Below, piece by piece: positions 1 to 35,354 of a DNA stretch of 35,354 nt. Made by a program: the position numbers and the translations under genes. Source of the stretch: a virus (Duplodnaviria; Caudoviricetes); IMG/VR virus record IMGVR_UViG_3300011437_000017, positions 1-35,354 of that record, one strand, 5' to 3'. Under the pieces are notes generated by a model. That model had not been told where the DNA came from. It saw only the letters and a program-made list of their open reading frames with translations, and made no database searches. How positions within the stretch are numbered: the stretch's first letter is position 1; each line of letters opens with the position of its first letter.

Positions 1-350
1 ATCGTGATGATTTTCTTTTTGAAGTCAACTTCAACCTGGACTGGCTGGAGAACGCCGCCATCAACTGACATTTCGTCTTCTACAGTCCATACCGAGAGTT
101 CGGGTTTCCACATGAAGTAGCCGTCAGTGTCTTTAAACAGTTCATGCACTTCGGTTTCCTCGTCTTCATCCAATAGTTCCCATGTTATTTCTAACTGCAA
201 AGAGTCAATGCCATGAGTGATATCCGAGATTCCCCATGACTTGTACTCGACATCAGAGTGCCAGTTTACCTCGCAGTTCTTGAGTGTTACGTCAATGTTG
301 TCATCGAGTCCATAGAAGTCTATATCAACATTTTTAGTTATAAAGTTCAT
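1..350 (-). CDS. Acidic hypothetical phage protein (partial, runs off window start; not in ORF track)
   Basis: ATG at 350 overlaps the stop of 347..547; frame MNFITKNVDIDFYGLDDNIDVTLKNCEVNW... stays open to the window edge. Confidence 0.75.
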   Translation of the reverse strand, partial: MNFITKNVDIDFYGLDDNIDVTLKNCEVNWHSDVEYKSWGISDITHGIDSLQLEITWELLDEDEETEVHELFKDTDGYFMWKPELSVWTVEDEMSVDGGVLQPVQVEVDFKKKIIT

Positions 351-547
351 AATGAATAGTTTATGTAGAGTGTTTCTGTGTTTCGCACTCTACGGGTTTG
401 AGGATGAATGAACTGATCGTACCCGCAGTAAAGCTGCCATCCGTTTCTTTCGCACCAGCGGATGAACCGCCTTTTTTTTCTTGTGGAAATCGGAAGTTTG
501 AGCCACTTGTACTCAAAGTTTCCGTCATCATTTCTGTTGTTTCTCAT
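347..547 (-). CDS. Small basic hypothetical protein
   Basis: Coupled by overlaps to both neighbours. Confidence 0.6.
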   Translation of the reverse strand: MRNNRNDDGNFEYKWLKLPISTRKKRRFIRWCERNGWQLYCGYDQFIHPQTRRVRNTETLYINYSL

Positions 548-783
548 TTGTTAAAGGGGATTAAGTAGTCTTTACAATGTTTTACTGATACGAGTCGCTC
601 CATAATTGCGAAGGCGCCATCACGTGAGGCGAATTTACCCTCGACAAATACGAATTTTGAGCCAGTGTGATATACCCTCACCATGTACACCTCGCCTTCA
701 ACGAGGCGGGTGTAGTTTGAGTGATTGGGTTCGGGGGAAGTAGCTCTCGCCATGTACTTCCAGGATCTAACTGTCTGCGTCAT
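544..783 (-). CDS. Hypothetical protein
   Basis: ATGA overlaps on both sides. Confidence 0.7.
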   Translation of the reverse strand: MTQTVRSWKYMARATSPEPNHSNYTRLVEGEVYMVRVYHTGSKFVFVEGKFASRDGAFAIMERLVSVKHCKDYLIPFNK

Positions 784-953
784 GACCTACCATCCTTGTT
801 TTTATAGAGTATTACGATTGCCTCGATGTACTGGTTCATTTCTTTTCGCTGCTTTGACTTTTCAAAGTCCTCGTCTTCAATCATGAGTTCTTTGTTTTTC
901 TCATACAACGAATACCAAGTGACCATTAGTTGGTCGACTACTTTTTCGAACAT
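780..953 (-). CDS. 57-aa hypothetical protein (below ORF-track cutoff)
   Basis: MFEKVVDQLMVTWYSLYEKNKELMIEDEDFEKSKQRKEMNQYIEAIVILYKNKDGRS*; fills the gap exactly, with an ATGA overlap at 780-783. Confidence 0.7.
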   Translation of the reverse strand: MFEKVVDQLMVTWYSLYEKNKELMIEDEDFEKSKQRKEMNQYIEAIVILYKNKDGRS

Positions 954-1123
954 ATCGACCTCCTTAGTAATTGAAGCGTTAAGTCAATATGTGTTTGCGC
1001 AGATTCGAGAGTGTCATGTTTGAATCTGTTTAGTACGACAAACTCATTGCCGTCTTTCTCTATGATACAGCCCTTGTACTTAATGTAGGTGGCTGCTATC
1101 ACTTTTGCTAACTGTTCGTTCAT
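938..1123 (-). CDS. Hypothetical protein
   Basis: A-rich leader; packed in operon; YIKYKGCIIEK...TLESAQTHID pattern typical of small phage proteins. Confidence 0.7.
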   Translation of the reverse strand: MNEQLAKVIAATYIKYKGCIIEKDGNEFVVLNRFKHDTLESAQTHIDLTLQLLRRSICSKK

Positions 1124-1141
1124 TTGTCTGTTTTTTAAGAT

Positions 1142-1420
1142 TTAAGAATACATCATTTGAGAATCCATATCAGCAGCAGAATACCACTCGCCATTAACTC
1201 CCTGAACCGCCGGAGCGTAGTAGGCGTTTACAACAGATTGGTGATGCTTAGTGAATACCTTTTGAAGATTCGGTGGCATTGCTTCAAACATCAATTCTAC
1301 TCTGTGGCACTCGTGCTTTTTGGTGCGGCCGAGTGGGCAAATATCTTGATTTGCCAGGAATTGGGCTTTGCGCTTAATTGTCGCAAGCTGCTTAGTGTAA
1401 CGTTTTGCTCTGTGTGTCAT
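1142..1420 (-). CDS. Hypothetical protein (start re-assigned to MTHRAKRY at 1420)
   Basis: A-rich leader AAAAACAAAGAAC-ATG; a promoter occupies the longer ORF's 5' extension. Confidence 0.7.
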   Translation of the reverse strand: MTHRAKRYTKQLATIKRKAQFLANQDICPLGRTKKHECHRVELMFEAMPPNLQKVFTKHHQSVVNAYYAPAVQGVNGEWYSAADMDSQMMYS

Positions 1421-1447
1421 GTTCTTTGTTTTTAAATTTGTTATACA

Positions 1448-1477
1448 CAAATTTACAATAGTTTTTCCACATGGCAA
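1448..1477 (-). promoter_or_regulatory. Bacteroidota sigma-A-type promoter (-7 TAAATTTG, -33 TTG, 19-bp spacer)
   Basis: Minus-strand TTG at 1477-1475 and TAAATTTG at 1455-1448, about 28 nt upstream of ATG 1420. Confidence 0.6.
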
Positions 1478-1488
1478 TCATTCAAATG

Positions 1489-1998
1489 TTAATGTATTGT
1501 TAATGCTTTAAAATACATCAGGAACATATCTTCAGCCATTCTCGAAGTCAAAAACTCTTTGTATTCTCTATTTTGGTCAAAAAGCATTATCTCATTCCAT
1601 TCCCTTTCGAGCATGGCGTCATCTATAAAAGCTATTTTCATGCTCATCGGAAACTCGAAATTAAATTTTTCAGATATAACTTTCATGAGATTGTACTCCA
1701 ATTTTCTATATTGCGGAATAAGCCCTTTAATTGGTCTCGGAATGTCCATGAGATATGCTTCACTCGCGTCATGAAGTAGAGCCGAAAGCTTATCTTCTTG
1801 TTTGGCGAGTTCCATACATCGAATAGAGTGTTCTGCGACAGAATAAAATCTTGGCAGATGCCCACCGAATCTACACTGCATCGAAAGCGAGTGAGCTATA
1901 TCCTCAATGCAAATCATTTCTGGTGTTGGGTTAAGAACATTCACGTAAATTCCAGTGAATGTTCTTATGCAATTTGGTTCAAATAAGTTTTCTTTCAT
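1489..1998 (-). CDS. HD-domain phosphohydrolase (YfbR/5'-deoxynucleotidase-like)
   Basis: IEDIAHSLS..CRFGGH..FYSVAEHS..LLHDASEAY.MDIPRPIK motif series. Confidence 0.9.
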   Translation of the reverse strand: MKENLFEPNCIRTFTGIYVNVLNPTPEMICIEDIAHSLSMQCRFGGHLPRFYSVAEHSIRCMELAKQEDKLSALLHDASEAYLMDIPRPIKGLIPQYRKLEYNLMKVISEKFNFEFPMSMKIAFIDDAMLEREWNEIMLFDQNREYKEFLTSRMAEDMFLMYFKALTIH

Positions 1999-2495
1999 GA
2001 TGCTGCGTATAAGAATTCTTTCATAAATCGAGGCAGTGGTTGATCGTTTAAGAACCAGTCAGTAAGTCCAATTTTGTCTTTCCATATCAAGACTTTTGGG
2101 TTCTTTGCTTTCTGTGTTTCCTTGAACGTCGCCATGAAAACGTAGGATTTTCTCTTTAAATCAGGACGCTCCTTTAAAATGATAGAGACGCATTCTTTAA
2201 CAGTCATAAACCGATTATTTTCTTTGAGGATTTCCTGGATTCTGTCAATCCATCTGAAAAATACCTTTGGCTTATGTGGTTGTTTTCTAATAGTAGCTTG
2301 CGCACCGATCAACTCTGAAATAGCCTGTTTATTTTCGTCTATTTGAGCTTTGAGAATATCGACCCTGTACTTCTGATCATTGTAGTCTTTTTCAAGCTCT
2401 TTTAATGTAGGGAGTCGAGTCGTTAGTTCTTTGCCGAATTCTATGATCTCTGTTTCCAGGATGGAGATTACCTTTTGCTTTTGCCTGCTGTTCAT
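1995..2495 (-). CDS. Coiled-coil plus putative winged-HTH protein
   Basis: N-terminal heptad coiled coil, basic linker, then WIDRIQEILKENNRFMTVKECVSII (wHTH-like start). Confidence 0.55.
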   Translation of the reverse strand: MNSRQKQKVISILETEIIEFGKELTTRLPTLKELEKDYNDQKYRVDILKAQIDENKQAISELIGAQATIRKQPHKPKVFFRWIDRIQEILKENNRFMTVKECVSIILKERPDLKRKSYVFMATFKETQKAKNPKVLIWKDKIGLTDWFLNDQPLPRFMKEFLYAAS

Positions 2496-2496
2496 G

Positions 2497-2736
2497 TTAT
2501 TGTAGTTTATGTTTTAAATACTCATTAAATGTCTTTTTATTAATAATGCCATGCTTGATCTTGTCATTAATAACTTTTGTTACTTTATCCTGCATTGACA
2601 CAGATGCTGCTCTTATATCGAGAACGGTATTTCTGTCATACTTGGTGTCTTTTAATGCTATGTCGCAATCTGTAATAAATGCTTCTAAAGCCATTTTGGT
2701 TACTGCGAATTCTCTTGCCGTGATAATCATTTGCAT
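2497..2736 (-). CDS. Hypothetical helical protein (paralog of 2740..2979)
   Basis: Tightly packed ORF; shared TxxExAxxxMALxxFI motif. Confidence 0.7.
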   Translation of the reverse strand: MQMIITAREFAVTKMALEAFITDCDIALKDTKYDRNTVLDIRAASVSMQDKVTKVINDKIKHGIINKKTFNEYLKHKLQ

Positions 2737-2739
2737 AGT

Positions 2740-2979
2740 TTAATTTTTAGGGAGTACGTATTGGTTTTCTTCTTCTGGAGTCATTGGCTCTAACTTTACA
2801 GTGGTGCCTAAAAGCTGAATCATTTTTTCTTTTGCGGAAGTGGCTGTTTGTATCATTTCCAGGATTAGCCCCTTTGCTTCTAACGTGAAGGGCTCTTCTT
2901 CAAGCCCCTGTTCAGATACTTCGATGAATGACAGTAAAGCCATCTGAATGATAGCTGCTTCGCCTTTTGTAAGTTTCAT
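2740..2979 (-). CDS. Hypothetical helical protein (paralog of 2497..2736)
   Basis: Tightly packed ORF; shared TxxExAxxxMALxxFI motif. Confidence 0.7.
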   Translation of the reverse strand: MKLTKGEAAIIQMALLSFIEVSEQGLEEEPFTLEAKGLILEMIQTATSAKEKMIQLLGTTVKLEPMTPEEENQYVLPKN

Positions 2980-2980
2980 A

Positions 2981-3172
2981 TTACTTGTTTTTTTTGTTTA
3001 AAAAATTGCAAATAGATAAAGCTATTGCTCTGCCATAAACAATAGCGACTTTTATATTATTTTGTCTTATATAATATACTTCTTTTTTGCCTTTTTGAAA
3101 AACCTCGTACATATTACTTGTTTTTAAATGTGACATTTTTGTAGACTCCGTATTTCTCTGCCAACTCAACAA
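2981..3172 (-). CDS. Small hypothetical protein (true start probably MYEVFQ, ~3112)
   Basis: Fills the gap between 2979 and 3114. Confidence 0.5.
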   Translation of the reverse strand: MLSWQRNTESTKMSHLKTSNMYEVFQKGKKEVYYIRQNNIKVAIVYGRAIALSICNFLNKKNK

Positions 3173-3299
3173 TAGATTGAGCTATTATGTAGCAATGAGG
3201 CATCATAGACATTGCCACTATTAATTTAGCGATAAACTCCTTTCGCTCCCTGTCAGAAAGGGTTAGATACGATTGTAGCTCCTGAGTTTCCATTTCCAT
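3114..3299 (-). CDS. Hypothetical protein
   Basis: Overlaps the primase 3' end; helical small ORF. Confidence 0.55.
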   Translation of the reverse strand: MEMETQELQSYLTLSDRERKEFIAKLIVAMSMMPHCYIIAQSIVELAEKYGVYKNVTFKNK

Positions 3300-5433
3300 A
3301 TGTTCTATTTATTTTTTTTATCTGCCATTTCTTTTTTACACTGCCATATTCCTTAACAGCCTTGCTTTCAAATCCCTGTTTACTTAACTGCTTTCCAATT
3401 GCATCAATAGATAATCTTTGATTTGTCAGCATCTCGATTTCAACCTTGATTTCTGAAGCTGTCATCATTTCATCTGGATTTTCATTAGTATAGTACTTCA
3501 TCAATAACTCTCTTTCTAATGTTACAGCCTCGAATTCAAACTCATGAGTACGTAGGTACGTAATATCATCGCCGAGTACAGTCCAGTTAAATCCACTTCT
3601 CCACAAAAAATAAGCTTCCTTAAATAATTCTCGTTTTTCTATTGAATTATACAGCTTGTGATTTATAGCTTTTACATTTACTGGAATTATCCGCCTATTT
3701 TCATTATCTCTAAGAATATTTTTTGTATTAGTTGTTGCACATAAACAAGCTAATCTACCTAATGATACGTTTATTCTACCATATGGCTCTCGTAAGTCAA
3801 ACCATTGCTTAGACGTTAATTCCTTTAGCCGCTGCTCTTCCTTTTTACTCTTTCCACTCATTTCGTCATCCATTATAAACCACTTCTGAGTCATTAGGAT
3901 TTCGTCATCTTTTCCAGCATCAAGTTTACTCTCCGCATAATACTTTTTCATTTCCTTTGGTAATAACCTGCGAAACCACTCTGTTTTTCCAGTCCCATGT
4001 TTCTCACCAGATAATACAAACATCAAAGGAGAATGTTCTCCAAAAGCGCAAGATATAGAACCAACCAACCACTTCTTGAAAAAGTAATTTGTAAACTCTG
4101 GAGCATCATTAATTATAGATTCAGACATCTTGTCAATTAATGGACTCTTAAAGCTTTTATCTTCTTCATATTCATTATCAAATTGAGATAAAAATCTAGT
4201 TATTGGATTATAACCTGCAACATAGTCAGACATTATAAGCCGCTCAAATATATCATAACTTAAGTTATTAAGTACTTTTTTTGCGGCAATATACATAGTA
4301 TTCAAGTCTCGCTGTTCCAATTGTTCACCGCCTACCTTTTCAATAAACCTACTAATCACGTTTCGTTCTAGTTTATAATTAGCAGACATATACAGTTCAA
4401 GCTGGTCGAGAATTGAGTCTCCGTCGCCCATAGAAACTGCATTGTCAAATACCTCATCAATTACAGACTCAACTCCTTTTATATCCTCTTTAGCAAGTAT
4501 CTCCGCAATTTGCTTCTTACCCAATCCAGCAACTTTCGAGTTAATGATAACTCGTTTTATCTTTTGCGTTTTTTCAGAAGATATTTTAACTCCAGCTTCT
4601 TTACAGTAATAATAAAACGTAGAAATCGTTGCAAGCTTAAGTGTTGCAGTTCTTTTTATCGAATAGTTAAACTGTTTGTCAGTTCGCAATCTCGAATACT
4701 TTTCCGATATTGATGAGATCACATGGTAGTATTCTCTTCCGCCCTCACCGAACTTATCAGCAAACGCAAATCCTATCTTAACCCACCTATCATAATCATC
4801 GCACAGATTTATTCTTTTTGTGGAAACCTGTTGCAGTATTTCTTTAAAATCGTCTTGCACATAAGCGAAATTAAGTATCTTTTCTACCTTAATTTCCTTT
4901 ACATATTGTAAGAACATTGGCACCTCAGTATCAGATATGTAAATATTTGGGTCATAGGTAACACCAAAAGGCTTACTTACGCTAATACTCTGTGGGTCGC
5001 ATATCTGATTATAGGTTTTCAATAAGTAGTTTGCCAAACCTAGATACGACTCCCTATGTTTAAGAGGATTGACTCTAAACAACGTAGTCAGTCCATGCCC
5101 ACCGCTTGACAAGAAGCAGGCATAAGCATATTTATCATTCTTCATTAGCTCCTTGACGATTTCAGGTTCTTCCAAATCGTCAAAGTCGATTGCTATATAT
5201 CCACTGTGCTCAAGAAGGCTTGCGTTCTCCCGCTTCGCAAATGTGCCTGAGAACGTAACCCTATTCAGGCTTTCCTTTAATTTTTTGTAGATTTTTTCAT
5301 CTTTTTCATTTCGTAGTTTATGTATCAGGTCTTCGTATCTTCCATCACGAACTTCTATTAGGTACGCTTCGAGGGGAAAATTTCCCTTAGGCTCAGTATT
5401 ATAAACTGAGCCAAACAGTGAAATTACTGACAT
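3253..5433 (-). CDS. Primase-helicase: BT4734/VirE N-terminal domain, PriCT-2, VirE/VapE P-loop domain
   Basis: TFSGTF..SGYIAIDFDDL..SSGGHG (VirE_N); YDRWVKIGFA..GREYYH (PriCT-2); Walker A GEKHGTGKT, Walker B IMDDE, LREPYG, CATTN, NRR. Confidence 0.9.
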   Translation of the reverse strand: MSVISLFGSVYNTEPKGNFPLEAYLIEVRDGRYEDLIHKLRNEKDEKIYKKLKESLNRVTFSGTFAKRENASLLEHSGYIAIDFDDLEEPEIVKELMKNDKYAYACFLSSGGHGLTTLFRVNPLKHRESYLGLANYLLKTYNQICDPQSISVSKPFGVTYDPNIYISDTEVPMFLQYVKEIKVEKILNFAYVQDDFKEILQQVSTKRINLCDDYDRWVKIGFAFADKFGEGGREYYHVISSISEKYSRLRTDKQFNYSIKRTATLKLATISTFYYYCKEAGVKISSEKTQKIKRVIINSKVAGLGKKQIAEILAKEDIKGVESVIDEVFDNAVSMGDGDSILDQLELYMSANYKLERNVISRFIEKVGGEQLEQRDLNTMYIAAKKVLNNLSYDIFERLIMSDYVAGYNPITRFLSQFDNEYEEDKSFKSPLIDKMSESIINDAPEFTNYFFKKWLVGSISCAFGEHSPLMFVLSGEKHGTGKTEWFRRLLPKEMKKYYAESKLDAGKDDEILMTQKWFIMDDEMSGKSKKEEQRLKELTSKQWFDLREPYGRINVSLGRLACLCATTNTKNILRDNENRRIIPVNVKAINHKLYNSIEKRELFKEAYFLWRSGFNWTVLGDDITYLRTHEFEFEAVTLERELLMKYYTNENPDEMMTASEIKVEIEMLTNQRLSIDAIGKQLSKQGFESKAVKEYGSVKKKWQIKKINRTYGNGNSGATIVSNPF

Positions 5434-5460
5434 TATTTTTAGTTAGTTTATTTCAAATGA

Positions 5461-5494
5461 GAAATTGCAGCGGAATTTTTGCTCCGCTGCTTTC
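5461..5494 (-). other. GC-rich hairpin between helicase and primase (possible attenuator/terminator)
   Basis: GCAGCGGA-N8-TCCGCTGC perfect 8-bp inverted repeat; weak U-tract. Confidence 0.45.
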
Positions 5495-5520
5495 TTGCTG
5501 TTCCATAGGGATATTAGTTT

Positions 5521-7128
5521 TTACGCTACGTACTCGAGCCGTATTGTATTCTTAAATTCGTAATACTTATTAAAGTTATACTTTGCTAATTCCATGTGCC
5601 ACCTTCTATCAAACCAGCGTTCAGGAAAAGCTTGCTTGTACCATCTTTCTACAAATCCGAAATAGATGTCGAATAACTGATTCTTTTTCGTCTCGGTCAT
5701 TTCCATGCTCTCCTCCGCTCTGTCGATCATCTTCACCGCTGCTTCGAAGAAAGCCGAATAGCTTCCTCGTTTTACGTTATTCATAAGTCTTTCCAAATCA
5801 GGGTCATCTGTAACAGTTACCCATTCAAGTAACATTTGCTGCTCCTCGTGCTTCTTCCTGTCAAAGATATGGTCGCACTCTTCCCCAGTTTCCGGTAGAA
5901 TCATTCCGCATTTTATCTTAGCTGCGTGTACATAGCATCCGCACTTTGGACACTCTTTCATAGGAGCTATTCCATCTTTTGGAACATCTGGATTATGAAA
6001 GATATATCTCCAATCCCTATCCTCACTCCAATCGCCATGAGTAATACAGTTAGCACCCATGTCAATTATCTGAAATCTTGATTTAGGCTTAATTGTATAG
6101 GGATATTTATACTGGTGCTCGTTAATCCACTTCTGGTCAATTGGGCGACTACCTCTTCCGCACATTTGCAACCAGAGTGCCATCGAGGTTGTTGCCCTGT
6201 TTACTATTACAGTTTCAATAGTTGGCTCATCAAAACCTAGCGTTGCAATACCTACATTACATAGAACTGCATTTGGCGTCTCATGAAACCACTTGAATAT
6301 TGCTCGACGCTCATCTTCTGGTGTTGTACCATCTACGTGCTTGCATGGAATGTCGAATAGACCAAATGTTCTAGTCATTTCAATACTGTGCTCAATATTT
6401 ACATTAAACACTATTGTTTTCTTTTGTCTTGAAAACCTCATGTACGCCGTAAATGTACTCATTATGTACTTAGTTTTCATGAACTCTTCTGCCATGATAC
6501 TAATGTCATAATCACCTGTTGCTGCAATTGCCAACTTAGCTTTATCAATTACATCTTTTGGCGAGCGAGTTACGTTCTGTGCAAGGCTGCCATACTTAAT
6601 TAATGTTTTGATAGAAGGTCCGCAAGACAAGACAGAATAATACTTATTCATCGGCTCTTTCTTACTACTAGATAATGGAGTTGCAGTAAAACCAATAATC
6701 ATTTCTTTAGTAAACTGCCTGTGAAGTTTATTAAACGAGGCATTGTGCGCTTCATCAATAATAACTAATCCGATATTCATGTCTTCTGCTACTATGGCTT
6801 CGAATCGTTTACTAACTGATTCAACCATACCTATGTACGCTGGTGCAAATTCTACCCATTTGGTGCCTGCCTTGATTAGCGACATACTCTCACCAAAGAT
6901 ACTTTCCATCGTTGCTTTTGTCTGATACATTAACTCCTCACGATGAACTAGGATTAATGTTTTCTTTCCTGTCTTATGATAATACCTGTGTGCCAACTTA
7001 CTAAACATTACTGTCTTTCCACCGCCGGTAGGTAACTGACATAAAACATTTTTGTACTTTCCAAGATACCTGACTATTTCGTCAATCTGGTCTTCCTGGT
7101 ACTGACGTTCCTGAAATTGATGCAACAT
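5521..7128 (-). CDS. SF2 DEAD/DEAH-box helicase (RadD/YejH-like) with Zn-ribbon
   Basis: LPTGGGKT, DEAH, TATP, LQMCGRGSR, DMGAN..HG, CPKC...C...C. Confidence 0.93.
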   Translation of the reverse strand: MLHQFQERQYQEDQIDEIVRYLGKYKNVLCQLPTGGGKTVMFSKLAHRYYHKTGKKTLILVHREELMYQTKATMESIFGESMSLIKAGTKWVEFAPAYIGMVESVSKRFEAIVAEDMNIGLVIIDEAHNASFNKLHRQFTKEMIIGFTATPLSSSKKEPMNKYYSVLSCGPSIKTLIKYGSLAQNVTRSPKDVIDKAKLAIAATGDYDISIMAEEFMKTKYIMSTFTAYMRFSRQKKTIVFNVNIEHSIEMTRTFGLFDIPCKHVDGTTPEDERRAIFKWFHETPNAVLCNVGIATLGFDEPTIETVIVNRATTSMALWLQMCGRGSRPIDQKWINEHQYKYPYTIKPKSRFQIIDMGANCITHGDWSEDRDWRYIFHNPDVPKDGIAPMKECPKCGCYVHAAKIKCGMILPETGEECDHIFDRKKHEEQQMLLEWVTVTDDPDLERLMNNVKRGSYSAFFEAAVKMIDRAEESMEMTETKKNQLFDIYFGFVERWYKQAFPERWFDRRWHMELAKYNFNKYYEFKNTIRLEYVA

Positions 7129-7151
7129 AAACTACTCTTTTTATGTGTATT

Positions 7152-7421
7152 TTAAAATAAAGATGCCTGATTCGTATGTGTAGCAACGGCTGTTTTCTTT
7201 TTGTGGCTACCTGTCTTTTTTTCCTTGATTGCGAAAATTAAAGCGCCAACCTCATCCGTTTCTTTTACTTTCGTTATCCTAGTAATGAATAATTCGCCTG
7301 TACGCAGGTTGCGATATACAGAGAACTCATCGTCGTGTTTCTTAACGAACTCCAACGTATCATTCTTTAGCGCAATCACTCGCCTCGTGTACATGGTAAT
7401 ATCTTCAATACAGATAATCAT
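7152..7421 (-). CDS. Hypothetical protein (SH3-like beta domain) with C-terminal QASLF
   Basis: Beta-rich N-terminal part, basic linker, ends NQASLF*. Confidence 0.65.
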   Translation of the reverse strand: MIICIEDITMYTRRVIALKNDTLEFVKKHDDEFSVYRNLRTGELFITRITKVKETDEVGALIFAIKEKKTGSHKKKTAVATHTNQASLF

Positions 7422-7587
7422 AAAGTAATTCGTGTTTAAGGTCTCCGTCTTCGTTTATATCTTCCAATTGTTCTTCAGTAGCTTCTTCACCATCAATTAG
7501 GCATCGAACTACAAAAGCGTCGCAGTAGTCAGGCGCATCCCAATGGAATACATCCTCGAACTCAACTTCTGTGATTTTCAAGTTCAT
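7405..7587 (-). CDS. Highly acidic small phage protein
   Basis: DxPDyCDAF motif; about 19 D/E versus 3 K/R in 60 aa. Confidence 0.75.
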   Translation of the reverse strand: MNLKITEVEFEDVFHWDAPDYCDAFVVRCLIDGEEATEEQLEDINEDGDLKHELLYDYLY

Positions 7588-7832
7588 CGTGATAAATTTT
7601 CTGCGTGATTCCGAATGTAGCGGAAAAGTTGTTCAGATGTAGTTGTGTTTGTCCACTTAAGTAACGCAATTTTCTCATCGAGAGTCATTAAACTGTAGTA
7701 CTTCGCAAGGTGTGCCTTCATCGCAGTGTACAGGACAATCTTAACCATGTCCTGGAAGTGAGCGTCTGGGGATTTTATTGTATTTTTTTCCATATACGCA
7801 ATATAAGCTAGATAATCCGAGTAAAAAAACAT
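7584..7832 (-). CDS. Hypothetical protein (start uncertain, possibly MEKNT)
   Basis: ATGA overlap with the downstream gene. Confidence 0.6.
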   Translation of the reverse strand: MFFYSDYLAYIAYMEKNTIKSPDAHFQDMVKIVLYTAMKAHLAKYYSLMTLDEKIALLKWTNTTTSEQLFRYIRNHAENLSR

Positions 7833-7849
7833 TATTCGTTAAATAAATG

Positions 7850-8542
7850 TTAAAATAACGAAATCTGCTCGGCATCAAAAGCGGTAGGATAGTTAGACCA
7901 GATAGCCTCAACGGTTTTCTTAACAGTTCCATTTAACTTAACAACAGGTTTGAATGGCATCCAAGTAGCATTAGTATTCTCGCAAATAATTATCTGTCCA
8001 TTTCTTTCTTTGCACCATTTGGCTAGATATGAGTAGCTAATGTTATGGCACACATAGTGTTCTCCGCCTTTTTGATAAGGCGGGTCTATAAACCAAGTCG
8101 CCTCATCATTCGGCAATTCATAGTATGTACCTTCAACAATAGTCCAATGCCGTATCTTTTCTAAACAACTTGCAACATACTTTTTTCTCGAGTCCATATC
8201 ACCATCAGAAAACTCTGTTACAGTTTGACCTGGTGCTGCCGCCGAGGTCTGACAAAAGAATCCGACTAACCAAAACGCTTCATCACAGTCAAAATCCTTT
8301 CGCTTTATGACATTTCCTTTTGAAAGATTTGGTAAACTCATTATGTCTTTAATAGAACATTTCTGAAGCCATTTCCATAATCTGGCTACAACTTCGTACC
8401 TATCACACAAAGTTACATCATGTTCCCAGTGATGAAGAGAATAGGCAGCCGCTCCAGCGAATGGCTCAATAATTTTTTTAAACTTTGGATGAGGATATCT
8501 CGGAGCAAGTAATTTCTTCGTTCCATAATAGGACCAACACAT
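7850..8542 (-). CDS. DNA adenine methyltransferase (Dam/D12-class); start re-assigned to MCWSYYG at 8542
   Basis: SYYGTK, IIEPFAGAA (motif I), FIDPPY (motif IV); a hairpin occupies the longer 5' extension. Confidence 0.88.
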   Translation of the reverse strand: MCWSYYGTKKLLAPRYPHPKFKKIIEPFAGAAAYSLHHWEHDVTLCDRYEVVARLWKWLQKCSIKDIMSLPNLSKGNVIKRKDFDCDEAFWLVGFFCQTSAAAPGQTVTEFSDGDMDSRKKYVASCLEKIRHWTIVEGTYYELPNDEATWFIDPPYQKGGEHYVCHNISYSYLAKWCKERNGQIIICENTNATWMPFKPVVKLNGTVKKTVEAIWSNYPTAFDAEQISLF

Positions 8543-8561
8543 AGGCAATAATTTAGTTTTT

Positions 8562-8590
8562 AAAAAGCCGAAGGGTAGAAACCCTCTGGC
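8562..8590 (-). terminator. Terminator-like hairpin with T-TTCT-A loop (copy 1)
   Basis: GCCAGAGGGT-TTCT-ACCCTTCGGC-TTTTT. Confidence 0.65.
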
Positions 8591-8620
8591 TAAATTTGAC
8601 ATAATAAAAATTCATGAATC

Positions 8621-8650
8621 AAAAAGACCCTAATATAGAAATATCAGGGG
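8621..8650 (-). terminator. Terminator-like hairpin with T-TTCT-A loop (copy 2)
   Basis: CCCTGATAT-TTCT-ATATTAGGG-TCTTTTT. Confidence 0.65.
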
Positions 8651-8689
8651 ACTCTTTGGTGCTGCAAGGCAACCAAAACTACTTATACG

Positions 8690-9268
8690 TTAAAACGGCA
8701 GATCGTCTACCCAATCTTTTGACTCTATTTTTGATGCAACTACTGTAACATCTTCTTCGCGAGACCATTCGAGTTCTTCGCCATTACCAATAATCTCTCC
8801 CCTTGCTTCGACACCTTCCGGTACTCTCTGCTTAATGAATCCCAATCTACCGTACTTATCAACTTCCCCATCAGGTAGCATAAACAAAACCATTTTGAGA
8901 TAGATCGCTCCAGTTTTTTCTGAAACATGAAGCCAATCTTTGTTAATTTTTTTAAGGTCGATATCTAAATCAATGTATCGCCTCTCTTTTTTAGCCTGAT
9001 TAATTCGTTTAGGCTGCTTTTTTTCACCGTTTGCCATAGTTTTAAACTTGTTTTTTATTGAAGAATTGTAAAATGAGCCGAATGATCTTGCAATAGAAAA
9101 ATCCATAAATGTTTCAAGCGGAACTGCCATGTATTGATGAACAGTTTCGTTTTTGAAACATAAGGATAGGGTTTCGTTATGTGCATCGTACCTTATTAAA
9201 GTAATGAATGATGAGCGTTGTTCATCTATCCAAATAGTGAATATTCCGTTGTCAACCGTTTGCCTCAT
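8690..9268 (-). CDS. KTSC domain fused to putative single-stranded DNA-binding protein
   Basis: SSFI..IRYD....L...F.....Y..VP...F.....S.GSFYN..IK (KTSC); C-terminal part ends in the SSB-type tail DDLPF. Confidence 0.75.
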   Translation of the reverse strand: MRQTVDNGIFTIWIDEQRSSFITLIRYDAHNETLSLCFKNETVHQYMAVPLETFMDFSIARSFGSFYNSSIKNKFKTMANGEKKQPKRINQAKKERRYIDLDIDLKKINKDWLHVSEKTGAIYLKMVLFMLPDGEVDKYGRLGFIKQRVPEGVEARGEIIGNGEELEWSREEDVTVVASKIESKDWVDDLPF

Positions 9269-9473
9269 TGCCTATTTGTTTAAAATTAGATTTCTTGCCA
9301 TTGTGATAGAAAGATGCAGTTACGAAGTTCTCGTGATGTTTTTTCTCGCACTTGAAATCAGTTACGTTAATAAATGCACCTCGAGCATACGCTTCAGTTC
9401 TTTTAAAGAAATCAAACACATCAACTGCGCTTGCGTCTGGGTGTAAATCGAGTTTTAGTTCTACTTTTTCCAT
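9252..9473 (-). CDS. Hypothetical protein
   Basis: Packed ORF overlapping the next gene. Confidence 0.6.
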   Translation of the reverse strand: MEKVELKLDLHPDASAVDVFDFFKRTEAYARGAFINVTDFKCEKKHHENFVTASFYHNGKKSNFKQIGNEANG

Positions 9474-9476
9474 ATA

Positions 9477-9950
9477 CTAAAAAGGTAAATAAAGCTCTTG
9501 CGTTTCTTTTAAATATTTTTCAAGTATCCTTTCGTCGGTATAGATAACATCTACGCTAACTCCGTTACGCCAAAATGCTGTAGGTCCTTCAACTGAATTT
9601 CCTATGTACAAACATTTGCTTTTCGGTTTGCAAAAGCTTAAAACTAAGTAGTCGAGTAGTTGTTTCTTCCCGCCCCTCATGTTCATCTTTTCAGGTTTCC
9701 CTTTTAGAGAAGTCCACAGGAGAATAAGTTCAACACCATTCTCGACTACTATGAATTTTTCGCAGTTTCCGAGTTGCTGCATATACTTATTAGCATTAAA
9801 TATCAGCTGATGATCGCTTCGTGAAAACAGCATTTCCCTTTTGAAATCTCCGTTTTCAAACAAAGCAAAACTATACTTTTTCCTAAAGTCGAATTCCTCA
9901 TTCTGGGATACGAATCTTACGGAAAAATCATTGTACTTGCATTCTCTCAT
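9477..9950 (-). CDS. Hypothetical protein ending QELYLPF
   Basis: 157-aa ORF in operon. Confidence 0.7.
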   Translation of the reverse strand: MRECKYNDFSVRFVSQNEEFDFRKKYSFALFENGDFKREMLFSRSDHQLIFNANKYMQQLGNCEKFIVVENGVELILLWTSLKGKPEKMNMRGGKKQLLDYLVLSFCKPKSKCLYIGNSVEGPTAFWRNGVSVDVIYTDERILEKYLKETQELYLPF

Positions 9951-10185
9951 CGTTAAATACTTCTTTAGGTACTCTATCGAATATTTCTTTCAAGTCGTTA
10001 TACACAGACTTAGCTGCGAACTTGCCATTTTCGATCTGTTCCACAAAAGAAAATAATGCTACGAATAATTCTGGCGAGAGTTCAATCATCTTGTCTCTCA
10101 GGATATCGTCAGTACCAGCCATTACACAGATGAGCTCACCTGTTTGCATATCTATAATATGCCCGTTAACTTTAGCCCACTTCAT
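9928..10185 (-). CDS. Hypothetical phage protein (LIAAAPELLEAL-like family)
   Basis: ICVM...MIELSPELFVAL resembles a widespread small phage protein motif. Confidence 0.65.
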   Translation of the reverse strand: MKWAKVNGHIIDMQTGELICVMAGTDDILRDKMIELSPELFVALFSFVEQIENGKFAAKSVYNDLKEIFDRVPKEVFNDERMQVQ

Positions 10186-10200
10186 CTTATTATTGTTTTT

Positions 10201-11106
10201 TTATTGTTCGTAATAAATCGTCCTCATGTTATTTAAATAGTTTCTACACGCCTTAACAACTAATGGTATGCGTGAGATATACTCCTCATCTCTTGCAATA
10301 GGTATCTCAATGATACGTCTATTGATAGGAATATCCGAGTATGTTAAATTCTTTTCAACTTCAGCCAAAGCCTCTTCAAGCATCGAGTCGCTTCCTACGA
10401 AGCTATATGCGACCATTTTCTTTTCATTTTCAATCAACTTGGCTGGAGTATCTAACAAAGTGTAAACCAGTTTAGACTTTGGCTTATCCCACAATCTCAT
10501 ATATCCCTGCATATTAGGAAAATATGGATTAGTTAAATTTTGGTTATCAAGATACTTTATATTACGATAAAAAGTCCAAATATCCCATGACGACTTATTG
10601 TCATATATAGTATCGTCTTTGATATAATCTATCTCTCCCATAATGAAGCCATCGTCTTTTCGCTCAATGTTTTTCTCCGGCAACCAACCTTTGACAATCC
10701 CATAAGCGATGATACCAGAGTCTTCCATCTGAAGTCCTTTCTCGATATATTTGCTTCGTATATCTTTAGTGGATCTTCCAAACTCGTGACTAATCCATAC
10801 ATCGGTAAGGTGTGTCTTACAACCATCAGATAGTTCAACATCATCTATATTTTTTTTGAGGTTATCGCAAGCATCTTTTTGCATTTGGTATAAATCAAAA
10901 GCATCATTCACTTGTTTTTCCTTTTTATCTGCCGTTAAAGTTTCTTTATTTTTAATTGCAGCATACTCCTCATTAAGTTTTTCATACTTTTGATACGTCG
11001 TAAGATATTTTACACGAGTTTCTTCGTACAAATCCTTTGCAAAAGTAGCTCCAGCCATTATGTGCGTAAGGGAACTCACCCTGAATAAGTGGTTATCGTA
11101 GTTCAA
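10201..11106 (-). CDS. YqaJ/lambda-exonuclease-like PD-(D/E)XK nuclease
   Basis: FRVSSL..IM; KG..MED; GEID...YDNKSSW; Y...MQGYM; adjacent to the putative recombinase. Confidence 0.8.
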   Translation of the reverse strand: MNYDNHLFRVSSLTHIMAGATFAKDLYEETRVKYLTTYQKYEKLNEEYAAIKNKETLTADKKEKQVNDAFDLYQMQKDACDNLKKNIDDVELSDGCKTHLTDVWISHEFGRSTKDIRSKYIEKGLQMEDSGIIAYGIVKGWLPEKNIERKDDGFIMGEIDYIKDDTIYDNKSSWDIWTFYRNIKYLDNQNLTNPYFPNMQGYMRLWDKPKSKLVYTLLDTPAKLIENEKKMVAYSFVGSDSMLEEALAEVEKNLTYSDIPINRRIIEIPIARDEEYISRIPLVVKACRNYLNNMRTIYYEQ

Positions 11107-11375
11107 AGTATTATATTTTTAATTTCTATTAAATCGTCATTAAAGGTAATAGTCAATGGTTGTTCTGGTATTTTATCAATTATTGCTTTAAGTCTCATAA
11201 GCTTTCTCATTTGTATATCAGCTTCGAAATCATTCTGAACTTCACAGAAAAAATCTTTACCAAACAATGATATTTTTCCTTTTGTGGCAATGACTTTAAC
11301 GTCTACGTCTTCATAAGTTATTAAACCAAGTAAATAAATATTAATCTTTTTACTACTAACGATTATCGAGTTCAT
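11103..11375 (-). CDS. Protein resembling isolated domain I of the beta sliding clamp (DnaN)
   Basis: N-terminal IIVSS and C-terminal IPEQPLTITF...IEI recall Bacteroidota DnaN domain I (recalled as MKFIVSS...PEQPLTF...IEI). Confidence 0.55.
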   Translation of the reverse strand: MNSIIVSSKKINIYLLGLITYEDVDVKVIATKGKISLFGKDFFCEVQNDFEADIQMRKLMRLKAIIDKIPEQPLTITFNDDLIEIKNIIL

Positions 11376-11547
11376 TTAGTTTCTCTCCGCATTCAGGGCA
11401 GTAATTAATTTCTATTGATGTATTGAATGATGAATCTGTGCTATAAGCATCGTAACTTATTTCTAATATATTTGAAGTTATAATAAGTCTTAGTCCAGAT
11501 TCTTCAGTATCAAATTCTTTAGATTTTTTGCAATAATCACAACTCAT
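11356..11547 (-). CDS. Small zinc-finger protein (start MSCDYC)
   Basis: CDYC...INYCPECGEKL; ATGA overlap at 11544-11547. Confidence 0.75.
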   Translation of the reverse strand: MSCDYCKKSKEFDTEESGLRLIITSNILEISYDAYSTDSSFNTSIEINYCPECGEKLNELDNR

Positions 11548-12422
11548 TTTTTCTCCTTCTCTTTTAATTTTGCGAAACACTCATCATAGCACACTCTCTG
11601 CTCATTTGTTTTGAGCTGACTTTTGAATGACTCTAATTGAGCTATTGTCTCGCAACGGGTTAAGGTTAAAATCAATCTGTCTTCTTTTGGTTTTTCTTCT
11701 TCCGGCGCTTTTCCTCTAAAAGCGAGGTCGACAGTCGTATCACCTTCTTTGATAGCTGTGTCAATGCCTGCAAGTGTTATGAGGTCATCTTTGGTAATAA
11801 ACTCTGCTGCTGCTTTGCCGATTGCTTTAAGAATTTCTTTTTCTGTGATGCCATATCTGTCTTTTAAAGTTTCGATAGCTTTTTTACGAGCCAACATTAG
11901 TTTTTCTTCGGTAGATACGTCGCCGATAATCTTCTTCTGTGCAGCAATGTACACTTGGTCTACCCAAACCTTTGGTATGACAGCGAAGATTGCGTTTCTC
12001 AATGCTATCGAGTTAGCAGCATTGCCTGTAACCACAATCATGTCATCATTGAATCTTCCCTCGCGTCCCCAAATTGATCGCTTAACTTGAATCTTTACAG
12101 ATACATTTGTCTCAATATCAAACGCAACTGCTTCGCTCGTAAGTGTGCGATTCTCGATATCAACAACTCTTGCAGCTGACCTAAAGTTTCCCCAGAACTG
12201 CATAATAATCTTTGCGAGATTGATACTTGGTCCTGAAATCTTTTTTGCTCCACGAGGAACTGTGTAGACACAACTCTCAGCTATGTCTGTCGAACGAAGA
12301 ACGGTAGCTATCGCATTGTCAATTGACTTGCTCATATTTCGAGGATAAGCTTTCGCTGTCGCAATCTGACTGTCAATGAGCGCTTTCTCGCCTTCGTAAA
12401 TTTGTAGTGTTTCACTTGCCAT
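11544..12422 (-). CDS. Putative ssDNA-annealing recombinase
   Basis: QIATAKAYPR..Y.VPRG...I.GPSI.LA..WGN..A.SIALRNAI motif family; located next to the YqaJ-like exonuclease. Confidence 0.6.
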   Translation of the reverse strand: MASETLQIYEGEKALIDSQIATAKAYPRNMSKSIDNAIATVLRSTDIAESCVYTVPRGAKKISGPSINLAKIIMQFWGNFRSAARVVDIENRTLTSEAVAFDIETNVSVKIQVKRSIWGREGRFNDDMIVVTGNAANSIALRNAIFAVIPKVWVDQVYIAAQKKIIGDVSTEEKLMLARKKAIETLKDRYGITEKEILKAIGKAAAEFITKDDLITLAGIDTAIKEGDTTVDLAFRGKAPEEEKPKEDRLILTLTRCETIAQLESFKSQLKTNEQRVCYDECFAKLKEKEKK

Positions 12423-12425
12423 ACT

Positions 12426-12644
12426 TTATATGTATTTTAAATTTTTAGTTTTCAATCTCCTTGCGCCAACTTCAGCCATGCAGTTGAAACATTGTTCATC
12501 ACAAGGGTAATATTCCTGGTTAAGTATCTTTCTGCCCTCTTCTGTATCGGTTATCCCTTTTTCCAAACAATACTCCCATGCTTCATTCCATTCATCAATA
12601 GAGAAGTCAAGTGCTGTCAGTTTACCACAATAGAAGTGAGCCAT
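12426..12644 (-). CDS. Small Cys-rich hypothetical protein
   Basis: HFYCG...CDEQCFNC possible metal site. Confidence 0.65.
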   Translation of the reverse strand: MAHFYCGKLTALDFSIDEWNEAWEYCLEKGITDTEEGRKILNQEYYPCDEQCFNCMAEVGARRLKTKNLKYI

Positions 12645-12645
12645 G

Positions 12646-12978
12646 TTAAATTTTTACTATTTCCAATCCTTCTATATCCAGAAAATCCTCGATTTCCCAG
12701 TCGTTAGTTATAATGATTATTTCAGGTCGCTCCATAGATATTCCTTCTCTTCCGTATGGAACTCGTACAGCAACCCTTTTCTGAGACACAAACCTTTTAA
12801 GTTTAGCCAAGTCCCTAACCAAAAGAGAATTGTAGATTATTACGCAAGGTTCTCCATCATATTCTCGTGGGTCAATGTCTACATCATCAGCCCAAATTAC
12901 CCTTTTACCTTTTGCAAGTTTTAGAGCTTCTAATCCGCGACCTACGGAATTGCCAGAGACGAGTGTAACTTTTTGCAT
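12646..12978 (-). CDS. Degenerate P-loop (SF3/VirE-like) domain protein
   Basis: VTLVSGNSVGRG, VIIYNS, LKRFVSQ..V.VRVPYG, IIIITND follow the layout of SF3/VirE ATPases, without catalytic residues. Confidence 0.55.
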   Translation of the reverse strand: MQKVTLVSGNSVGRGLEALKLAKGKRVIWADDVDIDPREYDGEPCVIIYNSLLVRDLAKLKRFVSQKRVAVRVPYGREGISMERPEIIIITNDWEIEDFLDIEGLEIVKI

Positions 12979-12999
12979 TTGAATTATTTTTAGTTTTTT

Positions 13000-13031
13000 A
13001 AAAAAGCCCCTAAATGTAGAAACATCAGGGC
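13000..13031 (-). terminator. Terminator-like hairpin with T-TTCT-A loop (copy 3)
   Basis: CCCTGATGT-TTCT-ACATTTAGGG-GCTTTTTT. Confidence 0.65.
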
Positions 13032-13071
13032 AGATTCAATCTAAATCAAAAAACATGACAAATCAAATATC

Positions 13072-13338
13072 TTAACTTATTTCTTTTGTGGTAAAGTAAG
13101 CACCAGTAATGTGTTCGTCTATTATATGTTCAACCAAAATAGCAAACTCATCCCAATCAATTATTCTCGCTTTATCGAGATTAATATTATTAGCTGATAG
13201 ATGATACATTGCTATGTCTCCAATGAATCCAGTAAATGTAGCATTTATCTCCACAAAAAGATTAAACTGCTTTCCGCCCTTAACAAGATGCGAAGGTACA
13301 TTGATAAGTACACTAAATGTCTTTACTGGTTGTTCCAT
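13072..13338 (-). CDS. Hypothetical protein (start MEQPVK)
   Basis: The ATG start reduces overlap with the upstream gene. Confidence 0.6.
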   Translation of the reverse strand: MEQPVKTFSVLINVPSHLVKGGKQFNLFVEINATFTGFIGDIAMYHLSANNINLDKARIIDWDEFAILVEHIIDEHITGAYFTTKEIS

Positions 13339-13510
13339 CTGTAATAAGTATTTTACCAAAAAATAAGCACCAACCGGCACATGAGATAAGCATTACAGTA
13401 TTCCATCCGAGATCTTTGTTCTCGACTTGATAGTGGAAAGCTATTCCGCCAACCAAGATTGCGTATGCTATAACGAGTACTCCAATTGCTCTATTAAGTA
13501 TCTTTTTCAT
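13313..13510 (-). CDS. Small two-TM membrane protein
   Basis: Two hydrophobic segments: AIGVLVIAYAILVGGIAF and VMLISCAGWCLFFG. Confidence 0.65.
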   Translation of the reverse strand: MKKILNRAIGVLVIAYAILVGGIAFHYQVENKDLGWNTVMLISCAGWCLFFGKILITDGTTSKDI

Positions 13511-13554
13511 GAGCGACCTCTGGGTTTGAACCAGTTAGTCCTAATACAGCCGCT
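13511..13554 (-). ncRNA. tRNA-like mini-structure (acceptor stem plus T-arm)
   Basis: AGCGGCT...CTGG-TTCAAAC-CCAG-A-GGTCGCT-C. Confidence 0.4.
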
Positions 13555-13561
13555 TCCTAAC

Positions 13562-13702
13562 TTACTTTTTGTTTTTTAAGAGTTCAATAATTTGTTTTTG
13601 ATTTTTTAAGAATTCGCCTATATCAAAAGCCCAACGAATAAAGGCGATAGCAATAATAAATACGAAGATATACACTCCTGCTGAAATTAAAAAACTGTCC
13701 AT
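13562..13702 (-). CDS. 46-aa single-TM membrane protein (not in ORF track)
   Basis: MDSFLISAGVYIFVFIIAIAFIRWAFDIGEFLKNQKQIIELLKNKK*. Confidence 0.65.
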   Translation of the reverse strand: MDSFLISAGVYIFVFIIAIAFIRWAFDIGEFLKNQKQIIELLKNKK

Positions 13703-13720
13703 AGTATATTGGGTTTTAAA

Positions 13721-14083
13721 TTAATAAATAAATTGACTTGCTTTGCAGATCACTGCATTGCCATAAATAAACATTTCTTCATTTCCAGGAAGCTCTATTA
13801 CTACTGCGCCCATTGATTTCATTTCAGAAAGGAATCTTTTCGATTCGGCTTTTATTTCGTCTGTGTAAATAGTCTGATAGATTTCAGTAGCCATTTCGTT
13901 CTTGACTTTGTTTGGTTTTACCGCTCCAGACTCATCTACAATCATATAGTAATTGTCTGGAAGCTTAATAACTTGAACTAAATCGCAGCCAATCATTTCG
14001 TTTAATTCTTCGCACCAGAAATCGCTGCCATTCTTCGGCTTAATTGCTTTTGTTTTGCCGTTTGTACTAATTAAAAGAGCCAT
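13721..14083 (-). CDS. DUF3846-like protein
   Basis: EL..MIGC..VQ...MIVDESG...N..AT...IYGNAVI. Confidence 0.75.
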   Translation of the reverse strand: MALLISTNGKTKAIKPKNGSDFWCEELNEMIGCDLVQVIKLPDNYYMIVDESGAVKPNKVKNEMATEIYQTIYTDEIKAESKRFLSEMKSMGAVVIELPGNEEMFIYGNAVICKASQFIY

Positions 14084-14086
14084 GTG

Positions 14087-14293
14087 TTACTTTCTTTTGA
14101 TTTTAAAGATTGCTATTGTGTGTATATTTGTTAAACTATTAGTTTTTTGTAAATATTCTTCGAGTAAATTAATGGATACAGCAGTTGTAAAAGACACACT
14201 TCTACCGATATTGTTAATTGGACAATATTGTTCTATAAAATGCGTTGCTTCCAGTCTTTGTTTACCTGCTGTAGGGTTTAAAATGTTCTCCAT
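14087..14293 (-). CDS. Hypothetical early protein
   Basis: Packed ORF. Confidence 0.55.
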   Translation of the reverse strand: MENILNPTAGKQRLEATHFIEQYCPINNIGRSVSFTTAVSINLLEEYLQKTNSLTNIHTIAIFKIKRK

Positions 14294-14456
14294 TTGATAA
14301 AATATTTATTAGATTATTTAAACATTGCTTTTCAGAAATTTTGTTGAGTTGAAATTTCAACAACTCGGCTTTTATAAAGACGTTTCCAGAATCTCCTATT
14401 TCAATAAGCCGTTCTGCCATAATCTTAAACTCTTTATACTCGTGTAACCATAACAT
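14262..14456 (-). CDS. Hypothetical early protein (first gene after promoter)
   Basis: Starts about 18 nt downstream of a TAnnTTTG box. Confidence 0.55.
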   Translation of the reverse strand: MLWLHEYKEFKIMAERLIEIGDSGNVFIKAELLKFQLNKISEKQCLNNLINILSNGEHFKPYSR

Positions 14457-14473
14457 AATTAACTAATTGAATA

Positions 14474-14520
14474 CAAATATAATAAAGGTAATGTTAAAAT
14501 GTTGTTAATGAAATCACAAT
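14474..14520 (-). promoter_or_regulatory. Putative early promoter (-7 TATATTTG) with repeated TAACATT boxes upstream
   Basis: caaatata at 14474-14481 on plus strand; -33 element unclear. Confidence 0.5.
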
Positions 14521-14711
14521 GAAATGTTAATATAATTTTTTCTAATATGTTACTGGCTGCCATATATTCCGACCCAAAAATCAAATCTTTGGCACAAAGA
14601 AACGTCATCATTGCGTTTATATGTCATTCATGTATGTTATATTGTTTTGGTCGCAATGCCAACCAATCGCCACAAAATCGTTTCTTGGTACGTAATGTTT
14701 CGTAGACCTTC

Positions 14712-14742
14712 AAAAAAAGAGGAGCAGCTCTCGCCGCCCCTC
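14712..14742 (-). terminator. Rho-independent terminator ending the late operon
   Basis: GAGGGGCGGC-GAGA-GCTGCTCCTC-TTTTTTT (GNRA loop). Confidence 0.88.
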
Positions 14743-14764
14743 AATTAAAAACCCTACACAAAGT

Positions 14765-15004
14765 TTATTTCCTCAAAATAAAAAATCCTGATATTACCAC
14801 AAAAGAAAAAACAACATACCAAAATAAGGGTTTCAGGCTGTACTTAGAAGCATGGTCAATCTTAACATCTCTCTTGTGGTAGACAATAGAGTCTCCTTGT
14901 TTGCGAATTGTGTCAATAGTTACGATTGTTGAGTCAATTCTACCACTTGGTCTGCGAATGACAGAACAGCTTGACAATAGGATTAGCAACACTAATAGTT
15001 TCAT
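14765..15004 (-). CDS. Lipoprotein with C-terminal TM helix; putative unimolecular spanin
   Basis: Lipobox LLSS-C13, beta-rich middle, C-terminal hydrophobic LFWYVVFSFVVISGFFIL-RK; last gene of the late operon. Confidence 0.6.
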   Translation of the reverse strand: MKLLVLLILLSSCSVIRRPSGRIDSTIVTIDTIRKQGDSIVYHKRDVKIDHASKYSLKPLFWYVVFSFVVISGFFILRK

Positions 15005-15828
15005 CTTCCTATTGCTGTTAGGAAAGTTGAAACGATAGTATTAAATGATTGCATTTGAGCTACAGTATACCCTTTTGAACTAACGTATTGAAAGTTTGTT
15101 TTTATGTTAGGGTAATTTGTAGAACCAGGAAAACCACTTGAATCAACCATTCCAGCAAGTAAATGCATTTTTCTTGTTCCGCCGCCTATAGGAGATTCTG
15201 CTGAACTATAAGCTCGTACTGTTGTATTACCTAACAATATATTCTGCGAAGAGCCTATGCCAGAAAACTGATAAAAACCAATAGTCATTATATGAGCTGA
15301 ATAAGTTTGACCAGTTGCTGTTATTGCTCCAAATCTGTGAGACGCTACATAATTTGTAGATAATATTGCGCCGAACTGAAAAGTGTAATTAGCGACTCCG
15401 CCAGTGTTTTCTCCAGATGCCGCCCAAAATTTTCCACTTTGCGTTGCAGCTGTAACACAATTTGTTCCACCAGCAAGCCCTAAACTCATGTCAACTGGCG
15501 GAATAAAATTAGTTACATAATATCCGTTAACTGCTGCAGTTACTCCCATAGCATCATGTGTCAGAGTTGAACCTGTTTCTACGAGTTCATACACAGATTC
15601 TGTAAAAACCCATTTATGAGTTGCGGCAGTACTCCCGTAATAAGGAAATATTTGAAGTCCGCTATGCCATAAACCAGCTGACGCCAAACTATTATACATA
15701 TTTCTGAAAGCTGTTTTATGTGTTTCATTAATTACTCCAGCTTTAGAAAAGAATTCGTCAACGAAAGAAGAAAAACCGATGCCAAGCGAACTATAATCCG
15801 CCGATGTGTTAGTTATTTGAATTCCCAT
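15001..15828 (-). CDS. Putative tail/receptor-binding-associated beta-rich protein (start MGIQIT)
   Basis: G/S/T-rich, lectin-like composition; directly follows the tail spike. Confidence 0.65.
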   Translation of the reverse strand: MGIQITNTSADYSSLGIGFSSFVDEFFSKAGVINETHKTAFRNMYNSLASAGLWHSGLQIFPYYGSTAATHKWVFTESVYELVETGSTLTHDAMGVTAAVNGYYVTNFIPPVDMSLGLAGGTNCVTAATQSGKFWAASGENTGGVANYTFQFGAILSTNYVASHRFGAITATGQTYSAHIMTIGFYQFSGIGSSQNILLGNTTVRAYSSAESPIGGGTRKMHLLAGMVDSSGFPGSTNYPNIKTNFQYVSSKGYTVAQMQSFNTIVSTFLTAIGR

Positions 15829-15839
15829 AGTAATAAATT

Positions 15840-17831
15840 TTAAATAGTTATGTTGAAGGTTAAACAAAAATTGTGCATAGCGTTACCGTACCTGATAATT
15901 TTGTCTCCCTGCGAATCTCTTAAGTTCCCTCTCGCTCCTGGCATTTGGTAAGAACCAAAACTTACCCAACTATCAGTTGCAGGTCTTGCGTAAAGTACTT
16001 TTCCTCCTGCAGGACTTGAACTGCAAGCGATTGTTACAGTATCATCTCCTGTTATAACTACAGAAGTTATACCTATATCTGCATTACTGCTATTTAATAC
16101 CCTAAATCCACTATTTGTTTCAGAAGATACAATAGTTGTGTCCATTTTTAACGGCAAAACTGGTACATGAAACTTTATAGCTATATTGTTTCCTGTAACA
16201 GTAAATCTAATTGGATAAAGCGGATAAGGCTTTGAATTTCCAGTTAACCATTTGTGAACCATTATTCCATAATAAGCACCCTGTATTCTATCACTATCTG
16301 GTTTGTAATGCGCATTGTCAGCTTCATAATGAAGAATATAAGCCGGATTAGCCAATGTGAAAAAAGGATTACTTATCATAACGTCAAACTGGGCTTTAAA
16401 TATTTTATCCTGGTCGTTATTTGCTTGTACACTTTCCTGATTTCCAATCCACATCAAAGTGTTTTTTTGAGAAGTAATTGGCGGAATATCAGAATTGTAA
16501 TCTGCAATCAACTGATTGAGCATATCATAATATTGAGTTCTTGTAGTTCCTGCTGCAATATCCGCAACTCCATGAGTCCAAAGCATTATAGGAGCACTTA
16601 TTGTTTTATCCAATTCAGCTGCTCTCTGAATAGCATAATTAGAATAAGATATTGCCCTTTCATAATAACCAGTTCCCCCGCCTTTACTTAAAGCTTGAAT
16701 AGTAACACCGCCTACTCCAGGAGCCGCACAAAGAAATTGCCAACCTTTGTTTTGCCAATGAGTAAAATTAACTTTTTCTATACTATCAATTACTGTTTCC
16801 ACACATCCGCTCATTGGTGTTTCGCTGAAGCCAGCCCCGCCTTCAATAAGCGGCACAAGTGAATTGAAATTATTAGACACTGCCGGGTCTGGTCTCGGAC
16901 CTCCGTTAAACATTAAGCTGTCGTAAATTTGAGTAGTGGTAACAGGGTCTGCTGGACTTCCTGCACCTACTGAATTGCTTTGTCCGTAACTCATTAACAA
17001 AAGCATTTCTGTCGGAGCTCCATATATGAAATAAACTCCCTGAAATCCGCCAACTGTATCACCTTCTGGTTGAATAATTGTTCCAGTAATAACAATATCT
17101 TGAACTTCTATTCTTTTTGATAACACAGTTCCATCGTTTTTTACACCAAATGCAAGATTCTTGTTACTGTCATTTACGCAAAGAGCGAAACCTATATTAC
17201 GAGTTATATCTACATCACTTTCTACAACAAATTTATTAGCTAATGCTGTGGCAATTTTTAATATTCCAGCAGAAGTTAACTTTAAACCAGCATACCCATT
17301 TATATCAGCAACAACAAAATCGCTACCATTTATAATAAAAATAATTTCTGCTGTAGTGTCAGCCTTTTCTTTTACTGGTTGAAATTCGCTATCAAGAGCA
17401 TATCCAGCTAAATCAATAGCCTGAACAACTTTAGTCCAATAAGTTCCATTGTAAATAAAATATACAAGTCCGCCTTCTGTTCCAGTCACAACAATAGGTA
17501 CACCAACGTTGTTCAAAAAATTTGTATAAGTTCCAGCTTGCGTAGGAAAATATACAGCACCATCTTCAGCACCAATTGGAACTGTAGAAGGAATAGCTGA
17601 ATTAAAATCTGCTTCAACTGCAATTGCATCTTTCAGTTGTTGTTCTGTTATTTGATAAGAAACTCCTGTTACAGGGTCTGCAACAACAAGTAAATGTTGG
17701 TCTGCAATGACTTCCATCACTGGCAATTCATTAACCTTTAACCCAATTACTTCTGGAATACTCGTCCCTTCAATTCCAGTAAAGCTTGCAATTGTGATTT
17801 TCTGGTTGCTTTTTTGTGTTTTAAGTAACAT
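15840..17831 (-). CDS. Tail fibre/spike with SGNH (sialate O-acetylesterase-like) domain
   Basis: N-terminal virion-anchor-like region (VYFPTQAGTYTNF); GQSNS, GVGG, WTHGVAD, DNAH motifs; C-terminal RGNLRDS. Confidence 0.8.
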   Translation of the reverse strand: MLLKTQKSNQKITIASFTGIEGTSIPEVIGLKVNELPVMEVIADQHLLVVADPVTGVSYQITEQQLKDAIAVEADFNSAIPSTVPIGAEDGAVYFPTQAGTYTNFLNNVGVPIVVTGTEGGLVYFIYNGTYWTKVVQAIDLAGYALDSEFQPVKEKADTTAEIIFIINGSDFVVADINGYAGLKLTSAGILKIATALANKFVVESDVDITRNIGFALCVNDSNKNLAFGVKNDGTVLSKRIEVQDIVITGTIIQPEGDTVGGFQGVYFIYGAPTEMLLLMSYGQSNSVGAGSPADPVTTTQIYDSLMFNGGPRPDPAVSNNFNSLVPLIEGGAGFSETPMSGCVETVIDSIEKVNFTHWQNKGWQFLCAAPGVGGVTIQALSKGGGTGYYERAISYSNYAIQRAAELDKTISAPIMLWTHGVADIAAGTTRTQYYDMLNQLIADYNSDIPPITSQKNTLMWIGNQESVQANNDQDKIFKAQFDVMISNPFFTLANPAYILHYEADNAHYKPDSDRIQGAYYGIMVHKWLTGNSKPYPLYPIRFTVTGNNIAIKFHVPVLPLKMDTTIVSSETNSGFRVLNSSNADIGITSVVITGDDTVTIACSSSPAGGKVLYARPATDSWVSFGSYQMPGARGNLRDSQGDKIIRYGNAMHNFCLTFNITI

Positions 17832-17833
17832 AG

Positions 17834-20800
17834 TTATTTAATTAAAAGTGGTTCTCCATTACCAGTATCAAAATATATCTTATCATCTACGAGAAGTATA
17901 TCTTTAGGTAATTGATAATAAGGTTTAAATTCTGTAAAATTGAATCCTGTAGTATTATCCTTAAGAGTGAAATCAACAGAATAATAGTACATTGGATAAC
18001 CCGGAAGTTTATCAACAGGCTCGACTCTTGCATCATTACTTATTACATATCCAACTCCCTGAATCAGTAAATCTTCCAACAAAATGGTATTGCATATCTT
18101 AAGATAAAGCCAATCAGGAATACCTATTCCATTGCCGAACAAAACTGTTCTTTTTTTTGTGGCAATACTTCTAAGATTATCGAAATTGCCAATTTCATCT
18201 TCATTAATAAGTGTATCTATACTTCCGACCCATTTTTCAACCAATCCCTCAACCCTGATTTTACTTCTAAATCCATTGCTAAATACAGCTCCGGTAGTAT
18301 TCTTTTTGCTTCCGCCGTCAATTAAGATAGTCCCGTAATGCTTTTCTTTTATTGAAACCATTTCAGAAATTGCTGCTACGAAAGTGTCTAAAAATAACAC
18401 AAAATAAAAATCACCTTCTCCTAAATCAGCCAAATTAATAGCAACTTGCTGCATTACTTCTGGAGCTATTACAGGAGACGGAGTTTGATCTTCATAATCG
18501 TAAGTTGCAACATACACTCCGCAAGAATTTACAACAACAAGCCTTGTTGTTCTTTGTGCCGAAAAATTAGTTATAATTTGGTCTACCAATATCTCATTAA
18601 GTTCTAATTTCTGAACATACTGTGGATTGTTTACCCATTGCTCATTTCTATTTTTAAACCAATCTTCGTGAAGTTCAGGCGCTTCGGTATCATCGTTATA
18701 CTTAACCATGTGAAGTGTGTTGTAATCACTTCTGTAAATCGAGTCTCCCATAATATTAAATATTATTCCAGGATTAGATAAATTCATTAAATTTTCAAGA
18801 GGCGTAAGAGTAGAAACCAATAAACTCCATCTTTGCACATTGCGAGAAACGTCTTCAACTGACATTTTTCCTATTGGAAGACAATTAATGTCAATACCTT
18901 GATATTTAAACTTTATCAATCCACCACTTGAAAAATGTTCAACAGTATCCGCAAAGAAAAAAGGCGTTTCAACGGTGCAGTGAAAAATATAAGGATAAAA
19001 GAAAGAGCTATCTGGATAATCTGCGAGTTTAACGTCTGTGTTCTCCGCTGTTCTGATTCCGTCAATCGTTACTGCAAATCCAGGATTCTTGTCGCCAGTT
19101 TCAAACTTTAATACAGCATCAGGTTGTTGGTAGAATATTGACTTCCAATATGGCATCCGAGTTAACAAATTCCTTTTTGGAGTAAGTAATGTATTGAAAA
19201 CGGAATTGTCTATAACAGCTTCAACAGACGTATAAGCCGGTCTATTTAACTTGTATCCTTGTATAGTTACTGGAACTGCATCAACAAATACACCTGTAGA
19301 AATACTATGATTACCATTAGGAATTGGAGCTAATGGAGTTCCGTCTGTTTTATTAATTGGAACTACTTGAAAAGACCATTCTCCATTTACGCCTGCAACA
19401 GTTGTTCCAAGTAATACATCTTCATAATAATCAAGATACAATTTAACTGTAGTTAAAGGTTTAGCTACACCTTTTAATAATGGAGTGTTATCTTGTATTT
19501 GAAAACCTTCTTTAAACGAAGTTATCAATGGCAAGTTTACCCAAGCTTGAACATTGAACGTTGTTGTAGATCCTGCCAAAGTTATAGTATTCAAACCTTC
19601 TGGAAGTATTGGAGATTGATAACTCCATCTGCAATTTCCGTCTCCTGTTACAACTACTGGAGCAGCTCCATTTACAACTAAATTTGCAGTTGTTCCAGCT
19701 TCCAAAAATCCTCTTATCAAAGGTTGGTTATCCCAAAGATAATCTCCGTTACGAATATTTTCTATACTCTGCGGAGTTACTGAATCTACTATTGTTATTG
19801 TTCTTGACGCAACAACTCCGGTTAAATCAGAAAAAGTCATTTCAATAGTGTGTATTCCAGAATTAATATTTTCTTGAAATGGAGATAATGAAGTAATTAT
19901 ATTGTAAGCAAAAACTCCATTTGCATCAGAAGTTCCAGTTCCATCGAAAACTCCATCTACATAAACATTGAAATCTGTACTTGGTTGGCAAACTCCCCTC
20001 ATTACAGGTTTGTCATTGTTTATAATATCGTTCTGAAATGGATAGTATATTATTGGAGTTAAAGGCGAGTTGTTGATTTCTATAATAACAAAATTGTTTA
20101 CTAATGCTTGCGTAATAATTTTTTCATTAGAAATATCTACCATAAAAACAGTATCATCACCAGAGTTATCTTCACTTGAATCTTGCTGATAATCCATCCG
20201 TATAAATTCCATTCCATAGCAATCTTTGCGATATGGGGAAACAAGAGAAAGCTTATTCTTAACATTGTGCTGTACTATTGAAAAAGTATTTAATCCATTA
20301 AACTCGAACCTACCACTTGCGTGTCTGTAATCTTGTTTGTTCATGTTCAATTCAATCTCATTGCAAAGATATTCATAAGCATCTTCAACTTCTACATCTT
20401 TTACTTCTCCAACATCAAATAAATTTGTGCTTGGATTATATATGTCAGTAACTTGCTCTATTGAAATTATCTTTCCATCTATCTTGAAAGCAATAAACTT
20501 GTCAACATCGTACGCTTTAAACCAATCCCTAAACGAAGTCTTGATCTGCGAGTTCGAGGTATTTCTTATTGAATCACCGCAAGTTAATACTATGTTTGGG
20601 TTGGCTTCGAAATAAGTAGAATTAACTACGAATTGATTGCGAGACGCTCTGCCAACAACTTCTCTTAAAACATCAATCGGTCTTTTGCAATAAACAATAG
20701 TAGAATCAGCTTTTGTATCGGCAGTTACAACTATATTAGATATATGCGGAATGAAGTGAATATCTACATCTCCCCAATTTGCACTTTCTGGAACTATAAA

Positions 20801-21793
20801 CAAACCAAAAGAGCGCCCTGCTATGGCTGAAACTTCTCCATCAATATTTACTGTATATGTTTGCCATAAACCTTCTTCTTTAGTAACAAGAAAATTGAGT
20901 ACTAATGGGTACATATCTCCAAAATTGTCTATAAGCCATATACCAATTTCACGAGATTCACTCGAAGTCCCTGTTATACTTTCTACCATCCAATCAAAAG
21001 TATATTGTCCTCTTATCTTGAATGTCATATCACGAGTTGTCTTAATGAAATTCAATAGTTGCGGAAATTTAATTGCCCATTCACTTGGAGTTTGGTCTTG
21101 TTGTTCATTGTAATGAAATCCAAGATTTTGAGTTATAATTCCAAAAGAATCACCGTCTACATTAATTACATTTAGCGGCATCGTAAAAAACCTAAGCACA
21201 CTATCTACTATTGAAGGAATTGGGGAAGGATTGATAAACTCTGAAGCCGTTGGCTGATAAGTGAACTTACCTCTTAATGTAATTCCGTCGAAGACCACAG
21301 GAATTGTCTTTGTATCTTGCGCGTTACAATTTATAGCGTACTTAATATCATCATTCTGACTAAGTATTCCCCAAGCCGAATTGTCAAGAATTGGAACAGA
21401 ATAACCTGTTACAGTGTCTTTTGTTTGTGCCAAATCGAGTCTACCATAGTAATACTTTTCGTATACCATACTATAAGGATTAAAACGATCTGCCTGAAAA
21501 TACACTTCGCCAGCATATCCTCTACCAGTGTATTTCAAATAACGAATAATATCAGCTCCATCTCCACAAAATAAAAAATTAATTGCTACTGTTCTGACTC
21601 CGCTAAAGTAATTTTTATTAGTAGCGAATGTCAGTTGCAATTCTTTCAGATTGGTAGGATTATCATTTAACGGAGTTTTAGTTGCACCAATAGAAATAAC
21701 TACATGACCAATATTATTATAGGTTGAACTATAATAATTCCCAGATCTGTCTGTTAAATAACAATACCATTCTTTTGGAGAAGTTCTGTCCAT
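17834..21793 (-). CDS. Tail hub/minor tail protein with three inserted Ig-like repeats
   Basis: Position after tape measure; three repeats of the form P.I.......D..P...G...P...V......G......G.W.Y/F. Confidence 0.8.
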   Translation of the reverse strand: MDRTSPKEWYCYLTDRSGNYYSSTYNNIGHVVISIGATKTPLNDNPTNLKELQLTFATNKNYFSGVRTVAINFLFCGDGADIIRYLKYTGRGYAGEVYFQADRFNPYSMVYEKYYYGRLDLAQTKDTVTGYSVPILDNSAWGILSQNDDIKYAINCNAQDTKTIPVVFDGITLRGKFTYQPTASEFINPSPIPSIVDSVLRFFTMPLNVINVDGDSFGIITQNLGFHYNEQQDQTPSEWAIKFPQLLNFIKTTRDMTFKIRGQYTFDWMVESITGTSSESREIGIWLIDNFGDMYPLVLNFLVTKEEGLWQTYTVNIDGEVSAIAGRSFGLFIVPESANWGDVDIHFIPHISNIVVTADTKADSTIVYCKRPIDVLREVVGRASRNQFVVNSTYFEANPNIVLTCGDSIRNTSNSQIKTSFRDWFKAYDVDKFIAFKIDGKIISIEQVTDIYNPSTNLFDVGEVKDVEVEDAYEYLCNEIELNMNKQDYRHASGRFEFNGLNTFSIVQHNVKNKLSLVSPYRKDCYGMEFIRMDYQQDSSEDNSGDDTVFMVDISNEKIITQALVNNFVIIEINNSPLTPIIYYPFQNDIINNDKPVMRGVCQPSTDFNVYVDGVFDGTGTSDANGVFAYNIITSLSPFQENINSGIHTIEMTFSDLTGVVASRTITIVDSVTPQSIENIRNGDYLWDNQPLIRGFLEAGTTANLVVNGAAPVVVTGDGNCRWSYQSPILPEGLNTITLAGSTTTFNVQAWVNLPLITSFKEGFQIQDNTPLLKGVAKPLTTVKLYLDYYEDVLLGTTVAGVNGEWSFQVVPINKTDGTPLAPIPNGNHSISTGVFVDAVPVTIQGYKLNRPAYTSVEAVIDNSVFNTLLTPKRNLLTRMPYWKSIFYQQPDAVLKFETGDKNPGFAVTIDGIRTAENTDVKLADYPDSSFFYPYIFHCTVETPFFFADTVEHFSSGGLIKFKYQGIDINCLPIGKMSVEDVSRNVQRWSLLVSTLTPLENLMNLSNPGIIFNIMGDSIYRSDYNTLHMVKYNDDTEAPELHEDWFKNRNEQWVNNPQYVQKLELNEILVDQIITNFSAQRTTRLVVVNSCGVYVATYDYEDQTPSPVIAPEVMQQVAINLADLGEGDFYFVLFLDTFVAAISEMVSIKEKHYGTILIDGGSKKNTTGAVFSNGFRSKIRVEGLVEKWVGSIDTLINEDEIGNFDNLRSIATKKRTVLFGNGIGIPDWLYLKICNTILLEDLLIQGVGYVISNDARVEPVDKLPGYPMYYYSVDFTLKDNTTGFNFTEFKPYYQLPKDILLVDDKIYFDTGNGEPLLIK

Positions 21794-22002
21794 TATTGTG
21801 TATTTGCAAGTAACGCAATCCTAACATCAAGTAATACCAAATACTCTTTCATTGCCTTTAATTGCATATTAAGAAGAGTAATATGAATCTGTCCAATGTT
21901 TTCAAGTTGGGCTTTAACTTCAAGATATTTTTCAAGTCTTTCGACTCTTCCGTTTAAATCAAACCTTTCTATTTTAAGTCTTTGAAAATAACCGTTATCC
22001 AT
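21793..22002 (-). CDS. crAss001_48-like protein
   Basis: QRL..E...L..R..RL..YL...LL..QL.AM..YL..L..RI pattern. Confidence 0.75.
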   Translation of the reverse strand: MDNGYFQRLKIERFDLNGRVERLEKYLEVKAQLENIGQIHITLLNMQLKAMKEYLVLLDVRIALLANTQ

Positions 22003-25000
22003 AAAGTATTCTGTTTACGTACATTTGTTTAGAAATATCTACATTGATTTTTGGCTTGAAGATATTCTTGATTGCTCTGTTAGACTTTTGAATTTGCTTA
22101 CCAAGATACATTGTTTGTTCCCAAGTCGAATCGCGTTTTTCTGGAAACACAGGTATCTTATAAAGTGGAATCAACTCCGTTCCTGCTGGCAAGTGTTTAA
22201 TAGTTGGTTTGTCTGCGATATATGTTCTTCCACCAGGTTCCTTAACTAATTCACTACCGGCTTCACCAAACAACGCATCTCCGCCCTTATGAATACCGCC
22301 TTCTGCGTATGACGGTATCTTGACTGCCAATGCAGTAGCAAGTTGCGCAGCACCTAAAGCGCCGATTGAAATAGCAAGTGGAACACCTAAAGCTCCGTAC
22401 TTCAATGCACTCACTATTGCAATAGATGTATTAAGTATAATTTCACCTATTGCCATTTCCTTATTAAATACCGCTTGGTCATGCGCAAGTTTCTTTTGCT
22501 TTTTAGCAGATTCTTCTTCACGAGCATCCCTCTGCGCATTAAGCTGAATTTCGTAAGCATTTTTTTCCTTTGAGGAAATCGTAGAGCGTTCAATAGCTTC
22601 AAGCTGATTTTCTATCATATCATTGAACGCATCTTGCTCTTCCTGAATACGCTCCATCCTTGCTTCAAAAGCTTGATTACCAATCTGCTCTATGAAGTTG
22701 ATTGCTTCTGCTTGAAGTTGCTTGTAGTTATTAGCTTTATCTTCTTCAAGCTTCTTTTGTACCGAAACATCTTGTTGAGCGGCAGTTAATGTATCTTTTG
22801 ATAATTCTTTTTGAGAGCCAATAACAGCCTCATTTGCTTTATCGAGATTCTGCTGAAGTCCTTGAACTGCACCAACTCCAGCCTGTGTAGGAGATAAAAA
22901 CAAAGAAATAATGCCGCCAGCGAGTTTGTTTCGAGCTTCTTGTTGCGCACCTTCGAGCCTGCTTAATTCTTCCCTGTCGTCTTGAATACGAGCGTTATTT
23001 ATATTGTTGCGAGAATTCCTTTCGATTTCCTCGATTCTTCTCGTATACTCTTTATACGATATTTCTTTATTCTTAAATTGATTATTTAGCTTAATCAATT
23101 CGTCAGTTGCAATATCTTGGGCAGCGGACTCGTTTAAATCACCTTGACGCTTGATTTCTTTAAACATCTTATCAAACCAAGATGTTGCAATGGCAAATGT
23201 TTGCTTGCGAATATCATTCTCTACATCAGCGGTAGAAGCTTTTAATTGAGCATCCAACTGTTTCTTTTTGAGAATATAAAGTTCGTCAGGCAATGTATCT
23301 TTTGCAACTTTTAAGTCTTTTTCATACTGAAGCTGTATTCCACTAATTCTTATGTTGGTATAATTCTTGAACGCTTCCATCCTCTTTTCGTAAGAGTTTT
23401 CTTCGTTATCCATCACTTCTTTAGTCGCAAGCTGGTTAGCGCGAATTTCTGCATCTGCAGCTAAAAATACCAATTCGGTTCTTTTCAAATAAAAATCCTT
23501 TATTATTTTCGCAACGTCTTTAGCTCTCTTCCTTTCTATTTCTGCGCTTTTTTCAGCATAATCATTTTCCGCTTCTATTATTGCATCCCTTGTAGCATTT
23601 GCATTAGTGATTATGTATTGACGTTTTGCATCTGCAAGACCCTGCTCAACTTCTGCTATCCCCTTTGTTGCATTAATCCTGTCTTCTTCACTTGACAGTT
23701 CATTATCAAGTATCATTTGATTATACACTTTAGTATCTTCTAATTCAAGCTCTTTGTTACTTAATGTAATTTTTCTTTCCTCTTCTGAAAAATATTTGGT
23801 ATTTGCAAGTTGCTCTTCTTTAATAGCGTTTGTGTTATTTGCTTGGGCATTAAGAGCTTCAGACATATCTGTATAGAGACCCTTAACAGCATTTCTGTTC
23901 TCATTGATGCCCTTTAATTCATCATTAAGTAAATCAAAACGCTCTTTTAAAGCACTCTTTAGCCTTGCATTTTTAGCTATATCAATTCCAGCGCCACCCT
24001 TAAGTAATTCGCTTCTATCCAAATTTACCTTTACTGCTTCGGCTTTACGTAAAGCATCATTAACTGCCTGTATTTCAACGGCTTTATTTGCAGCTTTTCG
24101 GTCTAAATCCAAAGCTTCTTGATTTAACCTATTAACTTCTTTTACAGTTGCGCCAAGCGTTTTAACCTTGTCATCTGCATATTTCTTTTCGGCATCAAGA
24201 GTTTTTTTCCTGTCGTCAGCTAATTGAGTATAATTTTCTCCGCTTGCTTTTGCAAGCTCTTCGTTTCGTTTAGCTGCATCAACTCCAAATTTAGATGCCT
24301 CTGTTAACTCTTCTGATGTATTTGAAAGTATGTTATTAAAATTAGTCATTACAGTATTGAGCCTACCCTGACGCTCAATAGCTTTTTCTGTCTCGTTCGA
24401 AAATAAACCAAGAGCTTCTGCTGCTTTAGCAATAGCTTCAAATGCGAGATTAAATATACCAGCCATACCTAAACCCGGAAGTATATACGCCAAGTTACGA
24501 ACAACGCTCAGAGATTCAGACAAATTTTTACCAATCAAAGCTGCGCCACCTGAACCAGCTTTTTCTAATGATTTTTCAACAGTACCAACAGCTTTATTCG
24601 CTTCCCTTAATTGTCCAGCCAATCCTTCTTGAACACCTTTGGGCGATTTATTAAGTATCGAATTACTATAAGCGATTTCCAGTTCTTTTACTTTGTCTTT
24701 TAAACCCTTATATAAACTATTATTTTCAAGAATCTTTTTTCCGTGATTAACATTAGCAGCAGTATTTTTATTTGTAGCAGAAGTATTAGCGTTAAGAGCA
24801 GTGGTTGCATCTTTTGCTCCTTTAGCTGTACCAGCAAGAGCTGTATTAGCTGTTTTAGTTTTCTTGCCCATCTCATCCATTGCCAAACCTAATTTAGCAA
24901 CGCTCGATTGCAAAGCAGAAAGTGCGCCTTGCTGTTCTTTAATAGAAGCAGTAAGTTGTTGCAAACCAGATATATCTATAGGAGATATTTTTACGTTCTC

Positions 25001-25108
25001 ATATTTCTTGAGATTGGCGTGCAAATCTTCTACTATTTTTAGTACTCGCTTGGCTTGGGCATCAAGTTCTTGTTCGTTAAAACCTACCGATAATAAATTC
25101 TCTGCCAT
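21995..25108 (-). CDS. Tape measure protein
   Basis: 1037 aa, Ala/Lys/Glu helical, hydrophobic segments, C-terminal PSYAEGG...GEAGSELV. Confidence 0.9.
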   Translation of the reverse strand: MAENLLSVGFNEQELDAQAKRVLKIVEDLHANLKKYENVKISPIDISGLQQLTASIKEQQGALSALQSSVAKLGLAMDEMGKKTKTANTALAGTAKGAKDATTALNANTSATNKNTAANVNHGKKILENNSLYKGLKDKVKELEIAYSNSILNKSPKGVQEGLAGQLREANKAVGTVEKSLEKAGSGGAALIGKNLSESLSVVRNLAYILPGLGMAGIFNLAFEAIAKAAEALGLFSNETEKAIERQGRLNTVMTNFNNILSNTSEELTEASKFGVDAAKRNEELAKASGENYTQLADDRKKTLDAEKKYADDKVKTLGATVKEVNRLNQEALDLDRKAANKAVEIQAVNDALRKAEAVKVNLDRSELLKGGAGIDIAKNARLKSALKERFDLLNDELKGINENRNAVKGLYTDMSEALNAQANNTNAIKEEQLANTKYFSEEERKITLSNKELELEDTKVYNQMILDNELSSEEDRINATKGIAEVEQGLADAKRQYIITNANATRDAIIEAENDYAEKSAEIERKRAKDVAKIIKDFYLKRTELVFLAADAEIRANQLATKEVMDNEENSYEKRMEAFKNYTNIRISGIQLQYEKDLKVAKDTLPDELYILKKKQLDAQLKASTADVENDIRKQTFAIATSWFDKMFKEIKRQGDLNESAAQDIATDELIKLNNQFKNKEISYKEYTRRIEEIERNSRNNINNARIQDDREELSRLEGAQQEARNKLAGGIISLFLSPTQAGVGAVQGLQQNLDKANEAVIGSQKELSKDTLTAAQQDVSVQKKLEEDKANNYKQLQAEAINFIEQIGNQAFEARMERIQEEQDAFNDMIENQLEAIERSTISSKEKNAYEIQLNAQRDAREEESAKKQKKLAHDQAVFNKEMAIGEIILNTSIAIVSALKYGALGVPLAISIGALGAAQLATALAVKIPSYAEGGIHKGGDALFGEAGSELVKEPGGRTYIADKPTIKHLPAGTELIPLYKIPVFPEKRDSTWEQTMYLGKQIQKSNRAIKNIFKPKINVDISKQMYVNRILYG

Positions 25109-25109
25109 A

Positions 25110-25697
25110 TTATCTTGTTTTAAGTCTTTCAGCCGTTAATCTCGTTGATTCATCTTGAACTGCTTTTATCATTAAAGCGAGTTCTTCAACAGTTGTTTTT
25201 TCTCTATCAATACGATATCCCTCTTTACTAAAGGAATTAAGCATCTTTATAAATTCGTGTCTTGACTGAATCTCTGGTTTATCTTCTTTTTTAGCATCAC
25301 GAAGTTGTCCAAACTCGAATTCCTTTCTACGTAATTCAAGTTCTTTCGCTCTCGTCATACTCGAAATTTTATTCATTTGTGAAATAAATTTCTTTTCATC
25401 TTCTTCCCATTTTACCTTATGACCAATTCTCTCGAACAACTCGAAGCCGTCAATATAAGGAACTTTGAATGTTTCAAAGAATATCAATTGCGCCCAAACC
25501 AAAGTTTTCGCAGTATATATTCTATTTTTTAGATAGTTTATATAAGTGAAAAGTTCAAACTCTTTTGAATTATAGAGACCAGTGAGATCTATGTATTCAC
25601 TATAGACAATATCAAAATCTTCCTTAGATAAATTAGTGAAATCGTGTGAAAACCACGCATCTATAAAAACATTCAGATTTACTTTTTCACATCTCAT
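25110..25697 (-). CDS. Putative tail assembly chaperone (start MRCEKV)
   Basis: Immediately upstream of tape measure; helical; YRID...TV.E C-terminal motif. Confidence 0.6.
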   Translation of the reverse strand: MRCEKVNLNVFIDAWFSHDFTNLSKEDFDIVYSEYIDLTGLYNSKEFELFTYINYLKNRIYTAKTLVWAQLIFFETFKVPYIDGFELFERIGHKVKWEEDEKKFISQMNKISSMTRAKELELRRKEFEFGQLRDAKKEDKPEIQSRHEFIKMLNSFSKEGYRIDREKTTVEELALMIKAVQDESTRLTAERLKTR

Positions 25698-25706
25698 AAA
25701 ACAGCC

Positions 25707-25725
25707 TTTCCACAAAAAGAAAAAT
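25707..25725 (-). repeat. Leader motif ATTTTTCTTTTTGTGGAAA (copy A)
   Basis: Identical 19-mer at 34662-34680; 9 nt before ATG. Confidence 0.65.
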
Positions 25726-25732
25726 ACAAAAT

Positions 25733-26206
25733 TCATTTTTGAAATAGCTCATCTATAGTATCTTGCAAATCAGGCGCTATTTTATTCTGGAATAAAAAAC
25801 GCTCCGATTCTGGACTTAGTTCGATAATATCAGGTCCGCTTCTTCCTTTAATGATCTCGATTAATGGAGAACGACTCCTAATTTCAAATTCGCCATTATC
25901 GTAAACAAATACATAAAGAGAGCGATAGAAGTTTCCAGACATAAAGTTGGTTACATGACTTATGATAGAAGCAAGTCCGCTCATTTTCGCCTTCTTCAAT
26001 ATAGTTCTATGAGCATAGCCCTTAACTCTCACATTATTTCTCGTTAAGTACACAGGCTCTCCATTGCCATCAAACCCTCTTGCCAACTGATTTTGAACCA
26101 TCTTCACTATTTCGGCTCTTTCAATAGTAATTTCCTTTTTAATTTCCTGTTTAGCAAGAAATCCCTTGAGTCTCTTTTCAACTTCTTCAAATCCTTTAAA
26201 TGGCAT
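25733..26206 (-). CDS. Virion morphogenesis/tail completion protein (HK97 gp10-like)
   Basis: Basic; Y..RT..KK...VT...SG.FYRSL pattern; tail-gene context. Confidence 0.6.
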   Translation of the reverse strand: MPFKGFEEVEKRLKGFLAKQEIKKEITIERAEIVKMVQNQLARGFDGNGEPVYLTRNNVRVKGYAHRTILKKAKMSGLASIISHVTNFMSGNFYRSLYVFVYDNGEFEIRSRSPLIEIIKGRSGPDIIELSPESERFLFQNKIAPDLQDTIDELFQK

Positions 26207-26218
26207 TACAGAAACTTT

Positions 26219-26251
26219 AAAAAGAGCGCATCCACATGACGAGATGCGCTC
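26219..26251 (-). terminator. Rho-independent terminator after major tail protein
   Basis: GAGCGCATC-N10-GATGCGCTC-TTTTT. Confidence 0.82.
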
Positions 26252-26278
26252 CCAATTTAAAAACAGGCAAAAGCAAAA

Positions 26279-27208
26279 CTATGGAACAGCGACTGTAGCA
26301 GGTGCTATTTCAACTCCGTAAATCTCTCCTTCGGCTAATTCTGAAGGCGGAATAGCAGAAACGACATAACTCTTTCCGGTAGCAAATACACCAGTGAGGT
26401 TGATTAAGCCGCCTGCGATAGTAGGAACCGCTGCAATTACAGCTCCAGTTGCAGCATCAGTAACTACAATGCTGTTTGCAATAGCGACAAGATCAGCTCC
26501 GTATTCTGCAAGAACATCATCACCGCAGCACTCGTCTACCAAATCAACTTTCAAAACGGTAGGTGTTTGAGTACCAACTGCAGTGAATTTCAGGTCTAAC
26601 AGACCCATCAAATCCAGAAGAGGCGCTGCATCGTTCAGCATAACTGCGTTGTCTACGAAGTAATCAGGCATATAACCTAACTGGAAGTACGACTTCGCAG
26701 GATTCTTCAGGTCTGACATATCTATCGCCGGAGCAAACAGAGACGCTTTCAATCCGCTGTAAGTCCCGTCATGGTTGTCTTTACAAACCAAGTTTCCTTT
26801 AATATCTACTTCCATTACCCTCATATCTGCATTATTAAAACTCTTCAACACTTTGGCGAAACAGAGTCCGCCATCGGTAGTTGAAAACAGTTTAGCATAC
26901 TGCGTATAAGAAACGAAAATTATTTCTCCGTTATCAAGGGTTACTGTGTTATCAGTTCCCTTCGTGTTTACGATACCGCTGATAGGAATTTGATTCCCAA
27001 AGAGCGGATAAACTTTATCAGGCGGGTCTGCGTGTACCCACTCGGTAAAGGCTGAAAGAATGTCTGGATTGTTCAAATCATCAAGTGTGAACTTGAACTT
27101 TTTATCGCAGATAATCAACATAGCCGTTGCCGCAGGAAACAAGTTAGAACCAGTGCCTGTGTTTTTTATTTGTGAGCTTGAGGTACAAGCTCTTACTACT
27201 GCACTCAT
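26279..27208 (-). CDS. Major tail (tube) protein
   Basis: Size, position, following terminator, C..NTG N-terminal motif, C-terminal Ig-like extension. Confidence 0.75.
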   Translation of the reverse strand: MSAVVRACTSSSQIKNTGTGSNLFPAATAMLIICDKKFKFTLDDLNNPDILSAFTEWVHADPPDKVYPLFGNQIPISGIVNTKGTDNTVTLDNGEIIFVSYTQYAKLFSTTDGGLCFAKVLKSFNNADMRVMEVDIKGNLVCKDNHDGTYSGLKASLFAPAIDMSDLKNPAKSYFQLGYMPDYFVDNAVMLNDAAPLLDLMGLLDLKFTAVGTQTPTVLKVDLVDECCGDDVLAEYGADLVAIANSIVVTDAATGAVIAAVPTIAGGLINLTGVFATGKSYVVSAIPPSELAEGEIYGVEIAPATVAVP

Positions 27209-27721
27209 TTAGCAATATTTTGTTGAGTTAATTAAAAATTGTACGTTATCCAAGTTAATGCAATCTACATAGTCATTGATACCACTTATAGGAGAAGCTC
27301 CCATTACATCTACCTTTGTGTGAACAATAGAGTTAGGGTCTTTGGAACTCATGTGATGGTCTTTAGCAAAGTTCGACAAGAACGTTTCGTAAACAGGATA
27401 CAGTATCGGCTTGAATGTTTTCTGATAACGAGTCATAGGCTCATCGTCAGAGTTAGTCAATGTTGCAATCGTAATTCTACGAAGTGTAACATCAGCATAA
27501 AGACCAGTTTCACCACGTCTCTCGATAAAAGGCATATAAAGCGCAAGCAATACATACTTCATACCTTTGAGCGAAACACTTTCGTCTTTATCTTTCAAGT
27601 TTTTAACAATGTCAAGAAAATCACCATAGACATAGTTGATATGAATACCAAGTTCTTCGGCAGTATGCAATGCTGCATCTCCTATAATGTCTACGATAAA
27701 AACGCTATCCTGCTTTTTCAT
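27209..27721 (-). CDS. Tail terminator/head-tail completion protein
   Basis: Y.YG..Y.L.AL..R...TFKPILYPVY..D..DCI motif; context. Confidence 0.65.
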   Translation of the reverse strand: MKKQDSVFIVDIIGDAALHTAEELGIHINYVYGDFLDIVKNLKDKDESVSLKGMKYVLLALYMPFIERRGETGLYADVTLRRITIATLTNSDDEPMTRYQKTFKPILYPVYETFLSNFAKDHHMSSKDPNSIVHTKVDVMGASPISGINDYVDCINLDNVQFLINSTKYC

Positions 27722-28227
27722 ATATCGAACTCATTAATGCGCCTGAACTCCCAAATGTCATAAGGACTGTAGTCTGGATATATCTCCGATTTATCACTCA
27801 TAAAGGTTTGAAACTCTACGATTTGACGAGACATCTGATTCCACATTTCAGTCATTTTAAAAGAAATAGGCATGACCTCTGTTCCGTCGCCCTTCGACCT
27901 TACAGTTCCAACTCCGCTATTCCAGACGTGCTTGTCTTTCAACCACATTGTGTAAATATAATTAGCTATTGGACTTCCGTCTACACTATCTGAAATAGGA
28001 TAAACAAGTCCACGCCAATTATCTTTACCATTTATGATTTCAGTAAAGCGTGGGTCTGTTGGAGCGTTCAAGTAAGATGCGTACATTTCATTACCAAAAA
28101 GTTTCCTAATAAATTCCGGCTCATATTTTGCTATGAACAGTTCAAGACTTTCGGCAATCTCTGGTTTTGAAGTGTTAGGAATATTTATTTCCCCAACAAA
28201 AAAAGTAATATCAATTAGATTTGCCAT
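27718..28227 (-). CDS. Head-tail adaptor/connector protein
   Basis: LID..FF.GEI.IPN..I..YEP.F...L.G..SPIANYIY; directly after capsid genes. Confidence 0.7.
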   Translation of the reverse strand: MANLIDITFFVGEINIPNTSKPEIAESLELFIAKYEPEFIRKLFGNEMYASYLNAPTDPRFTEIINGKDNWRGLVYPISDSVDGSPIANYIYTMWLKDKHVWNSGVGTVRSKGDGTEVMPISFKMTEMWNQMSRQIVEFQTFMSDKSEIYPDYSPYDIWEFRRINEFDI

Positions 28228-28244
28228 TGCATCATTTTTACTGG

Positions 28245-28442
28245 TTAGTCATCACTTTCTGGCTCTTCATACCCATCAGGTACTTCGTCTGTTGCGTAAC
28301 CTTTGTCAATAAGACGCTTTGCAACATCTGGATGCACCTTGAAAGCTTTTCCTTGCTCGTGATGCTTATTCCTTTCGGTAGGGAACAGAGTTACGTATTG
28401 CTCTCTATAATTAGCAAGCGTAACCTTTTTTTCTTTTGCCAT
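28245..28442 (-). CDS. Small capsid-associated protein
   Basis: G..F.V...VA.RLI.KGYA pattern typical of post-capsid genes. Confidence 0.7.
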   Translation of the reverse strand: MAKEKKVTLANYREQYVTLFPTERNKHHEQGKAFKVHPDVAKRLIDKGYATDEVPDGYEEPESDD

Positions 28443-28480
28443 TTTGTAATAGTTGAATATGAAGAAATCGAAATGATTGA

Positions 28481-29842
28481 CTATGGAATGACTGGCGTTT
28501 CAATCGCAGCAAGAACGTTGGCGAAAGTATCGTATATAAACGCGCCAGTGTACTGCTCGTTGAAGAATTGGTGAATTGCCATCTCACCCAAGTACGTGAT
28601 AAGGTTCTTTGTGAAATCATCCATCTCCCAACCGAAAGTGATGAACAGTGGTTTGAAAATAAGAACCCTGTAGTACCGCAGGAAACCGGCAAGGAAAGAA
28701 CCGACAGGAATTGAAGCGTCTTCGATTACAGTAGCACCGGAGATGTTCTTTCCATTAGCGGATACGAAACTTGGCAACATATAAACACCGCTATCTGTAG
28801 CTTTTGCCATATCCATGTTTGCGGAGTCAACAGGATTAATCAGGATAGTGATTTCTCCTTGAATGTTACCATTTCTCAACTGTGCAACGGCTGCTCTTAA
28901 AGCATCCATGTAAGTTGGATTATCGGTAACAATTCCGGTCTGCGTGTACGCTACAGAAAGGTTTGTGATACCAGTTGGCTCTGTTGCAGAACCAACATTG
29001 GTAATGAGTGCAGAATTAAGCTTGATGAGAATTTGATAGCGTATCTCATCTTTGATGAGCGTTTCCATTCCTTTCACATCCCACAGAAGTTCGACAGCTA
29101 CTTTATCAGTAACAGCTATTTTCTTGTAGTTAGAAATGTTTGTATCCAACTGGAAAGAAATGGCAGGTTTTAAAACTCCAGGACCTACGAAACCGGCAGC
29201 TCCCTGAACATTTGTTTTGTTTATCCATCCGTAAGCTGATTGGTCTGTAGATCCCTTTGTGAGCATATCCCAAAAAGTAGGTTGAGGGCGAACCGGGTCG
29301 CTTATTGTTGACTCGTAAAAAGGTACAGGAAGAACAGAACCGGCAACGTAAGTGTTTGAAGGAAGCATCGGAACGTTTGCAACTCTTATTTCAAGAGCTT
29401 CGAGATTCATTTTCTTTTTATTCCTGATACCATCCAAAGACTCTTTGTTATCTTTCTGCCATTTTTCGATCTGACCACGAAGTGTCAATTCTTTTCCGCC
29501 AGAAGCTGCAGCTCTTTGCTCAAGCTCAATCATCTTCGCGTCAATTGCAGCGAAACGAGCAATAACTCCGGTCTTATCATCGCACAAAGCACGAACATTA
29601 TCAACAGGAAACTTCTTCCATGCTTCTGACATTGTTTCAAACTCTTTGTACAAAGTATCGTTTTTGAGTTCAGCTTTGGCTGCGGCACGAACCTCTATGA
29701 GAAGCTGTTTTTTAGCATCTTCATCATCTTTATCATCACCGCCACTTCCACCGTCTGTTTTGTAACAGGCGAAGCCTAACCGAGTTCTTCTTATTGGCAT
29801 TTTAGCCGCAAAAGAAGAAGGATTAAAATATGTTCTTTTCAT
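28481..29842 (-). CDS. Major capsid protein, HK97 fold with delta domain
   Basis: Coiled-coil N-terminus; AAGFV.PG.LKP..KKIA....V..E.L.D; INP.D; DF.KN..T...E. Confidence 0.92.
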   Translation of the reverse strand: MKRTYFNPSSFAAKMPIRRTRLGFACYKTDGGSGGDDKDDEDAKKQLLIEVRAAAKAELKNDTLYKEFETMSEAWKKFPVDNVRALCDDKTGVIARFAAIDAKMIELEQRAAASGGKELTLRGQIEKWQKDNKESLDGIRNKKKMNLEALEIRVANVPMLPSNTYVAGSVLPVPFYESTISDPVRPQPTFWDMLTKGSTDQSAYGWINKTNVQGAAGFVGPGVLKPAISFQLDTNISNYKKIAVTDKVAVELLWDVKGMETLIKDEIRYQILIKLNSALITNVGSATEPTGITNLSVAYTQTGIVTDNPTYMDALRAAVAQLRNGNIQGEITILINPVDSANMDMAKATDSGVYMLPSFVSANGKNISGATVIEDASIPVGSFLAGFLRYYRVLIFKPLFITFGWEMDDFTKNLITYLGEMAIHQFFNEQYTGAFIYDTFANVLAAIETPVIP

Positions 29843-30597
29843 CTTTTAAAATTTTGAAGTAAATAATTATAATCTACGCTCTTTTTAAGCGGGTCTTTTT
29901 TTCCAAGTGCAATATGCGAGTTGGTTTCAAAGAGTGCTTTCTGACGAGCAAAAAGGTTTCGTGCTTCGAGCTGCGAATCTTTGCGCAGCGACTTGATGAA
30001 ATATTCTATTTCATCAGACAATTCTATTTGAGCATCATCAAATTCCTTTCTGCTTCTGCAAGCAAATGTTTCAGAATCTGACGCTAATCCAACAACACTT
30101 ATTTCGTGAAGATTAGCTTCTTTATACCAAATGGTATCTTCTTTTTCATCATATTCTGCACTACTCCATACTGGATTAAATCCATTAGAAAAATTGTTTA
30201 ATGTCCCAGAACGAAGTTGTATAATAACTCTATCAGCGCTATCAACATCGTCAAGCGCTTTAGTTTCAAAAAATAAACCAATTTCGTCTTCTTGCAAATC
30301 CTCAAAAAGAGAAAGAGGGTCGCCCTGATTATGCTGGCGAAGAAACTTTATCTGTTGATTTGCGTTTGACTTAGGACCTCGTAAGTCAATACTTCTTTTC
30401 CACGCACCCTTTACAAACCTTTCTCCGTAATCATTTTTACTCGTCCATATAGAAGAGTACCCTCTTACTTTGCGTTGTCCAAGTAACTCCAAAAATGTTT
30501 CTGGAGCATGATACGCATCAGTAGCAACAGCTAAAGACCTCATTATATAAGGTGCTCTGCGTTTAGCTTCTACGATCTTTGAATGAAGTGTCTTCAT
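29839..30597 (-). CDS. HK97-family prohead protease
   Basis: V.GY.S.W...D..GE...KGAW; L.QH; GL.FE; FS.GF; L.EISVV. Confidence 0.92.
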   Translation of the reverse strand: MKTLHSKIVEAKRRAPYIMRSLAVATDAYHAPETFLELLGQRKVRGYSSIWTSKNDYGERFVKGAWKRSIDLRGPKSNANQQIKFLRQHNQGDPLSLFEDLQEDEIGLFFETKALDDVDSADRVIIQLRSGTLNNFSNGFNPVWSSAEYDEKEDTIWYKEANLHEISVVGLASDSETFACRSRKEFDDAQIELSDEIEYFIKSLRKDSQLEARNLFARQKALFETNSHIALGKKDPLKKSVDYNYLLQNFKR

Positions 30598-31090
30598 TTT
30601 CTAATTTTATTATTTGCTTTGTTTTATCAATAGCCATCCCTGCTTCAATCAATCCGAATAAATCAAAGTGTTTTGAAAGAAGCCAAAAGAATTGTTCCGG
30701 CTTAAAACTGTTATTAATGCCAACAGTATAACCCATGCGACCAATCTTATAATCATCAGTCCAAAGAGTCCAATGAGGCTCACAAGCTTTTCCGTTTAAT
30801 TCAGAAACCCATTCAGATTCAACCAGTTTGCGCTTACCATCGTTTACCGAATTAAACCACCATAACTTTTCATCCTCTGTCATATCACTTAAAGTGCGAA
30901 GGATGGGTTTAACCTCTGAATACCTATTGTATGCTGGCTCTTCTTCAGCATTGCCATTAACTATGAATTGTATTTCGGCTTGATATTCGCCTATCCCCGT
31001 TAAATAACCTTTACATGGTTCATCCATATAGTTGCCCTGTATTTCGCATCCCAAATACAAATGCAGATAATCTTTGATGTCCTTTTTCAT
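30563..31090 (-). CDS. Conserved phage hypothetical protein
   Basis: VKPILR.LSDMTE.E ... WLLSKHFDLFGLIEAG.AID motif. Confidence 0.75.
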   Translation of the reverse strand: MKKDIKDYLHLYLGCEIQGNYMDEPCKGYLTGIGEYQAEIQFIVNGNAEEEPAYNRYSEVKPILRTLSDMTEDEKLWWFNSVNDGKRKLVESEWVSELNGKACEPHWTLWTDDYKIGRMGYTVGINNSFKPEQFFWLLSKHFDLFGLIEAGMAIDKTKQIIKLENEDTSFKDRRS

Positions 31091-31091
31091 A

Positions 31092-32447
31092 TCAATTATT
31101 TACATTAGGGTCAACTGGCTCTGGAGCTGCAACTTCTACATTCGGCGCAGTATAATATACGTCTCCATCTGGAACTGTATCATATTCCAAAGCCTGAAGG
31201 TATTGGTTTTTTGTAATGAGTCCAGACTTGTACTGCAAATCCAAAGCTTCAGTTCTGTATTTCAAACTTTGACCAGCAGCCATTACAGCGTCTTGTAATA
31301 CGGCAACATCACCGAAGTAACAAGTTACGTTTGTTTCAAAGTAAGTTGTATACTTGAGCATATCCCTTTTGTTTTCAGGGATAGTAACATTTGTTAAAAG
31401 CCATCTTTCTGAACTGGTACGGTTTTCATAAGTTGCATTTTTGCCAGACATAAGCTCAGCAGGATAAGCATAGCGGTCAGCTATCATATCAATTCCTTGC
31501 CTAATTGTGTTTTTAATGTCAAGTTCAATAGCATTAAAAGACATCGGATTCCACTTTAAGCCATGTCTTGTAACTACGTATTGCCATTGACTCCAGGATA
31601 GTCCATATTGCGTCAAGTCGTCTTGAATCTCTTTCTTTTCTTTAGGATTCAAAGGTACATATCCAGCAACCGGGTCTTTACTGGAATCTTGTGAAACAAA
31701 TCCCAAAGGTCCTTTCTTCTTTAAAAGAACGTTATCAGCTTCCATCCCTGCCATTATATTACTTATAGCCCACTCGAGTCCTGCTATTTTTGACAATGGG
31801 AGTCCCAACTCATCAACTGCGTTCATGTAACCGTCTCTGACAATAAATATTTTCTCCGAAGGAATAACTATATCGTCTGCGTCCATCCAAGACATATCAA
31901 GCACCCACTCTTTGATAGGATTCGGATTCCGCAAAAGAGAAAAATGTTCGTTTTTCTGTGGAGTTAAAAGAATCGGATTCATGTTCCAGAATAATGTAGT
32001 TGTCTTGTCTAATGAAGAAACGAACTCCATTTTGTAAACAGGGCAGTAGCCATATACCTTCTTGTATATCATTTGCTGCCCACGAAACTCGTACCAATCT
32101 TGCATTGGGTTCGGATTAAGCAAACGTTTCTTAACAGCTTTACCATATCTGGTAGTATCATAATCTCGTTTATCATCCAATATTTCTATCTCTCCGTTTA
32201 GATCAGCATTTGTCTGGCGGTCAATGACAGAAGCCAACGGGGAACAATAAAGGTAACTCCAGTATTGCATTTGCTTACTCTGAAGATTTTTCCACATTGG
32301 CGAGTTACCAGTCAAGATAACATCACCTTCACTATTGTAAGGAATGAATCCTACATTTACGTTAGGTATAGCAGTCGCCATACTTCCGAAGATATTATTC
32401 ACCGGGTTTGTTAAACTAATCATTCCGCCCTCATACTGATTTCTCAT
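31092..32447 (-). CDS. Portal protein (HK97 family)
   Basis: LLNPNP.Q; YG..PVY; S.I.GL...I.N; IA..Y..P.EL; ATYEN; GLITKNQY. Confidence 0.9.
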   Translation of the reverse strand: MRNQYEGGMISLTNPVNNIFGSMATAIPNVNVGFIPYNSEGDVILTGNSPMWKNLQSKQMQYWSYLYCSPLASVIDRQTNADLNGEIEILDDKRDYDTTRYGKAVKKRLLNPNPMQDWYEFRGQQMIYKKVYGYCPVYKMEFVSSLDKTTTLFWNMNPILLTPQKNEHFSLLRNPNPIKEWVLDMSWMDADDIVIPSEKIFIVRDGYMNAVDELGLPLSKIAGLEWAISNIMAGMEADNVLLKKKGPLGFVSQDSSKDPVAGYVPLNPKEKKEIQDDLTQYGLSWSQWQYVVTRHGLKWNPMSFNAIELDIKNTIRQGIDMIADRYAYPAELMSGKNATYENRTSSERWLLTNVTIPENKRDMLKYTTYFETNVTCYFGDVAVLQDAVMAAGQSLKYRTEALDLQYKSGLITKNQYLQALEYDTVPDGDVYYTAPNVEVAAPEPVDPNVNN

Positions 32448-32655
32448 TCGTTATTGTACTTAAAGCGTAAGAAAAATCTTGTTTGCGCATAATTGCTACT
32501 ACATCTCCAGCAATTTTCATTATGACCACATCGTCAAATGTCAGAACTTCATCGCAGACACAAAATAAATAATCTCCGTACCATCGTCGCCTATAGACTT
32601 GGAAAATTATCTTGGTTGCTGGTTTAATATCTTCAGCATTTCTTGGTTCTCCCAT
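32431..32655 (-). CDS. Hypothetical protein (start MGEPRN)
   Basis: ATG 9 nt after the leader motif; overlaps the portal start. Confidence 0.55.
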   Translation of the reverse strand: MGEPRNAEDIKPATKIIFQVYRRRWYGDYLFCVCDEVLTFDDVVIMKIAGDVVAIMRKQDFSYALSTITNEKSV

Positions 32656-32664
32656 AAATACAGT

Positions 32665-32680
32665 TTTCCACAAAAAAAAT
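32665..32680 (-). repeat. Leader motif ATTTTTTTTGTGGAAA (copy B)
   Basis: Shares the TTTTTGTGGAAA core, 9 nt before ATG. Confidence 0.6.
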
Positions 32681-32696
32681 TGGTTGGATTTTTAAA

Positions 32697-32761
32697 GAGC
32701 GTCATAGAGCCTCAGAATCGGCTGTCCCGAAGGAGCGGGATTAAGAGAACTCTATGCGCCC
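32697..32761 (-). other. Long imperfect RNA hairpin capped by C(UUCG)G
   Basis: GGGCG-CATAGAGT...TCC-TTCG-GGA...GCTCTATG-A-CGCTC-TTT. Confidence 0.6.
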
Positions 32762-32925
32762 GATTTATGAGAAAGAAGAAGATTAACAAAGTATATGATT
32801 CCTACGACTATGACAATAGAAGTAAAAACTACCTTCCATATCCTGTCCATATCAAGATACTTTATTAATCCTAATGCAAGTGCCATTATGATTACAACTA
32901 ATAATATTTCGTTAGTTAGGTTCAT
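32752..32925 (-). CDS. Small two-TM membrane protein (Thivi_2564-like; holin candidate)
   Basis: ILLVVIIMALALGLIKYL-DMDRIWK-VVFTSIVIVVGIIYFVNLL. Confidence 0.65.
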   Translation of the reverse strand: MNLTNEILLVVIIMALALGLIKYLDMDRIWKVVFTSIVIVVGIIYFVNLLLSHKSGA

Positions 32926-34015
32926 TTTTCTTATATAAATGTTCATACAAAGCAAGTTGGGCAACATTAAGATAACCTTTTATATCCGTTTCTCCACCAG
33001 GAAGCTCTACCATGCCATCCATGTAACCAAGTCCAGCATTAAGAGTTGGGATTATATTGCTTTCTCCGCCCATGTTTTTTACAGAAGCAGTTTGGTTATA
33101 GATTCCACTACCGTGCTTGAACTTCATGTGGATATAATGCATCTGAAGCTGCCACATAACTCCATCTGGCGCAGTCCATTTATCTCCGCCTGTGCTATCT
33201 GAAACACGAAGCCCATTGTTTCCGAGTACGCATCTTCCTTTGAAAAGATTAGCCATGTACTCTCCAATCTCGAAAGCTGTATCCAATTCCTGGAAGAATG
33301 GTTTAACGCAATGCTGAAATTCTGTGAGTGGAATACCTATATTAGTTCGCTTGAATACTTGCATTATGTCAATGCAACTATAAATAGCAGAAAGCGTATT
33401 GGTTGGATTAGCTCCGGCAGCAATCATCTGATCTCTGCGAACAGCATAGTCATCATTATTGCCTATTCCCCATATCATTGGCTCTCCAGTTCCGGTAGCA
33501 GAACCAGTTACAGTTATTTCGCTCAAATATGGGTCTTCGTCATAGTGATCTGCGAGTTTTGTCATTAACCTCTCCCAATACATTAGCCAAGTATCTCCCC
33601 AAAAAGAAGGACAGTAATCTGACGCATCTTCGAATCCGGGAGTTGTCTCGTATCCACTTTTCTCGAATAAAAATTTGTCGCACTTGTTAATAAGCCATTC
33701 GCCAGATAACATTCCGGCAACTACACGAAGTTTAAACTTGATATTAAGTCCCCTTGACTTCATTTTCCTTGCCCAAGTTAGCATATCGTCAATCTGCGAG
33801 AAATCAAAACGATCTTCAGAAGGCCAGATATCTTTCACATGGACGCGAATGACTATAACTTCTACGTATTTGTAAAAGTTCTCGTCTGGATTGTCCATAT
33901 TATTTATGTAGTGATGCTGGCGAAGGCAAAGTCCTTGCAATCTAGGCTTTGAGTTGCTTGGCATATCAGGACAGCCTGTAGTTATTTTTAGTTTTATCAC
34001 TTGTTCTTGTTCCAT
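32912..34015 (-). CDS. Glycoside hydrolase, clan GH-A TIM barrel (GH42/GH5-like)
   Basis: DIWPSEDRFDFSQID..L; KLRV.AG...WL; P.FW..W..L...LA..YD..P; GEP acid/base Glu; VEL nucleophile candidate. Confidence 0.7.
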   Translation of the reverse strand: MEQEQVIKLKITTGCPDMPSNSKPRLQGLCLRQHHYINNMDNPDENFYKYVEVIVIRVHVKDIWPSEDRFDFSQIDDMLTWARKMKSRGLNIKFKLRVVAGMLSGEWLINKCDKFLFEKSGYETTPGFEDASDYCPSFWGDTWLMYWERLMTKLADHYDEDPYLSEITVTGSATGTGEPMIWGIGNNDDYAVRRDQMIAAGANPTNTLSAIYSCIDIMQVFKRTNIGIPLTEFQHCVKPFFQELDTAFEIGEYMANLFKGRCVLGNNGLRVSDSTGGDKWTAPDGVMWQLQMHYIHMKFKHGSGIYNQTASVKNMGGESNIIPTLNAGLGYMDGMVELPGGETDIKGYLNVAQLALYEHLYKKNEPN

Positions 34016-34033
34016 AATTAGTTTTTACTTTAG

Positions 34034-34651
34034 TTATCCCCATTGTTCTGCCATTGCTTTGGCTATTCCTAGAAATGTTTTGCTTCTTGCTATTGATGTT
34101 TTAGCTTTGTCGCTGTGTTTAGCTTCTTTATACCACTTCGGCATTTTCTTGCCGCCAACTATAACAAACTCGCCTTTGTCCACATGAGTTTTCTGAGCGA
34201 ATAAGTCATCTTCTTTAGCGTGAAACAGTTTCGGCAATCCGTTAAGCCATAAACAAGTTGGTTTCTGAGCTTTATCCCCAAAATAAAAAGGCTGGATAAT
34301 TTGGTCTGGCTTTCTATATATTTCGCTCATAATTCCTATTGGATTCTCGATACACCACTTAGGAATATTAGTCTTTGTAAACTTAAGGAAAAAGTCGATA
34401 CCTTTTTGTTGCAAACCCTTTTTCTGTTTTAGTTCAAAGTGTTTAGCTCCTGAAACAGCTAAATGCGTACAAGGCGGAAACGCTATCATCATATCCCAAT
34501 CTTGATCTAGAAGTGTTAGCACATCTACTTTTTTATGGTACGTTGGGTCTTCCCAGTTCGGATACAAATCGCAACTAATAACATAGTGCCCTCGTTCCCG
34601 AAAGGCTTTAGCTACTGTATTACTGCACTCGCAAGCTATTAATACCTTCAT
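34034..34651 (-). CDS. Short DNA cytosine-5 methyltransferase
   Basis: MKVLIACE.S, SCD, FPPCT (catalytic PC), IENP, Q.IQP..FG, K.TCLWL, RSKTF.GIA.AMA.QW. Confidence 0.9.
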   Translation of the reverse strand: MKVLIACECSNTVAKAFRERGHYVISCDLYPNWEDPTYHKKVDVLTLLDQDWDMMIAFPPCTHLAVSGAKHFELKQKKGLQQKGIDFFLKFTKTNIPKWCIENPIGIMSEIYRKPDQIIQPFYFGDKAQKPTCLWLNGLPKLFHAKEDDLFAQKTHVDKGEFVIVGGKKMPKWYKEAKHSDKAKTSIARSKTFLGIAKAMAEQWG

Positions 34652-34661
34652 TTTTTCTGAT

Positions 34662-34680
34662 TTTCCACAAAAAGAAAAAT
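34662..34680 (-). repeat. Leader motif ATTTTTCTTTTTGTGGAAA (copy C)
   Basis: Identical to 25707-25725; 10 nt before ATG. Confidence 0.65.
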
Positions 34681-34789
34681 GTTCGATCTGGCTAAGGGAA
34701 TGTTTTCATTAGGTCTCCGTTAAGGTTCACTAATCCTTTCGCTCTTCGACGAACATTGATCTGTAAATGTGCCAACGTTGGCTTTTTGG

Positions 34790-34981
34790 TTACTCATGGT
34801 CTATAATTGATACGTTTAATTCGATTTCTCCAGTCCAGTCTGCGCCTACGTTTGTAAAAGTAGAACCAGTACACCACTTAAATCCGCGTTCGACTCTTAT
34901 CCAGTATCCACCACCGTAAGCTTTAAACTTTGTTCCTATCGGATACTCTTTCACTGGTTTGTCTGCTTTTGTCCAACTCAT
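34790..34981 (-). CDS. Small hypothetical protein
   Basis: ATGA overlap with the terminase stop. Confidence 0.65.
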   Translation of the reverse strand: MSWTKADKPVKEYPIGTKFKAYGGGYWIRVERGFKWCTGSTFTNVGADWTGEIELNVSIIDHE

Positions 34982-35354
34982 GTTCTGTAATAGTGTGTAT
35001 ACGCTCCATACCTTATTGCATCCAGTAAGTGATTGTGTCCATCGAGCGGCTTGTTAGTAGGATTACCCATCTCATCCACCACCCAAATGTACTTTTCTTT
35101 TTCTTCCTTGATATGCCTCCCTTGATAATAAACATTGTACTCCTTCAACTTCTCGATTCCGGCTTTAACCGACCCGTCTCCTTTCTTTGCGGCAACTGCT
35201 CTAACATCGAGTTGCTTAAGTTGTTTAATCATATGAGGGTCATGTTCGCAGTAAACTACACTGTTGTCATCGTACCCATGCGAGATGAGTAGCTCGTTAA
35301 TCCTCTTAGCAGTCATCGCGCCAGTCTTGTAAGCTAACTCTTCGACGTACAAAT
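34978..35354 (-). CDS. terL: Terminase large subunit, C-terminal nuclease domain (partial)
   Basis: AKKG.GSV.AGI..L...E...Y.W...P.D..NH.LDAIRY. Confidence 0.92.
   Translation of the reverse strand, partial: LYVEELAYKTGAMTAKRINELLISHGYDDNSVVYCEHDPHMIKQLKQLDVRAVAAKKGDGSVKAGIEKLKEYNVYYQGRHIKEEKEKYIWVVDEMGNPTNKPLDGHNHLLDAIRYGAYTHYYRT

Follow-up and report, generated by a model that had tools for sequence, protein, structure and literature searches.

What might a bacteriophage gain from one third of a sliding clamp? The window analysed here, by which we mean the whole 35,354-nucleotide stretch of viral DNA (IMG/VR record IMGVR_UViG_3300011437_000017), encodes a 90-residue protein, P0001, that a preliminary description had read as a stand-alone, shortened domain I of Bacteroidota DnaN. 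That reading is borne out both by the fold, as seen in an AlphaFold2 model and in structure searches, and by sequence profiles, and we turn here to where the gene sits, what of the clamp has been kept and lost, and what a lone clamp domain might do during infection.

A two-gene insert at a variable position

The P0001 gene is read from the minus strand, starting at an ATG at 11375 and ending in ..IEIKNIIL*, and the plus-strand frame over the same positions is broken by stops. The 90-aa ORF and the N- and C-terminal sequences first quoted for it are present as described, except that the protein extends five residues past the quoted end. The ATGA overlap said to couple the gene to the downstream exonuclease proved to be misplaced: the exonuclease ORF opens with a TTG at 11106 and overlaps the P0001 stop as TTGA (its homologues begin at the same point, but with ATG), while the ATGA sits one gene upstream, at 11544-11547, where the ORF of a conserved 292-aa protein meets that of a zinc-ribbon protein. 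The zinc-ribbon ORF overlaps the start of the P0001 gene by 20 bases, and the P0001 and zinc-ribbon genes have GC fractions of 0.26 and 0.29, against 0.35 and 0.41 in the flanking genes. Together they form an AT-rich two-gene insert, with the 292-aa gene on one side and the exonuclease on the other (Table 1). The surroundings of P0001 are a recombination/replication block. A 41,740-base metagenome contig shares 12,270 bases with the window at zero mismatches and carries the same 90-aa ORF and stop; it may come from the same sample, and is therefore a partial guard against a local sequence slip.

The 292-aa phrog_3657 protein is encoded directly upstream of the exonuclease in every close relative, and 46 GenBank phage records have it. 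Because its gene adjoins the exonuclease, we regard it as a candidate single-strand annealing protein.

The P0001 gene is accessory. Eight loci were collected on the basis of the exonuclease, six of them from close relatives with 60-84% exonuclease identity, and the family gene is present in none (0/8); four of the eight records, one of them complete, were searched further for the family, and it was not found. In one relative (L001) the 292-aa gene and the exonuclease gene overlap directly with nothing between them, and in two others (L002 and L006) a different 92-aa ORF occupies the slot, which is thus variable. A functional tie of P0001 to the neighbouring exonuclease was considered and rejected, as 6/6 close relatives are without the gene at that position.

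Table 1. Coordinates of the features discussed, each in the numbering of its own record.
Record	Feature	Coordinates	Strand	Remarks
Window	P0001, stand-alone DnaN domain I derivative, 90 aa	11103..11375	-	Predicted strands 1-7 and two helices
Window	Zinc-ribbon ORF	11356..11547	-	Likely ATG at 11547; phrog_1494, E 1e-14
Window	Conserved 292-aa protein	11544..12422	-	Upstream flank; phrog_3657, unknown function
Window	Exonuclease	10201..11106	-	Downstream flank; phrog_5715, E 1.9e-32
Window	Variable slot	11103-11547	-	Between 292-aa gene and exonuclease
Window	Deoxyribonucleoside 5'-monophosphate phosphatase	1489-1998	-	phrog_318
Window	DNA methyltransferase	7850-8602	-	phrog_56
Window	KTSC-domain fusion protein	8690-9268	-	PF13619, E 2e-14
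Window	Tail-region protein, 663 aa	15840-17831	-	Weak sialic-acid acetylesterase (SASA) match, E 1e-4
L002	92-aa ORF in slot	3736-4014		
L006	92-aa ORF in slot	3695-3973		
L009	P0033, family member	1663-2202	+	Cysteine-rich extension
L015 (G001)	RecA	8819-10051		N-terminal extension
L016 (G001)	Prim-Pol/helicase	2192-4303		
L016 (G001)	GroEL-like chaperonin	12377-13942		

Predicted fold and relationship to DnaN

From the single sequence of P0001, AlphaFold2 returned a pLDDT of 37; with a 15-row alignment it returned 89.8, and the model has a pattern of two helices and seven strands. When the model was compared with 48,161 chains, the first 12 rows were beta clamps (Z 10.4-9.2, rmsd 2.1-2.5, 86-88 residues aligned), the top row giving Z 10.4 and rmsd 2.3 over 87 residues, and non-clamp natural folds reached Z <=3.8. 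The best pairwise match was to domain I of the clamp 8dt6 (Z 10.7, rmsd 2.2, 85 residues aligned). Foldseek against the PDB gave no row under E 0.001, and the rows listed were all sliding clamps, the best at E 0.002 and TM 0.73. The profile and structure searches that had been proposed as a check have thus been run, with beta clamps heading the fold ranking and DnaN domain I heading the profiles, and P0001 is predicted to adopt the clamp-domain fold. The E. coli clamp, however, matches the model through its domain III, and domain identity is therefore decided by sequence rather than by fold.

Profile-profile alignment with hhalign gave 97.7% to DnaN residues 1-101, and it spans the whole length of the protein (87 columns), where the match had earlier been thought to rest on the two ends. 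On eight Bacteroidota-type DnaNs the family profile scored 28-32 bits over domain I and under 10 bits over domains II and III, so that the portion bearing the peptide pocket is not covered by the family; on E. coli DnaN domain I it scored -0.7 bits. Among 7,996 proteins scored, the longer ones at E<=10 were full DnaNs in 13 of 13 cases (best E 0.09), one of them named as Chitinophagales, and against the PDB the Elizabethkingia (Bacteroidota) clamp was the top of three matches, albeit weak (E 0.16). In the reverse direction, a profile built from four Bacteroidota-type DnaN domain-I sequences gave P0001 16.0 bits, a score reached by 0 of 2000 shuffles (best shuffle 11.0), in a control that is not fully independent and is biased toward shared motifs because it was the family profile that had picked out the comparison DnaNs. 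The 48,161-chain search, the family-profile PDB search and the pairwise match to 8dt6 are free of that selection bias. P0001 alone has no match in Pfam, with PF00712 absent even at E<=1, and nothing relevant among PHROGs or PDB sequences. Across the 16 family members PHROGs gave no family common to them, and PF00712 matched faintly in 1 of 14 other members scanned (12.9 bits against a cut-off of 24.4). In a tree the family and DnaN fall apart, though the split is weakly supported (85/67), and no donor emerges.

Overall, these sequence comparisons support the derivation of P0001 from Bacteroidota DnaN domain I. With that domain (PF00712; Elizabethkingia 8dt6; Chitinophagales P0019) it has in common the predicted fold and the motifs IxxSS, E, L and QPxT. 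At the same time, P0001 is itself no beta clamp: it is a single domain, where DnaN has three per chain, its model ends before strand 8, and it has no peptide pocket.

A clamp domain has eight strands, and it is at the last of these that the P0001 model stops short. Its alignment reaches only as far as residues 103-104 in the Rickettsia and Helicobacter domain I, residue 108 in 8dt6 domain I, which by sequence alignment is two short of the F106 equivalent, and residues 354-356 in domain III of E. coli, where the last strand has yet to begin. The model contains no strand at residues 87-90, and in each of the 16 members the distance from the QP motif to the C-terminus is 18-22 residues. Strand 8, the carrier of R103, R105 and F106, is thus predicted to be lost, or to survive at most as a three-residue hydrophobic stub. 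These residues belong to the contact by which DnaN subunits pair, an inter-subunit sheet with a core of I78, F106, I272 and L273 and with ion pairs involving K74, R96, R103 and R105, as set out in the available part of PMC11139829. Since a basic residue occurs within the last five positions in only 2/16 members, the R103/R105 ion pairs appear to be lost as well. What the tail has instead is a hydrophobic-x-hydrophobic pattern followed by the stop, with positions -3 and -1 hydrophobic in 16/16 and the middle residue, polar in the DnaNs examined, hydrophobic in 14/16. The tail could alternatively form a tight hairpin carrying a three-residue stub like F106-S107-L108, a hairpin that is absent from the model.

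The rest of the domain has been kept unevenly. Columns I5, Q72, P73 and T75 are identical to DnaN P0019 in 16/16 members each, and identity to DnaN is found for S7, E45 and L62 in 15/16, for E84 in 12/16 and for K3 in 11/16. All 16 members have hydrophobic residues at the interface-helix positions that correspond to I78 and L82, and 11 have a basic residue at the K74 equivalent. Mean column identity reaches 0.72-0.75 in strand 1 and the EQP-strand 6 but only 0.26-0.39 in strands 2-5 and the loop. Compared with DnaN, the loop that follows helix 1 is shorter, as is the hairpin of strands 3 and 4, and helix 2 is three residues longer; in P0001 helix 2 is K/R-rich. The calculated pI of family members is 4.3-6.7.

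Family members and carrier phages

A search of 1.84 billion representatives with P0001 returned nine hits, namely P0001 itself, six short proteins and two long repeat proteins (P0008 and P0009), the last two being dropped as unrelated. A profile search added eight further members and a locus scan one more (P0032), for a total of 16 stand-alone members of 88-99 aa, close pairs included, in about 11 lineages; P0005 is counted without its first 44 residues, a probable start miscall, and outside the three carriers whose genomic context was seen the term stand-alone rests on database gene calls. Members are about 25-40% identical to P0001 and, at 16-17 sequences, lie mostly on single short contigs. 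The seventeenth, P0033, is without the hydrophobic tail and runs on in frame into a cysteine-rich extension, about 80 residues long, in which CxxxC and CxxC motifs occur; its contig, L009, showed no frameshift that would restore the tail, and the hydrophobic tail is therefore not universal. The P0033 gene has a YspA/SLOG gene on one side and a probable terminase on the other.

The three loci seen (this phage, the complete 78-kb phage G001, and L009) have no common neighbours. In G001 the family gene lies among small ORFs, and the phage also encodes an N-terminally extended RecA, together with a Prim-Pol/helicase and a chaperonin of the GroEL type. Locus scans of viral contigs with P0001, P0016 and A10 gave no locus, and with A9 only a contig already in the set, while family locus scans gave none in genome contigs, none in plasmids and none in GenBank phages at a useful E. 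A tblastn search with DnaN domain I against GenBank phages gave 75 records, whatever the extent of the matching gene.

The nearest primases to that of the window come from phages of Cellulophaga, Nonlabens and Flavobacterium. Where a host is named, the best capsid matches are mostly to Flavobacterium or Leeuwenhoekiella phages, so the host of the window phage is probably a member of the Bacteroidota; no host genome or prophage carrying the locus was found in genome contigs. The window record is 85% complete and G001 100%. Neither has a match to A-, B- or C-family polymerases (PolA, PolB, DnaE) or to clamp-loader families, controls being positive in both searches, and neither yielded a full clamp or a domain II/III elsewhere, the domain II/III search having been run without a positive control. 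Since a replicative polymerase, a full clamp and a loader are absent from both carriers searched, these phages probably depend on host Pol III and DnaN, within the limits set by the Prim-Pol of G001 and the unseen 15% of the window record. Phage lambda is reported to increase DnaN and thereby aid its own replication (10.1101/2024.10.31.621285, in the portion available), and carriers that likely run on host DnaN would likely pay a price for shutting the clamp off.

Elsewhere in the window, a DNA methyltransferase and a deoxyribonucleoside 5'-monophosphate phosphatase are encoded, and the 663-aa tail-region protein is possibly a capsule-modifying tail protein. The KTSC domain is fused to a C-terminal part ending in DDLPF, an ending that we take to resemble an SSB tail, and this protein is kept in L002-L006. 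The promoter motif TAnnTTTG is not enriched (47 observed versus 45 expected).

What a lone clamp domain might do

The reading we put first, tentatively and aware that it may well be wrong, is that P0001 is a one-domain derivative of DnaN domain I, without the subunit-joining strand, that imitates the outer rim of the host clamp and serves as a freely diffusing decoy for it. Of the roles suggested in the preliminary description, a decoy fits best, and we favour it because the residues kept identical to DnaN cluster on the sheet that forms the rim. The tail would cover the helix-2 residues that in DnaN are covered by F106 and the partner subunit, and the domain so covered would be stable alone and unable to extend a ring. 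Columns K3, I5, E45, Q72-P73, T75 and E84 would lie together in one patch on the rim, on the sheet made by strands 1, 6 and 7, the outward facing of I5, T75, E84, E45 and K3 being deduced from alternating strand patterns; the same residues could also be conserved for folding alone. Made early, P0001 might then soak up a host factor that recognises the clamp rim. That factor could be a translesion polymerase or a subunit of the loader, or else a toxin or defence protein directed at the clamp, and the host clamp would thereby be left free for a phage without a polymerase of its own.

Partners of this kind are on record. In E. coli the clamp rim, next to which the proposed patch would lie, binds Pol IV/V through E93 and L98 (PMC3022782), and not far from the patch the loader subunit gamma-2 docks on domain I near the interface (PMC11436948). 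In the family the L98 column holds E and the E93 column is variable, so what binds the rim in E. coli may not bind here. A decoy for the clamp loader was set aside as the main reading, part of the gamma-2 site appearing to lie on the missing strand, and the loader is kept as one candidate partner.

There is a smaller but appreciable chance that the fold has been recycled, and that a DnaN-derived domain now binds itself, as a tail-to-tail dimer, or some unrelated host or phage target, its link to clamp biology gone. The divergence of the members from P0001, the shortened helix 1 loop and strand 3-4 hairpin beside a lengthened helix 2, the three loci without common neighbours and the hydrophobic middle residue of the tail would all be at home in such an account, but specific DnaN residues are near-invariant over some 11 lineages, beyond any obvious need of a scaffold.

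We consider it unlikely that P0001 is an interface cap, in which helix 2 and a short tail strand would bind the edge of domain III that is exposed when host DnaN is open or monomeric, and so block ring closure. Capping of host DnaN, raised in the preliminary description, survives as a possibility, in that the dimer-facing half of the domain (strand 1 and the EQP-strand 6) is the conserved half, the I78 and L82 equivalents stay hydrophobic (which fits the decoy equally) and the K74 equivalent is mostly basic, and the tail can be read as a hairpin with its F106-S107-L108 stub. The available texts add that domain I reportedly loses its fold where the interface has opened (PMC11139829) and that L82 matters for the dimer interface (PMC12269063), and precedent for phage clamp inhibitors exists in Gp168 of phage Twort, a small phage protein that acts on the clamp system, as a cap would, by occupying the DNA channel of the host clamp (PMC8565349). 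Against this, the model stops before the last strand of domain I, the tail residues that would restore the R103/R105 ion pairs are gone, the host dimer holds together with picomolar affinity (PMC11139829), and the carriers searched are without a replicative polymerase. P0001 has no sequence or fold match to Gp168, the structure 7evp having been matched through its clamp chain. Unlikely to a similar degree is a chain-terminating subunit that would dock on the domain-III edge as the loader opens the ring and, having no working far edge, would stop closure; if true, this would be a clamp-made clamp inhibitor that hits the dimer interface and neither the pocket nor the channel.

That the gene is a decaying, functionless host fragment is very unlikely, for its accessory status and rarity would fit decay, but divergent members have their start and stop at fixed places, columns that do not vary and a confidently predicted fold, which would not. 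Least likely is the oligomeric mini-clamp suggested at the outset, six copies placed head to tail in a ring serving phage replication or the neighbouring exonuclease, which the K/R-rich helix 2 and the recombination/replication setting would suit, but which needs for its pairing a strand 8 that is absent or a stub and a strand 4 that is shortened, and against which stand the loader and polymerase not found in the two carriers, the relatives whose similar exonucleases go without the gene, and the calculated pI values.

Regardless of how P0001 acts, the family is real, small, derived from Bacteroidota DnaN domain I and apparently undescribed. In the available text of Kazlauskas and Venclovas (2011, PMC3201878), 5/12 phage polIII-beta homologues are short, and all of these comprise domains II+III; like P0001 they are truncated, phage-encoded, host-derived pieces of the clamp with a putative function, and P0001, in covering domain I, is their complement. 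Comparable in layout are phage proteins auto-annotated with PF00712 (ESM Atlas clusters of 102-107 aa; BFVD A0A6J5L0N7, 123 aa), also single N-terminal clamp domains and mostly viral, but they are 12-33 residues longer and Pfam-detectable, and for that reason may keep strand 8. A single-domain phage clamp is thus already annotated in databases but, as far as we found, not studied: full-text searches, which did not reach most subscription journals, returned no paper on a domain-I-only phage clamp.

Truncated phage clamps described so far retain the domain II/III pocket, whereas the P0001 family retains the pocketless domain I, trimmed at a fixed point immediately ahead of the strand that closes the ring. 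If such a piece is under selection, then domain I must by itself have some partner that it pays a phage to imitate or to block in infection. To name that partner would be to find either a factor of the host, perhaps one of its defence proteins, by which the clamp rim is read, or an interface-directed mode of clamp inhibition, and the dimer interface is a site unused by pocket-directed antibacterials. P0001 would, in addition, offer a natural soluble single clamp domain for studies of how the ring evolved.
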